Below are positions 1 to 64,000 of a stretch of DNA of 64,000 nucleotides, piece after piece (the first letter of the stretch is position 1; each line of letters opens with the position of its first letter). A program made the position numbers and the translations under genes. The stretch is taken from assembly GCA_963796685.1 (NCBI GenBank), contig CAWCMR010000010.1:32001-96000 (forward strand), given 5' to 3'. The notes under the pieces are model-generated. The model made no database searches, was not told the DNA's origin, and saw only the letters and a program-made list of their open reading frames with translations. The DNA comes from an uncultured delta proteobacterium (GTDB lineage: Bacteria; Myxococcota_A; Polyangia; Fen-1088).

Positions 1-107
1 CGTCTCTTGCCCTGGCGGTGTGTGCGCGCGGTGCTCGATCCTCTCCGGAGGATCAAGCGAGCGCTTTCCTGAGCCGTGGCCCTCGCTGGCTCGATGGCGC
101 CAGTCAC

Positions 108-1265
108 CTACGGCAGACTTGAAGCGCTGGTTCCTCTACGCACCTTGGATCGAGCCTTCGCCAACAACAAGGAAGGCCAAGCCGGATTCATGCACGGACG
201 TTCGAGCAACACGAAGATCAGCCCGCTGATCGCGAGGGTCAGCGGCGCAAGCACGAGGGCCCAAATCGCGAAGGCGTAGCCGAACGGCATGAGCGGAAGT
301 ATGCGCCTGCCGACTTGGAGCGTGTGAACGACAATGGGGCCATGGACGAGGTAGATCGTGTAGCACATCCCCCCGATGGCCACGATCCAGGGATTGCCAA
401 AGATACGCCGGCACCATCGCCCGCGGATCGACCCACAGTAGGCCATCAGCACCACGAACGGCTGGATCCCGTAGAAATACCGCTCGTAGGCCACCAGCGG
501 CCAGATGGCGATCCAGCTTGCGATGGCAACCCAATCCCACGCACGGCTTTCCACGGGGTTCTCCTGCCAATCCACCACGTAGAGATCCGCAAGCAGGTAG
601 CCCGCGAAAAACTCCTGGAGGTGCCCAATCACGCTACCGAAATAGCGAAAGTCCGTGGTGCTGTATCTCGGCATGCCGAAAGCGAGAATGAGGGCCACGA
701 GAAGTGCCCGCCGGAGCAGCCGATTCCTGAGAAGAAAGACGCAGGTGAGAATCGGCGTTAGCACGTAGAACTGGACCTCGACTTCGAGGGACCATGCGGC
801 GCCCAGCACCGGATTCTGGCTTCCGTAGATCAGCGTGTGCTGGTAGAGCAACCCCACGAGAAGGTGGGGCCACGCGTCGATAGCCGTCAGCGCCCCGGTC
901 GCGCACTCGACGAAGAAGATTGTGAGCAACAGGAGAAAGTAGGGTGGCTCGAGGCGCGTGACTCGCCGGAGAAAATACGCGCGCAGCGAGACCGGTTTAC
1001 CTCCCGCGAGCCGCGCCCGGACAAAGGGAAGTGCAAGCACGAAGCCGCTGATGACGAAGAACAGCTCGACGCCGTAGCGGCCCACATCCATGAGCACGCG
1101 GATCGGGAGATTCGGCGGGGTGGATGCAGCACCGAGCGTGGACATGGTGTGCGCGATGTGAAAGAAAAAAACCGACGAGATGGCCACGAAGCGAAAGCCG
1201 TCGATCTGCGGAATCAGCCGTCTTCCCGGCGTGACGACTCGCCCCAGATGCTTAAGCAGGGGCAT
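108..1265 (-). CDS. Acyltransferase family 3 (OafA/YrhL-like O-acyltransferase)
   Basis: IDGFRFVAI, GVELFFVISGF, FLRRVTRLEPPY and WSLEVEVQFY motifs; multi-TM; start placed at ATG 1265. Confidence 0.9.
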   Translation of the reverse strand: MPLLKHLGRVVTPGRRLIPQIDGFRFVAISSVFFFHIAHTMSTLGAASTPPNLPIRVLMDVGRYGVELFFVISGFVLALPFVRARLAGGKPVSLRAYFLRRVTRLEPPYFLLLLTIFFVECATGALTAIDAWPHLLVGLLYQHTLIYGSQNPVLGAAWSLEVEVQFYVLTPILTCVFLLRNRLLRRALLVALILAFGMPRYSTTDFRYFGSVIGHLQEFFAGYLLADLYVVDWQENPVESRAWDWVAIASWIAIWPLVAYERYFYGIQPFVVLMAYCGSIRGRWCRRIFGNPWIVAIGGMCYTIYLVHGPIVVHTLQVGRRILPLMPFGYAFAIWALVLAPLTLAISGLIFVLLERPCMNPAWPSLLLAKARSKVRRGTSASSLP

Positions 1266-1412
1266 GGTCGGAAGTGACCTTGATTTTGTCGTGCGGCGCA
1301 AACATCTCGGACATCTGGCGGAGCAGATTAGGCCAACTTGGGTCGGAATGCCCGTAGCTTCTCAAAACCGGGATGCGGGGCCTCCGGGTTTGCTTTGTTG
1401 CCGGTCGAATCC

Positions 1413-2702
1413 TTAGCCGCCGTCGCTATCTGGTTCCACCTGCGGAGCTCCTGTAAGAAGGCCGGCGTCCTCGACGCCGAGCTCTTGCCCGGCGATCTTG
1501 CGGTAGAGGGCCCGATAGGTGCGCGCCGTCCGCTCCCAGGTGAAGAGTTTCGCGCGCGCCCTTCCTCGCTCGCGTAGGGATTGCCTGAGCTCGGCATCGC
1601 ACCACAGTTTGCGGATGGCCTCGGCCATGTCCTCTATCGAGTAAGGATCGAACAACAAGACCGCGTCGCCGCCGTACTCCGGCAAAGAGGTAGCCGTCGA
1701 GCAGGCGACCGGCGCACCTTCCTGAAAGGCCTCGAGCAGCGGAAAGCCACCGCCCTCGAAGAGGCTGGGAAAGATGAGAAAGTCCGCCAACCGGTAAAGC
1801 GCGCGCAGATGGCCGGGATCGACATAACCGAGGAACGAGACCTGGTCGCCGAGCTTCAGCGCGCGTGCCCGCTTGTGCACGATCGACCAATCGTGCACTG
1901 GCCTACCCGTGCACACGAGGTTGGCCACGATGCCGTGCTGGGTGCGTGCCTTTGCCAAAGCCTCCAGCAATCGCACGTGGTTTTTGTGCGGCCAATACTG
2001 CGCCGGGAAGAACATGAATCGAGGCGGCAGGTTGTGCTCGCGCCGGACGGCATCCATGTCGTCGGGGACTGGGGTACGGTAGAAGATGGTCGGCGCGCCG
2101 CGGGGTATGGCCACGACCTTCTCCTCGGGGATGCGGTACTGCTCGATGATGTCCGTCTTGGCAGCAAACGATTCGGCCGCGACGGCTGTCGACAACCGGC
2201 ACGCGGTTCCGTGCAGGACATCGCGCTGGGCAACCTCGGCGGGCGTGAAGAACTCAGGCAAGTGCCGGTGCTGCAGGTCATGCGGGTTGTAGACCGAGGG
2301 AATCTTGGTGCGCTCGAAGTATTGGAAGGGGAAGTGCACGACATCGCATGACAACGACTCGAAGAACCCGTCCGATTCGGCGGTCTTGAAAGCAGCGACC
2401 CCGTGCAGCAGGTACTGCACGCGCGAATACCACGGACCAACGACCTCGGCGAATCTCCCCAGGCGTCGGATGACCTTGTCCCTGAGCTGCGGCCTCGGAC
2501 GTACGACCAATCGCTGGTTGTCGCCCATGACCTCGGTGAGACGCCTCTCGTTATCCGGCGTAGCCACCACCACGTAGCGCTCCGGCCCGTCCTCCAAGCG
2601 CCCGAGCGCACCGATGAGCGATATCAGAAACTGCTCGATACCTCCCGCGAAGCCGCCCATCGGGAGCTCGGCGTGAAGGGCGATGGTCAGGGGTTGTTTC
2701 AT
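1413..2702 (-). CDS. Glycosyltransferase family 4 (GT-B, MtfB-like)
   Basis: HDLQHRHLPEFF, WPHKNH and FPSLFEGGGFPLLEAF motifs. Confidence 0.9.
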   Translation of the reverse strand: MKQPLTIALHAELPMGGFAGGIEQFLISLIGALGRLEDGPERYVVVATPDNERRLTEVMGDNQRLVVRPRPQLRDKVIRRLGRFAEVVGPWYSRVQYLLHGVAAFKTAESDGFFESLSCDVVHFPFQYFERTKIPSVYNPHDLQHRHLPEFFTPAEVAQRDVLHGTACRLSTAVAAESFAAKTDIIEQYRIPEEKVVAIPRGAPTIFYRTPVPDDMDAVRREHNLPPRFMFFPAQYWPHKNHVRLLEALAKARTQHGIVANLVCTGRPVHDWSIVHKRARALKLGDQVSFLGYVDPGHLRALYRLADFLIFPSLFEGGGFPLLEAFQEGAPVACSTATSLPEYGGDAVLLFDPYSIEDMAEAIRKLWCDAELRQSLRERGRARAKLFTWERTARTYRALYRKIAGQELGVEDAGLLTGAPQVEPDSDGG

Positions 2703-2888
2703 GGCAGGGCGAAGAGAATCATGGATGCTACTTGCGAATCGCCATGTACCGATAGCTCGCGAAATCGTTTTCCGTCAGCTTGTCCCACCTAAATGACTGA
2801 TAACCCGGCCTGTGTCCACCATGTTCTTGCCTGGGGCCGCGAAAGCACCGGCAGAGACAAGAGGGCAACTGTGATATGAGGTTGGGAC

Positions 2889-3743
2889 ATGGCCGATCAC
2901 TCCCCATCTCCCTCGCTATGCACTCGCACCGAGATCGAGTCGCGCATCGCCGCGGTTCCGTTCTGGTGGCATTCGATCGAAGTCGGTCAAGGGGTGACAA
3001 CCCCCGGCCAGAAGACGCCATCGCAACTTGCGGTGGAGCTCAAGACCTTGCGTCTACCCGACCTGCACAAGAAGACGGTTCTCGACATCGGAGCTTGGGA
3101 CGGCTTCTATTCCTTCACGGCGGAGCGGCTAGGAGCGGAGAAGGTGACGGCGCTTGACCACTTCGTCTGGTCCATGGATCTCAAGGAGCACAAGAAGTAC
3201 TACGACGACTGCATCACGCGTGGGGTGTCTCCCGAGCCTTACGAGACACTCCCTTACTACAAGCCTGCGGAGCTGCCGGGCAAGCGAGGCTTCGACACCG
3301 CCCGCGAACTGCTGGGAAGTGGGGTGGAGTCTATCGTCGCCGACTTCATGACCGCGGATCCGAAGGCCGTCGGAACCTTCGATGTGGTGCTATTCCTCGG
3401 GGTTCTGTATCACATGAAGTACCCCATTGAGGCACTGGAGCGGGTCGCCGCTCTGACCCGTCAGGTGGCGATCATCGAAACCGAGGCCATCTTCCTTCCC
3501 GGCTTGCAGGACCAAGCCTTCTGCGAGTATTTCGAGAAGGGCGAGCTCAACCACGACGTGTCCAACTGGTGGGCGCCCAACCAGAAAGCCCTTGTGGGTA
3601 TGTGCCGAACCGCTGGGTTTCGTCACGTGACGGTGACGCCTACGGCGCCCGTCCTGCCAATGTGGCAGCAACTGTCCTTGCGCTGGGGTGTGGTGGGCAA
3701 GCGAGTTCAGCGCTACCGAGCCGTCGTGCAGGCCTGGAAGTAA
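2889..3743 (+). CDS. Class I SAM-dependent methyltransferase (CmoB/DUF1698-like)
   Basis: WWHSIE, VLDIGAWDGFYSF and FDVVLFLGVLYH motifs. Confidence 0.85.
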   Translation: MADHSPSPSLCTRTEIESRIAAVPFWWHSIEVGQGVTTPGQKTPSQLAVELKTLRLPDLHKKTVLDIGAWDGFYSFTAERLGAEKVTALDHFVWSMDLKEHKKYYDDCITRGVSPEPYETLPYYKPAELPGKRGFDTARELLGSGVESIVADFMTADPKAVGTFDVVLFLGVLYHMKYPIEALERVAALTRQVAIIETEAIFLPGLQDQAFCEYFEKGELNHDVSNWWAPNQKALVGMCRTAGFRHVTVTPTAPVLPMWQQLSLRWGVVGKRVQRYRAVVQAWK

Positions 3744-3783
3744 GAGCTTCTTGCAATGCGCGGTGGGGCGTCTCCGCCCCGCC

Positions 3784-4776
3784 TCAGTAAAGCTCCTTGG
3801 CGACCAGGAGGCTCCGTAGGTTTTTCGGTGTCAACTGCTTGAGGTCGGCCAGGCGGATGCCGCGGTTCATCGCGCAGTATTTGAAGGCCGCGTAGGGGGC
3901 GGTCAGGCAAAGCTCGATGGGTTTCCTCTTCAGGATGGTGGGCGTGACGTGGGCCTCATACCAGCGGCTGCAGTAGCCGTAGACGCGGTTGGCCGGCGCC
4001 CAGTGGAAGTGTTTGTAGACCACCTCGAGGCATTCCCGAGAATTCGCCAAGGCATGTTCGCCGGAGACGGTCTTCGATTCGCCGTGAAGCCGGTAGCACG
4101 AGAGGAAATCCTCGACATAGCGGAAGCGGCAATCGGCGGCCATTCTGATCCACAGATCGTAGTCCATGACGTAGCGGAGGCTCGCGTCGGGGTAGCCGGC
4201 GCGCTCCAACGCCGAGCGGCGGAAAAAGGTGGAGGGCTGGCAGATGAAGTTCACGACGGCCAGTCGTTCGCGCGAGAAGTCTTCGGTCGGGTACGGTCCG
4301 AGACGCGCGCCGGCTTCGTCGACATAGTAGGTCTTGCCATAAACGACCTCGCAACCAGGATCTTTGGAAAACGCCTGGCACACGGTCCCCAGCGCCCCGG
4401 GTGCGTAGGTGTCGTCCGAGTTGAGCCAGGCCAGGATGTCCCCCGTCGACATCGCGAGTCCCTTGTTGATGGCGTGGCTCTGGCCGTCGTCGCGCTCGCT
4501 CAGCCAGCGAAGCTTGATGTCCCGGCAACGGATGGGCCACTCGCCCCGCGACAGCAGCGACGCGTATTTCTTGATGACCTCGACCGAGTTGTCCGTCGAC
4601 CCGCCGTCGACGATCACGTAGTCGATGGCGAAGTCCCCTTCTTGGCCGAGGACGCTCGCAATCGTCTCTTCGAGAAACCGGCCCTGGTTCCACGAGGGCG
4701 TGGTGATGGAGACGGTGGGCACCTCGCGAAAGCTACTCCGAAACGCGACGCCATGGCTAGATCTCATCTTGCCCAT
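3784..4776 (-). CDS. Glycosyltransferase family 2
   Basis: SIITPS-like N-terminus, VDGGSTDNS, AINKG, WLNSDD, MDYDLW; start uncertain. Confidence 0.88.
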   Translation of the reverse strand: MGKMRSSHGVAFRSSFREVPTVSITTPSWNQGRFLEETIASVLGQEGDFAIDYVIVDGGSTDNSVEVIKKYASLLSRGEWPIRCRDIKLRWLSERDDGQSHAINKGLAMSTGDILAWLNSDDTYAPGALGTVCQAFSKDPGCEVVYGKTYYVDEAGARLGPYPTEDFSRERLAVVNFICQPSTFFRRSALERAGYPDASLRYVMDYDLWIRMAADCRFRYVEDFLSCYRLHGESKTVSGEHALANSRECLEVVYKHFHWAPANRVYGYCSRWYEAHVTPTILKRKPIELCLTAPYAAFKYCAMNRGIRLADLKQLTPKNLRSLLVAKELY

Positions 4777-4862
4777 CACCCCTCGTCGCCTGCCCACCGC
4801 TCCGCCTTGACTTCCTGTCCGCGCCGTCAATGATTGCTGAGCCGCCCCAGCGAGCGGCCACC

Positions 4863-6299
4863 ATGTTCACACCCAGACCAGGTTTGCCCCCAAAGGAAGT
4901 CCTCGACACCCATCGCAAGGCCTTGGCCATCAACCTGGACGAGCGATGCTACGGCACGCTCGCCGAGATCGGCGCCGGCCAGGAGGTGGCCCGCTGGTTC
5001 TTCCGGGTCGGCGGCGCCGCCGGGACCATCGCCAAGAGTATCTCGGCCTACGACATGGCGGTCAGCGACGCCATCTACGGCCACACCGAGCGCTACGTCT
5101 CGCGCGACCGGCTGCAAAACATGCTCGACTACGAGCACGAGAAGAACGTCAAACGCTTGAGCGCCGCGCGCGGAGACACCACGGCGTTCTTCGTGTTCGC
5201 CGATACCGTGGCGGCCAAGGGTTTTCGCAGCACCTCCTCCGAGTGCCACGGCTGGATGGGGCTGAAGTTCCAGGCCCACCCGCGCGACGACGAGAGTCAG
5301 ATCGTCCTGCACCTGCGCATGCTCGATCGCGAAACCAGCTTGCAGCAGGAAGCCCTCGGAATCGTCGGCGTCAACCTGCTCTACGGCGCGTTCTTCATGC
5401 ACCACGAGCCCCAGCAACTGGTGGAATCGTTGCTCGACAACCTGTCCACCGAGCGGGTGGAGATCGACATGATCGAGTTCTCGGGCATCGAGTTCCGCCA
5501 CGTCGACAACCGCCTCATGAGCCTCAAGCTGGTGCAGCTCGGTCTGTCCCAGGCCGCCATGTTCGACGCCAAGGGCGAGGTCCTGCAGCCGAGCGAGGTG
5601 CTGCACCACAAGCCCGTGCTGGTCCTGCGCGGCACGTTCCGCCCCGTGACCAAGGTGAACATCGACATGTTGCGCTGCGCGCGGGCCGCGTTTGCCCACG
5701 AGCGCGGCACGTCCGAGGACGAGATCGTCGAGATCATGGAGATCACGATGAGCAATCTCCTCAGCGAGGCCGGCGCCGTCGACCCGCGCGACTTCCTGGC
5801 CCGCGCGGACGTCCTCGGTGCGGCCGGCAAGACGGTGCTCATCTCCGACTACTTCGAGTACTACCGGCTGGCGGGCTACCTGCGCCGCTGCACCAGCAAC
5901 GGCATCGCCATCGTTCTCGGCACGGGCGCCCTCGATCAGCTTCTCGACGAGAAGTACTACACCGGGCTCGACGGCGGCATCATGGAGGCTTTCGGTCGCC
6001 TCTTCAGCAAGGACCTGAAGCTCTACGTCTACCCCATGCTGGATCAGGCCACGGGCAAGCTCAATACGGTTACCAACATGAACGTGCCGGCGGGCCTGGC
6101 CAAGCTGCATGGCTACCTTCTCGATCGCGGTTCGCTGGTTCCCATCGAGGGCTACGACCCCGGCGTGCTTCCCATCCTTTCGCGCGAGGTCTTTCGCCTC
6201 CTCAAGATCGGCGATGCCTCGTGGGAGACCATGGTCCCCGAGGAGGTCGCCGAGCTCATCAAGAGGCGCGGGCTCTTCGGTCGCGCGGCGCGCATCTGA
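4863..6299 (+). CDS. Conserved cytoplasmic protein with nucleotidyltransferase-like C-terminal half (NMN adenylyltransferase-like family)
   Basis: GTLAEIGAGQEVARWFF, RGTFRPVT, and C-terminal SREV...WETMVP-like segment; no signal peptide. Confidence 0.65.
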   Translation: MFTPRPGLPPKEVLDTHRKALAINLDERCYGTLAEIGAGQEVARWFFRVGGAAGTIAKSISAYDMAVSDAIYGHTERYVSRDRLQNMLDYEHEKNVKRLSAARGDTTAFFVFADTVAAKGFRSTSSECHGWMGLKFQAHPRDDESQIVLHLRMLDRETSLQQEALGIVGVNLLYGAFFMHHEPQQLVESLLDNLSTERVEIDMIEFSGIEFRHVDNRLMSLKLVQLGLSQAAMFDAKGEVLQPSEVLHHKPVLVLRGTFRPVTKVNIDMLRCARAAFAHERGTSEDEIVEIMEITMSNLLSEAGAVDPRDFLARADVLGAAGKTVLISDYFEYYRLAGYLRRCTSNGIAIVLGTGALDQLLDEKYYTGLDGGIMEAFGRLFSKDLKLYVYPMLDQATGKLNTVTNMNVPAGLAKLHGYLLDRGSLVPIEGYDPGVLPILSREVFRLLKIGDASWETMVPEEVAELIKRRGLFGRAARI

Positions 6300-6315
6300 A
6301 ACGCCCCGAAACGGG

Positions 6316-6354
6316 TTGACAGGGTTCACTGCCGTTGTTAGCCTGGGCTAACAA
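6316..6354 (+). promoter_or_regulatory. Sigma70 promoter overlapped by a DtxR-type operator palindrome
   Basis: TTGACA (6316) -17 bp- TAGCCT (6339) with extended TG; perfect inverted repeat TTGTTAGCC-TG-GGCTAACAA at 6335-6354. Confidence 0.75.
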
Positions 6355-7103
6355 TGACCCAGGCGTCTAGCGCGGCGGCCGACGGCGAGATCAGCTCGTC
6401 GCTGGAGGACTATCTCGAAACCATCTATTTGCTCGTGCAAGAGCAGGGCTTTGCCCGCGTCAAGGACGTGGCACGCGCGCGCGACGTGAAGGCGGCCTCG
6501 GTCTCCATCGCGCTTCGCAAGCTGGCCGAGCTCGATCTCGTCCGCTACGAGCGGCGCGAGTACATCGCGCTTACGCCCGAGGGCGAAAAAGCCGGGCGCC
6601 GGGTTTTCTCGCGCCACCGTTTGCTGACGCGCTTCTTCGAAGAGGTCTTGAACATGCCGGCGGAGGCCGCCAGCGAGCAGGCCTGCGTCATGGAGCACAG
6701 CCTGACCGACGAAGCCATGGTTCGCATGGTGCGCTTTTTCGAGTTCCTGGGTGCCTGCCCGTCCGTCATCGAGAGCTTTCGCCAGTGTCCGATGGTGCAG
6801 GAGCGCAAGTCCACGGCGCACGCGCGGTTGCCGCAGTGGTGCTCCGTTTGCGCGAAGAAGAAGGAGTTCCTGTCCATGAGCCTGGCCGACGTGAAGCCAG
6901 GCCAAAGCGCGGTGGTCACCAAGATCGACGCGGTCGGGGCCTTGCGACAGCGGCTGCTCGACATGGGTGTCCTTCCCGAAACCACCATCGATATCGAACG
7001 CGTGGGCCTGGGCGGCGATCCCTTCTGGGTGCGCTGTCAGGGCGCGCGCCTGGCCCTGCGCCGTTCCGAGGCCAATTCCATTCTGGTGCGCACCCCCGTG
7101 TAG
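6354..7103 (+). CDS. DtxR/MntR-family metal-dependent regulator with C-terminal FeoA domain
   Basis: SLEDYLETIY HTH, RHRLL...ACVMEH metal sites, RQRLLDMGV...GDP FeoA domain. Confidence 0.93.
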   Translation: MTQASSAAADGEISSSLEDYLETIYLLVQEQGFARVKDVARARDVKAASVSIALRKLAELDLVRYERREYIALTPEGEKAGRRVFSRHRLLTRFFEEVLNMPAEAASEQACVMEHSLTDEAMVRMVRFFEFLGACPSVIESFRQCPMVQERKSTAHARLPQWCSVCAKKKEFLSMSLADVKPGQSAVVTKIDAVGALRQRLLDMGVLPETTIDIERVGLGGDPFWVRCQGARLALRRSEANSILVRTPV

Positions 7104-7124
7104 TGCAGGCAAAGAAGCAGATTC

Positions 7125-9296
<2,172 letters not shown>

Positions 9297-9311
9297 ACGA
9301 GGCACAAAGTC

Positions 9312-9470
9312 ATGGAGAACCTCATCGTCTTTCTCATCGTCGCCGCAGCAGGGGTGTGGGGCGGCTGGCGCGTCCTGCACAGGCGCAAAGCCGGCTCGTG
9401 CAGCTCCGGCTGCGCGGGTTGCAGCTGCCCGAGCAAGCCGACTGCGCCTCTGGTGACGTTGAGGCGGTGA
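9312..9470 (+). CDS. FeoB-associated Cys-rich small membrane protein (52 aa)
   Basis: Read manually: MENLIVFLIVAAAGVWGGWRVLHRRKAGSCSSGCAGCSCPSK...; TM helix plus CxxxCxxCxC directly after feoB. Confidence 0.8.
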   Translation: MENLIVFLIVAAAGVWGGWRVLHRRKAGSCSSGCAGCSCPSKPTAPLVTLRR

Positions 9471-9507
9471 TCATGCCCGAGGAAAGCCACCGTCGCACAG
9501 GGGTCGC

Positions 9508-9693
9508 ATGCACATCGATCTGAAACAGATCCGCCTCGATCAGGAAGATCCTTGCGATCTGCGCTGTGGCTGCGGCAACCTGCTGGCGCGCCTGGTCTCC
9601 GAGGGCATCGAGCTCAAGTGTCGGCGTTGCAAGCGGACGGTGATGTTGCCTCTCGAGGCGGGTGCGACGATGGAGGTCGGAAACCAGCGGTGA
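9508..9693 (+). CDS. Mu Com-like zinc-finger protein (61 aa)
   Basis: DLRCGCGNLLARL...IELKCRRCKR, matching the Com-family pattern. Confidence 0.7.
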   Translation: MHIDLKQIRLDQEDPCDLRCGCGNLLARLVSEGIELKCRRCKRTVMLPLEAGATMEVGNQR

Positions 9694-9830
9694 ACCTTGC
9701 GCCGGAACCAGGGGCGGTCCAGGCCGCTCGGACAATTCAAGGAAGTCGGCGGCCAGCGGTCCGTGAACCCAGAGCCCGAAGACGAGGAATGGTTCCTCGT
9801 TGCCAGTTTCGATTCGGGAAGGAGCTCACG

Positions 9831-11144
9831 ATGCCACAGAAGACAGAACGCTGCGCTCGGGTTCGGACCTCGGTTGCCTGGGTCATCACGCTTGCTTCGG
9901 GATGGGCTGGGGGCGCTCACGCTTCCCCTGAGCAGCCGGCGGCCGCACCCGCCGAGCCACCGGCTGCGACCGCCGCGGTGCCGATGCCCGAGAAGTCGAC
10001 AGCCGACGTCTTTCGCGAGGCCAAGGCACCCGAGGTGGAGTTGCCACGCGAAAGCGCGGTCGAGATCCCCTTGGGACGTGCGCCAGCCATGTCGGGAAGC
10101 GCGTTCGGCGGCTATGGCGAGCTGACGTTGAACGATCCCAGCAACGCCCCGGGCGTCGTGGATCTGCGGCGCCTGGTTCTGTTCTTCGGCCACAACTTCA
10201 CCGACCGTCTGCGCTTCTACTCGGAATTCGAGGTGGAGCACGCCGTCGCTTCGTCGAGCGACCAAGGGGAGGCGGAGGTCGAGCAGGCCTACCTCGACGG
10301 GTTGCTCTCTCGGCGGTTCAACCTGCGCGGCGGTCTCATTCTGATGCCCATGGGCATCGTCAACGTGTACCACGAGCCGCCGAGCTTCAATGGCGTGGAC
10401 CGCCCCGATGTGGACACCTTCGTCATCCCGAGCACGTGGCGCGAGCCGGGCTTCGGCATCTTCGGCGAGCTCGCCGAAGGGTTGCGCTATCAGCTGTATT
10501 TCGTGAACGGCTTTAACGCGAATGGCTTCACCGCCGAGTCCGCCATTCGCGAGGGACACCAGGAGGCGCAGCTCGCCTATGCTGGCGACTACGGTGCCAT
10601 CGCACGCATCGACTACGAGCCCATCTTGGGAACCGTCCTCGGTGCCTCCGCCTACGGCGCGAGCTCGGGGAACTCGTTGAGAGCCACGGTCGGCCGTGTC
10701 CCGGTCGGCTTGTTCGACATCGACGCTCGTTTCCACAAGGCGGGCTTCTCTGCGCGGGCCGAATTCGCGCTGCTGCTCATCGGCGACGCCGGCAAGCTCG
10801 ATCAGGCACTCTTGGCTGGGACGCCCGAGCAGCAGGCCGCCGGGCCCGTGGCCTCCCAGTCGCGCGGCGGCTACGCGGAGGTCGCCTACGATGTGCTCCG
10901 GTTGCTCGCGCCCAGCTCGGAACAGGCCCTGAATGCCTTCACGCGATTCGACTACGCCGACACCCAGGCCTCGGTGCCCAGCGGATTCGTGGCGCGCTCG
11001 GAGTTTCGGCGCTATTCCCAGATGGTCGGTTTGGTCTACAAACCCATCCCTCAAATCGCGCTGAAGATGGACTATAGGCGGCACTGGCTCGGCAACGACG
11101 AGGCCTTCAACGAATTCGCCTCGGCCATCACCTGGTTGTTCTGA
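9831..11144 (+). CDS. Outer-membrane porin (OprO/P-like beta-barrel)
   Basis: AAGGAG RBS, signal peptide, GGYGEL, RFYSEFEVEH, VEQAYLD, HEPPSFNGVDRP, C-terminal F. Confidence 0.85.
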   Translation: MPQKTERCARVRTSVAWVITLASGWAGGAHASPEQPAAAPAEPPAATAAVPMPEKSTADVFREAKAPEVELPRESAVEIPLGRAPAMSGSAFGGYGELTLNDPSNAPGVVDLRRLVLFFGHNFTDRLRFYSEFEVEHAVASSSDQGEAEVEQAYLDGLLSRRFNLRGGLILMPMGIVNVYHEPPSFNGVDRPDVDTFVIPSTWREPGFGIFGELAEGLRYQLYFVNGFNANGFTAESAIREGHQEAQLAYAGDYGAIARIDYEPILGTVLGASAYGASSGNSLRATVGRVPVGLFDIDARFHKAGFSARAEFALLLIGDAGKLDQALLAGTPEQQAAGPVASQSRGGYAEVAYDVLRLLAPSSEQALNAFTRFDYADTQASVPSGFVARSEFRRYSQMVGLVYKPIPQIALKMDYRRHWLGNDEAFNEFASAITWLF

Positions 11145-11175
11145 TTTCACGAGGCAAGGACAAGGAGCAGACACG

Positions 11176-11715
11176 ATGCAGGCATTCGCTCGACGAGGAT
11201 TTCAACTTCGCTCGGCATCGCTCGAGACCCGGATCGCCTACACCGGCTTCGTGCTGCTCATGCTGCCGGCCCTGTCGACCCTCGTCGCACTTTCCTTCGG
11301 TCGCATCGGGCTCGATCCCCATTCCATCGCGGCGCACTACCGCGGCGGAGAAAGCGAGATGTCCTTCCCCAAGACCTTCTGGCAGCTCGTGGAGACGAGC
11401 CATTTCCATCTCTTCACCATCCCGGTCGTGGCGCTGATTCTGTCCCACCTGCTCTACGCCACGCCGGCGTCTCCGCGGCTGCGTATCTACCTGACGTCGA
11501 TCGTCTTCACGGGTGCATTCCTGGACGCGGTGGGGCCGTGGACGGTTCGCTATCTGTCGGCGGGCTTCGCCTACCTTTTGATGGTCGGGTGGATGTTGCT
11601 CGCGGGCGGCTCCTTGCTCATCGTGATGCTCACGCTCGCCGCGATGTGGGGACCCAAGCGCTGGGGTGCACGCGCAGCCTCGTCGGCTCCCGCCAACGGA
11701 GACGACAGGCCATGA
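11176..11715 (+). CDS. Integral membrane protein with conserved His (ETSHFHLF), part of flavinylation module
   Basis: About 4 TM helices, AAGGAG RBS, ATGA overlap with next gene. Confidence 0.7.
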   Translation: MQAFARRGFQLRSASLETRIAYTGFVLLMLPALSTLVALSFGRIGLDPHSIAAHYRGGESEMSFPKTFWQLVETSHFHLFTIPVVALILSHLLYATPASPRLRIYLTSIVFTGAFLDAVGPWTVRYLSAGFAYLLMVGWMLLAGGSLLIVMLTLAAMWGPKRWGARAASSAPANGDDRP

Positions 11716-12281
11716 ACCGATCGCTCGCGGCGCTGCTGGCCGCGCCGGGCGTGGTGTTGATTGCGCCCGCTCCCCTGCTAGGGGGACAGACGTACCTTCA
11801 CGAGGCGGACGCGGCACGGGCCATGTTCCCCGAAAGCACCGCCGCGACGAAAAAGCGTCTCGAGCTCGGCGACGTGGAGATGGCGGCGCTCTCCAAGGCG
11901 CTCGGACGACGGATCGAAGCCCGAAGCTATCCTTACCTCGACGTGAAGGGTGAGAAGGGGACGCTGGGATTCATCTTCATCCTGGACGTCATCGGCGAGA
12001 GTCTGCCCATCACCTTCGCCGTCGGGGTAACGGTGGACGGTGCACTCCAGGACATCCAGGTGATGGTGTACCGCGAGCCGCAAGGGGAGGCGATCCAGGA
12101 GAAGCGCTTTCGCAAGCAGTTCGTCGGCAAGCGCGAGAAAGACCCCATCACGCTCGACAAGGACATCGACGCGATCAGCGGAGCGACCATTTCGTCGCGC
12201 TCGGCCACCTTCGCCGCACGCAAAGGGCTGCGGCTTGCCGAGGTGCTGCGCAACCGGGCCTCCGCGGGAGGCAAGCCATGA
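11712..12281 (+). CDS. Exported FMN-binding protein (RnfG/NqrC-like)
   Basis: Signal peptide; VYREPQG; flavinylation motif IDAISGATISS. Confidence 0.9.
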   Translation: MNRSLAALLAAPGVVLIAPAPLLGGQTYLHEADAARAMFPESTAATKKRLELGDVEMAALSKALGRRIEARSYPYLDVKGEKGTLGFIFILDVIGESLPITFAVGVTVDGALQDIQVMVYREPQGEAIQEKRFRKQFVGKREKDPITLDKDIDAISGATISSRSATFAARKGLRLAEVLRNRASAGGKP

Positions 12282-13276
12282 GTCGCCAGGCAGTCGCCCG
12301 CCGCGAGCCGCAGTCGGCTCTCGAGGGCGTTCTCGTGCGTCGCGCTCGGCCGCTCATGGGCACGCTGGTCGGCGTCAGTGTTCGCGGATGGAACCGCGAC
12401 GCTCTCGAGCGCGCGATCCGTGGCGCGTTCGCCGAGATGGAGCGCCTCGAAGCCATCCTCTCCGAGTGGCGGCCCGACAGCGTTGTCTCGCGCGTAAATC
12501 GGTCCGCCAGCGAGGCGCCTGTCCCGGTCCCGACCGAGCTCGTCGAGGTCATGGAAATCGCCGCGCGTGTATCCCAGGCGAGCGCGGGGGCTTTCGACAG
12601 CACCTGGGCGGCTCTCTCGGAATTGTGGAGGCTCGACGAGCCCGATTTCCGTCCGCCGGACGCTGCCGCCGTCGCCGCTGCGCGGAAGCTGGTGGATTAC
12701 CGCGAGGTCGTGCTCGACGTGGAGAAGCAGACCGTCTTCCTCAGGCGGAGAGGGATGCGGCTGGGGCTGGGTGGCATCGCCAAGGCCTACATCGCCGAAC
12801 GCGCGGCCGACCTCGCCGTGGCCGCGGGCGTGCGCGACATTCTGATCGATGCAGGCGGCGATGTGGTCGCGCGTGGCCGCAACGGCGAACGCCCCTGGTC
12901 CGTCGGTGTCCGCGATCCGCGCTCGGCCACGAGGCTCATTGCAACCGTCGACTTGAACGACGAAGTGATCTCGACCAGCGGCGACTACGAGCGCTTCGTC
13001 GAGGTGGACGGTCATCGCTATCACCACCTGCTGGATCCGAGAACTGGCTATCCCGCCTCGGCGAGCCAAAGCGCGACGGTCGTGGCACCCGATGGCGCGT
13101 TGGCCGAGGCACTTTCGACCGCGCTCTTCGTCCTCGGTCCACCCGGCCTGGCGATGGTGTCCGGGTTTGCGGGGACCGCGGCTTTTCTCGTGGACGGCGA
13201 TGGTCTGGCGCATTTCACGCCGGGCGCGAGCGCACGCCGGGTGGACATGGCCGCCTTTGGATGGCGTCGAGAATAG
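12278..13276 (+). CDS. apbE: FAD:protein FMN transferase
   Basis: LMGT, LGGIAKAY, STSGDYER, HHLLDPRTGYP. Confidence 0.93.
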   Translation: MSRQAVARREPQSALEGVLVRRARPLMGTLVGVSVRGWNRDALERAIRGAFAEMERLEAILSEWRPDSVVSRVNRSASEAPVPVPTELVEVMEIAARVSQASAGAFDSTWAALSELWRLDEPDFRPPDAAAVAAARKLVDYREVVLDVEKQTVFLRRRGMRLGLGGIAKAYIAERAADLAVAAGVRDILIDAGGDVVARGRNGERPWSVGVRDPRSATRLIATVDLNDEVISTSGDYERFVEVDGHRYHHLLDPRTGYPASASQSATVVAPDGALAEALSTALFVLGPPGLAMVSGFAGTAAFLVDGDGLAHFTPGASARRVDMAAFGWRRE

Positions 13277-13286
13277 GACCACAAGC

Positions 13287-15259
13287 GTGCGAAGGCCCGC
13301 GCTCCTGCTTCGTAGCCAGATCCTCGGTGTGTGCTGTCTCGCCACCGCGACAGCGGAGCCATCTCTGGTTCACGCGGACCCGATTTGGAGCGGATGGTAC
13401 CTTGGCGGTCACGCCGGTTACACCCGTGGAAAGGCAAACAGCGTTCTCTCCGATTCCCCGGTGCCGACTGCGAGCAGTGTGTTCGGGAGCCTCGATGGCG
13501 GAGCGCTCTTGGGCTATTCCGTCGAGCTGCGTTCCAGGCTAGTGCTTGGGCTGGAGGCCGATGTCTCCTTTCCCGACTTCGGCGACAACGACGATTCTGG
13601 TTTCCTCGCGCCAGACAACCCTCGGCAGCGTCGCCGAGCGGCTCGACCTGTTCGGGCACGCACGCGGTCGGATGGGCTATGCCTTCGATCGCTGGCTGCT
13701 CTATGGCGCGGGGGGCTTTGCCTGGTCGTTGGGACGGTTCACTCAAAGCTCGGGCCAGCCTCCGATGGGCGACGAGCGCCTGCATTTTCGCCTGGGCTGG
13801 ACGATGGGCGCGGGTATCGAGCTGGCCTTTGCCCCGCACTGGAGCACGAGGCTCGAGTACATCTACGACAGGTTCGGCTCGGCCAGCACGACGTTTGCTC
13901 CCGGAGCAAGCGCCGAATCGACGATGGGCCTGCACAGCGTGCGGCTGGCCCTCGACTGGCAGGCCCATGGACCCGGTGCCGACGACACTCGGATGGGCCT
14001 CGTCACGGGCGGGGGCGGCGAGCGCACCTGGAGCCTGCACGGTCAGCTCACGTACATCGAGCAGGGCTACTTCGCGTTTCACTCGCCCTACCAAGGCCCG
14101 AACAGCCTCTCCGGCGCGAGCCAGGTGCGCAATACCGCCAGCGCCACGATATTTCTCGGCCGGAGCTTGTGGCGCGGCGGGGAAATCTACTTCAACCCCG
14201 AGCTCATGCAGGGCTTCGGTCTGAGCAACGTGCACGGCGTGGCCGCCTTTCCCAACGGCGAGGCGCAGAAGTCGAGCTTCGAATTCCCACGCTTCAATGA
14301 CGCGCGATTGTTCCTGAGCCAGACCTTCGAGCTCGGGGGTGCCAGGGAGACGGTCGAGGACGGCCCCAATCAGATCGCGGGCGAGCGCAGCATCTCGCGT
14401 CTCACCGTGACCGTCGGAAAGTTCGCGGTGCTCGACTATTTCCTGCTCAACGCCTACGCAGGCGAGCCGCGCACGGCGTTTCTGAACTGGAACGCCTATG
14501 GCGGCGGCTCCTACGACTGGACCATGGACAAGCTCGAGCTGGACGTGGGGCGGAATGGCCGATCTGAACCAGGCGCAGTGGGCTTTTCGGGCCGGCTACT
14601 TCTTGTTGCCGGATGTCTCCAATTCCAACACCTTCGACACCCACGTGCCCGAGCGCGGCCAATACGTGGCCGAGCTGGAGCTGCGCTACGCGCCGCTTTC
14701 CCATCCAGGCAAGCTGCTCCTCTTCGGGTGGCTGAGCCATGGCAACATGGGCAGCTTCGCTGATGCGCTCGCCGAGCCAAATTCGACGGCGGGCTATCCG
14801 GACATCACCCTGACCCGCCAGGAGCGAACGAACTACGGATTCGTGGTCAGCGTCGAGCAGTCGATTTCTGCCGACGTAGGCCTGTTCTCGCGTGCCAGCT
14901 GGAGTCCCGGTCATGTGGAAGTGATGGGATGGACCGACTGTGACGAGAGCCTAACCTTGGGCGCCGCGCTGAGAGGGACGTCTTGGCGGCGACCAAACGA
15001 TACCCTGGGTGTCGTCGGAGTTGCCGAGGGGTTGTCGGCTATCAATCGCCAGTACTTTGCCGCCGGTGGCATGGGAATTCTCATCGGCGATGGCATGCTC
15101 AATTATCGTCCGGAGATGGTTGTGGAAACCTACTATGCGCTCAGCCCCATCAAGTGGGCGGCGCTGACCTTCGACTATCAGCTCATCGCCAATCCAGGCT
15201 ACAACGCCGACCGCGGGCCGGTCTCGATCTTTTCGGGGCGCCTGCACGCGGCGTTTTGA
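13287..15259 (+). CDS. MnoP-like porin (N-terminal OMP beta-barrel plus OprB domain), split by two frameshifts (about 13590 and about 14535)
   Basis: WSGWYLGGHAGY and LGLEADVSF, then WTMGAGIE, NPELMQGFG, FPNGEAQK, then YQLIANPGYNADRGPV...LHAAF across three frames; assembly error or pseudogene. Confidence 0.75.
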
Positions 15260-15441
15260 TGCGACTCCGTTCACGGAATGCCGGCAACGGCCGACGTCAA
15301 CGAGAGAGCGCCGTGGGACCTCGGCCGATTTTGCAACAAATGCTGTAACGCAATCGTTGCGAGGTAGACGCTCGACTGCGGCGTGCGCCCGACCATGGTT
15401 TCTCCGTATTCACCTCACCGAACTCGCAACAGAGGAGACTC

Positions 15442-17758
15442 ATGCGATCACATAACACGCTCCGGACATTGGCATTCACCACCACCATCGCCGTCGGCGT
15501 CGTGGCATCGAGCGGCTGGCTCAGCGGCTGCACGGGCAACGACCGCGGCGAAGCATCGGGCAGCTTGGGCAGCGGGTCGATCATGCTCACGCTTGCGGCA
15601 GGCGACGCGACCTTCGCCACCTTCAGCTACACCATCACGGGACCGTTCGGGTTCTCCAAGACGGGCAGCCTCGACGTATCGGCGAGCTCGACAGTTTCGG
15701 GCGTCATCGGCGGCTTGCCCGCGGGAAGCGGTTTCAAGATCTCGCTTACCGGAACCTCCCTCGACGGAAACACCCAGTGTGGGGGCGGTGCGACCTTCAG
15801 CGTGGCCGCGCACGGCACCACCCCGGTCAGCATCGCGCTCGATTGCCATCAGCCCGCGAAGACGGGGAGCATCAGCGTGACCGGCACGTTCAACATTTGC
15901 CCGACCATCCAGTCCATCTCGGCCAACCCGGGTGAGGTGCTGGGCGGATCCGACTCGTCCATCACGAGCATGGCGACCGATCCGGATAGCGGTCCATTGC
16001 CGCTGCGCTACCAGTGGACGGCGACCAGCGGCTCATTCAGCGACGCCACGAGCCCGAGCCCGACCTACACCTGCACGACGAACGGGCTTGCGACCTTGAC
16101 CCTGGTGGTTTCCGACGGCAATCCGCAGGCGGCTTGCGCCGACACGGCAGCCGTGCAGGTTACCTGCAGCGGCCACGTGGACTCGGCGGCGGAGCTCTCC
16201 ACGGCGACCAAGATCAAGCACCTGGTCGTGGTGTTCGGCGAGAACATCTCGTTCGACCACTATTTCGGCACTTATCCGAACGCGAAGAACGACTCGGGTG
16301 AAACGCCGTTTGTCGGCAGCTCCCGGAACCCCGAGCGCCAACGGCCTCATCACCCCGCTCGATGTAACCAGTGGTTTCTCGCCGATCCCCGGCGTCGATT
16401 TGCTCGGCAACAACCCGACCGCCGCGAACTCCGCCAATGGCACTGCGGCGATCAACCCGTTCCGCCTGGGACCGGGCCAGGCGGCAACCACCGACCAGGG
16501 GCACAACTACAAACCCGAGCAGCAGGCCTCGGACAACGGTGCCATGGATCTCTTTCCGAAGTACACGGGCACGGCGGGACCACCGCCCGGCAGCCCGACG
16601 GCTGCGGACGGCAAGGGCCTGGTCATGGCCTACTACGACGGCAATACCGTCAGCGAGCTGTGGAACCTGGCGCAGAGCTATGCGCTCAACGACAACTCGT
16701 GGACCACGGTCTTCGGACCCTCCACGCCCGGTGCCATCGACTTGGTCGCGGGTCAGACCAACGGCATCAGCGCCACCAACAAGGATCCCGCCACCATGTC
16801 CACCAGCCACGTGACGCCCGATGGGAACGGCGGCTGGACGCTCATCGGCGACACCGATCCGCTGGGCGACGTGTGCTCCACGGGTTCGGACCAGAATAGC
16901 TTCGCCGGAAGGAACGTCGGCGATTTGCTCAACACCAAGAACGTAACCTGGGGCTGGTTCGAGGGCGGCTTCGACCTGACGCTGACCAATGCCAACGGCA
17001 CGACGGGCTGCTCGCGTAGCACGCCGCAGACCGTGGCCAACCCGGCCGGGATCTCGACCGACTACATTCCGCACCACCAGCCGTTCCAGTACTACCCGTC
17101 GACGGCCAACCTGACCCACGCGCGGCCGAGCTCGCTCGCCGCCATCGGCAGGAGCGTCGAGACCGACGGCGTGACGCCCGAACCGGCCAACCACCAATAC
17201 GACAGCCACGATTTCTTCGAGGCGCTCGCTGCCGGCAACCTGCCCGCGGTCGCGTTCGTGAAGGCACCAGCCTTCCAGGACGGCCACGCGGGATACTCGA
17301 ATCCCATCGACGAGCAGAACTTCATCGTGCAGGTGGTGTCGGCCATTCAGTCGAGCCAGGAGTGGGCCTCGACCGCCATCGTGCTGGCCTACGACGATTC
17401 GGACGGCTGGTACGATCACCAGATGCCTCCCATCGTGAATCCGTCGACCGGCGTGGCCGATGCCCTCAATGGCCCGGGGCTGTGCACCACGGGCCTGCAG
17501 CAGGGGGGCGCGGCGCCCGCGACGCCGCTCCTCGGCGTCGACGGCAAGCCGGCGCTCGGCCGTTGCGGCTACGGGACGCGCATGCCGCTCTTGGTGGTGT
17601 CGCCGTATGCCAAGCACAACTACGTCGATCACACGCTGACCGACCAGTCTTCGATTCTCAAGTTCATCGAGGACAACTGGCTGGGCGGCGAGCGCATCCA
17701 GACGGGTGGCTCGTTCGACACCATCGCGGGTACCATCGAGAACATGCTAACCCTGTGA
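15442..17758 (+). CDS. Lipoprotein phosphoesterase (phospholipase C/AcpA family) with N-terminal Ig-like region; frameshift at about 16315
   Basis: Lipobox LSGC; IKHLVVVFGENISFDHYFG in frame 1; GPSTPG, YDDSDGWYDH, GYGTRMPLLVVSP in frame 2. Confidence 0.85.
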
Positions 17759-17759
17759 G

Positions 17760-19412
17760 GTGGAGAGACCGCTGATCAACCGTCGCCAGTTCCTGCTGGC
17801 AACGACCCTGGCGGCGCCTTGGTCCTGCCGACGGGGATCGAGCCCGCACCGGCTCGTGGTGCCGCCGGCGCAGACAGGAGGGCGGCCCCTACCCCTGGGG
17901 CCGCCGCTGCACCCAGAAGCCCTGCCACGCTTCGTAGACCCGTTGCCCATTCCGCGCGTGCTGGTCCCGGATGGGCTTCGCGCGGATCCGACCGACGCGA
18001 GCAAGAAGATTCCCTACTACGGAATCACCATGCGCGAGACGCTCGCACGCGTCCACCGCGACGTCCCGCCGACGCGTTTCTGGAGCTATGGCGGCAGCGT
18101 GCCCTGTCCGACGCTCGAGACCCGCAGCGGGCGCGGCTTGCTCGTCGAATGGCAGAACGAGCTGCCGAGCCGTCACTTTCTTCCCATCGATCACACCTTG
18201 TGCGGTGCCGGAGCCGACCTACCCGAGGTGCGCGCCATCGCCCACGTGCACGGCGCACGCGTGCCGGCCAAGAGCGACGGGTATCCCATGGACTGGATTA
18301 CCCCAGGGCGCTCCGTGCTGTACCACTATCCCAACCATCAGGACGCGGCGCTGCTCTGGTATCACGACCACGCCATGGGCATCACGCGCCTCAATCACTA
18401 CGCCGGTATGTTCGGGTTGTTCGTCATTCGCGACGAGGTCGAGGACGCGCTTCGCCTGCCGAACGGCCGCCATGAAATCCCATTGATGATTTGCGACCGC
18501 AACTTCGGTCAGGATGGCCAGCTTCGCTACCCGACCTCGGGCGAGCCTGATGCGCCGTGGGTGCCCGAAGCCTACGGCGACGCGCTGCTGGTGAACCAGA
18601 AGCTCTTCCCGTACCTCGACGTGGAACCGGGGCGCTACCGCTTTCGCGTGGTCAACGCCTCGAATGGCCGCCTCTACTACCTTTCATTGTCCGAGGGTCG
18701 GTCCGAGGGTCGGTCCGAGGGTCGCACGTTTCACCAGATCGGAACCGACCAGGGCCTCTTGCCGGCGCCTATCGAGCTCGACAAACTCACGCTGGCGCCG
18801 GCCGAGCGGGCCGATGTGCTCGTCGACTTCAGTGGCGCCGCCGGAAAGAGCCTCGTCCTGCGCAGCCAGGCCTTCGAGCTGATGCAGTTCCGGGTGGGGA
18901 ACGGCCCGGTCCGGAAACCGGCGCCGCTGCCGGCGAGGCTGCGCCCCGTTCCCAAGCTCGACGCGGCCTCGGCGGTTACGACGCGGGTTCTCACGCTGAA
19001 CGGGTATCAAGATCCGAAGAACCACCGCATGCTCATGCTGCTCGACGGAAAGCGCTGGCACGAGCCGGTCACCGAGAAGGCCGAGCTGAATAGCGTCGAG
19101 ATCTGGGAACTGGTCAACCTGACCGAGGACACGCATCCGATTCATTTGCACCTGGTGCGCTTCCAGATCCTCGATCGCCAGCCCTTCGATGCCGACGAGT
19201 ACCTCACCTCGGGCAAGCTGATCGCGCGCAAGCCGGTGCCGCCTGGACCGGACGAAGCCGGCTGGAAAGACACGGTGCGGGCAGACCCTGGGATGATCAC
19301 CCGCATCATCATTCGATTCGAAGGTTATGCCGGCCGCTACGTCTGGCACTGCCACCTGCTCGAGCACGCCGCCAACGAAATGATGCGTCCACTCGAAATC
19401 GTGTCATCTTGA
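17760..19412 (+). CDS. Tat-exported multicopper oxidase (CotA/bilirubin oxidase-like)
   Basis: NRRQFL Tat motif; HVHG, WYHDH, HPIHLH and HCHLLEH...M copper motifs. Confidence 0.93.
   Translation: MERPLINRRQFLLATTLAAPWSCRRGSSPHRLVVPPAQTGGRPLPLGPPLHPEALPRFVDPLPIPRVLVPDGLRADPTDASKKIPYYGITMRETLARVHRDVPPTRFWSYGGSVPCPTLETRSGRGLLVEWQNELPSRHFLPIDHTLCGAGADLPEVRAIAHVHGARVPAKSDGYPMDWITPGRSVLYHYPNHQDAALLWYHDHAMGITRLNHYAGMFGLFVIRDEVEDALRLPNGRHEIPLMICDRNFGQDGQLRYPTSGEPDAPWVPEAYGDALLVNQKLFPYLDVEPGRYRFRVVNASNGRLYYLSLSEGRSEGRSEGRTFHQIGTDQGLLPAPIELDKLTLAPAERADVLVDFSGAAGKSLVLRSQAFELMQFRVGNGPVRKPAPLPARLRPVPKLDAASAVTTRVLTLNGYQDPKNHRMLMLLDGKRWHEPVTEKAELNSVEIWELVNLTEDTHPIHLHLVRFQILDRQPFDADEYLTSGKLIARKPVPPGPDEAGWKDTVRADPGMITRIIIRFEGYAGRYVWHCHLLEHAANEMMRPLEIVSS
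18690..18724 (+). repeat. In-frame 12-bp tandem repeat (about 3x TCCGAGGGTCGG; SEGR x3)
   Basis: Directly visible in the sequence and in the translation SEGRSEGRSEGR. Confidence 0.85.
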
Positions 19413-19612
19413 TCGCTCGGCGAGGACCAGCTACAAGCGGTCCTGGCGTGGACGCGGCTTTTTCAACAATTTCATTCCAGCCGGACTTGCGGTGGGTCCG
19501 GCGCCGCAAGCGCGTGCTAAATGCGCAGGGCCGTGTCTGCCTGCGAGATATCCCATGTTCGTCAAGGGCCAGGCGTGGCCACAGGCGCAGGTCGCTCGAC
19601 CGGGGGACTTGG

Positions 19613-21073
19613 ATGATGGCGCGGCTGGCGTTTCGTGTTGGCCTGGTGGCTTGCGCCTTGCTCGCCTCCACGCGCGCGAGTGCCCAGGACGGACCGCCGG
19701 CTCCGCACGAGGACGCCGCCTTCGACTTCATGAACCTGCTCTCGCACCATGGCTTGCACGACCTCGACAACGAGCGCTGGAACGTCTACGGACAGCTCAC
19801 CTACATCTCGAGCTGGAAGCCGGCGTTCCAGACTCCCTACACCAACGCCAATGGCAGCACCAACTCGCTTGTGCCAGGCGCCGAGCGAAGCTTCACCGGC
19901 ACCTTCTCCTTGTTCCTCGGGCTCGGGCTTTGGCAGGGCGGCGAAATCTATGCGGTTCCCGAGGCCATCACCGAGCGGCCGCTCTCGCAACTACACGGGA
20001 TCGGCGGCGCGATTCAGAACTTCGAGCTTCAGAAGACCGGCGGCGAGACGCCCCAACTCTATCTGGCGCGCCTGTTTTATCGGCAGACCTTCGGGTTGGG
20101 CGGCGACCGCATCGTCAAGACGTCCAATCCGCTCCAGCTCGGGACCGTGACGGGCAGTCGTAGACTCGTCCTGACCCTTGGCAATTTCAGTATCCTCGAC
20201 GTATTCGACCGGAATTCCGTCACCGGGGATCCGCGCCAGACCTTCTTCAACATGGCTTTCATGACCCACGCTTCGTGGGACTTCACCGCGGATGCACGCG
20301 GGTACTCGTGGGGCGGTGCCGCCGAGCTCTACTGGGAGCGATGGGTGCTGCGTTTCGGTCGGTTCACGCCGCCCAAGAACCCGAACCAGCTTCCGGTCGA
20401 TTTCAGGATCTGGGAGCACTACGGCGACCAGATCGAGCTGGAGCACGATCACCTGCTGCTGGGACGTCCCGGTGCCGTGCGTCTGCTCGGCTATCGAAAC
20501 CGAGTGCTCACCGGGCGCTTCGACGACGCCATCGCGGTGTTCGAGGCCAATCCGGCGGACAACGCCGCCGCCTGCACCGGTTTCAACTATGGATCGAGAA
20601 ACACTGGGGCACCTGACCTCTGCTGGGTTCGCGGACCCAATGTGAAGCTCGGCATCGGAATCAACCTCGAACAGGATGTCGCCAAGGACGTCGGTGTGTT
20701 CCTTCGCGCCATGTTTTCCGACGGGCAAACCGAGGTCGATGCCTACAATTCAGCCGACCGCTCCCTCTCCTTTGGCGCCGTGGCCAAGGGCTCCTTGTGG
20801 CGGCGGCCATTCGACGTGGTGGGCGTCGGGTTCGGCATGAGCTGGATCTCGGACGTCCACGCCAGGTACCTGGCCCTGGGCGGCGTCGACGGCTTTGTCG
20901 GCGACGGTCATCTTCGGCAAGGCGCAGAGGGCATTGTCGAGGGATTCTACAGCGTGAACCTTCTCGAGGCGGTCTGGCTGGCAGCAGACTATCAGTTCCT
21001 GTGGAACCCCGGATTCAACGCCGACCGAGGCCCCGTTCACATCCTGGGAGCGAAGATCCACGCCGAGTTCTAG
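19613..21073 (+). CDS. OprB-family carbohydrate/metal porin
   Basis: Signal peptide; ADARGYSWG, EGFYS, DYQFLWNPGFNADRGPVHILGAKIHAEF. Confidence 0.88.
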   Translation: MMARLAFRVGLVACALLASTRASAQDGPPAPHEDAAFDFMNLLSHHGLHDLDNERWNVYGQLTYISSWKPAFQTPYTNANGSTNSLVPGAERSFTGTFSLFLGLGLWQGGEIYAVPEAITERPLSQLHGIGGAIQNFELQKTGGETPQLYLARLFYRQTFGLGGDRIVKTSNPLQLGTVTGSRRLVLTLGNFSILDVFDRNSVTGDPRQTFFNMAFMTHASWDFTADARGYSWGGAAELYWERWVLRFGRFTPPKNPNQLPVDFRIWEHYGDQIELEHDHLLLGRPGAVRLLGYRNRVLTGRFDDAIAVFEANPADNAAACTGFNYGSRNTGAPDLCWVRGPNVKLGIGINLEQDVAKDVGVFLRAMFSDGQTEVDAYNSADRSLSFGAVAKGSLWRRPFDVVGVGFGMSWISDVHARYLALGGVDGFVGDGHLRQGAEGIVEGFYSVNLLEAVWLAADYQFLWNPGFNADRGPVHILGAKIHAEF

Positions 21074-21075
21074 TC
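21032..21075 (+). repeat. 44-bp direct repeat, copy 1 (porin 3' end)
   Basis: cccgttcacatcctgggagcgaagAtccacgccgagttctagtc; 43/44 identical to 26701-26744. Confidence 0.95.
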
Positions 21076-21107
21076 TAGGGTCCGGCACTTGGGACCTTCC
21101 GGGACCA

Positions 21108-21821
21108 TCACGGAGCTGCCATCGGTGCCGCCGCGACCTCGCTCGATGGCCCGCCGGGCGTCGTAGTGCGCTTGGGGAGCTCGCGGTCGAGGGCAAGATT
21201 GGTCTCGAGGACGTTCAGACGCGGCTCTCCGAACAGACCCCATTGTCGGCCCTTGGTCTGGCGTACCAGGAGCGCCTTCACCTCTTCGACCGTCACCCCG
21301 CGGGCATTGGCCACACGCGCAGCCTGCAGGCCGGCGTTGGCAGGCGTGATATCCGGGTCGAGCCCGCTTCCCGAGCGCGTGACTGCGTCGCCGGGAACCA
21401 AGACATCCGCCGGCAGATGGTTTTCCAAGCGGTACTCGGTAACAAGCTGCTTGATGCCGGCAAAGGATTCATCCACGTCCTTGGTCTTGGGATCATCGAT
21501 GGCACCGTTGAGCAGCTTGTCGCTGATAGGGCCAAGGTTGGTGCCGCCGGAGTTGGCGGCGTCGTAGCCGGCACCGGCGGCGGAAGGGCGAGGATGGAAG
21601 TACTCCGGCATCTTGAAACCTTGCGCAAGCAGGCCGGATCCGACGGCGCGCTCGGGGTTTGTGCCGTTGCCCTGCCGGTCGACAAGCGATCCATCGGCTT
21701 CGCGTCGCATGACGGTGTGCCCGATGGCGTACACGGCAAGCGGATAAAGCACACAGCCAAGCACGGCGACGGCGACTGTGGCTCGAAGGGAAACCCAGGT
21801 TTCGTGAATGAGATTGCGCAT
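21108..21821 (-). CDS. kdpC: K+-transporting ATPase subunit C
   Basis: YFHPRPSAAG, SGGTNLGP, VTRSGSGLDPDI, NVLETNLALD. Confidence 0.95.
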   Translation of the reverse strand: MRNLIHETWVSLRATVAVAVLGCVLYPLAVYAIGHTVMRREADGSLVDRQGNGTNPERAVGSGLLAQGFKMPEYFHPRPSAAGAGYDAANSGGTNLGPISDKLLNGAIDDPKTKDVDESFAGIKQLVTEYRLENHLPADVLVPGDAVTRSGSGLDPDITPANAGLQAARVANARGVTVEEVKALLVRQTKGRQWGLFGEPRLNVLETNLALDRELPKRTTTPGGPSSEVAAAPMAAP

Positions 21822-21823
21822 GG

Positions 21824-23878
21824 TCACACCATTCCAAGAAGGTTGTGGACGACGAGGTCGATGAGCTTGATGCCGATGAAGGGGACGACCAATCCGCCAA
21901 GACCGTAGATGAGGAGATTGCGGCGCAGGATCTCGCCCGCGCCCGATGGGCGGAAATTCACGCCTCGCAAGGCCAGGGGCACGAGACAAATGATGATGAG
22001 CGCGTTGAAGATGACCGCGCTCAGGATCGCGCTGCCGGGTGACCCGAGTCCCATGATGTTGAGGGGCGCAATCTGCGGAAAGGCGCCGATCAGCATCGCC
22101 GGGATGATGGCGAAGTATTTTGCGACATCATTGGCCACGCTGAAGGTGGTGAGCGCCCCGCGCGTGATCAGCATCTGTTTGCCGATCTCCACGACCTCGA
22201 TGAGCTTGGTTGGGTTGCTGTCGAGGTCGACCATGTTGCCCGCCTCCTTGGCGGCTTGCGTGCCCGAGTTCATAGCCACCCCCACGTCGGCTTGGGCGAG
22301 CGCGGGCGCATCGTTGGTTCCGTCGCCGGTCATGGCCACGAGATGCCCTCCTTCTTGCTCGCGACGGATGAGGGCCAGCTTGTTCTCAGGCGTCGCCTCG
22401 GCCAAGAAATCGTCCACGCCCGCTTCTTTCGCGATGGCCGCGGCGGTCAACGGGTTATCGCCCGTGATCATGATCGTCCGGATGCCCATGGCGCGAAAGC
22501 GACTGAAGCGATCGACGAGCCCTTCCTTGACCACGTCCTTGAGGTGGACGACGCCCAGTACCTTTCCGGCTTGCGAGACGACAAGGGGCGTCCCCCCACT
22601 GCGTGCAATGCCGTCGACCGCGGTTTGAACCTCGCCGGGCAAGGCTCCGCCCACCAGAGCCTTGACCGCGTCCGCGGCGCCCTTGCGGATCGCTCGTCCA
22701 TCCATGTCCACACCGCTCATGCGCGTCTTTGCCGAAAACGGGACGAAGGTGGCAGTCGGCAAGTCATCCGAGCTGCGCGCGGGTTGCCCAAGCTTCTCGG
22801 CAAGTGTCACGATGCTGCGACCTTCCGGGGTCTCGTCCGCCAATGAGGATAGTTGCGCCGCCTGGGCGAGCTCGTGCGAAGTCACGCCCGGCGCGGGCAG
22901 CAGCGCGACCGCCTGGCGATTGCCGTGGGTGATGGTTCCGGTCTTGTCGAGAAGGAGCGTATGCACATCTCCCGCCGCTTCCACGGCCTTGCCGCTCATG
23001 GCAAGCACGTTCTTCTGCACCATGCGATCGATGCCCGCGATGCCGATGGCGCTGAGCAGTCCACCGATGGTGGTTGGGATTAAACAGACCAAGAGCGCGG
23101 TCAGCACGGTCACCGAGAACGCCGAGGCTGACAGCGTGGGGGTGTAGCTTTGGATGTACGCCCCGAACGGCCGCAGGAAGAAGCACACCAACAGGAAAAT
23201 GATGGTGAGCGCCGACAGCAGGATGTTGAGGGCGATTTCGTTCGGCGTCTTCTGGCGCTTGGCTCCCTCGATGAGCGAGATCATGCGGTCGAGGAAGCTC
23301 TTGCCCGGATCGGCAGTCACTCGGATGCGCAGTTGGTCCGAGATCACGGTGGTCCCGGCGGTGACGGCCGAGCGGTCGCCGCCGGACTCGCGCAAAACCG
23401 GGGCTGACTCGCCGGTGATGACCGACTCGTCTACCATCGCGGCGCCCGCGACGATCTCTCCGTCGGCGGGAACGATCTCGTGGGCTGGCACGAGCACCTC
23501 GTCGTCCTTGCGCAGGAGCTCGGACGGGACGGTTTCGGTGGTCCCGTCGGGATGCAGGCGCCGCCCGAACGCCTTCTTGCGTCCGCGGCGAAGCGCATCG
23601 GCCTGCGCCTTGCCCCGTCCTTCCGCCAGCGCCTCGGCGAAATTGGCGAACAGCACCGTGAACCAGAGCCAGACACAGATCTGCAGCACGAAGCTGACCG
23701 ATTCGCCGTGTGACTTGGCGCGCAGGATCTCGACGGTCGTGACCAGCGCACCGATCTCGGTCACGAACATGACCGGGTTCTTGACCATGTGACGCGGGTT
23801 CATCTTGGCAAAGCTCGCGCGGATGGCGGGGAATAGAATCTCGGGCTCGAAGACGGAACGTTTCTTGGCGGTGGTCAT
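21824..23878 (-). CDS. kdpB: K+-transporting ATPase subunit B
   Basis: [27 protein letters not shown]. Confidence 0.98.
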
Positions 23879-23900
23879 GGTGTCTCCTAAGGACGCAAAA

Positions 23901-25634
23901 TCAGAAAGTCAGGCTCGACGAGGTCATCAGGAAATGCTCGACGATGGGTCCCACCGCGAGCGACGGAAAGAAGGTCAGCGCCCCGACGATGATGACGGTG
24001 GCGGTGAGCAGAACGACGAAGGTAGGTCCCGTCACCGGGAAACTGCCGGCGTCGGCGGGCGTGGCCTTCTTCTGCACCAGCGCGCCGGCCAGAGCGAGAA
24101 CTGGAATTGCAGGAAAGACTCGACCAAAAAGGATCGAGAGCCCCTGGACGAGGTTCCACATGATGTTGCCATTGGTCGGCGTCATGGTGAGGCCAGCCAG
24201 CGCGGAGCCGTTGTTACCCACTCCCGATGCAAAGGCGTAGAGCATCTCGGAGAAGCCGCGCGGACCACCGTTGTTGAGGCCCGCGGTTGCCCAAGAGGCA
24301 ACGCTTGCCCAAGCAGTCCCGCCCAGCGTGAAGACGGAAACCACGAGCAGGGAGAGGGCCGCCAGCTTCACGTCACGTGCCTGGATCTTTTTGCCCAAGT
24401 ACTCGGGCGTGCGCCCCACCATGAGGCCCGCGATGAAGATGGCCACGAAGACGAAGACCAACATGCCGTAAAGACCGCTGCCCACGCCCCCGAAGATGAC
24501 CTCGCCCATGAGGATGTTCCCCAAAGTCACGAGAGCGCCGAGCGGTGTGAACGAATCGTGCATCGCATTCACGGCACCGCAACCGGTGGCGGTGGTCATG
24601 GACGCGAAGATCGAGGAATTGGCAATCCCGAAGCGGACCTCTTTGCCCTCCATGTTTCCGAACGAGGGATCCACGCCCAGCGCAAGCAGCCTCGGATTGC
24701 CGTGCGCCTCGGCCCACCAGCAGACCAGAATGCCGACCATCAGCATGCCGAACATGCTCGCCCACACTGCCCAACCATGGCGCTGGTTCTTGACCATGCG
24801 ACCGAGGTAGTACGTGAGCGCGCTGCAAATTGCGATGAAGAGAACGATTTGAACGAAGTTGGACAGTGGCGTGGGGTTCTCGAAGGGGTGGGCTGCATTC
24901 ACGTTCATGTAGCCGCCGCCGTTGGTGCCCAGCATCTTGATCGCCATCTGCGAGGCGATAGGGCCCTGCGCAATGGTTTGGGTTGCACCCTCCACGGTTT
25001 TGGCCGCCGTGTAGGGCAGGAAATTCTGGGGAATTCCCTGGAACATCATGAATACCGAGTAGATGAGGGCCGCTGGGATGAACAAGTAGAGAGTCTGTCG
25101 GATGAGGTCGCGCCAGAAATTGCCAACCGTCGAGCCGGACGAGCGCGCGATCCCTCGCACCAGGACGGCCGCGGTTGCAATACCGATAGCCGGGGAGGCG
25201 AAATTGTGGAACACCAAGGCCACCATCTGTGAGAGGTAGCTCATGGTGCTTTCGCCGCCGTAGCTTTGCCAGTTGGTGTTGGTGCTGAAGCTGACCGCGG
25301 TATTGAACGCAAGATCCGGCCTGACCGTGGCCATGTGTTGAGGATTGAGCGGCAAGATGTGTTGGATGCGCAAGAGAACGTAGGTGAAGATCGTCGTGAC
25401 TCCAGTGAAAATCACCATGGAGACGGCAAAGCCTTTCCAGGTCTGTTCGCGCTTGGGATCCACTCCGAGGGCTCGGTAGCACAGGCGCTCCACCGGCCCG
25501 AGCACCTTTGCCAGCCAGGGTTGCCCGCCCACCTCGGGGTCGAGAACCTTCACGAGGTAGACGCCGAGAGGCTTGGTGATGACAATGAAGCCAGCGACGA
25601 TGAGTGCGAGCTGAATCCAACCGGCGGTATTCAT
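23901..25634 (-). CDS. kdpA: K+-transporting ATPase subunit A
   Basis: [36 protein letters not shown]. Confidence 0.97.
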
Positions 25635-25717
25635 TAGAAGCTCTCCGGGCGCAAGAGTGACCAGAACAGATAGACCACGAGTCCAGCCGAAACGAGAGTG
25701 ACCAGCACAGTTTCCAT
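25634..25717 (-). CDS. kdpF: K+-transporting ATPase subunit F (27 aa)
   Basis: METVLVTLVSAGLVVYLFWSLLRPESF; YL..SLLRPE.F motif; TAATG overlap with kdpA. Confidence 0.9.
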   Translation of the reverse strand: METVLVTLVSAGLVVYLFWSLLRPESF

Positions 25718-25719
25718 GA

Positions 25720-25803
25720 CTAGAGCCTTTCGCAGCCCGCGGTGTAGGCGAGCGCAATCGCGAAGAACGCTATGGTGACGGCGACGAAGAGAACATCCAA
25801 CAT
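25720..25803 (-). CDS. Small hydrophobic peptide upstream of kdpF (KdpZ-like, 27 aa)
   Basis: MLDVLFVAVTIAFFAIALAYTAGCERL with GGAGG RBS. Confidence 0.75.
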   Translation of the reverse strand: MLDVLFVAVTIAFFAIALAYTAGCERL

Positions 25804-25827
25804 TGGTTAGCCTCCGCCACCGTGGAG

Positions 25828-25843
25828 AGCACCTACCGTGCCA
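25828..25843 (-). promoter_or_regulatory. Sigma54 (-24/-12) promoter of the kdp operon
   Basis: TGGCACG-GTAG-GTGCT on the minus strand with correct GG-N10-GC spacing, about 25 nt before the first ATG. Confidence 0.75.
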
Positions 25844-25873
25844 TGTGGCTTTGCAAGGGCGCCAAGTCGTCTA

Positions 25874-26700
25874 TCAACACGAAAGGTTGCGCGATTCCAT
25901 GGCATCCGATTCCTCTGCGTACCCATGCGTTCGCAACAAGCTGGAAACACTCCGTTGTGGATTGCAGAGCTCTTTCTGGCGGCCAATTGCATCTTGCAAC
26001 CTGACTGCTGTCAGCCCTCGCAGTCGGACGGTCCCTTCCCGCCGTCCTCCCGCGCGTACAGCTCGACGTTTGCGCCACAGCGTGGTGCCGGAGATTCCAA
26101 GAATGGCAGCGACGTCTTTGCGATCCCTCACGCGAGCCGTAATGCTCAGGATGTGCTCCTTTTCCAAGGCATGCAGCGTGACGTTGTTGCCCACGCGTGG
26201 ACGCCGAAAGACGTGGGCGGTGTGGATGGGTGCGAACGCCTCGGGCTCCAAGACTTCCGCCGGCCAGATTAGGAGAGCGTGCTCAACGAGATTCTCGAGC
26301 TCGCGAAGGTTGCCCGGCCACGTGTGCTGCAAGAGCACGGCTTCTGCGTCTTGCGAGAGCGTCGGTACCCTGCGACCGAGATTGGCGCTGTACGAGTCGA
26401 GCAGTGCTCGCACCAAAGGCAAGATGTCTTCGCGTCTCTCTCGCAAGGGTGGAACGCGAATGTCGACGACATTCAATCGGTAGAACAGGTCGTTGCCAAA
26501 GCTCCCCTTCTCCACCTCACTGATGAGGTCGTGTTTGGTGGCCGAGATGATGCGGGTCGGGGGTGTGGCAGAGAAGGCCGCAGAAGATTCCAAAAGGTGA
26601 GCAAGCCGAGCCTGAAGCTTGGGTGCAAGCTTCGCCACCTCGTCAAGAAAGAGAGTCCCGCCGCGCCGACGCTTCGGTGCCGAACGATTGTCACGGCGGT
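25874..26700 (-). pseudogene. 5'-truncated sigma54 enhancer-binding protein (C-terminal AAA+ half plus Fis HTH)
   Basis: GGTLFLDEV, RIISAT, DLFYRLNV, VPPLRERREDI, WPGNLREL, AAILGISGTTLWRK; Walker A, GAFTGA and receiver domain are absent and homology ends near the direct repeat. Confidence 0.75.
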
Positions 26701-26744
26701 CCCGTTCACATCCTGGGAGCGAAGCTCCACGCCGAGTTCTAGTC
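26701..26744 (+). repeat. 44-bp direct repeat, copy 2 (orphan porin 3' end)
   Basis: cccgttcacatcctgggagcgaagCtccacgccgagttctagtc, encoding PVHILGAKLHAEF*. Confidence 0.95.
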
Positions 26745-26753
26745 CGGCTCGCT

Positions 26754-28142
26754 CTACCAGCCGAGGCGTGTCTTGAGCTCGGCGGTGACCAGCTCGCTCA
26801 TCTTCGCGTGGGTCTTCGCGCTGGGGTGCCAGTCGCAGCCATAGCCATCCGAGGACTGCTGCACCGGGAACTCGAGGAACGACATCTTGGTATCGCCCTC
26901 GCTGCTACGCGTGTCGATCACGTTTTGGATGTGACCCTTGATGGCGGTCAGGTTGGCGCCGTCGAGCATGGGGCCGATGGTCAGAACGAAGTAGGTGTCC
27001 GGGTATTTCTGCCGCAGGGTGCGGACGAAGCTCAGGTAGGCGGTCTCGTAGGGGGTGCCAGGATCGCCGTTGGTGGACGCGTCGTTGGTGCCCAAGTTGA
27101 CGATCACCGCGTGCGGCTGCCAGGACGAGAAATCCCAGACGCTTCCGGACTGCGACGCCAGGGTGCGCGCGTACACGGAAGGCATGGCATCGGACGAGGC
27201 GCCAGAGACATTGTAGTTCCGGTACATGCCGATCCCCGACCAGGCAATGGTGTGCAGGTCGGCGCCGAGGTCGCGCGCGGCGAGCGCGCCGTAGGTGAGG
27301 TAGTGGTTCTCCGTATCCGGAGACCAGGAACAGTTCTGGTCGGGACCATCCAAGCCATATCCCGCGGTAATCGAGTCACCATAGATCTCGATGCGACGGT
27401 CGGGCGCCGCGGGAGGCGCTTGCAGTTGCCCGCCGACGACGTCGAGCCCGAGGAAGCGATTTTCGCCCTGGTCGCCTTCGGTTCGCTTCCAGACGACCAC
27501 GTCGTGAACGCCGGCGGAAAGTCCGGTTGCCAGCGCGTACTGCGTGGCGCCGCTCACGACCTTGAGAACCGACGACGACACGGTACCGTCCACCACCACC
27601 GCGAACTGGTTCGGGCTGCCATCGATGCGCAGGGTTGCGCCGGTGCCCTGGAAGCGCGCGATCATCGCGCTGCCGGACCAACCGAACGAGGGCCGCGTGG
27701 CATCGGTCATGTCAAAGCGGCCCTGCAGGCGCGTCGAGGCTTCGCCGCCGCCGCTATCCTTGCTGCCATCCGGGGAGGCATCGCCGCCGCCGTCACGCAA
27801 GCCGGAAGAGCCTCCCGTGCTCGACACTGCGCCCGCATCCGACGCGCCGCCCGCGCTGGTGGTGCCGCCCGCGTTGGTAGTGCCGCCCGTGTTGGTGGTG
27901 CCACCCGCGCTGGTGGTGCCGCCCGTCCCCGACGCACTACCGCTGCCGGCTTTCCCACCGTTGCTCGACGCGCCACCGATCCCCGACGCACCGCCGTTGC
28001 CGAACATACCGCCGCTCCCACCCTTGGAAGCACCGCCGCTTCCGTCGGAACCATCGTCGCTGCTGCCACAGCCGAAGGCGGGGAAGACGCCCAATACGCC
28101 GGTTAGGCCGAGGCACAGCTTGGCCAGCGATGAATGTTTCAT
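26754..28142 (-). CDS. SGNH/GDSL carbohydrate esterase (CE2-like) lipoprotein with Gly/Ser/Thr linker
   Basis: Lipobox AFGC; GDSITAGYG, NLGTND, CDWHP; GGTTxx linker repeats. Confidence 0.88.
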   Translation of the reverse strand: MKHSSLAKLCLGLTGVLGVFPAFGCGSSDDGSDGSGGASKGGSGGMFGNGGASGIGGASSNGGKAGSGSASGTGGTTSAGGTTNTGGTTNAGGTTSAGGASDAGAVSSTGGSSGLRDGGGDASPDGSKDSGGGEASTRLQGRFDMTDATRPSFGWSGSAMIARFQGTGATLRIDGSPNQFAVVVDGTVSSSVLKVVSGATQYALATGLSAGVHDVVVWKRTEGDQGENRFLGLDVVGGQLQAPPAAPDRRIEIYGDSITAGYGLDGPDQNCSWSPDTENHYLTYGALAARDLGADLHTIAWSGIGMYRNYNVSGASSDAMPSVYARTLASQSGSVWDFSSWQPHAVIVNLGTNDASTNGDPGTPYETAYLSFVRTLRQKYPDTYFVLTIGPMLDGANLTAIKGHIQNVIDTRSSEGDTKMSFLEFPVQQSSDGYGCDWHPSAKTHAKMSELVTAELKTRLGW

Positions 28143-28245
28143 GGTCGAGCTCCTGGTTTCGGTAGCCAGACAGTATCGCGATGATGATCGAAAAAGGGAA
28201 GCAGGTCGTATGCGTGGACGTCACCGTGGGTGCGCAGTCGCGCCG

Positions 28246-29358
28246 TCACCCCCCGGTCTTGTCGTCCCCGAGAAAGAGATTCTGGATCTCGCCGAGCAGG
28301 GCAATCACCTCGTCGGCGACCGTATCCAGGGCACCGGGCAAAAGCCCCACGCACTCGCGCACCTCGGGGCTGATGCGCGAGAGACGGTGCTCGCCGTTCG
28401 AGCCGAGATCGAGCGCTTGAACCAGGAGATCCGCCAGGTGAACGATCGCCGTGGCTGGCGTGTGGCCGCGCGATCCGGCCGAGTGGTGGTTGGCCGTGGC
28501 ATCGCGGTAGAAGGGTGGCAAGGTCCACGAGGTCATCAGCGCGGCGCCGACCGCTGCATGGTCGCAGCCGAACACCGCGCGCTCGGTCTCGTCGAGCGGC
28601 TTGTCGCTCTCGCGATGCCGCTCCAGTGCCAGTTGCGATCGCTCGGGTAGCAGTTGGTACATCGCCAGGCTGCCGATGTCGTGGAGCAGCCCGGCCACGA
28701 AGAAGCGCTCGACGTTGCTCTCGCGGCGCAGACGCGCGATGGAGCGCGCGGCCACGCTGCTGGCCAGGCTGTGCCGCCAGAACGATTTCATGCCCACCAG
28801 GTGCGAGTCGATGCCCTTGAATTGGGACAGGACCACCGTGGCCAAGACGAGATCGTGAAGCTGTCGCGTGCCGATGATGCGAACGGCATCTTCGATGCTC
28901 TCCACGCGGCGGGAGAATCCGTAAAAGGCGCTGTTGGCGATGCGGAGCAGGCGTGCGCACAGGGCCTGGTCGTAGCTCAAGATGGTGCCGATGCGGGACG
29001 TCGAGCTCGTGGGATGGTTGATGGCCTTGTCGACCTGGAAGTAGATGTTGGGCAGCGAGGCCAGGGTGCCCACGCGCGCGACGATGGTTTCCGGACTGAT
29101 GGGCGGTCCCAGCGGATTGCGCTGGGGAAGCGGCTTTGCTGTCTGCGCGGACACCGGCGTGGGCTGGGCCGTTCCGGTCCGGGGTGCGAGACGTCTCCCG
29201 ATGGCCACGAGCTCGCTGTGCGTGGGATTGGCAGGGTCTTCGGCGCCGAAGAAGCGTTGGAATTCGGTGGAGGAAGCCTGAGGGGTCTGGCTCTCCATCG
29301 CGGATCCAGATTCCCTGGCCGGTTCCGGCGCTGCCACCTGAAGACTGGATACAGACAT
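28246..29358 (-). CDS. HDOD domain protein
   Basis: LASLP, DQALCARLLRIANSAFYG, FWRHSL, AGLLHDIG, DHAAVGA...W. Confidence 0.9.
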   Translation of the reverse strand: MSVSSLQVAAPEPARESGSAMESQTPQASSTEFQRFFGAEDPANPTHSELVAIGRRLAPRTGTAQPTPVSAQTAKPLPQRNPLGPPISPETIVARVGTLASLPNIYFQVDKAINHPTSSTSRIGTILSYDQALCARLLRIANSAFYGFSRRVESIEDAVRIIGTRQLHDLVLATVVLSQFKGIDSHLVGMKSFWRHSLASSVAARSIARLRRESNVERFFVAGLLHDIGSLAMYQLLPERSQLALERHRESDKPLDETERAVFGCDHAAVGAALMTSWTLPPFYRDATANHHSAGSRGHTPATAIVHLADLLVQALDLGSNGEHRLSRISPEVRECVGLLPGALDTVADEVIALLGEIQNLFLGDDKTGG

Positions 29359-29455
29359 GACGACTCCCCCACTCTCCTTATCGGTGGGACTGCCAAAAGC
29401 TTGACGCCGGCACGGACGGTGACACTTTCCACAGCCCTGCCTGTGGCGGTCGACT

Positions 29456-29815
29456 TCATTGGCGACAGGCGGACACGTCCCCGGTGCAGTCCGAGCAGGC
29501 GTATTCCTCGTTCATGCAGACGGCCACCGGGTTGGCCGAGACGGCGCCGCTCGGCTCGCAGCTGTAGGTGACCTTGCGGTCCACGCAGGCGCTCATGGCG
29601 TTCATCTGCGACAGGCAGTCCGGGTAGTCCACGCGATAGGCCACGCAGGCGGACTTGCAGCTGCTCGCAAAATCGGCTGAGGTCATGGAACAGCCGGCCC
29701 CGGCCTCCCTGTCGCAGTTGGATTGGCAGGTCCTCACGCTGCCCGGAGGGTCGGGCCCGCTGAAGCAGCTCGCGGACATGAACAAGAGGGCGGAGACCAG
29801 GAGTGTTATTCCCAC
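29456..29815 (-). CDS. Small Cys-rich lipoprotein
   Basis: Hydrophobic leader plus SASC; many Cys; start uncertain. Confidence 0.6.
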   Translation of the reverse strand: MGITLLVSALLFMSASCFSGPDPPGSVRTCQSNCDREAGAGCSMTSADFASSCKSACVAYRVDYPDCLSQMNAMSACVDRKVTYSCEPSGAVSANPVAVCMNEEYACSDCTGDVSACRQ

Positions 29816-29880
29816 GACGTGTGGGTGGGCGCGGAAACCGGGGTCGAGCACGGCAGCTCGCACGGAGGCAGCCCCCGGCT

Positions 29881-30369
29881 TCAGCGTCGCGCCGGGATCG
29901 GAAGCACGATATTGCCGCATCTCACCCGGGTCGGCCGCTGGTCCTTGGGATAGGTATAGATCAACTGTCGCGTGCGTTCCTGCCCCGGCGCAATGGCTTC
30001 GGATCGGTCGGCGGCCTCGTTCACTTCCGCATTCACGTCCGCATGCCGATCGACCACCAGGGGTTGGCGAGCCTCGCCGTTCCACTCGAGAACGCACGTA
30101 TCGTACGAAAACGTCTGTTCCTCGCTGCTTTCGTTCTTGACGGTTACGAGCGCCCAAATGAGGGTTTCGTCCGTCCCGGCGGTCACGTTGACCCCCCCTT
30201 GCCCTATGTACTCGTCGGGACCCGACTTGACCTCGCCGAGAGTAATGGCCCAGCCGTCCGCATGCTTGGACACAGGGGTGTTCATCAGCAGGGCCGAGGA
30301 ACACGCAGAGAGCCCGCCAAGGCACATGCCGAGCAAAACCATCGTACCGACGAAACGCGTGGATTTCAT
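29881..30369 (-). CDS. Hypothetical lipoprotein (Ig-like, DUF4352-like)
   Basis: GGAGG RBS; lipobox LSAC; VTVKN...IAPGQ. Confidence 0.7.
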   Translation of the reverse strand: MKSTRFVGTMVLLGMCLGGLSACSSALLMNTPVSKHADGWAITLGEVKSGPDEYIGQGGVNVTAGTDETLIWALVTVKNESSEEQTFSYDTCVLEWNGEARQPLVVDRHADVNAEVNEAADRSEAIAPGQERTRQLIYTYPKDQRPTRVRCGNIVLPIPARR

Positions 30370-30851
30370 TTGTATTCCTCCTGGTTTCCGAAACGGCCGT
30401 TCACCTGAATCTTGTAGGCCAACGGTCGCTCAAAGACAAGCGGGAGGCGAGCATCCGCACAGAAAATTCCGAACGCCCTTCTTACATCGTCGCATCGCAT
30501 GCCGGCAAAACCGGGGTGGTGCTCAGTCGAATCCGTCCTTCGAGAAATAGAAGAAGCCTCGACCCCAGGGTCACGAGGTTCTCGTCCATCGCAATCAGTC
30601 TCGGTCGAATCCTTCCGCTCTCCAGCGCATCCAGGTACGCATCGACTTGCTGCCGCGGTAGCTTGTCCACCAGCTCACCGTGAAGGAAGAAGTAGTAGAA
30701 CGCATGCGGACGAAACACCCCCGTCCCTTCCCTCTACAGGAACGCACCCGGGCGCAAATAGTGCTCGCGGGACGAACGGATTTGCGTTCCAATAGACGTG
30801 TCCAGGAGGGGGGAGAGTGGCGAGGCGATTCTTTGCAAGGAGCAGCGAATA

Positions 30852-32429
30852 ATGAAGAACCTACGATTTGGTTTGGTGGGACTGCTTGGGACCGCGGGCT
30901 TGTTCCTCGTTGCATGCGATGCCGGCTCGGGCGGGGCGTCTGCTACGGGTGGAGCCATCGCCACCGGCGGGGTCGTCGGCACGGGCGGGCTGGTCGGCGG
31001 CGGCGGCACGACCGCAACCGGGGGCACGGGCACCGCGCCCTCGCCGAGGCCGATCGATTCCACGGAGGCCACGGCCGTCGTGAACCAACGGGTGGATGAG
31101 CTGCTCGTGGGCCTCGCCGACTCCACCGCACAGATCGACACCAGCAACAGCACCACCGTGGTGACACAGGGTGTAAACTCCGGTCTTGGCAGCTCCTCGG
31201 CCTGCCCCACGAGCGCCGATGGGAGCTCTTCGGGTACGGTCGACACCAAGGGGCTCGACGATTTCCTCAACCGAGTCGCCAAGGAAGCCAAGGACCACGT
31301 GTTTCGCGAGGAATTCGTGGAGCTCAAGGACGGCAACCAGGTCGTCTACAAGATCGATCCCGCTTCGACCTGCGGCACGAACACCTCGTGCACCGACAAG
31401 CTGACCGTCAATCCGGTGAGATTCCTGGTCACCGCGAGCTCCGACGATACGCTCAACATTTCGCTGCTCGTCGGCGACGCACGACACACCCCCGCCACCG
31501 CCGTGCTCGGCCCGGAGAAGGTCTCGGCTCGCGTCGATTTGGCCGAGGCCATGGCCGCGGTTCGGCTGTACATGACGGCGGAGGACCAGAAGAATCTCCC
31601 CGACCACCTCAACGGCGTCATCGATGCTGGGCTCGAGAAGCGTGCGGACTACGACTTCGCCATCTCGGCCTCCGTCATCGAGAAGTTCGATTTGCTGGTC
31701 GGGCAGGCCAAGGGCAAGCCCGTCGCGGTGACCGTGCTGCCGTCGACCCCCACCACGCTGCTCACCCTGAATTCCGTCACCAATACCGTCGGCTACTCGG
31801 CCAATCTCGGTGCGGTCGACGTTCAGGTATCCGGCGCCGCCGTCTGCGACGACACCTGCGGCACCAAGGAGCAAGCAGGAACCTTCTCGGGGCACCTGGG
31901 AGGATTCACCGGGCAATTCAGCACCAGAAAGGGTGCGACGGAGCTCACCTTCTCGGGCCTGGGGCTGGGGAACGACACCTCCCAGGTTGCCCTCAACGGC
32001 GATCCCTTGGGAACCCTGGACGTCAATGCCAACAACGGGCGCCAGCTCAGCGTGAACTTCAAGAAGACCACCGCGGGCACCTTGGTCACCTTCGATCCGG
32101 CGCTGGATATCAAGCTTGCCATGATGCTGAATAAGCTGTCGGAGTCGCTGCGCGTGGACATGCCGGCTTGGCTCGAAAGCGAGATTTTCGACGTGATGCT
32201 GGGCGGTGCTGCCAAGCCCTCGGTGCTCGTGCCCGCTCCCACCTGCGATGCCTACGGCGACGTGACGTCCAAGGGCGAGATCGATGTAGTGACCGGCAAC
32301 TTGACCCTGAGCGAGAGCTCCCTGCCGGGCCCGGTGAGCGTGGCTGCGGGTCTGTGCCTGCTGCCGGTGGACGGCGTGGACAGTCAGGCCGGCCCGTTCA
32401 GCCGCGTGCGCGCCGGCACCTGCCAGTAG
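30852..32429 (+). CDS. Hypothetical lipoprotein with Gly-rich linker
   Basis: AAGGAG RBS; MKNLRF...LVAC lipobox; long ORF with host-like codon use. Confidence 0.8.
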   Translation: MKNLRFGLVGLLGTAGLFLVACDAGSGGASATGGAIATGGVVGTGGLVGGGGTTATGGTGTAPSPRPIDSTEATAVVNQRVDELLVGLADSTAQIDTSNSTTVVTQGVNSGLGSSSACPTSADGSSSGTVDTKGLDDFLNRVAKEAKDHVFREEFVELKDGNQVVYKIDPASTCGTNTSCTDKLTVNPVRFLVTASSDDTLNISLLVGDARHTPATAVLGPEKVSARVDLAEAMAAVRLYMTAEDQKNLPDHLNGVIDAGLEKRADYDFAISASVIEKFDLLVGQAKGKPVAVTVLPSTPTTLLTLNSVTNTVGYSANLGAVDVQVSGAAVCDDTCGTKEQAGTFSGHLGGFTGQFSTRKGATELTFSGLGLGNDTSQVALNGDPLGTLDVNANNGRQLSVNFKKTTAGTLVTFDPALDIKLAMMLNKLSESLRVDMPAWLESEIFDVMLGGAAKPSVLVPAPTCDAYGDVTSKGEIDVVTGNLTLSESSLPGPVSVAAGLCLLPVDGVDSQAGPFSRVRAGTCQ

Positions 32430-32467
32430 CGTTCAGCGGCCGGCCGGGTGTTCGTCGTTACGAGTCG

Positions 32468-32917
32468 TTACGCCACTCGGGACAGGTGTGCTTCGATGGT
32501 CGCTTTGGGCACGGCGCCCCGGATCTCGTCGAGCAACAACGGGCCGCGGAAGATCATCAACATGGGAATGGCGCTGACCTGAAAGCGCGTCGCCGTCTGA
32601 GGGTTCTCGTCGACGTTCAGCTTGGCCACCTTGATGCGGCCGGCACGCTCGGCGGCGATCTGTTCGAGCAGAGGCGCGACAGTTCGACAAGGGGCGCACC
32701 AGGGGGCCCAGAAGTCGACCAACACGGGGATGGGACAGTTCTCGACCTCCTGGCCCCAATTGCCGTCGGTCACCGTCACGGGGCTTTGCGGGAAGACTCT
32801 CGACTTGCAGGCTCCGCACGTCGGGTTGTCGAGGAGGCGCTCGCGCAGGATGCGGTTGGTGCGCCCGCAGTGGGCGCATGGGTACTGGATAGCGCTGTTT
32901 TCGGTTGCGTCCGTCAT
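32468..32917 (-). CDS. trxC: Thioredoxin 2 with N-terminal zinc finger
   Basis: CAHCGRTNR...CGACK; DFWAPWCAPCR; IP motif. Confidence 0.92.
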   Translation of the reverse strand: MTDATENSAIQYPCAHCGRTNRILRERLLDNPTCGACKSRVFPQSPVTVTDGNWGQEVENCPIPVLVDFWAPWCAPCRTVAPLLEQIAAERAGRIKVAKLNVDENPQTATRFQVSAIPMLMIFRGPLLLDEIRGAVPKATIEAHLSRVA

Positions 32918-32955
32918 GGTCGAAACTATGTATCGAAACCGGTCGTTGGCAACAT

Positions 32956-34383
32956 TCAGCGCGTGTAGCTCGGCAGCTCGACCACGTAGCTGTCGACGTT
33001 GTTGCCGTTGCCCCAGTCGCTGGCGAACAGGGCGCGCGTGCCGCTGGGGGATGGGACGGTGTGGGGCTCGGCCCAGTAGCTGTCGAGCGTGGTGAGCGTC
33101 GTGTTGGTCTTGCCCCAGCTCCGGTGGCGTCCGATACGGCATACGGCCCCGGTATTGGTGTTGGCGACCAGGTTCTCGAGATCGAGCAGCCCTGGCGTCG
33201 GCGGTGTGCCCGTGCCATCGAAGCCACCCACCCAGATGGTCGAGACGAACACCCAGCCCGGCTGCCGGTAAGCCATGGCCGAGACGTGACCGTCCGGCGG
33301 ATAGGGATAGCCGGTCTTGGGTCCGATGACGGCGCCGCCGGCACCGGTGGCAAGATCCCAGGTCACCAAGATGCCCACGTTGCTCTTGGCATCGTCGTTG
33401 CCGTCGTCGTAGACGGCGCCGTTCCAGGTGTCGTCGCCATTGCCGAGCTGGCCGAGTGAGGCGTGATTGTCGGGCGCCTGCAGAGTCAAGGATCGGATCA
33501 GCTGCAGGCCGGGCACGCTGAAGATCTGTCCCGTGCCAGCCTCGAGGTAGGCCAGGGTTCCGCTCGGCGCGACCTGGGCGGGTGGGGTCCCGCTGGTCGC
33601 GATCGGCCCCATCACCGTATCGGTCGAGCTGTCGTAGACGAACATCTTCTGGCCGCAGACCAGACCGAGGCGATGCGAATCCCAGGAGGTGAACATCGGA
33701 TCGCCGCCGTTGCTGGGCGCGCTGGAGCCACACAGACCGGAAAAGTCGTGCAGCTTGTCTTTCGTGCCCGTGCCGACGTGGTACCGAAGGAAGGTCTGTC
33801 CGTCGACGTAGTAGAGGATGTCCGGGTCCGAGGTGTCCCAGTAGACCTGCTCGAGGTCGGGCGGATTGATTTCGAGCGCCCGCATGGGTTGGTAGCTCTT
33901 GCCGTCGTAGAGCTGATGGCCCGCGCCGATCTGGTACAGGATCAAGAGCGATTCGTCCGCGTTCCACGCCGAGACGGTCGAGTACATGGGGACGACGGCC
34001 TGGTTGGCGCCAGCAACCGCGGTGATGCGGCGAATGGTGGTGCCGAACTGCGGGTCGACCACGGTGGCGCCCAACGCCGGCTTGGTCAACGCTGTCATCG
34101 GATGCGGCTCCTTGTCGGTCACCAGGCCAGCGCACAGGTCGACGTTCAACGTCGTGTAATGGCCACGCGCTCCACCGCTCCCGATGGAGCCGCCGGTCTG
34201 GGTGCCGCCGCCCGTCGACGCACCTCCCGTTGCGATCACCCCGCCCGTTCCACTGCTACCTCCGGCTGCTCCCTGCGCGCCGGCACCGCCCGCTCCCGAC
34301 GAAGTCTTCGTTCCTCCGCACGCCGCCGCCAGTGCCAGTGGCCCAATCAGACCAATCCATGCGAGCCGCACCATGCGGACCAT
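32956..34383 (-). CDS. Lipoprotein with probable beta-propeller domain
   Basis: Lipobox AAAC, Gly linker, DPQFGTTIRRIT, AWNADES, PSPSGTRALFASDW. Confidence 0.75.
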   Translation of the reverse strand: MVRMVRLAWIGLIGPLALAAACGGTKTSSGAGGAGAQGAAGGSSGTGGVIATGGASTGGGTQTGGSIGSGGARGHYTTLNVDLCAGLVTDKEPHPMTALTKPALGATVVDPQFGTTIRRITAVAGANQAVVPMYSTVSAWNADESLLILYQIGAGHQLYDGKSYQPMRALEINPPDLEQVYWDTSDPDILYYVDGQTFLRYHVGTGTKDKLHDFSGLCGSSAPSNGGDPMFTSWDSHRLGLVCGQKMFVYDSSTDTVMGPIATSGTPPAQVAPSGTLAYLEAGTGQIFSVPGLQLIRSLTLQAPDNHASLGQLGNGDDTWNGAVYDDGNDDAKSNVGILVTWDLATGAGGAVIGPKTGYPYPPDGHVSAMAYRQPGWVFVSTIWVGGFDGTGTPPTPGLLDLENLVANTNTGAVCRIGRHRSWGKTNTTLTTLDSYWAEPHTVPSPSGTRALFASDWGNGNNVDSYVVELPSYTR

Positions 34384-34610
34384 GGTACCACCAGACGGAG
34401 GCACGCAACGGGTTCGCGCAGGCGACATGTGGCGATGCGAGTCCTTGCGAAGCCAAGGTGTATGGCGGCAACTCCGGCACCGGCGTCATGTGCGCGTACG
34501 TTGTCCTGGCGAGAACCACAGGGACCCTTTACTCGGTGAGCGGCTCGAGTGAGCGGGGTTCGGGCAACGTGCAGGCGCGTCGTGCATCCAAAGGCCCACG
34601 GAGGTGCGTC

Positions 34611-35261
34611 TTGTCACAATTGCGGGTTCACACATTTTCGGTTTCCATCGATGGTTTTGGCGCGGGTCCCAGGCAAGACCTGGAGCATCCACTTGGCGTG
34701 CGTGGACCCGAGCTCTTCGACTGGTTCTTCCACACGCGAACCTTCCAAAGCATGCACGGCAGCGGCGAGGGTGAAACCGGCGTGGATGACGATGTCTCCG
34801 CGCGAGGGTTCGAGAATATCGGCGCGTGGATCCTCGGCCGCAACATGTTCGGCCCCGTGCGGGGGCCTTGGCCCGACGGCAACTGGCGTGGCTGGTGGGG
34901 CGAGGAGCCGCCCTACCATGTCCCGGTCTTCGTGCTCACCCATCACGCGCGAGCGCCGCTCTCGATGAAGGGCGGAACGGAGTTTCGCTTCGTCACGGAG
35001 GGAATCGAAGCCGCGCTGGCGCAAGCCAAAGAGGCGGCCGGCGAAAAGGACGTGCGCTTGGGGGGCGGCGTGGCCACGATTCGCCAGTATCTGCGCGCCC
35101 GCCTCATCGATGAGCTCCACCTCGCCATCTCGCCGGTCGTGCTCGGCGAGGGCGAGCACCTGCTCGGCGGCCTCGACCTGCGGGCTCTCGGCTATGCGTG
35201 TACGAAGCACACGGCCGGTGGCCGTGCGGCGGCCCACGTGACTCTGCACAAGCAAGCGTAG
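34611..35261 (+). CDS. Dihydrofolate reductase / RibD C-terminal family protein
   Basis: GGAGG plus TTG start; SIDGFGAGP, ILGRNMF, PVFVLTH, GGGVATIRQYL, DELHL. Confidence 0.9.
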   Translation: MSQLRVHTFSVSIDGFGAGPRQDLEHPLGVRGPELFDWFFHTRTFQSMHGSGEGETGVDDDVSARGFENIGAWILGRNMFGPVRGPWPDGNWRGWWGEEPPYHVPVFVLTHHARAPLSMKGGTEFRFVTEGIEAALAQAKEAAGEKDVRLGGGVATIRQYLRARLIDELHLAISPVVLGEGEHLLGGLDLRALGYACTKHTAGGRAAAHVTLHKQA

Positions 35262-35388
35262 CGCAGGCGACGGACCAAGGTGCTCGAAGAGGGCGCTACT
35301 TCAGGACCAAGAATGTGACAGCGGTCTCTTTCTTGTCGGCAGGCCGGGAGTAGCATGGGGAAATCACCACCATGGACGGTCGCAGCTC

Positions 35389-36042
35389 GTGATTTCGCGC
35401 ACCTTGCATCTGGCCAAGCTGGTCGTCGGGTTCGCTTTGGCCATCGGCTGCGGGCGCACCGAAATGGGAGTGCTGGCCCGGGCGGCAGATAGCGGGGCGA
35501 GTGCCGGATTGGCAGGGAGCGAGAGCGGCGGGGCGGGCGGCACGGGTGGAGCCGGCGGAATCGTCCAGACGGGCGGCAGCGGCGTCGAGGTCGGCACCGG
35601 CGGCTCGGGTGGTGTCGCCTCGGGGACGTGTGCCGAGGCCACCTGTCTCACGTCGCTGTTCCAGGCCTGTGTGCCCGAGGGAAGCTGCTCCGTGCAAGGT
35701 GGCGGGAGCCCCAGCGCTTCGTTCAACACCGGCGGCTATGCGAACGGAGTAACGGTGTCCTATCTGGGGAGCTACAGTGGGACGAACCTGACCGATAGCC
35801 TGACGGTCCGGCACAACGGCGTCCTTTGCTACAGCATCGATACCGCGACCCCGATGGACAGCAATGCAGTCACGTACGTGGTCCGCGGCGCCAGCGGCGA
35901 GGAGGTTGCCACCGGAGCCCTCGTCGACAAGACCGGCACCGTCAGCGTGACGTGCAAAGGTAGCCAACCAACCCCCGTCGGCGCCACCTGCCTGAAGCCC
36001 GTCGCCGATAACAGCGGTTGCGAGCTGGGGACGTGTCCCTAG
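35389..36042 (+). CDS. Hypothetical Cys-containing lipoprotein
   Basis: Lipobox AIGC, Gly linker, paired Cys. Confidence 0.7.
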   Translation: MISRTLHLAKLVVGFALAIGCGRTEMGVLARAADSGASAGLAGSESGGAGGTGGAGGIVQTGGSGVEVGTGGSGGVASGTCAEATCLTSLFQACVPEGSCSVQGGGSPSASFNTGGYANGVTVSYLGSYSGTNLTDSLTVRHNGVLCYSIDTATPMDSNAVTYVVRGASGEEVATGALVDKTGTVSVTCKGSQPTPVGATCLKPVADNSGCELGTCP

Positions 36043-36271
36043 CAAACCGAAGGATGCGCCTCACATCGCGCTCCTCAGAAGATTCATCGGCGAGGTGATC
36101 GTTCGCGCCTTTGCCGGATATCCGTGGGTGTGCAATTGACGGCCAGCCAGAATCGTCAGCAACATTATGGCCCAGTATTCCTGGTAGAGCTTCACCAGAT
36201 GCTCCCTCCCCGATAGATTGCTCTTCCCCATTTGATTTGAATCTTCTCCTGGCACCGATACTAACCTCGGA

Positions 36272-36436
36272 GCGATGCCGCCGGCGACGAAGACCAGGTT
36301 CTTGCCTTTCCACTTTTCGAGGGAAACATGTTGCCGTAGGAGCCGCGGAATCCGATGATGTCGCCGAGGTCTTCGTCGGCTAGGCTGCTACTCACCCGGC
36401 CGGTTTCGCGGAAGGTGCGCTCGATGTAGCCCTTGC
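36272..36436 (-). pseudogene. Decayed internal fragment of a flxA homolog
   Basis: Aligns by eye to 40669-40834 (GYIExTFRETGRVxSSLAD...GFRGxYGN...NLVFVAGGIA) with a net 1-nt deletion. Confidence 0.88.
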
Positions 36437-36586
36437 GCGTGTGTGAGCGGGCGGTGCGGCAGGAAACGGCGATGACGTGTCCTACCCCGCTCTCGACGAC
36501 TTTCGGCAAGGCCGCTCAGCGTCAGTGTGTTTCTGTAAATGCGAAATTATCTGGATCCCGATGTTGTTTCATGGGATAACATTTCC

Positions 36587-37723
36587 ATGAGCGAGAAAAC
36601 CGGTGGGCTCTCGTTGACCCAGGGCGCAGTGGGGGAACGGCTCCGTGTCGCGCGCGAGCGGCGCGGGCTCAGCCAGGGGCAGGCATCGGCAATGGCGAAA
36701 GTTGGGGTGTCCTCGCTTTCCGATTTCGAAAACGGCAAGCGCGCGCCCAGCCTCGACCAGCTGAGCGCGCTCGCTGCTGCCTACGACCAGCCACTGACCT
36801 TCTTCTTCGAGGACAGCCCCACCAAAGAGGTCGTACTGTGGCGGCAGCGACCAACCGCGGGGGCAGAAGAACACGCAAGTCGGTTTCTCAAGTGGTGCCG
36901 CTGGTATCGCGATCTCGAGGTGTGGTGCAAGGACGAAACGGCCTGCCCGGTACCGGATCTTGCCAAGGTGCCCGCGAGCTTCGGTGCTGCCGAGCGACTC
37001 GCCCTCGACATCCGGAGCCAACTCGATCTTGGCGACTACCCTGCTCCGATCCTGCTCAAGGTTCTGGAAGAGAAGTGGGGGGTGAAGGTGTTTCACCAAG
37101 AATTCGAGCCCACGGGCACCGCCGCCAGTTCCAGGGATGACTCCTTCGGAGCCGCGATTTTGTTGAACGCGAAGTCGAGTCGACGGCGCAGGAACTTCGA
37201 TCTGGCGCACGAGCTCTTTCACCTGCTGACGTGGAAAGCGTTTCGTGCCGAGAGCCCCGAGACCAGCACCGATCTCGAGGAAAAGCTGGCCAATAAGTTC
37301 GCATCGGTCCTGCTCCTGCCCGAGGAAAAGCTGAAGGCCGCGATCGGCGATCGCTGCGTGGAGAACCGCCTTCCCCTGCCGGCTGCCATCGACCTCGCTC
37401 GCGCCTTCGATGTTTCCATTGATGCGCTCATCTGGCGGTGGCACGGCATGGCCGTGAAAAACGACGCCGTTGCCGACGAAGAACGCACGCGCGCCCTGAT
37501 CGAGAAGGCACGTGCCCTGAGCCGCCTGTCCGACGAGTCGTCCGCGGATCCGCCACCGAGCCGACCCGAACGCTTCCGCGATCTGGCTGTGCGTGCTCTA
37601 CGTAACGCCGAGATCTCGATAGGCCGCTTCGCCGAGTACATGGGGATCTCACGTCAGGCCGCCATGGCCTACGTCGACGAGGAGGCCGGCGGTGACGAAG
37701 CGTTTGAGCTTTCTGCTTCTTGA
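36587..37723 (+). CDS. XRE HTH plus ImmA/IrrE-family Zn metallopeptidase
   Basis: RLRVARERRGLSQ...SDFENGKRAPS HTH; RRNFDLAHELFH (HExxH); EKLANKFASVLLLP. Confidence 0.92.
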   Translation: MSEKTGGLSLTQGAVGERLRVARERRGLSQGQASAMAKVGVSSLSDFENGKRAPSLDQLSALAAAYDQPLTFFFEDSPTKEVVLWRQRPTAGAEEHASRFLKWCRWYRDLEVWCKDETACPVPDLAKVPASFGAAERLALDIRSQLDLGDYPAPILLKVLEEKWGVKVFHQEFEPTGTAASSRDDSFGAAILLNAKSSRRRRNFDLAHELFHLLTWKAFRAESPETSTDLEEKLANKFASVLLLPEEKLKAAIGDRCVENRLPLPAAIDLARAFDVSIDALIWRWHGMAVKNDAVADEERTRALIEKARALSRLSDESSADPPPSRPERFRDLAVRALRNAEISIGRFAEYMGISRQAAMAYVDEEAGGDEAFELSAS

Positions 37724-38222
37724 CGCCAACATCATCATCGAGCTGTGGCGGCTTGGCCTGTGGAGCAAGGTCGTCGAGCTTTGCGACATCCACGTTGGAA
37801 AGACCGTGGTTGGTGAAGCCAACTTCTTCCTGGACGCAAGCGGAAACCACGTTGCCATCGATCTGAGCGTCGACATCGCAAGCCAGCGGATCCAGGTCTT
37901 CCAGGTCGAATTCCCCGAGCTCGACGAGTTTCGAAACCAATACGATCCTTCGTACCTCGCCAAGCTGGATCCGGGCGAGACAGAGGCCTTGGTCAAGCTG
38001 CTGAGCCTTCCATCGGACTGGCGGCTCTGCTCGGCGGACGGCATCGTGTTCAAGGTGCTTGCGAATGTTCGGCGGAGCGAGCAAGGGATCTCCCTTGAGG
38101 AGGTCCTTGGCCAGGTGGGAATGTCGCGACCGCTAAGGAAGCAATACACGAAGGAATTTCGAACGGAGAAGACCAGGCTGGGGGCGATCGATTCGATTCA
38201 GAACAGGGTGAGGAAGGTGTAG
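37692..38222 (+). CDS. PIN-like domain protein (putative toxin)
   Basis: LLLDANIII, LDPGETEAL and CSAD acidic motifs; overlaps the upstream gene. Confidence 0.75.
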   Translation: MTKRLSFLLLDANIIIELWRLGLWSKVVELCDIHVGKTVVGEANFFLDASGNHVAIDLSVDIASQRIQVFQVEFPELDEFRNQYDPSYLAKLDPGETEALVKLLSLPSDWRLCSADGIVFKVLANVRRSEQGISLEEVLGQVGMSRPLRKQYTKEFRTEKTRLGAIDSIQNRVRKV

Positions 38223-38325
38223 CGATCTGTGCGCCGGGAACTGCAACTCGGTGAGCCGCTACGATGGTCGGGATTTCTTATTGGTGCTTCTCGGCAGTGG
38301 TTGGGGAGAAGTTGCGTGAAAAAGT

Positions 38326-38491
38326 ACCCTCGGAGGGGATCCGACCCTCGGAGGGGATTTCCAAAAAGCACCGAGGGCAGGGATCCCTCACGCCTGCATT
38401 CACCGCTGCCCCTTCGAAGTTGACGCGAATCTAAATTGGGTTCCCTAAATTGGGTTCCTGGCACCTCCCTCGGGCGGCACCTCCCTCGGGC
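38326..38491. repeat. Three separate short duplications in one intergenic region
   Basis: ACCCTCGGAGGGGAT at 38326 and 38344; CTAAATTGGGTTCC at 38431 and 38445; GGCACCTCCCTCGGGC at 38460 and 38476. Confidence 0.9.
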
Positions 38492-38548
38492 AGCTCGGGC
38501 TGCCATCTCGTTTTGCCAGCGCCTCGGTGATGAAGTAGTCTCCGCAGC

Positions 38549-39700
38549 ATGAGTTCGCCATTAACTCTTTCAATTCGAAATTTCGCCCAGCTCTCCAGCG
38601 TCAATCTTGAGTTGGGTGACCTCACAGTGGTAGTCGGTGCGCAGGGAACTGGCAAGAGCCTGGCCTTGCAATGGCTGAAGGCGGCGATCGATGGAAAGCA
38701 GATTGTTGATGCTCTCCAGGAGGCGGGGCAGGACACGAAGAAGCCAGAAGCACTTATCGACCTCATTTTCGGAGTTGGGATGGCGCAGGCATGGGATCCT
38801 CACAACACCGCGGTGTCTTTCGACGGTCGGTCTATTCAGCCTTCGCTTCTTCGAAAACGCGGGAATGGCGAGGAGAAGGTCTTCTTCATTCCTGCCCATC
38901 GGGCGATGCTTATCAGCGATGGTTGGGCGGCACCCTTTCAGAAGCTGACAGCCGAGGTCCCCATCGTTGCGAGGCTCTTCAGCCATGAGCTCTTCACGTT
39001 GTTCAGTTCGCGAGATCAGGAAAGGCTCTTCCCGCTGAATCGGCTTCTCAAGAGCGAGTATCGCACGCTTATCAACGATGCCGTCTTTCACGGCGGAACG
39101 GTTGCCGTGGAACAAGACCAACAGCACGCGAAGAGATTGAAGCTCACTCATGGCAAATCGCAACTTCCGTTCATGACCTGGACGGCCGGCCAACGCGAAT
39201 TCACGCCCTTGTTGCTAGGGCTCTACCACTTGCTTCCTCCCCGTAGGCTCGTGAAGCAACCCGACATCGAATGGGTTGTCATCGAAGAGCCCGAAATGGG
39301 GCTCCATCCTCAAGCGATTTCGGTCTTCATGTTGCTCGTCCTCGATCTACTTTGGCGGGGGTATCGTGTCGTGTTGTCCACTCACTCTCCGCTTGTGTTG
39401 ACAGTAGTATGGATGCTCCGTCGCCTGAGCGAGAAAGGGGCTCGCTGGCAGCTCATTTGTGATGCATTCGGAGCCAATAGGACCGCGCTGAAGAAAGTCG
39501 CGGAGGCAGCGCTCACCAAGGAATATAGAACGCACTTGCTATCTTTCCAGAAGGACGGGAAAGTGAGCTCCAAGGACATATCGACATTGGATCCGGGATC
39601 TGACGATGATGAAGTTTCCGGTTGGGGGGGGCTTTCCGGATTTGCATCGCATTTTGGAGATGCCGTACGTCTCGCCGCAAACGAGCATGAGGCGGAATGA
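38549..39700 (+). CDS. ABC-type ATPase (AAA_15/AAA_21, defence-associated type)
   Basis: SIRNF, GAQGTGKS, FIPAHR, TAGQRE, IEEPEMGLHP, STHSP; no TM partner. Confidence 0.88.
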   Translation: MSSPLTLSIRNFAQLSSVNLELGDLTVVVGAQGTGKSLALQWLKAAIDGKQIVDALQEAGQDTKKPEALIDLIFGVGMAQAWDPHNTAVSFDGRSIQPSLLRKRGNGEEKVFFIPAHRAMLISDGWAAPFQKLTAEVPIVARLFSHELFTLFSSRDQERLFPLNRLLKSEYRTLINDAVFHGGTVAVEQDQQHAKRLKLTHGKSQLPFMTWTAGQREFTPLLLGLYHLLPPRRLVKQPDIEWVVIEEPEMGLHPQAISVFMLLVLDLLWRGYRVVLSTHSPLVLTVVWMLRRLSEKGARWQLICDAFGANRTALKKVAEAALTKEYRTHLLSFQKDGKVSSKDISTLDPGSDDDEVSGWGGLSGFASHFGDAVRLAANEHEAE

Positions 39701-40149
39701 CAACCCCCATTCGGTCGTTGCTTGCTCTCGCCAGCCCGCTGATTCACTCAGTACTTCCAGGCCTGAAAGCCCTTTCGTCGACAGAGTATATCGACGAAAG
39801 CATTCGGGTACGATTCTCGGATAGCTTGGACTTGGACAAAGCCCTACAAAGTCAATTCCCAGAGGATCACCGGTGGGACTATCTGCTCGGATTAGGAAAT
39901 CCCTCTGTTGTCGTCGGCCTCGAAGCCCACACGGCTCACACCGATCAGGTGTCGGTCGTAATTGCCAAGCGCGCGGCGGCCATTCGCCAGCTACGCGGTC
40001 ACCTGAGGAAGGGCCGCAGTGTGGGTCTCTGGTTGTGGGTTGCCTCGGGCCGGGTCGACTTCGACCCGTACGAAAAGGCCAGACGTAGACTTGAAGAGAA
40101 TGGAATCATGTTCGTTGGCAAGCGTGTCTTGGAGAAGCATCTAGGGTAG
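39697..40149 (+). CDS. Hypothetical protein, possible PD-(D/E)xK-like nuclease fold
   Basis: ATGA overlap with the ATPase; RWDYLLG...VGLEAH spacing. Confidence 0.65.
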   Translation: MTTPIRSLLALASPLIHSVLPGLKALSSTEYIDESIRVRFSDSLDLDKALQSQFPEDHRWDYLLGLGNPSVVVGLEAHTAHTDQVSVVIAKRAAAIRQLRGHLRKGRSVGLWLWVASGRVDFDPYEKARRRLEENGIMFVGKRVLEKHLG

Positions 40150-40196
40150 GAAAGGCCTCTCATCCTACGAACTGACTCCGAAGTAGATGTTGGCGC

Positions 40197-41036
40197 CTAA
40201 TACTCCGCCGGGAGCTTCTCCAGCTCCGCCAGCGTGTACACCGGCCCGTCTTTGCACACGTAGCTCTTGCCCGTGTTACATCGCCCGCACTTGCCCAACC
40301 CGCACTTCATGCGGTTTTCAAGTGTCGTGTAGATCTCGCCTTTGCCAAACCCTAGCTTCGCCAGCACGGGCAAGGTCAGCTTGATCATGATGGGGGGGCC
40401 GCAGACGATGGCCACGCTGTTGGTGGCGGGCGGGGCGATTTGCTCGACGATGTGGGGGACGAAGCCTATCTTGCCGGTCCAGCCGAGCTTTTCGCCTCCG
40501 GGATCGACGGTGACCACCAGCTTCATGTCGCTGCGCTTGCCCCAGTCCTCGAGCTCGTGCTTGTAGACGAGATCGTTGACGCCGCGGGCGCCGTAGACCA
40601 CGGTGATGTCTTTGAACCAGTCGCGCAGGTCGAGGCAGTTCCAGATCACGCTGCGCAGAGGGGGCAGGGCGATGCCGCCGGCGACGAAGACGAGGTTCTT
40701 GCCCTTCCACTTCTCGAGCGGGAAAACGTTGCCGTAGGGGCCGCGGAAACCGACGATGTCGCCCACGTCTTTGTCGGCCAGGCTGCTGGTCACGCGCCCG
40801 GTCTCGCGGAAGGTACACTCGATGTAGCCCTTGCTGCGCGTGGGGGACGAGGCGATGCAGAAGGTGCTCTCGCCTTCGCCGAAGGCGCTGTACAGGCCGA
40901 ATTGCCCGGTGGTGAAGGTGAAGGCGGCGGCTTCCTCGGGGTTGGTGAACTCGAGCTTGAAGGTGCGCACCGAGGGGGCCTCGTCGGTGATGGCGGCAAT
41001 GCGCATGAGGTAGGGCTTGTAGATGTTTGCTTCCAT
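40197..41036 (-). CDS. flxA: FAD/NAD(P)-binding [2Fe-2S] subunit FlxA (AsrB/HydG-like)
   Basis: RGPYGN, VAGGIAL, CGPPIM, LENRMKCGLGKCGRC...CKDGPV. Confidence 0.9.
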   Translation of the reverse strand: MEANIYKPYLMRIAAITDEAPSVRTFKLEFTNPEEAAAFTFTTGQFGLYSAFGEGESTFCIASSPTRSKGYIECTFRETGRVTSSLADKDVGDIVGFRGPYGNVFPLEKWKGKNLVFVAGGIALPPLRSVIWNCLDLRDWFKDITVVYGARGVNDLVYKHELEDWGKRSDMKLVVTVDPGGEKLGWTGKIGFVPHIVEQIAPPATNSVAIVCGPPIMIKLTLPVLAKLGFGKGEIYTTLENRMKCGLGKCGRCNTGKSYVCKDGPVYTLAELEKLPAEY

Positions 41037-41039
41037 GGC

Positions 41040-42053
41040 TCAACCCTGGGTGGCGGCTTCTGCGAGGTGCTGCTTCAGGTTCATGTCGACGGGGCAGGCG
41101 CGCGAGCACTTGCCGCAGCCCACGCAGCCGAGGGTGCCCAGGCGCTCGGGGTAGTACGCGAACTTGTGGTACACGCGCTGGCGCCAGCGCTGGCTCTGCT
41201 TGTCGCGCGGGTTGTGGCCGGAGGAGTGCAAGGTGAAGATGCGCATACCGCAACTGTCCCAGGTGCGCAGGCGCTGCCCTTGCTTGGTGTCGGCCTCGTC
41301 TTGAATGTCGAAGCATGCGCACGTCGGGCACACGAAGGCGCAGGCGCCGCAGCCGAGGCAGCGCAGGCTCTGCTCGGCCCACAGCGGGCTGTCGAACTTG
41401 GCGGCGAGCTTCTGTTGCAAGGCCTTGGCGTCGAAGGCGGGGGCGACGGTGGCGGGCGGCACCACATCGGCTTGGCCCGACAGCAGCTTGAAGGCATCTT
41501 TTGCAAGGGCGACCAGGGACCGGCCCTTCTCGGTCAGCACCTCGGCGACGAATCCGCCGGCCTTGAGCGGCGAGAGCAGGATGTCGCTGCCTTGCGGGTC
41601 GTCGGGGCGCGAGCCGACGGAGGTGCAGAAGCAAGATTCATCGGCTTGCGTGCAGGACAGACCCACGAGCGTGGTGTTGGCCATGCGCGTGTTGAAGAAC
41701 TTGTCCTTGCTGTCCCAGTTGAACACGACGTCGAGAGCGTGAAAGGCGCGCGCCTCGCACGGGCGCAGACCGAAGAGAACCGTGGGCTGGGCTTGTGGCT
41801 CGACATCGTCGAGGGCGACGTTCTTGCCGCCCTCGAAACGGTACTTGAGCAGGCGCTCGACCTTGGGGAAGACGACGCCTTTGGCCGAGACGACGGATTG
41901 CCCACTCTTGGCGATATCGGCGAAGGTCTTGAGGTCGGCGATCTCGGTGCGGCCGGCGACCAGCTTGGGGCCAAGTAGGCGGCGGCCGGACTTGGCCAGG
42001 GCGGCGAGCAGAGTGCTGATGGCGGATTCGGTTGTGGTGTAGCGGTCAGTCAT
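41040..42053 (-). CDS. flxB: 4Fe-4S subunit FlxB (AsrA-like)
   Basis: FGLRPCE, CFCTS, CLGCGACAFVCPTCACF, CVGCGKCSRACP. Confidence 0.88.
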   Translation of the reverse strand: MTDRYTTTESAISTLLAALAKSGRRLLGPKLVAGRTEIADLKTFADIAKSGQSVVSAKGVVFPKVERLLKYRFEGGKNVALDDVEPQAQPTVLFGLRPCEARAFHALDVVFNWDSKDKFFNTRMANTTLVGLSCTQADESCFCTSVGSRPDDPQGSDILLSPLKAGGFVAEVLTEKGRSLVALAKDAFKLLSGQADVVPPATVAPAFDAKALQQKLAAKFDSPLWAEQSLRCLGCGACAFVCPTCACFDIQDEADTKQGQRLRTWDSCGMRIFTLHSSGHNPRDKQSQRWRQRVYHKFAYYPERLGTLGCVGCGKCSRACPVDMNLKQHLAEAATQG

Positions 42054-42074
42054 GGTTGTGGCTTCCTGCAGGTG

Positions 42075-42269
42075 CCCTCACCCGGCGAGGTGCGCTCGGC
42101 GGCCTCTCGGTGGGTGGGAGTGGGAAGCCCCTCACCCGCCGAGCTGCGCTCGGCGGCCTCTCCCCGCTGCGCGGGGCGAGGCGGGAAGTGGGGGGCGAGG
42201 CGGGAAGTGGGGGCGCGACACTTCCGTCCCCCTCGCCCCGCGCAGCGGGGAGAGGGTTGGGGTGAGGGG
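42075..42269. repeat. REP-like palindromic repeat cluster
   Basis: CCCTCACCC-type units; perfect 25-bp inverted pair 42157-42181 / 42231-42255; GGGCGAGGCGGGAAGTGG x2. Confidence 0.8.
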
Positions 42270-42297
42270 CGGCCGTTCGTGAGCAGAGGCATCTTAC

Positions 42298-43098
42298 CTA
42301 TCGGATGAACGTTTCTTTGTCGTCGGGCTTGAAGGTCGACATGGCGTAGTCGAGCTTGGCGCTGGCGCCGCCCTTTTGGCCGAATTGCCGGCGCACGGTG
42401 CCTTCGGCGAAGAAGGTCAGCAGGTGCACGGGTATGCCGACCGGGCAGGCTGCGCCGCAGGTTCCGCACTGGACGCAGCGGCCGGCCAGATGCATGGCGC
42501 GCACCATGTGGTACTCCAAATTGCCGATGGCGTGGCTGGCGACCGGGATCCACTGTGGGCGATTGCAGTCCATGGTGCAGCGTTCGCAGTAGCACATGGG
42601 GCAGGACGACCGGCAGGCGTAGCACTTCACGCAGCGGCCGAGCTCGCCGGCCCAGAAGGCGCGTCGCTCTTCGACCGACATGGCCGTGAGCTTGTCGATC
42701 ATCGCCTGGTCGGCCGCGGAGATCGCATCCGGCATGGTCGCCACGACTTCTTCGATGGCGTCGAAGGTCGACAATTCGCGAACCGCACCGTCTATCACCG
42801 CCAACGCGAGAACGTTCTCCTCGCGCAATTGCTTCTCCGCCGCCAATTGCAGAATGCTGCGCAGGGTGCTTGGCACCGCGACGATGGCCATGCGGCCCAG
42901 GGCGCGCACCTCATGCTTGGTCAGGTACGTGGCCAGGCTCTGCGCGCAAGCAGCATCCACCACCAAATCGCCCGTGCGCTCGGCCGTGCGCACGAAGATC
43001 GGCCGCCGGCTCTCGCCGGTCCCTTTGCCGTAGCCGATGACGACCTTCACCGCCCCACTCGCCAGCAGCTCTTTGGCCTTGCTCGCCAGCGCTTCCAT
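42298..43098 (-). CDS. flxC: 4Fe-4S subunit FlxC (FdhB-like)
   Basis: CVKCYACRSSCPMCYC, HLAGRCVQCGTCGAACP. Confidence 0.85.
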   Translation of the reverse strand: MEALASKAKELLASGAVKVVIGYGKGTGESRRPIFVRTAERTGDLVVDAACAQSLATYLTKHEVRALGRMAIVAVPSTLRSILQLAAEKQLREENVLALAVIDGAVRELSTFDAIEEVVATMPDAISAADQAMIDKLTAMSVEERRAFWAGELGRCVKCYACRSSCPMCYCERCTMDCNRPQWIPVASHAIGNLEYHMVRAMHLAGRCVQCGTCGAACPVGIPVHLLTFFAEGTVRRQFGQKGGASAKLDYAMSTFKPDDKETFIR

Positions 43099-43535
43099 CA
43101 GTCGATCCCCACGGCGGCAAGTTGCTGCACTTCCTTGTACGGGCCAAGCTCGCGCACCGTGTTGGTGGCTTCGTTGACCAGCTCGGCCCATTTGGCGCCT
43201 TCCGCGGCCGAGACCCACGAGAAGGTCACGCGGCGTAGGTCGATGCCCATGAAGTCCATCAAGTCGCGGAACACCATCCAGCGCCGACGCGCGTGGTAGT
43301 TGCCCGAGGTGTAGTGGCAGTCGTTCGGGTGGCAGCCTGAAATGATGACGCCGTCCGAGCCGCGCGAGAAGGCCTTCATCACCAGCATGAAGTCGATGCG
43401 CCCGGTGCAGGGCAGGCGAATCACGCGCACGTTGGGTTGGTACTTGATGCGGCTGGTGCCGGTGAGATCCGCGCCGGCGTAGGTGCACCAGTTGCACACA
43501 AAGGCGGTCATCTTGGGTTCGAATGGTTCGGCCAT
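43098..43535 (-). CDS. flxD: MvhD/FlxD [2Fe-2S] subunit
   Basis: FVCNWCTYAGAD, PCTGR, GCHPNDCHY, WVSAAEG. Confidence 0.92.
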   Translation of the reverse strand: MAEPFEPKMTAFVCNWCTYAGADLTGTSRIKYQPNVRVIRLPCTGRIDFMLVMKAFSRGSDGVIISGCHPNDCHYTSGNYHARRRWMVFRDLMDFMGIDLRRVTFSWVSAAEGAKWAELVNEATNTVRELGPYKEVQQLAAVGID

Positions 43536-43549
43536 GGTCATTCCACGCG

Positions 43550-45541
43550 CTAGATGGACATCAATTCGGCAAAGACTTGTTCGTTGCTGAAGCCTTGCAA
43601 GTCGATGGCCTTGGTTCGGCAGGTCGACACGCAGGTCCCGCAGCCCTGGCACAGGCCTGGGTTCACTTTGGCAACGACCTTTAGCACGTCGCCGTTGCGG
43701 TTCTTGATCGATTCTTCCTCGATGGCCTGGTAGGGGCAGGCCGACTTGCACAGGAAGCAACCCACGCAATGCGAGAACACGGGCGGCGGCTGGCGGTCGA
43801 CCACGGCGATGATGGGTTCGCGGGTAAGCTCTGGCTGCGAGAACAGGCCCGCGACCTTCACCGCCGCGCCGCTGGCCTGGGCGACGGTCTCGGGGATGTC
43901 GCGCGGGGCCTGGCACGCGCCGGCCAGGAAGATGCCGGCGGTGTTGGTCTCCACCGGGCGCAGCTTGGGGTGGGCCTCGGCGAAGAACTTGTACGGGTCG
44001 TACGAGACGTGAAGCGTCTGCGCCAATTCTTCGGCGCCATCCTGCGCTTGCACCGCGGTGGCCAGCACCACCATGTCGGCGCGGATTTCGACCTGCTCGC
44101 CACCGAGCAGCGTGTCCACGCCCTTTACCACCAGCTGCCCATGGTCCTCATACACACGTGACACCCGGCCGCGCACGTACTTCACCCCGTCCTCCTCGAC
44201 AGCGCGGCGGACGAACTCGTCGTAGTTCTTTCCGGCGGCGCGCACGTCCATGTAGAAGACCGTGGCCTGCCCGCCGTGCACTTTGTGCTGGTACAGCATG
44301 GCGTGCTTGGCCGTGTACATGCAGCAGATCTTCGAGCAGTAGGGCACGCCTTTGAGCCGATCGCGGCTGCCGGCGCAGGCGATGAACACGATGGTCTGCG
44401 GCGTCTTGCCGTCGGACGGGCGCTTGATGGCCCCGCCGGTGGGGCCCGAGGCCGAGGCCAGGCGCTCGAACTTCATGCCGTCGATGACGTCCTTGTACTT
44501 GCCGTAGCCGTATTCCGAAAAATTGCTCACCGGCATGGTCTTGTAGCCGGTGGCCAGCACCACCGCGCCCACGTCGTACACTTCGATTTGGTCTTCCTGG
44601 TCGAAGCGGATGGCTTTGGTGGGGCACAGCTTCTCGCACGCCTTGCACTTGCCGGTCTTGAAGTAGGTGCAGTTTTCGAGGTCGATGACGGGCTTGTTGG
44701 GCACGGCCTGCGGGAAGGGCACGTAGATGGCGGCACGGTTGGAGAGGCCTTCGTTGAACTGATCGGGGATCTTCTTGACCGGGCACTTCTGTTGGCACAC
44801 GCCGCAGCCGTTGCAAAGCTTCTCGTCGATCTTGCGCGCCTTGCGCCGGATGGTGGCCTTGAAGTTGCCGATGAAGCCTTCCAGCTTCTCCAGCTCGGAG
44901 TAGGTGAGGAGGGTGATGTTCGGATGGCGTGCCACCTCGACCATGCGCGGGGTGAGGATGCACTGCGAGCAGTCCAGCGTGGGAAAAGTCTCCGAGAGCT
45001 GGCTCATGTGGCCGCCGATGGAAGGCGACTTCTCCACCAGCAGGACCGGGCTGCCCGTGTTGGCGATGTCGAGCGCGGCCTGGATGCCGGCGATGCCTCC
45101 GCCGAGCACCAGCGCCCTCTTGGTGATGGGCACGCGGATGGGCTGCAAGGGGTGGTTGCGCTTCACCTTCTCGACTTGCAGGCGTACGAGATCCACGGCC
45201 TTTGCCGTGGTCGGCTCGCCCTTCTCATGCACCCACGAGCAGTGCTCGCGCAGGTTGGCCATCTCGCACTGGTAGGGGTTGATGCCGCCCTCCTCCGCCG
45301 TCTTCCTGAACGTCGGCTCGTGCATGCGCGGGGAACAGGCGGCCACGACCACGCCGTCCAGCTTCTTGTCGCGGATGGCATCCTTGAGCATGGTTTGCCC
45401 GGGATCGGAGCACATGTATTTGTACTCCACGGCATGCACCACGCCGGGCATGTCCAGGGCTGCCTTGGCCACTGCGACGACATCCACGGTTCCCGCGATG
45501 TTCTCGCCGCAGTGGCAAACGAAGACGCCAACGCGTGACAT
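43550..45541 (-). CDS. hdrA: Heterodisulfide reductase subunit A
   Basis: GVFVCHCG, ACSPRMHE, GGGIAG, FPTLDCSQC, YCSKICCMY, HPKLRPVET. Confidence 0.97.
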   Translation of the reverse strand: MSRVGVFVCHCGENIAGTVDVVAVAKAALDMPGVVHAVEYKYMCSDPGQTMLKDAIRDKKLDGVVVAACSPRMHEPTFRKTAEEGGINPYQCEMANLREHCSWVHEKGEPTTAKAVDLVRLQVEKVKRNHPLQPIRVPITKRALVLGGGIAGIQAALDIANTGSPVLLVEKSPSIGGHMSQLSETFPTLDCSQCILTPRMVEVARHPNITLLTYSELEKLEGFIGNFKATIRRKARKIDEKLCNGCGVCQQKCPVKKIPDQFNEGLSNRAAIYVPFPQAVPNKPVIDLENCTYFKTGKCKACEKLCPTKAIRFDQEDQIEVYDVGAVVLATGYKTMPVSNFSEYGYGKYKDVIDGMKFERLASASGPTGGAIKRPSDGKTPQTIVFIACAGSRDRLKGVPYCSKICCMYTAKHAMLYQHKVHGGQATVFYMDVRAAGKNYDEFVRRAVEEDGVKYVRGRVSRVYEDHGQLVVKGVDTLLGGEQVEIRADMVVLATAVQAQDGAEELAQTLHVSYDPYKFFAEAHPKLRPVETNTAGIFLAGACQAPRDIPETVAQASGAAVKVAGLFSQPELTREPIIAVVDRQPPPVFSHCVGCFLCKSACPYQAIEEESIKNRNGDVLKVVAKVNPGLCQGCGTCVSTCRTKAIDLQGFSNEQVFAELMSI

Positions 45542-45550
45542 CGTGACTCC

Positions 45551-46423
45551 TTATTGCGCCGCCGCCGCGGCAACGTGTTTGACGGGGAATTTGACCGGCA
45601 CGAAGTGCCGCCCCAGGCCCAGCTCCTTTGCGGAGAGCCCGAGCGCCATGCCGATGACCTGGGTGATGAAGAGAACCGGGATATCGGTCTTCGCATCGAG
45701 ACGCTGGTTGATTTCGCCTCGGCGCAAATCGAGGTTGGAATGGCACATGGGGCAGGCGACCACCACGGCTTCGGCCTTCTTCTCGACCGCGTCCTTCATG
45801 ATCTTGGCGCCCAGGCGGCCGACCACCGACGTCTTCGACACCGAGAATGAGGCGCCGCAGCACTCGGTCTTGAAATTCCAATCGATGCTCTTGCCGCCGA
45901 CCGTGGCGACCAGCTTGTCCATCTCCACCGGATCCTCGGTGCGATCGAAGCCGGTGACCTTGGCCGGCCGGACCAGCAAGCAGCCGTAGTAGCAGGCGAC
46001 CGTCTGCTCGAACCTCTTGGTGACCTTCGCGCCGATCTGCTCCGTCACTTGCGCCAGCAGCTCGAGCACGTTCAGCACGCGCGGCAACTTGGTGATGGTG
46101 GTCTGCAACACCTTCTCGACCTGTGCCTTGGTCGTGGGGCTGGTGGCGATTTCGTGCCTGGCGGTGGCCAGCCGGTTGTAGCAGGACGCACACGGGGCCA
46201 TCACCTGGTCCAGACCCGCCTTTTGCGCCTTGAGCAGCACGTTGATGGGCAGGGCCACCGAAACCAGGTGCTCGATCATGTGGCCCGAGCTGGCGCCGCA
46301 GCAGTTCCATTCCGGCACTTCGCAAAGCTCGATGGACAGCGCCTTGGTCACGGCATCGAGCGATTCGGCGAAGTCGCGCGATGACCCCTGCAGCGAGCAG
46401 CCAGGAAAGTAACCGACCTTCAT
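45551..46423 (-). CDS. hdrB: Heterodisulfide reductase subunit B
   Basis: YFPGCSL, WNCCGA, YYGCLL, ECCG, ACPMCH (CCG domains). Confidence 0.95.
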   Translation of the reverse strand: MKVGYFPGCSLQGSSRDFAESLDAVTKALSIELCEVPEWNCCGASSGHMIEHLVSVALPINVLLKAQKAGLDQVMAPCASCYNRLATARHEIATSPTTKAQVEKVLQTTITKLPRVLNVLELLAQVTEQIGAKVTKRFEQTVACYYGCLLVRPAKVTGFDRTEDPVEMDKLVATVGGKSIDWNFKTECCGASFSVSKTSVVGRLGAKIMKDAVEKKAEAVVVACPMCHSNLDLRRGEINQRLDAKTDIPVLFITQVIGMALGLSAKELGLGRHFVPVKFPVKHVAAAAAQ

Positions 46424-47004
46424 TGTTGCGACTCCTTCTTCACCGCGCGGGCGCGGGCGAAGATCTCCGCCACTTCGCGCTTGTTGGCGCCTCCGTGCGG
46501 GAAGAGTCCCAGCTTCCCTTTGAAGAACATGGTGGGCGCCACGCCGACATCCTTGAAGAAGTGGCCCGTTCGTAGCTTGTAGTCGCCCACCATGCCGAGC
46601 TCGAACAGGCGCCCGGCCCTCTCGACCGAATTCAAGAACGCCTTGTGAAACGCTACCACGTCATCGGCGTCTTGGTTGGCCACGTTGCGTGCCAGCGCCT
46701 CCTGGCGCAGAAAATCCATGGCGCGCGGCAGGTCGACCTCTTGCGGACAGCGCGTGACGCACGTTTCGCAGCCGATGCACATCCAGATGGCCATCGATTT
46801 GAGGGCGCGTTCTTCGTGCTTGGGCGATTCGGTTTGCAGCAGGCGCAGCACCTGCGACGGTGCGACGTCCATGTCCTCGGCGGCGGGGCACCCGGCGGTG
46901 CACTTGCCGCACTGGTAGCAGTCCGCGACGCTGACTTCACCCTCTTTTTCCAGCCGCGCCGCCAAGCTGTGACACGGGGACAACGATTCGTGATGCGTGC
47001 TCAT
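46420..47004 (-). CDS. hdrC: Heterodisulfide reductase subunit C
   Basis: CYQCGKCTAGCP, IWMCIGCETCVTRCP. Confidence 0.95.
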   Translation of the reverse strand: MSTHHESLSPCHSLAARLEKEGEVSVADCYQCGKCTAGCPAAEDMDVAPSQVLRLLQTESPKHEERALKSMAIWMCIGCETCVTRCPQEVDLPRAMDFLRQEALARNVANQDADDVVAFHKAFLNSVERAGRLFELGMVGDYKLRTGHFFKDVGVAPTMFFKGKLGLFPHGGANKREVAEIFARARAVKKESQQ

Positions 47005-47155
47005 GTGCTTCTCCCGTCCGAGGTTTCGGCCCCCTCGGCGTGCGCAGTATGCGCCCATTTCGGGTCCTCATCGTAGGATTTTTCACAGCGAGGACCGCCC
47101 CTCCGGTGTCGCTCGGCGGCGAGCCCAAGCCGCCTTCTCGAACGAGAGGTAGCGC

Positions 47156-47189
47156 ACAAAAAGACAGGGCCGGGGATTGCTCCGGCCCT
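47156..47189 (-). terminator. Intrinsic terminator after rpoZ
   Basis: AGGGCCGG-loop-CCGGCCCT followed by GTCTTTTTGT on the minus strand. Confidence 0.65.
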
Positions 47190-47228
47190 CATCCTGTGTG
47201 TCTCGCGCCTCTCGCGCGTCTCGGGAGG

Positions 47229-47519
47229 CTAGCTGTTGTTGTGGCTCGCGTACTTGGCCAGCGTGCGCTCGCGCTCTGGTCGCGCACCGCGTGCACGCAT
47301 CTCGGCGATGTACTGCCTGATCGTACCTTCGACATTCTCGTTGAAACGCACCGAGCCTTGAGCGATCTCCCGCAACGCGGTGACGCCGGGTTTGTTGTCG
47401 CACTTGACCAGCGGCACAGCCCGCCCGGCAAGGTGGCGCGCGCGCTCTGCCGCCAGGATGACCAGGGCGAAGCGGTTCGGGACTTTCTCCAAACAATCTT
47501 CAACAGTTACGCGAGCCAA
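47229..47519 (-). CDS. rpoZ: RNA polymerase omega subunit
   Basis: (TTG) [19 protein letters not shown]...[12 protein letters not shown]; GGAGG RBS. Confidence 0.95.
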
Positions 47520-47751
47520 AGGAGCCTCCGGGGTGAAGTACGAGGACCGGATATTAAGGCGGAAGCCGGCAAAGTCAAGGCCCGCCGCTCGGCATCGAAG
47601 GCCGGAGTCGCGCGATGTGAGACCAGCACAATCGTATTACGAAGTGGTTACGACATTGCAAAGTGCCCTCGCTGATTCTAGGCTAGGTAAATCGGTGCTA
47701 TTTATTTCGGCGCTCCTTGTGGGAGGGGATCGCCGGAGGAGTTGAAACAAG

Positions 47752-48510
47752 ATGTCGGCGATCACTATTAATTGGAGCGACCTAGAGATTGCTTTCGAGC
47801 GGAACTCTCCCGAGCAGGAAAGTTTCCTCGACCTCGAAAATGGAGATTTGCTTTCCATTGCCGAAGGTGAACCGGATGCTGGCGCCCGACGGGCCAAGGT
47901 GTCCAACAACCCGGATCGTTACCTCCGTATCGATCCCGCTTCGTCACGCGAACAGTACCGCTGGATGGAGCGCTTCGTAGGCGCGGTTCAGGACCTGCCG
48001 CTGCGCGAACGCCTTCTTGTCGCCATCGACGGCAAGGGTGCATTCCGCAGATTCAAGGATGTCCTGCTGGCATTCCCCGCCGAAAGAGAGCGTTGGTTCG
48101 CCTATCGTTCGGAGTTGCTGCATCTCCACATCCAGACTTGGCTCGACCACCTTCACATCGAGGCGATCAACCCGCCGCCGTGGGGCAGGGTCGTCGCCCG
48201 CGCCGAAACCCCGGAGGTTGCGCACGTCATGCCCGCGGGCGAGTCGCCGGGTGAGATCCTGCGCCGTCAGGCGCGCGAGCTCATCGAGGAAATTCCGGCG
48301 GCTGAAATGCCAACCGCCATCGTGTTTCTGGAATTCCTTCGCGAGCGGGGGGCGACCTCCCTTTTGGGAGGAAACCCGGTTGACTTGACGGCGCCGGGCA
48401 AGACCTCGGAAGAGTTGCCTCTTCAGACCGAAGACCAGCATCTGCACGAGAGCTTGCACGACGAGGCCCACCACGAGAGCGTGCACAAGGAAGGGGCCGT
48501 CGCCAGCTAG
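47752..48510 (+). CDS. UPF0158 family protein
   Basis: FLDLENG, YRWMERF, AIDGKGAFRRFKDVL, ERERWF; upstream TTGCAA-17-TAGGCT. Confidence 0.88.
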   Translation: MSAITINWSDLEIAFERNSPEQESFLDLENGDLLSIAEGEPDAGARRAKVSNNPDRYLRIDPASSREQYRWMERFVGAVQDLPLRERLLVAIDGKGAFRRFKDVLLAFPAERERWFAYRSELLHLHIQTWLDHLHIEAINPPPWGRVVARAETPEVAHVMPAGESPGEILRRQARELIEEIPAAEMPTAIVFLEFLRERGATSLLGGNPVDLTAPGKTSEELPLQTEDQHLHESLHDEAHHESVHKEGAVAS

Positions 48511-48521
48511 CCGGCCGAGGA

Positions 48522-49403
48522 TCAGCGGAGGCGGAGTCGTTCCGCCTCTGCTGTTTTGTTCGCCACGTCGATCTTTTCAGCGGCCTCCGCTTCGGGCGTG
48601 GCTTCGCGTGTCGTTGCTGATTCCGGTGGGATCCAGATCCAACCCTGCGGATCGATGGGGTCGCCCGCGGCCGCCGGGAGCTGCCACCCGTCGCGGCTGC
48701 GCAGATAGCCCGTGTACGCGCACACCACCGCGTCGAAGATGTGGTCGCTTTGGCGGCAGTGTTCGCGCCAGACGCCGGGACCGAAGCTCAGGTCCCCGAG
48801 GGCGGCCAGAATGTCGATACGGCGGTCGACGCGTTTGCGATAGGGCTCGCGAAATCCAAGCAGCTCCAGCGTGGCGCGAGGAAAGACCTCGATGAGGTTG
48901 TGGTTGAGCCGGAAGTGTTGGCCGAGCGCGCGCACCAGATGGGCAGCACGCGCGGCCAGCGGTCCCATGGCCTGTCCCAGGGTTTCGCGCGCCCGAATCC
49001 CACGGCTGCGCAGGTAGAGATCGGTCGCGCGCTGGGTGTAGGGCGTGATGACGGGCTTGCCGCGGCGGTGGTCGCGACTCGCACCCGGTTCGGGCGCCGC
49101 GAAGCCGCGCATGGTCAGCACCTCGGCATCGACGCACGCCGCTTGACCCGGGCACACCGGCTCGGTACAGCGCAGGCATGGCGGCAGCGTCAAGGGCGCG
49201 TCGACGCAGACCACGGCGTTCTCGACGCGGGAGAGCAAGGCCGAAATCAGGGCTGCATCGTAGAGCGGCGGCTCTTTGGCCCGCGGAGAGATTTGGGTCA
49301 CCGTGACCCCGTCGCGGCTGCGTTCGAGCACGGCCAAGGCGGTCTTCTTGCCTTTGCCGCCCCCCAGATCCACCCCGATGAATCGGGTGAAGGCCTTTTC
49401 CAT
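48522..49403 (-). CDS. DUF429 family predicted nuclease (RNase H fold)
   Basis: [31 protein letters not shown]. Confidence 0.85.
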
Positions 49404-49580
49404 GATTCGCGTGGCCACGACGGGCTGTCCTCGATTCACCTTGAGCCATGCACGCACGTGGGTCAACGCGAATCCAGGGTCGCGGCGCGGCCAAGGTCGG
49501 GCATTGACAGCACGGCGCTTTGGGACAGGATAGATGGAATGACTGCCCGGACCGGTTCACCGGCCGGGACGGAGAGCTCA

Positions 49581-49985
49581 ATGAAACGCACGATGTTCAA
49601 ATCGAAGATCCACCGTGTCACGGTGACTCATGCCGATCTGGCCTACGAAGGCTCGGTTACCATCGACGAGACCCTCATGCGCGCGGCGGATATCCTACCC
49701 TACGAAAAGGTCGCCATTTGGGACGCGACCAACGGAGCCCGGATCGAAACCTATGCGCTTCCTGGTGAGGCCGACTCGGGCGTTGTTTGCGTCAATGGCG
49801 CCGCGGCGCGCCTTGTGCAGCCAGGTGACGTGGTGATTCTGGCCACCTTCGTAGAGGGCATCGACGAGGCCGAGGCCAAGGCGTGGAAACCCACCGTGGT
49901 TCGCGTGGACGGCAGCAACCGAATCCTGACCGCGGCTCCCACCGGCGAGATCCCAGGGCCGGGCCGTCCCTGGGTGGTCTCCTGA
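49581..49985 (+). CDS. panD: Aspartate 1-decarboxylase
   Basis: [31 protein letters not shown]. Confidence 0.97.
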
Positions 49986-50311
49986 TTACCCATCTCAAAC
50001 CCTCGCGGCTGGAGACGCTTCGGTCGTTCGCCGAAAAGCGTCCCGAGGATCCGTTCCCACGCTACGCGCTGGCCATGGAGCTCAAGACCTCGGGTGACGG
50101 CGAAGGCGCGTGGCGGGAGTTCGACCTGCTGATCGCGAAGCATCCCGAGTACATCGCTTCCTACGCCCCGGCGGGCGAAGTTCTGGTCGGGCTCGACCGT
50201 GTGGACGAAGCGCGCGCGCTGTACGGCAAGGGCATCGAGGTGTGCACGCGGCAGAACGACGCCCACGCGCGCGGCCACCTGGAATCCTCCCTCGACGCCC
50301 TCGACAAGTAA
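49982..50311 (+). CDS. Small TPR protein
   Basis: SRLETL...[14 protein letters not shown]...HPEYIASY...GIEV; start codon unclear. Confidence 0.75.
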
Positions 50312-50350
50312 TACGACCACGGTGGGATTGCGTCTATAATCCTGCTCGGG

Positions 50351-51388
50351 ATGAAGGGACGCGAGACCCCAGGGGTACAGCTCATCGCCGGCAAGTACGA
50401 GTTGCTGGAGCGAGCAGGCGAGGGCGGCATGGCGGTCGTCTGGCGCGCGGTGATGCACGGGGCGGCGGGGTTTTCCCGCCCGGTCGCGCTCAAGCAGATG
50501 AAGCCCGAGCTGCGTGAACAGGATCGGCAGGTGGCGATGTTCGTCGAGGAGGCGCGTCTCGGCTCGTGCCTGCTCCACCCCAACATCATCCAGGTTCTCG
50601 ACTTCGTCGACGACGAGAAGGGCTCGTACTGGCTGGTCACCGAGTGGGTCGAGGGTCTGGATCTCGGCAGCCTGCTGCGCTACTACCGCTCGCGCCACGA
50701 ACGCATTCCGTGGCCGCTGGCCGCTCTCATCGGCATCGGCGCCTTGCGTGGGCTGGCCGCCGCTCACGAGCGCCACACCGCCGACGGCACGCCGGTCCCC
50801 ATCGTCCATCGCGACGTATCGCCGCAGAACCTTCTGCTCGGCACGGGGGGCGCCGTGAAGCTGTCGGATTTCGGCCTGGCGCGTGCCCGGGATCGCACCA
50901 GCGTCTTGACCACACCGGGTTTCATCAAGGGCAAGCTCGGGTATCTCGCGCCCGAGCTGGTCGGTGGGGCGCAGGCCAGCCCGCAATCCGACCTGTTCTC
51001 GATGGGATCGGTGCTGTGGGAGGCCTTGGCCGGGCATCCCCTGTTCACGGGTAAGAACGACCGCGACGTGTTGCGCGCCATCCATCGCGGCCAGGTCCCG
51101 CCGGTCAGCAGCGAGCGGCCGGGCATGCCCAAGCTCTTGACGTTCGCCATCAGCCGGGCTCTGGCCCGCACACCGGCGGAGCGCTACCCGGCAGCCACCG
51201 CCATGGCCCAAGACATCGAGGCGGCCCTGGCCGGGGCGCTGACCTCGACGCTGGAGACCCAGGTGCGACTCGGGCGCGCGGTCGCCGATGCGCGGCGCCA
51301 CCTGGGCCGGAAGACCAAACGCCCCGATTCGCACTCGACCCTGCGCCTCCCGGCGCGGCGGTCGAGCATCGACCTTACCCGCCGCTAG
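50351..51388 (+). CDS. Hanks-type Ser/Thr protein kinase
   Basis: GEGGMAVV, VALK, HRDVSPQN, DFG, GKLGYLAPE. Confidence 0.95.
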   Translation: MKGRETPGVQLIAGKYELLERAGEGGMAVVWRAVMHGAAGFSRPVALKQMKPELREQDRQVAMFVEEARLGSCLLHPNIIQVLDFVDDEKGSYWLVTEWVEGLDLGSLLRYYRSRHERIPWPLAALIGIGALRGLAAAHERHTADGTPVPIVHRDVSPQNLLLGTGGAVKLSDFGLARARDRTSVLTTPGFIKGKLGYLAPELVGGAQASPQSDLFSMGSVLWEALAGHPLFTGKNDRDVLRAIHRGQVPPVSSERPGMPKLLTFAISRALARTPAERYPAATAMAQDIEAALAGALTSTLETQVRLGRAVADARRHLGRKTKRPDSHSTLRLPARRSSIDLTRR

Positions 51389-51409
51389 AGAGACTGGTAG
51401 ATTGGGCAC

Positions 51410-51763
51410 ATGCCGCTCCTCAACTTGTTTTCGTCCGCCAAGCAGCCCGACGAAGCCGCGCTGGCGCAAATGTTCAAGTCGTTTTCCGCGCTGCTTGCCC
51501 GCGAGCTCGGCAAACCCGAACGCTACGTGATGGTAGGCCTGGTGCCCCGCTTGGAAATGAGCTTCGCGGGCAGCCGAGAGCCCGCCTGCTACGCCGAGCT
51601 GAAGAACGTGGGGCGGCTCGCCGACGACAAGGTCGAGCATCTCTCGCAGGTATTGTGCGAGGCCATCGCCAAGGCCTTGTCCCTGCCCCAGGACCGCATC
51701 TACATCGAGTTCACGAATGCCGACGGGGCGCTGTGGGGCTTCGACGGCGGGACCTTCGGCTGA
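51410..51763 (+). CDS. MIF / phenylpyruvate tautomerase family protein
   Basis: N-terminal Pro, LGKPERYVMV, DRIYIEF, WGFDGGTF. Confidence 0.92.
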   Translation: MPLLNLFSSAKQPDEAALAQMFKSFSALLARELGKPERYVMVGLVPRLEMSFAGSREPACYAELKNVGRLADDKVEHLSQVLCEAIAKALSLPQDRIYIEFTNADGALWGFDGGTFG

Positions 51764-51800
51764 GCGTGTGCCGCTCGTCGGCGGAGGCGCAGAGCGCGCA

Positions 51801-53357
51801 ATGAAGCGATTCCTGAGGCGCTACTACGCCCTCCTCATCGCCGCGGCCGTGCTCGTGCTGCACGCCCACCTTTTCGACTTCGTCACCGACGACGCCTACA
51901 TCTCGTTCCGGTACGCGCGCAACTTGGCCCTGTCGGGCCAATTGGTGTTCAACCTGGGCGAGCGCGTGGAGGGCTACACCAATTTTCTGTGGACCGTGCT
52001 GCTCGCCCTGGGCATCAAGCTGGGGATCGGCCCGGTGGAGCTGTCGCGTTTTCTTGGCGTGGCCTTCGGCATCGCCACGCTGGCGGTGGTGGTGCGCATG
52101 TCGCTCCGCCTTGCCGGGGAGCGGCCTTCGCGCTGGCACGTGGTCGCGCCCCTGCTGCTTGCGAGTATGGGCGCGTATGCCTGCTGGTGCAGCGGCGGTC
52201 TCGAAACGCAGATGTTCACCTTCCTCGCGACCCTCGGCTTCGATCTCGTGCTCGCCGAAGTCACCATGGGCAAGGGCTGCGCCAGCGCGGTGGCCCTTGC
52301 CTTTGCCGCCATGACCCGGCCCGAGGGCGTGATGTTCTTCGCGCTGGCGGCGCTGTTTCGCCTCGTGACCAACCTGCGGCGCGAGCGCCGCCTGCTGCCG
52401 CGTCGATTCGAGCTAGCCTGGCTGGGGCTCTTCCTCGCGCTGTTCGCGCCGTACTTCGCTTGGCGTTGGCGCTACTACGGCTGGCCGTTTCCCAACACCT
52501 TCTATGTGAAATCGTCGGGCGTTTCGGGCACCTGGAAGCTGGGCGTGTACTACTTGCGGCGTTTCAGCGAGGACTACGGCGTTCACTTCCTGATTCTGCT
52601 CGCCATGTTCGGGCGGGCCGCGCGTGACGATCTGCGCCGTCGGGATCTGCGTCTGCTCACCGCCCTGGTGTGGCTCGCCTTCGCGGCCTACACCGTGAAG
52701 GTCGGCGGCGACTTCATGGGACTTTACCGCTTCATCTTGCCCATCGTTCCTCTCGGGGCGGTGGTGCTCGCCGAGTCCGTCCGTCGGATCTATGCAGGCT
52801 TGCGCCCACACTTCGGTGCTTGGGTCTCCGGCGTGGCGCTTGCCGCGGTCGGTGCCGGGTTCTTCCTCGGCAGCGCGCACACGAGCAAGGTGGCGCTGAC
52901 CTTCGTCGGCGCGGACAACGGCATCGACATGCCCGCCTATCTCAAGCACTACGCGGAAGAGCGCATCCCGGTCGGGCAGTGGCTGGGCCTCTACGGGCGC
53001 CCGGACGACCTCATGACCGTCGGCGGCGCCGGCGTCATTCCCTACTATTCCGGGATTCGGGCCTACGATGTCTTCGGCCTGGTGGACGCCACCATCGCCC
53101 ACGATCCGCACATGACCACCTCGAACCGGCCCGGCCACGAAAAGTGGGGCAGCGACCAATACATGCTGTCGCGCAGACCCACGCTGATTACGCACAGGTA
53201 CTGCCTTGGGGGCTCCTGTCCGATCGACAATGGGTGGACACCGCCAGGGTACGAGTGGGTCCGCGCCACCACCTCTTTGCCAGGGCAGAGCCTTTCCTAC
53301 TACAGCTTCCTCAAACGCCGCGATCGCGCCTTCGGACCCTTTCCCGCCGTGCCATAG
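51801..53357 (+). CDS. GT-C-type membrane glycosyltransferase (AftB-like)
   Basis: DDAYISFRYARNL, GERVEGYTNFLW, GLET, TRPEG, GGDFM, DVFGLVD, PGHEK. Confidence 0.82.
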   Translation: MKRFLRRYYALLIAAAVLVLHAHLFDFVTDDAYISFRYARNLALSGQLVFNLGERVEGYTNFLWTVLLALGIKLGIGPVELSRFLGVAFGIATLAVVVRMSLRLAGERPSRWHVVAPLLLASMGAYACWCSGGLETQMFTFLATLGFDLVLAEVTMGKGCASAVALAFAAMTRPEGVMFFALAALFRLVTNLRRERRLLPRRFELAWLGLFLALFAPYFAWRWRYYGWPFPNTFYVKSSGVSGTWKLGVYYLRRFSEDYGVHFLILLAMFGRAARDDLRRRDLRLLTALVWLAFAAYTVKVGGDFMGLYRFILPIVPLGAVVLAESVRRIYAGLRPHFGAWVSGVALAAVGAGFFLGSAHTSKVALTFVGADNGIDMPAYLKHYAEERIPVGQWLGLYGRPDDLMTVGGAGVIPYYSGIRAYDVFGLVDATIAHDPHMTTSNRPGHEKWGSDQYMLSRRPTLITHRYCLGGSCPIDNGWTPPGYEWVRATTSLPGQSLSYYSFLKRRDRAFGPFPAVP

Positions 53358-53424
53358 CTACGACAGTCGATGTCAGCATCTCGTTGCCAAAAATCGCAAG
53401 GAGATCGCATATGATGGAAAGCGA

Positions 53425-54900
53425 ATGGCGCGTCTCTCTTCGCCAGCGACCACGGACATCGGCGGCAAGGCCCTGCAAAGGACCTTGATCGACGATCGCG
53501 ACGATTCCAGCTTGAAGACCGAGCTGTGGTTGACGGTGGTCGAACAGAAGGAATCGCGCATGATGCCCATGCCGGAATCCGGCGAGCTCACCATCGGCCG
53601 CGCCGAGGACTGCGACATCATCCTCGACAATCCCTCGGTTTCGCGCAACCACGCCGTGCTCAAGATCGCGAACGGGGCGGTCACGGTCAAGGACATGGAC
53701 AGCGCCAATGGCACGCGCATCGGCGGCAAACGCCTGCCGCCCGATGGAGAGGGACCGGTGCCGCCGGGGGTCGCCATTCTCATCGGCGGTGCCTCCTTGG
53801 TGGTTCACCAACTCGCCAGCGTCCAAAGCTTCGAGCGGCCGGGTCGAGAGGGAAACTCGGCCGTGCGCGAAGTGATCATGGCCACCGAGCACATTCGCGC
53901 GCTCAAATCGGGGAAGACGTCGGCCGCGGACACGCCCTTCGGCGGTCTCGTGGTGGAGTCCCTGGCGATGCGCAAGCTGTTCGAGCTTGTCGACCGCATC
54001 GCGCCAGGAACCATCGCGGTGCTCCTGACGGGCGAAACCGGGGTGGGCAAGGAAGTGGTCGCCGCCGCCATTCACGATCGTTCGCCACGGCGGTTGCAGC
54101 CGTACTTGCGACTCAACTGCTCGGCCTTTGCCGAGAACCTTCTCGAAAGCGAGCTGTTCGGACACGAGGCCGGCGCCTTCAGCGGCGCGCGCGCGGCCAA
54201 GCCGGGTCTTTTCGAAACCGCCAACGGCGGCACCGTGCTGCTCGACGAGATCGGCGAGATGTCGTTGCCCATTCAGGCCAAGCTTCTGCGCGTGATCGAA
54301 ACCCACGAGGTGATACCCATCGGGGGTACGCGCGTGCGCAAGCTGGACGTGCGCTTCATCTCCGCCACCAACCGCGATCTGCATGAGCGCATCCGCAAGG
54401 GACTCTTCCGCGAGGATCTCTATTTTCGCCTGAGCGGCGTTTCGGTGGAAGTGCCGCCCTTGCGTGCCCGACGGTCGGAGATCTCGCCTCTGGCCAAATT
54501 GTTCGCGACGGAGGCCGCGGAGGCGCTCGGACGCAAGGCCGTTCCGGACCTGGCTCCGGACGCGTTGCGCTTCCTCGAAGAACAACCGTGGCCCGGCAAC
54601 GTCCGGGAGTTGCGCAATTGCGTGGAGCGCGCGGTCCTGGTTTCGAGCTCGAACACGCTGACCGTCGAGGATGTCGATCCGAATCGCCAGACCTCGCTAG
54701 CCCGCAAGACCGGAAAGCCGATGCAGATCGTCGCGTCTCGTGCCCCGGGAACCTCGGAATCGGCGGAGCTCGAACAGATTCGCGAGGCTTTGTCGCTGTG
54801 CGCTGGGAACCAGACGCGGGCGGCGGCGTTGCTGGGAATTGCGCGCCGAACCTTGGTCAGGAAGCTCGCGACCATGGGCCTGCCTCGTCCGCGCGGTTAG
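53425..54900 (+). CDS. FHA-domain sigma54 enhancer-binding protein
   Basis: IGR...VSRNHA...SANGT (FHA); GETGVGKE, ESELFGH, GAFSGA, WPGNVREL, Fis HTH. Confidence 0.94.
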   Translation: MARLSSPATTDIGGKALQRTLIDDRDDSSLKTELWLTVVEQKESRMMPMPESGELTIGRAEDCDIILDNPSVSRNHAVLKIANGAVTVKDMDSANGTRIGGKRLPPDGEGPVPPGVAILIGGASLVVHQLASVQSFERPGREGNSAVREVIMATEHIRALKSGKTSAADTPFGGLVVESLAMRKLFELVDRIAPGTIAVLLTGETGVGKEVVAAAIHDRSPRRLQPYLRLNCSAFAENLLESELFGHEAGAFSGARAAKPGLFETANGGTVLLDEIGEMSLPIQAKLLRVIETHEVIPIGGTRVRKLDVRFISATNRDLHERIRKGLFREDLYFRLSGVSVEVPPLRARRSEISPLAKLFATEAAEALGRKAVPDLAPDALRFLEEQPWPGNVRELRNCVERAVLVSSSNTLTVEDVDPNRQTSLARKTGKPMQIVASRAPGTSESAELEQIREALSLCAGNQTRAAALLGIARRTLVRKLATMGLPRPRG

Positions 54901-54930
54901 CGCGGCCGGGGAATGGGGACCACCAGGCCG

Positions 54931-55037
54931 GATCTCAATTGGGATCAAGTTGGGATCGCGCAGATTGAGATCGCTGGCGCTCCGCGGGACGTAAGGCCGC
55001 GAAATCACGTGCGGTCGCGCGTGGCATGGTGAGTGCA
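54931..55037 (+). promoter_or_regulatory. Putative enhancer plus sigma54 promoter
   Basis: GATCTCAAT...ATTGAGATC inverted repeat (54931-54972) enclosing TTGGGATC x2; TGGCATG-GTGA-GTGCA at 55022-55037. Confidence 0.65.
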
Positions 55038-55052
55038 AGGTAAGAGGCCATC

Positions 55053-55259
55053 ATGATTCCATGCTGCTTCGCCATCATCCCCGACCGTTCGCATCAACCC
55101 CTCGCCTTGTTTGCCGATCTGCAAGACGCGATGGACTGGGGGCTGAGTCGGCTGGGCGGCAATGCCTTCCGCATCAAGTACATCTCCATCGCTCGCATCG
55201 AGAGCGAGGACGCAGCTCCGACTTCCGTCGAACACGAACCTCACCTAATGCGGTCCTAG
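55053..55259 (+). CDS. Small hypothetical protein (68 aa)
   Basis: AGAGG RBS, downstream of a sigma54 promoter; PLALFADLQDAMDWGL. Confidence 0.6.
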   Translation: MIPCCFAIIPDRSHQPLALFADLQDAMDWGLSRLGGNAFRIKYISIARIESEDAAPTSVEHEPHLMRS

Positions 55260-55410
55260 ACTAACTCCTAGACTAGTTGCCTGAGGCTCGTCAGGTCAGG
55301 GCCCGGGCGTTGCCGACGCCTCCTCATCACTGGCCCTTTCCTGGCGAGACCTTAGCTTAGATTGGCATGGCCGGTTGCACCGGCGGCCAGCTTGGGCATG
55401 ATGGCCCCGC

Positions 55411-57372
55411 GTGGTTGTGCTGCTCCTGCTCTTCGTGGCTGGGCGCTGCCTCGTCCCGATGGACGAGACGGACGTCTTCTTCAATTTGCGCCTGGGCGAG
55501 ATCGTGCTCGGCGGCGCGCGCGTGCCCACGGAAAATCTGCTCTCCTTCACGCATCCCCACGCCACCGACATCAACCTGGCGTGGCTGTTTCAGATCGCCC
55601 TTGCCCTGGCCCATCGCGCGGCCGGGCTGCCGGGGACGGTGGTGCTCAAGACCGTTTTCGTGTTGGCCACATGGGCTCTGCTTTATCGGGTGGCCGTGAG
55701 GCGAGGCGCTGCTCCCGCGCCGCTCGCGCTCGCTTTGGCCCTCGCCGCATGGGCCGCCGAGCCGCGTTTCGTCGAACGTCCCCACCTGGTCACGTTCCTG
55801 GGGCTGGCGGCTGTCTTGCTGGCCCTCGAGCGCGCCGAGGCCAAGCGGCCGCGGATGCTTTGGCTGCTCGTGCCCGGCGGGCTTCTGTGGGCCAACGCCA
55901 ACTCGTGCTACTTCCTTGCCCCGACGCTGCTCCTACTCTACGCGCTTGGGGCCTGGCGAGACGGGCTTGCGGCCGAGGCGCGCCGAGGGGTGAAGGTGGC
56001 GCTGGCCATGGTTCCATTCATTTTCGCCACGCCGTCGGGGTTTCGCGCCCTGACCTACATCGCGAACCACTTCCGCATGCCGTACCTGCGGCCGTTGCAG
56101 GAGTATCGGCACGCGCAGTGGCCGCTCGACGGGCCGTTCTTCTTCTTGGCGGCAGGCCTGCTCTTGGCATCTGTGCTGCCGCTAGTGTATCGACGCTTGC
56201 CCACCTTGGTTCCCACGCGCGTGCTTCTGCCCTGCGCGGCGCTGGCAGTGCTGGGCGGGCTGCGCATTCGCTTCGTCGCCGAATTCGCCATGCTCGCGGG
56301 ACCGGCCCTGGCGGTTGCGTTCACGCGCCTGGCCCCTCGGCTTGCCGGTCGCTGGGCGGCCGGGATCGCGGGCGGGGTGCTCGTCGCTTTGACCGTGGTG
56401 CCGCGCCTGGTCGCGGGCGCCGAGGGCGGGCGGGTCTTCGACCTCGGTCTGGAAGCGGATCTCGTGCCCCTGGCCGCCGTGGACTTCGTCGAGAAGAGCG
56501 GACTGCGCGAGCGCATGTACAACGATCTCGAGGTCGGCTCGTACCTGACCTGGCGCGGCTGGCCACGCTTCCGCGTGTTTCAGGATCCGCGTATCAACGG
56601 CTACCCCGATTCGTTCCATGCGATCCTGCGTCGGGCCGACCTCTCGCGCGCCGAGTGGCAGCGTTTGCTCGACGGCTTTGGCGTGACCTCCGCGCTCGTG
56701 ACCTATCCCTCGGTCAATCCGCGCGGAGCACTCTTCGCTCCCGGACTGTGGGCCCTGGTCTACCGCGCGAACGACGGCCTGGTCTTCGTTCGCCGGCCGG
56801 TGCGCGACGGCCTGCCCGAGATTCCGCTGACCTTCACCTATTCCCCGGCGACTGGCCTTTCGGTCGCCCCGCTCCTTGAACCGCCCGTCGGCGTCCACGT
56901 GTCCCTTTGCGAATGGCGGTCTCGTTTGGGCGACTACTATCGCCTCGCCGGAGACGCTCGCTCCGCGCTTGGCCGCTACGTGTCCGCCATGCGCGACGAG
57001 GGTGCTCCCCCATGTGTCCTGGCCGCGCGCGAATCGGCCGGGATGCTCGCCTTGCAGCTTGGGGATCCTGCCCAAGCGGCAGAGTGGCTCGCTGGCGCGA
57101 CCGGCCCGGTGGCCAGAACCAATCATGGATTCGCCTTGCTCGGGCTCGGCCATGCCGCGGATGCGCTCGCCGACTTCGATGCCGTGCTCGCCGCCGAAAG
57201 CCGCAACGACGAGGCAACCTTCGGCCGTGGCCTGTCTCTCGTCGCGCTCGGCCGCGCCAGCCTGGCGGCCTCAGCCTTCGAGGCCCTGCTCGCGCGTTCG
57301 CCCAACCACCTGTCCGCACCCGCGGCCAGGCTGGAGCTCGCGCGCCTGCGCGGGGGAGCCGGAAAAAGGTAG
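55411..57372 (+). CDS. GT-C-like multi-TM membrane protein with C-terminal TPRs
   Basis: DETDVFFNLRLGE, ERPHLVT, LWAN, MYND...GSYL, VFQDPR; TPR-like tail; start uncertain. Confidence 0.75.
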   Translation: MVVLLLLFVAGRCLVPMDETDVFFNLRLGEIVLGGARVPTENLLSFTHPHATDINLAWLFQIALALAHRAAGLPGTVVLKTVFVLATWALLYRVAVRRGAAPAPLALALALAAWAAEPRFVERPHLVTFLGLAAVLLALERAEAKRPRMLWLLVPGGLLWANANSCYFLAPTLLLLYALGAWRDGLAAEARRGVKVALAMVPFIFATPSGFRALTYIANHFRMPYLRPLQEYRHAQWPLDGPFFFLAAGLLLASVLPLVYRRLPTLVPTRVLLPCAALAVLGGLRIRFVAEFAMLAGPALAVAFTRLAPRLAGRWAAGIAGGVLVALTVVPRLVAGAEGGRVFDLGLEADLVPLAAVDFVEKSGLRERMYNDLEVGSYLTWRGWPRFRVFQDPRINGYPDSFHAILRRADLSRAEWQRLLDGFGVTSALVTYPSVNPRGALFAPGLWALVYRANDGLVFVRRPVRDGLPEIPLTFTYSPATGLSVAPLLEPPVGVHVSLCEWRSRLGDYYRLAGDARSALGRYVSAMRDEGAPPCVLAARESAGMLALQLGDPAQAAEWLAGATGPVARTNHGFALLGLGHAADALADFDAVLAAESRNDEATFGRGLSLVALGRASLAASAFEALLARSPNHLSAPAARLELARLRGGAGKR

Positions 57373-57381
57373 ACTGTCTTC

Positions 57382-59042
57382 GTGTCCCGTCCTTTCGCTC
57401 GTCGAGGTCCATGGTTGAGGCTTCTCGGGCTGCTCCTGGTGGCGGGGCTGGTCGTCGCGTGCATCGCGGAGCTGGCGCGCGCGGCGCCGACCGATTTCGA
57501 TGACGCATACATGTACCTGCGCTACGCCGAGCACCTGCTCGCCGGGCAGGGCATGGCGTGGAACGCGGGCGAGGCTTCCGTCTACGGCGTCACCAGCCTG
57601 CTGCATCTGGCCGCTGTCGTGGTCGTGAAGATCGTCTTTCCCTGGCTCGCTCCTGCGGCGGTGCTGCAGGTGGCTTCGGGAGGCGCCGCGGTGGCCTTTC
57701 TGGCCGCCATGATCGGGCTCGCGGCCTTGCTCGGCCGCCACGAGCGCCTGGCTGGCAACTGGATCTTCTGGGCCGCGATCCTGTTGCCGCTGCTGGCGTT
57801 TCGCGAGGCCTTCGTTTTTCACGCCAGCACCGGCATGGACACCATGATCTCCGCGCTGGCCAACGGCGTGCTCGTGTTCTGCTCGCTGCGATTCGCGTCC
57901 GCGCCGAACGGATCGCGGGCAGTGGTGGCGGCGCTGGCCTCGTTGCTGGCCGTTCTCGCCCGGCCCGACAATTTGCCCTGCGCGCTTCTTTGCCCGGTCT
58001 TGGCGGTGTGGCTTCTCGCGCCCCGACCCAAGGCGAAGTCGATCGTCCTGTTCGCCGCCCTGGCTGGCGGACTGCTCGCGGCGCTCGCCCTTGCCCAAAG
58101 GGCGCTGCTCGGGTCGGTCTTGCCGCTTTCCTTCTTCGCCAAGCAGCCTTGGTACTACCGCGGCTTCGCCGGCGAGTTTGCCTGGAATCCGTTCCTCTTT
58201 CTCGGGGTCTTCGCGCTGTCGGCTTGGCCGTTCGTCGGGGTGTTGATCCTGTTCGCGGATGGTCGGGGGCTGCGTCGTGCGGCCGCCTTGCTCGTCCCCG
58301 TGCTCGCGACCTTCGCGGTGTTGTTCAGATTCAACCAGATCATGGGTCATCTTGGCCGCTTCTACTATCCCTTCCTGCCCTTCTTCGTCGCGGCCGGGGC
58401 GCTCGAATTCGATGCGTGGATGAGCCGGACGCGCGCGCTTCGCGAGGTCCGCCCGGCGGCGATGCTGTGGCGAGCGGGGCTGGCCGCCGCGGTGACCCTG
58501 CTCGGCATCGTGTCGCTGTCGACCGCGGCCCAAGCCTACGCCAGTCGTGCACGAACCCAGCGATTCGCCGCCACGGACGGTTTTCACACCAGGGCGCAGG
58601 CGTCTCTGCCCGAGATCGATTCCTGGCAGGCAGCGCATGCCGTCGCGGAGATGGCCAGGGCGGCACCTGCCGGCGTCAGCTTTGCCATGTCCGAGCACGG
58701 CCTGCCCGGCGCCTTGGCGCCGCAGGCGACGATCATCGACGTGCTGGGACTGCACGATTCGTACTTCGCGCACCACGGGTTCTCCACGGCCGAGTCTTTC
58801 GCCGCCAGCCCGATGTCCTGTGGCTGCCTCACGCCGATCACACGCAAATGGTGCGCGACATCCTCGACAGCGACGATTTCTGGAGCCACTACGCCTTTTA
58901 TCCGGATGCCTTCTTCTACGGCATCGCCCTGCGCATCGACGGACCCCACTTCGCGCGCCTCGCCGAGTTGCTGTCGGAGCAGTGGCGAATCGCCTACCCT
59001 GGTTCGACCATGGCCGACTACCAGGCCGTGCGCGGAAATTGA
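57382..59042 (+). CDS. GT-C-type membrane glycosyltransferase (AftB-like), frameshift at about 58795
   Basis: DDAYMYLRYA, YGVTS, GMDT, ARPD, DVLGLHD; C-terminus FRRQPDVLWLPH in another frame. Confidence 0.75.
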
Positions 59043-59060
59043 TCCGGCGCCACGGGTTCG

Positions 59061-60353
59061 CTACCCGTTGCGGTTCGCGTGCAGGACCAAAGCCTGGGCA
59101 GGCCGAAGGTCGTAGTGAAACGGCGCGGGTATATGGTGCATGCGGCTCTCGGGCGACAGATCCGCGAGTGGGGTGCCGGTCTGTACGAACCCGGCGAGGT
59201 TGTCGCAGTGGAAGGTATGCGTGCCGTGCAGGTCGCGATTCACGATGAGAAGGATCTCCTCGCGCGTGTGCGCGGAGCCCTTCCACAGCACAAGGACGTT
59301 GTCGTTCCCGGATACCTGCACCTCGACCGGCGATTCTTCCTGGAAGATGGGGTGCGACGTCTTGATGGCGTTCACCTGCTTGATGTACGGGCGAAGATCG
59401 ACGCCGGTATTCTCCCAGTCCTCGGGCCGCGTGCGCACGACGTGCAGGCGACGGCGGAACCCGAACTCGAAGCCCATCGGCATCATGACCGCGGCAGAGA
59501 AGAGCGCGCTCACCAGGTAGCGCTGCTTGCAAGCCTCGATGTGGCCGTGCAACTCTTCGGCGAGCCTCGGGGTATCGTGACTTTCGGCGAAGCTCACGGA
59601 GGGGACGATGTCGCGCGTGATGGCATATTGCTTGGTCAACCAGGTCCCGCGGAAATCCCACCACTTCAGGCTGTTGAATACGTAGTCGAAGCCCGCCGCG
59701 GCCGTGCGCAAGGCGTTGTCGAGCGGACACCCCAAGGTTTCGGCGAGGAAGATCGCATCGGGGTGAGCTGCCTTGGTCTCGCCGATGAGTCGGGACCAAA
59801 ACGAAGTCGGAATTTGATAGGCGGCATCGCAGCGGAAGGCCCGAAAGCCTCGTGCGTAGAGTCCATCGACCACGCCGCGGAAGAAACGATACAGGCTGTC
59901 CGGGGCCTGGGTGTGGCGATGGTCGAACTGGGCCAGGTCGCCCCACACGATCTTCTTGCCGTTTTCCCGGCAGGAGGGATGGGCGACGCGGCCGGCTCCT
60001 TCCCAGACGAACCACTCGGGATGACGCTTCACCAACGGCGAATCCGCCGCGCAGTGGTTGGCCACCAGATCGATCATCAGCTGCAACCCGAGGGCGCGGG
60101 CGGCGTCGACCGCGGTCTGCAGCTGTGCTTCGGGATCGAGCGCGCTGTGCGGGTCGAGCAGCCGGGGATCCAGGGCGTCGTAATCGGCGATGGAGTACAG
60201 GCTTTGCGACTTGCCCGAGCGTTGAATGGGATTGACGAAGATCCAGGAAAAACCCATGGCCGCGGCGCGTTCCAGGTGTTTGGCCCAGCCCAGGAAGGGG
60301 CCGGCCAGGAGCGGGAACAGGTTGTAGACGAGCATTTTTCGCGACGAGCTCAC
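59061..60353 (-). CDS. GH13 alpha-amylase-family protein (GlgE-like catalytic core)
   Basis: DLVANH, FRCDAAY (nucleophile), FLAETLG, ESHDT; GTGA overlap with the upstream gene. Confidence 0.9.
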   Translation of the reverse strand: MSSSRKMLVYNLFPLLAGPFLGWAKHLERAAAMGFSWIFVNPIQRSGKSQSLYSIADYDALDPRLLDPHSALDPEAQLQTAVDAARALGLQLMIDLVANHCAADSPLVKRHPEWFVWEGAGRVAHPSCRENGKKIVWGDLAQFDHRHTQAPDSLYRFFRGVVDGLYARGFRAFRCDAAYQIPTSFWSRLIGETKAAHPDAIFLAETLGCPLDNALRTAAAGFDYVFNSLKWWDFRGTWLTKQYAITRDIVPSVSFAESHDTPRLAEELHGHIEACKQRYLVSALFSAAVMMPMGFEFGFRRRLHVVRTRPEDWENTGVDLRPYIKQVNAIKTSHPIFQEESPVEVQVSGNDNVLVLWKGSAHTREEILLIVNRDLHGTHTFHCDNLAGFVQTGTPLADLSPESRMHHIPAPFHYDLRPAQALVLHANRNG

Positions 60354-61180
60354 GGGCCGCCTCCCGCGCTTTCTTGCGCCTGCAGGGCCAGCAAGCGATC
60401 GCGAGCCGTGACCAAGAGCGTGGGGGGCGTGGGCCACTGTTCGAGGATCATCGAGCCGGTGTAGTTTCGTCGTCGCAAGCGCCGGAGCACCCCGACGACG
60501 CCAGAAGGATCCCGGCTGGCCGGGCCGGTAAACAGGGTCAGGTGCTTGTCGCCGTCACCCCAGTTCTCGTGCAGATGGGCATGGACGATGGGCACGTGCG
60601 CGGCCAGCCCGTCGAGGTAGGCCAGGTAGTCGTTTCGGGTCTTGCAGTAGAGATTGGCGTGACCGATATCGAGACACAGGCCGATGTGTCGGGCGCGTGC
60701 CGCATCCAGGTCTTGCAAGCACGCAAACACCCGGTTGACGTCCTCGGGCCCGGTGAAGACGGTGTTTTCCAGGGCCAACGTGATGCCATCTCGTGCCAGT
60801 GTATCCACCAGCGACAAGGTCGCCCGACAATAGGACTCGACGGGGTCGGGAACCAAATGGATGTTCAACACGCGGGCGCCGACATCGCGAGCGAGATCGA
60901 TGTCGCGCGACAGCTTGGCGCGGGCACCTTCCCCGCCCAGGCCGGATTCGAGAGCCGCGTGGACGCTGAGGCGCAGGTGGCGGACGGATGCGGTGGCGCG
61001 CAGGAACGCGCGCTCGTCCGCGCCGATGTCCTCGGCCGACCAACCCCGGCCGTGCGGCCCGCCGTCGGGGAAGAGCTCGAAGGCGTCGAAGCCTTGCTCG
61101 ACCGCGAACACGAAAGGATCGCGCACCGGCGCGAAGAACGCGGTCTGGTTGCCGATGCAGGGGCGACGCGTTTCAACCAT
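60350..61180 (-). CDS. Sugar-phosphate isomerase/epimerase (AP endonuclease 2) TIM-barrel protein
   Basis: LSVHA, LALENT, CLDIGHA, HAHLHENWGDGDKHL, ILE. Confidence 0.85.
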   Translation of the reverse strand: MVETRRPCIGNQTAFFAPVRDPFVFAVEQGFDAFELFPDGGPHGRGWSAEDIGADERAFLRATASVRHLRLSVHAALESGLGGEGARAKLSRDIDLARDVGARVLNIHLVPDPVESYCRATLSLVDTLARDGITLALENTVFTGPEDVNRVFACLQDLDAARARHIGLCLDIGHANLYCKTRNDYLAYLDGLAAHVPIVHAHLHENWGDGDKHLTLFTGPASRDPSGVVGVLRRLRRRNYTGSMILEQWPTPPTLLVTARDRLLALQAQESAGGGP

Positions 61181-64000
61181 GGTCGAGGCCCACCTGCGGA
61201 CGCGCCTGTACCACGAAGAAGCAGCCCTGGGCATAGGCGCCCTCGATGTCTTGCGGGCCTCCGAGGGCATCTTCCACCGCCCGGCCGAGCTCGGCCACTT
61301 TATCGAGGAGGCGGCGGCGTTCGTCTTCGTTCCACAGCAGATCGACCGCGGCGTAGTCCAGGGGGACGGCTCGCGGCTGCGGCACGACGATGCTGTCATA
61401 GAGCCCGGCGCCGGCAAAACCCGCGAGATCTTCTCCGCTCGAGTCCGAGCGGAAGATCACGCCACCCCCGTAGAGGCCCAGACTCTTGCTCGGGAAGGAG
61501 ATGATGCGTCCCGCCCGATCCCCGGGACGGCGCGCGAAACCCAGCGCGTGGCCGGGGTGATTCCCCACCAGGGTCTCTCCCAGGCCGAGCACGATCTCCG
61601 CGACGAGATCGTCGCGGTCGCCGGAGAGCGGGTTCGTGGTGTGGATGACGAACGCGTAGTCCGCGGCCACCACCTCCTGGATCAGGACCGCCATGAGCAA
61701 GCTGGCATCGGGGATACCCAGGGCCCGCCGGCTGAAGTACGCGCGTTCGTTCCACTTCGAGGCCCACACCCGCGTGATGGCCGACCAGGCATCGGGGAAA
61801 GACGTTGTCCATGGAATGCGCGCCTTAGCGGTTGCCGAGCGCAGGGTCGCCTCCAAACCGCTTGGCGGCACGAGCCCAACCAACAGGTCGCGCAGGGCCG
61901 CCAGGGTCGCCGGTATGTCGCTCGCGGGTTCCTGGACCAGGTGGTCGGTCAGCTCCTGATGCCGATTCGCCCCGGTCCGATTGAGGGCGTCTTCGAGCAC
62001 GCGTTCGCAGGCACCATAGGGAAGCGCGATGGCCGTCGGCACGTGGATCCAGTCGGGCAACCGATCGCGCAGCTGTTTCAAGTTGCGCGACTTGGCGCCG
62101 ACATTGGACTTCTCGAAGGCAACTTCGGGGATGGCGTATTCCCCCGACCTCGTCGGACTTACCCGCGACGGCCGCGCCGCCTTGGCCGTGGCTTGCACGG
62201 CGGGTGGCGCCACGGACGCGATCTGCTCGATTGCCAGCTCGCCGTCGGACCGCACCGTGAGTCTGAGCCCTTGGCCCTGGCGAGCGCGCAGGCTGGCCAA
62301 GCCATCCGCATCCCAGCAGGTCGCCAACAGAACACCCGCGTTGCGGGCACGCACCGCCACGTGGGACATGAGGTCCACCGTCGATTCCGTCACCACGGCC
62401 GTCACGCCCTGGGGAATCTCTTCCTCGCCGGAAATGCGAGCCGCCACGATGATGGTGCCGGTCTCGAAGGAGCGTCCTTGTGCCTCGGCCAGGGTCGGGG
62501 TGTTGTGCACGACACCTTCCACGCGTCCGGGTCCACGGCTCGCCACCTGCCAATGGCCGAGGCCGGCGATCGCCCGCAGCGTCTCGTCCAGCTTCCGCCC
62601 CAAGGTGGACACCACGAGCTCGATCCTGCCGCGCAACACCTCCTCGGAGAACAGCTGCACCGTCCACGACTCGACGGCGAAGGCCTGCCCCAGGTACTCC
62701 GCCAGGGGCTGGAGCAGGCGACCGTCGCCATCGGTGATGGCCACGAGCTCGCGGCGAATGCGCTCGAGCACGGCCTGTGCATGCAGGGCAAATTCCTGGC
62801 CCGAGTGAGGAAGCTGCGCCAGCCGGTACAGGTGGCGCAAGGCCAGCGCCAGCTCGTCGCTCCTGCGCGTGCAGGCGAGGTTGCGCAGCGCCAACTCGGT
62901 CCACGCCAAGCTCATCGGCCGATAGGCGTTCGTGCAGATTGCGTTCGACCAGGTTGCGTAGAAAGTCCTCCAAGCCGAGGTCGAGGTAGAAAAGGTCGCG
63001 CAATCCCGCGTGGCCCGGGCGAAGCTTTTCGGCCAAGCTTTCTCGCGCACGCGTGACCGATTCCAGCAGCCACCCGCGCGCCTGCGCGTCGTCGCGGCGG
63101 TGCCAGACGGTGTCCAGGAGGTGGCGGGTCGGTTCGTCCAGGAACCCGCGCGCCAAGCTCAACGCCGTGCCGAAATCCGTGGCCGAGTGGACGGCGCGCA
63201 ACACGCCGAGGAAGTCGCCGAAGTCGTGCAGCAAGGCATCGCGCAGATGGGGAATGAAGTCGGGGTGACTGCGAATCGGGCGTTCGTAGCCTTGCAAGCG
63301 CTTGCGGCTCACGCCGCCCGACTCGAGCGCCTTATAGAAGGCCGCCTGATCGCCGTGTCGGCGCAGAAACTCAAGGTAGGCCTGGCAGATCACGACGTCG
63401 TCCGGGGTGGTGTTGTTGTGCAGCTTCTGGTGCCACTCTTCGAGAAAATGTCCCGCCACCTCCTTGACGTGGTTCCGGTGCATGATCTCAAGAATGCCGT
63501 CACGCACCCGCTGCCCCTCGCCGCCCCGGCCAAGGGTACCGGCGATCATCCGTAGCAGCGGGCGCCCGCGCTCGCTGTGGGCCGCGTGCTCGGCCAGCTT
63601 GATGGTCAGTCGATCCTGCGCGTGCGCCAGCTCGCGCGGCTTGGTGTTGAAGTTGCGCTGCCAGTCGAGCTGGCGAATGGCCGAGAAGCGCAACCACACG
63701 AACAACAAGGCCAGCCCCGGGACGTTGTCGGGCGCGATGCGATCCAGGAGATCCCAGGCGAGGTTGAATCGGTGCATGAGCGTCCACGAGTGGTTCCCGG
63801 TTTCGGCCTCGACGATCTCGTCGGCGATATCCGCCAGGGCGGCATCCTCGATCGGCCCGCCCGCCGCTTTGGTGTCGAGGGGGACGAAGAAGTTCCGCCC
63901 GCGATCGTTCCACCACCGTTGCCCGTCGGATTGGCAAAGCACGAAGCACAGCCCTCGCGGCAGCTCGCCCGGACCGGTGGCAAGGTGCAAGGTGCGCAGC
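61173..64000 (-). CDS. Alpha-glucan water dikinase-like protein (5' end beyond window; frameshift at about 62907)
   Basis: MHRFN, WLRFSAIRQLDWQRNFNTKPRELAHAQDRLT, EEWHQKLHNNTTPDDVVIC, phospho-His DLMSHVAVRARN, VGAKSRNL, VWASKWNERA, FRSDSSGEDLAGFAGAGLYDS. Confidence 0.9.

Follow-up and report, generated by a model that had tools for sequence, protein, structure and literature searches.

In the starch field, possession of glucan, water dikinase (GWD) is taken to mark out eukaryotes that store starch. The closest described system to the gene considered here is plant and algal GWD1 (R1/SEX1; EC 2.7.9.4), an enzyme that moves the ATP beta-phosphate onto C6 of alpha-glucan glucosyl residues. In its plastidial form the CFATC pair is presumably a redox switch, a feature of plastidial GWD1 and not of the family as a whole. 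For the potato enzyme, StGWD1, the published extract cited here gives a five-domain order, which is also the order found in the bacterial protein, and a figure legend of the same paper names C1003 and C1007 in the His domain (PMC13553574). Plant PWD (GWD3; EC 2.7.9.5) is described, in the passage cited, as having a CBM20 at its N-terminus (PMC6243121). For prokaryotes, the relevant passage of a 2026 review treats glycogen phosphorylation as a process without known machinery (PMC13666283); this agrees with an initial annotation of the DNA studied here, which took as its premise that dikinases are not generally known to phosphorylate bacterial glycogen. A further paper mentions only pyruvate, water dikinase (PMC4046663).

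The gene lies at the end of a 64,000-nt window, by which we mean the whole stretch of DNA analysed, from the genome of an uncultured delta proteobacterium. In what follows we compare it with these systems, consider its neighbours and weigh the possible explanations of a frameshift within it.

Identity and domain layout of the window protein

Judged by its sequence, the minus-strand gene encodes a GWD-family dikinase of ∼1164 aa, a full-length relative of the plant starch-phosphorylating enzyme. The window edge cuts the gene, whose GTG start lies 668 nt past the window end (G000:C10:96668), a position with which the start of the homologues agrees in the alignment. The initial annotation had recognised that the 5′ end was missing; its retrieval adds the first CBM45-type module and gives the total length stated above. 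The features of the locus are as follows.

59064-60335, minus strand: GH13 gene, nearest to the GlgE catalytic domain (domain/profile matches)
60353-61180, minus strand: xylose-isomerase-like TIM barrel, conserved partner gene (276 aa; PF01261, 7e-22)
61176-62906, minus strand: C-terminal frame of the GWD-like gene (577 aa; stop at 61173-61175)
61191-62123, minus strand: PPDK_N-type ATP-binding domain (C-half residues about 262-572; PF01326, E = 1.7e-23)
62217-62552, minus strand: phosphohistidine domain (C-half residues 119-230; PF22973, GWD1_pHisD, E = 1.2e-30)
62361-62363, minus strand: predicted catalytic His codon, in MSHVAVRARN (from alignment to pepper GWD; codon checked)
62565-63831, minus strand: GWD central domain, split by the frameshift (matches to 9QVI/9HA9)
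62903-62915, minus strand: frameshift site (GAG-to-TGG spacing of 7 nt, against 9 nt in intact relatives)
62908-64000, minus strand: in-window part of the N-terminal frame of the GWD-like gene (P0001; 587 aa including the part beyond the window)
63877-64000, minus strand: end of the second CBM45-type module (PF23166, Ig_N_CWD1; P0001 residues 150-264)

All of the peptide blocks quoted in the initial annotation are present in the minus-strand translations. The N-terminal frame, open from 63999 downward, contains FVLCQSDGQRWWNDRGRNFFVPL, LMHRFNLA, VWLRFSAIRQLDWQRNFNTKPRELAHAQDRLT, GRGGEGQRVRD and EEWHQKLHNNTTPDDVVICQAYL, and the C-terminal frame, closed by its stop codon, contains SGEEEIP and DLMSHVAVRARN.

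Ig_N_CWD1 matches P0001 in two stretches (E = 2.9e-39), corresponding to tandem N-terminal CBM45-type modules, the first of which is wholly outside the window. P0001 residues 280-581 match chain residues 24-341 of the potato StGWD1 central-domain crystal chains 9QVI/9HA9 (phmmer, E = 2e-61), and the match continues in the C-terminal frame, where residues 4-114 of the C-half correspond to chain residues 354-466. It was at this domain that a possible refutation of the GWD assignment had been placed beforehand, and the potato GWD1 chains are what it aligns to. The His domain precedes the ATP domain (Pfam order), and H182 of the C-half is aligned with H1069 of the Capsicum annuum (pepper) GWD. Identity between the C-terminal 577 aa and the pepper protein is 40% over 587 aligned positions (E = 2e-127), with the match reaching both C-termini. 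The ATP domain also matches the ATP domains of PEP synthase and rifampin phosphotransferase in the PDB (∼1e-11). No signal peptide was seen in the N-terminus on reading the translation. The window protein belongs to the GWD family, with the five-domain layout and the aligned His.

Domain order, central domain, catalytic His and the tree described below all agree with the earlier identification of a GWD-family gene rather than a PEP synthase. Misannotation of a PEP synthase was rejected, since the NCBIfam PEP synthase models score at most 75 bits against cut-offs of 598-1063 (the best 74.7 against 883) and only PPDK_N matches. Eukaryotic contamination was likewise rejected, given a 216-kb contig, 64-71% GC (window positions 56000-64000), overlapping operon genes and relatives that come only from bacterial MAGs.

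In a 47-row tree, the GWD clade is split from eight bacterial PWD-like rows with a support of 100, and the window protein is on the GWD side of this branch, inside the bacterial GWD clade. A PWD identity was therefore rejected; the genome's PWD-like gene is a separate locus at G000:C8, encoding a protein of 884 aa (P0123). Relatives of P0123 are named phosphoglucan, water dikinase by JGI. The bacterial GWD proteins form one clade (98/99) whose grouping with the green lineage is weakly supported (84/70), and the eukaryotic GWDs form one clade in 14% of bootstrap trees, in a sample with 16 eukaryotic rows and without eukaryotic PWD, PEP synthase or identifiable alveolates or cryptophytes. At these values (84/70; 14%) the direction of transfer between bacteria and eukaryotes is not settled by the tree, and the suggestion made earlier, that this gene sheds light on how eukaryotic GWD arose, is weakened, the place of the bacterial clade relative to the eukaryotes being weakly supported. 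The novelty of a bacterial GWD had been overrated. Public data hold at least 1500 bacterial GWD-family proteins, many of which JGI auto-annotates as alpha-glucan, water dikinase, and a 2018 GWD tree, according to its legend, includes bacterial sequences, taken there as possible LGT (PMC6260743).

The alpha-glucan gene cluster and the adjoining TIM barrel

The GWD-like gene stands in a minus-strand operon of glucan genes, with the order GH57, GT4, DUF4912-GT4, GT, GH57 branching enzyme, GWD-like gene, TIM barrel and GH13. The GH57 branching enzyme is 91 nt upstream of the GWD-like gene, with the GT4s, DUF4912 and GH57 further upstream; at the other end of the operon, the GH13 gene probably starts at M35 of the listed ORF, as inferred from its translation. 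Elsewhere the genome also encodes a GT35 phosphorylase and a GT5 synthase, and genes for GT5 synthase, GH57, DUF3536 and DUF4912 recur beside relatives of the GWD-like gene in other phyla. The position of the gene in a GH57/GT4 cluster fits an action on the cell's own storage glucan.

The ATG of the TIM-barrel gene overlaps the GWD stop codon (ATGGTTGA). By tblastn coordinates, 45 of the 71 loci with room downstream have a TIM-barrel homologue whose start lies between -60 and +700 nt relative to the GWD end. In 16 of these 45 loci the ORF that begins with the barrel reaches 600 aa or more, and the four longest TIM ORFs scanned each join the barrel to a second dikinase, which is PWD-like. In the present genome, the PWD-like dikinase is not fused beside GWD. 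We found no description of a fusion of TIM barrel and dikinase in the literature.

The invariant His, Asp and Glu of the TIM barrel align with His, Asp and Glu positions of endonuclease IV, which we take to be metal ligands of that enzyme. A profile search of PDB sequences gave the uncharacterised MJ1311 as the best solved relative (6.6e-14), together with weak matches to endonuclease IV (5e-5 to 1e-2) and a match to a sugar-phosphate epimerase (1.3e-3). A search of the genome (88.6% complete) for a DSPc phosphatase gave no hit. Our best guess is that the TIM barrel is a candidate metal phosphoesterase, standing in place of the plant SEX4/LSF2 phosphatases. Because MJ1311 is uncharacterised, the endonuclease IV matches are weak and an epimerase matches too, the phosphatase role is put forward as a guess.

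The frameshift and the alternative readings

A frameshift had been placed at about 62907, and it is indeed there that the two good frames switch. In a sister species (G002) there are 8 nt between the conserved GAG and TGG, so that its gene is interrupted between the same two codons, though by a different length. The shift interrupts the central domain itself and does not coincide with a boundary between domains. We consider it likely that this is an indel error of the assembly, not a mutation, in which case the real gene is probably intact. This assembly splits 12 of 86 orthologous conserved ORFs of G012:C60 across frames, and rpoC, intact in a related genome (G001), is in four pieces here. 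Other genes of G001 and G002 are damaged in the same manner, and the junctions of the split genes are mostly 1-nt indels. Four of the five other gene-bearing genomes of the genus have the gene in one frame. The coincidence of two breaks counts against an artefact, as by our own estimate the chance of two random errors at the same site is ∼1 in 500, and no common error motif was found among twelve other frameshift junctions. A miscalled GAGCTC methylation site was considered as the cause of the shared break and dropped, since GAGCTC is not depleted (613/Mb, against 789/Mb in G012:C60).

The alternative that the frameshift is real, and the gene a recently inactivated pseudogene here and, independently or by descent, in G002, draws on the presence of the break in the assembly at this position and on its recurrence at the same spot in G002. 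The gene is also patchy in the genus, occurring in 5 of the 12 other genomes, and a sample of 300 further genomes from the phylum yielded no copy, a distribution which points to a gene that is dispensable and often lost. Against this, dN/dS is 0.22-0.26 in both halves (0.219 N-terminally and 0.257 C-terminally, relative to G002), similar to the values obtained with the intact G001 gene (0.235 and 0.282, respectively). With dS at 0.36-0.64 between this species and G002, an old shared pseudogene should show decay, yet the ∼1160 codons contain no additional stop or shift in either genome. Moreover, the indels in the two assemblies differ in length, so that descent needs two hits at one site, and the present assembly is demonstrably rich in false indels. 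We therefore regard a pseudogene as unlikely.

As a whole, the locus is, on balance, probably best explained as encoding a cytoplasmic alpha-glucan, water dikinase in a glucan operon, with an artefactual frameshift and the TIM barrel as partner. The enzyme activity, substrate and phosphorylated carbon are those that we infer from the described enzymes. By homology with potato GWD1, the ATP domain would first phosphorylate the conserved His with the beta-phosphate of ATP. The His domain would then swing to the central domain, where a glucosyl residue would receive the phosphate; the acceptor would be storage glucan made by the cell itself, held by the two CBM45-type modules. The outcome would be glucan chains loosened or solubilised for breakdown, and the translationally coupled TIM barrel probably works on the same phosphoglucan.

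We think it quite improbable that the GWD-family protein instead phosphorylates a target other than a storage glucan, such as imported maltodextrins or another polysaccharide, or that its role is non-catalytic. In favour of such a role, our literature search found no assay or other biochemical characterisation of a bacterial-clade GWD; the cluster synthases are GT4, not classical GT5; and the adjoining GH13 is nearest to GlgE, an enzyme which uses maltose 1-phosphate. However, the presence of two CBM45-type modules, a central domain matching the potato enzyme at 2e-61 and conserved His and ATP domains favours a reaction like that of the potato enzyme, with an alpha-1,4-glucan as substrate, and the neighbours across phyla are branching enzyme and glucan synthases. 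The N-terminus, with no signal peptide seen, and the ATP requirement point to the cytoplasm.

Finally, it is very improbable that the gene is functional despite the shift: although in-frame starts (ATG and TTG in G000, TTG in G002) are exactly at the junction, the break site is identical in both species and both halves are under purifying selection in each, the break is inside the crystallised central domain, the N-terminal frame in G000 would continue for ∼360 junk codons, reading of the sequence revealed neither a Shine-Dalgarno-like sequence before the junction starts nor a slippery heptamer, the two species would require shifts of opposite sign, and the gene is in one frame in four other genus genomes and in all aligned database homologues.

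Significance and comparison with known systems

A large bacterial clade with the full GWD layout runs counter to the view of GWD as a eukaryotic hallmark. Genes of this clade belong to alpha-glucan clusters and frequently have a PWD-like dikinase and the conserved TIM barrel as companions. The presence of a GWD relative among the bacterium's own glycogen-type genes suggests that some bacteria, here of a soil type, also phosphorylate their own storage sugar polymer, and whether and by what bacterial storage glucan is phosphorylated becomes directly testable. The TIM barrel, for its part, may represent a phosphoglucan phosphatase of a new kind. The value of the window alone is modest, as it comes from an uncultured organism and an error-rich assembly, and better, intact orthologues are available in other genomes.

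More tentatively, many bacteria in several phyla may possess a complete system for reversible storage-glucan phosphorylation, consisting of a GWD-type dikinase, a PWD-type dikinase and a TIM-barrel phosphoesterase which either stands alone beside GWD, the arrangement seen here, or forms a fusion with the PWD-type enzyme; we offer this as a rather doubtful proposal. If it is true, the TIM barrel would take the place that the dual-specificity phosphatases SEX4, LSF2 and laforin have in plants and animals, the glucan from the neighbouring GH57, GT4 and GT5 genes would be partly crystalline or poorly soluble, and the GWD/PWD pair would not be a eukaryotic invention.

Among known proteins, the TIM barrel resembles the Endonuclease IV/AP_endonuc_2 barrels, which include the CbiR phosphodiesterase and MJ1311, in its matches to PF01261 (7e-22) and to the CbiR model (1e-7), but all of its scores are under the family cut-offs. 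We know of no member of this group which acts on glucans.

The dikinase shares with PEP synthase, PPDK and rifampin phosphotransferase a homologous ATP-binding domain (PPDK_N) and phosphohistidine swivel chemistry. In those enzymes, however, the order is reversed, with ATP before His, and the CBM45 modules and central domain have no counterpart; the GWD-like protein, in turn, is without a PEP/pyruvate-binding domain. With PWD the window protein shares the His-then-ATP layout, but it has CBM45-type modules and no CBM20. In most of the listed bacterial PWD-like proteins, a PF01261 TIM barrel is N-terminal, where plant PWD has its CBM20.

The likeness to plant and algal GWD1, exemplified by potato StGWD1, extends to all five domains, with two CBM45-type modules followed by the central, His and ATP domains in the same order. 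The bacterial protein differs in being ∼300 aa shorter, in having no transit peptide and in lacking the DUF7067 elements which follow the CBM45 modules in green-lineage GWD. Where pepper GWD has the plant redox pair in CFATC, the bacterial sequence reads LLATC, and, unlike its plant relatives, the bacterial gene is in an operon with a TIM barrel and GH57/GT4 genes.

The GWD-like gene and its frameshift

The last 2.8 kb of the window, which spans G000:C10:32001–96000, contain two overlapping long frames on the minus strand. One, still open at the window end, encodes the CBM45-like segment and the central blocks quoted in the initial annotation, and the other, closing at the stop at 61173–61175, encodes SGEEEIP and the DLMSHVAVRARN stretch together with the nucleotide-binding part; the quoted blocks are thus all present, divided between two frames at a frameshift near 62907. 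Retrieval of the 5′ end had also been proposed there. When the analysis was extended 10 kb along the contig past the window, a GTG start was found at C10:96668, 668 nt past the window and 91 nt after the preceding gene's stop, with GAGGG just 5′ of it. The N-terminal frame (P0001, 587 aa) and the C-terminal frame (577 aa) total ∼1164 aa, in agreement with the closest intact homologues (1155–1167 aa).

The proposed assignment to the glucan, water dikinase (GWD) family was borne out. Pfam matches cover a pair of CBM45-type Ig modules (PF23166, 2.9e-39), a phosphohistidine domain of GWD type (PF22973, 1.2e-30) and an ATP domain, PPDK_N (1.7e-23). The segment between the CBM45-type modules and the His domain resembles the central domain of potato GWD1 as crystallised in 9QVI/9HA9 (2e-61), a match which extends into the C-terminal frame. 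That frame aligns with residues 889–1464 of pepper chloroplast GWD at 40% identity (E 2e-127), reaching both C-termini and pairing H182 of the C-terminal half (codon 62361–62363) with H1069 of the pepper enzyme.

At the junction, intact relatives read D-E-L-L-(A/G/E)-W, with a spacing of 9 nt compared with 7 nt in G000, the window's own assembly. On the crystallised central domain, the break lies after residue 341 and before residue 354, and so not at a domain border. We consider the frameshift likely to be an assembly artefact rather than a biological feature, because orthologues are split and rpoC and rpoB shattered in these assemblies, because of the dN/dS values, and because the gene is in a single frame in four congeners (G001, G007, G011 and G012). 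Of 117 long high-GC3 ORFs on one contig (C60) of G012, 110 match G000. The best hit looks orthologous for 86 of them, and in G000 12 of these 86 are divided between frames, several twice. The rpoC gene (P0122) is in four pieces in G000 (G000:C8:8131–12306) and intact in G001; rpoB is broken into eight pieces in G001 (G001:C8:60052–64338), as is a 916-aa conserved protein in the sister species G002 (G002:C43:54059–56840), whilst a 1529-aa protein is whole in G002 and split in G000 and G001. False-indel patches must therefore be present in all these few-contig assemblies; the other frameshift junctions are for the most part 1-nt indels. Between G000 and G002, dN/dS is 0.219 over 586 codons of the N-terminal half and 0.257 over 572 codons of the C-terminal half, similar to the 0.235 and 0.282 obtained against the intact G001 gene, and this G000–G002 codon comparison gave no stops in either half other than at the break.

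The evidence against an artefact is that G002 is broken at the identical codon pair, with 8 nt instead of 7. The probability of two random errors coinciding by chance is estimated at ∼0.2%, so a site-specific cause is required; one that would suffice is a hypothetical GAG-CTC-TTG with its short CT repeat. Methylation of GAGCTC was considered as a source of the common break, and this idea failed. A real recent mutation of the gene appears unlikely. A functional split or recoding is less probable still, as G000 and G002 would require shifts of opposite sign and neither a slippery site nor a ribosome-binding site was seen at the junction.

Breakage of essential or conserved genes was thus observed in three assemblies of few contigs, all from this genus (G000, G001 and G002), and gene calls from them need care; the completeness figures of these genus assemblies (84–90%) may be lowered by frameshifts. 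Within the window, a membrane-protein-like ORF at 57382–59115 (plus strand) seems to switch frame near 58,800: its tail resembles out-of-frame sequence, and an overlapping frame at 57558–59042 has a plausible protein C-terminus. No Pfam matches were found in either frame. This is probably another assembly indel.

Glucan genes and dikinase partners

The GWD-like gene is the sixth in a minus-strand run.

Genes of the run and related dikinase elements
Run position 1, minus strand: GH57
Run position 2, minus strand: GT4
Run position 3, minus strand: DUF4912-GT4
Run position 4, minus strand: a GT
Run position 5, minus strand: GH57 branching enzyme with BE_C
Run position 6, minus strand: GWD-like gene
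Run position 7, 60353–61180, minus strand: 276-aa xylose-isomerase-like TIM barrel (PF01261)
Run position 8, 59064–60335, minus strand: GH13, nearest solved relatives GlgE catalytic domains (1e-20)
G000:C8:229471–232122 (L010:457–3108), minus strand, outside the window: PWD-like dikinase P0123, 884 aa, unfused in G000
L051:689–4237, Candidatus Anammoxibacter MAG: TIM–PWD-like fusion
L051:11698–12489, Candidatus Anammoxibacter MAG: second TIM barrel

In a survey of 80 named loci of bacterial or archaeal origin, recurring neighbours of GWD include GT5 starch/glycogen synthase, GH57, GH57 branching enzyme, DUF3536, DUF4912 and GT4; GH13 homologues (51–66% identity) lie in the flanks of 20 loci. 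Elsewhere, G000 encodes a GT35 phosphorylase and a GT5 synthase. These genomic GT35 and GT5 genes and the recurring glucan-gene neighbours support the prediction that the GWD-like enzyme acts on the cell's own alpha-glucan.

The ATG of the TIM barrel overlaps the GWD stop as ATGGTTGA. The GWD C-terminus was located in 74 loci, 71 of them with at least 900 nt downstream, and in 45 of the 71 the start of a TIM homologue lies between −60 and +700 nt relative to the GWD end (26 stand-alone, 16 in ORFs of at least 600 aa and 3 running off the locus). The window TIM barrel is 41–75% identical to 40 aligned homologues of other loci, and H74, H108, E138, D171, H174, H200, H202, H204, E205, D211, H213 and E247 are invariant in the 41 sequences. 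A profile of the family hits MJ1311 at 6.6e-14 and, more weakly, endonuclease IV proteins (5e-5 to 1e-2) and UlaE (1.3e-3). The family's His, Glu and Asp residues pair with conserved endonuclease IV positions, which we take to be the zinc ligands of that enzyme. A DSPc phosphatase was not found in the G000 genome (88.6% complete). No assayed relative of the TIM barrel is known to act on glucans. As a working idea, the TIM barrel is a candidate metal phosphoesterase that would remove glucan phosphate.

Six long TIM ORFs were scanned with Pfam. Four (1166–1490 aa) consist of a TIM barrel, ∼430 aa, GWD1_pHisD and PPDK_N, and two (∼685 aa) contain the TIM barrel only. P0123 carries a GWD-type His domain and PPDK_N after a 430-aa N-terminal region and shares 38% identity over 845 aa with the dikinase portion of a Verrucomicrobia fusion; its relatives are labelled phosphoglucan, water dikinase by JGI (1208 matches scored). 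The N-terminal part specific to P0123 is present in 18 of the 80 loci, every time with a TIM barrel. The most interesting part of the analysis is this conserved module of GWD-like dikinase, TIM barrel and PWD-like dikinase inside glucan clusters.

In other phyla, a P0123-type protein with an N-terminal TIM barrel was seen directly after the GWD-like gene. The Candidatus Anammoxibacter locus has the fusion 5′ of the GWD-like gene and a free-standing TIM barrel 3′.

Distribution and phylogeny

The N-terminal half matches at least 1500 longer proteins. The 120 matches listed all measure ∼1030–1230 aa and share the same three Pfam families; many carry the JGI label alpha-glucan, water dikinase, and Deltaproteobacteria and Nitrospirota are named in NCBI titles. 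Clustering at 50% gave 1160 representatives at E ≤1e-3 and 237 at ≤1e-30, eukaryotes included. MAGs with GWD loci are labelled Myxococcales, Desulfobacterales, Syntrophobacteraceae, Verrucomicrobiota, Omnitrophota, Candidatus Acidoferrum, Nitrospirota (including magnetotactic Candidatus genera), Candidatus Anammoxibacter, Limnocylindrales, Chromatiales and, in one case, Promethearchaeota archaeon. In the window's own lineage, distribution of the gene is patchy. With G000 counted, 7 of 41 relatives encode PF22973, as do 5 of the 12 remaining genomes of the genus; in a sample of 300 other genomes from the phylum, P0001 was not found.

In the Promethearchaeota MAG, the GWD-like gene (42% identity over the entire N-terminal half) lies on a 4.2-kb contig; a binning error or a transfer could explain its presence in an Asgard bin.

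Eukaryotic GWDs were found at 34–41% identity in a search limited to proteins of at least 1209 aa. Trees were built from 47 rows and 1156 columns (23 bacterial GWD-like, 16 eukaryotic GWD and, as outgroup, 8 bacterial PWD-like), including the window's protein with X at the break. The bacterial GWD-like clade has support of 99 (FastTree), 99 (quick IQ-TREE) and 98/99 (careful LG+G4). As sister to the green lineage, the clade is supported at only 84/70, and eukaryotic GWDs are monophyletic in 14% of bootstrap trees; the data are therefore compatible both with a root in bacteria and with an ancient transfer out of eukaryotes. The window gene is a member of a bacterial GWD clade that is already catalogued yet unstudied.

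Comparison with known systems

In the accessible part of a 2018 paper, starch-like material in prokaryotes is listed only for a few cyanobacteria, clostridia and some Verrucomicrobia, and the legend to its GWD tree mentions bacterial sequences, interpreted there as possible LGT (PMC6260743); the accessible part of a 2026 review describes how prokaryotic glycogen could be phosphorylated as unknown, the known machinery being absent (PMC13666283). The words bacteria or prokaryote are absent from the accessible text of the StGWD1 structure papers (PMC13553574 among them), and a search of main texts, Verrucomicrobia and GH57 contexts included, found no characterisation of a bacterial or prokaryotic GWD or GWD-like enzyme.

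The window GH13 is nearest to the catalytic domain of the GlgE maltosyltransferase but is without GlgE's N-terminal domains. The NCBIfam model of the phosphodiesterase CbiR matches the TIM barrel at 1e-7, under its cut-off. In the suggested check against PEP synthase, NCBIfam models of PEP synthase and rifampin phosphotransferase match the ATP domain alone, far below their cut-offs. The five domains described for StGWD1 in the accessible part of its report occur in the same order in the window's protein (PMC13553574). The window's protein differs from green-lineage GWD1 in being without the transit peptide and the DUF7067 elements, and where plants have CFATC it has LLATC at the same place.
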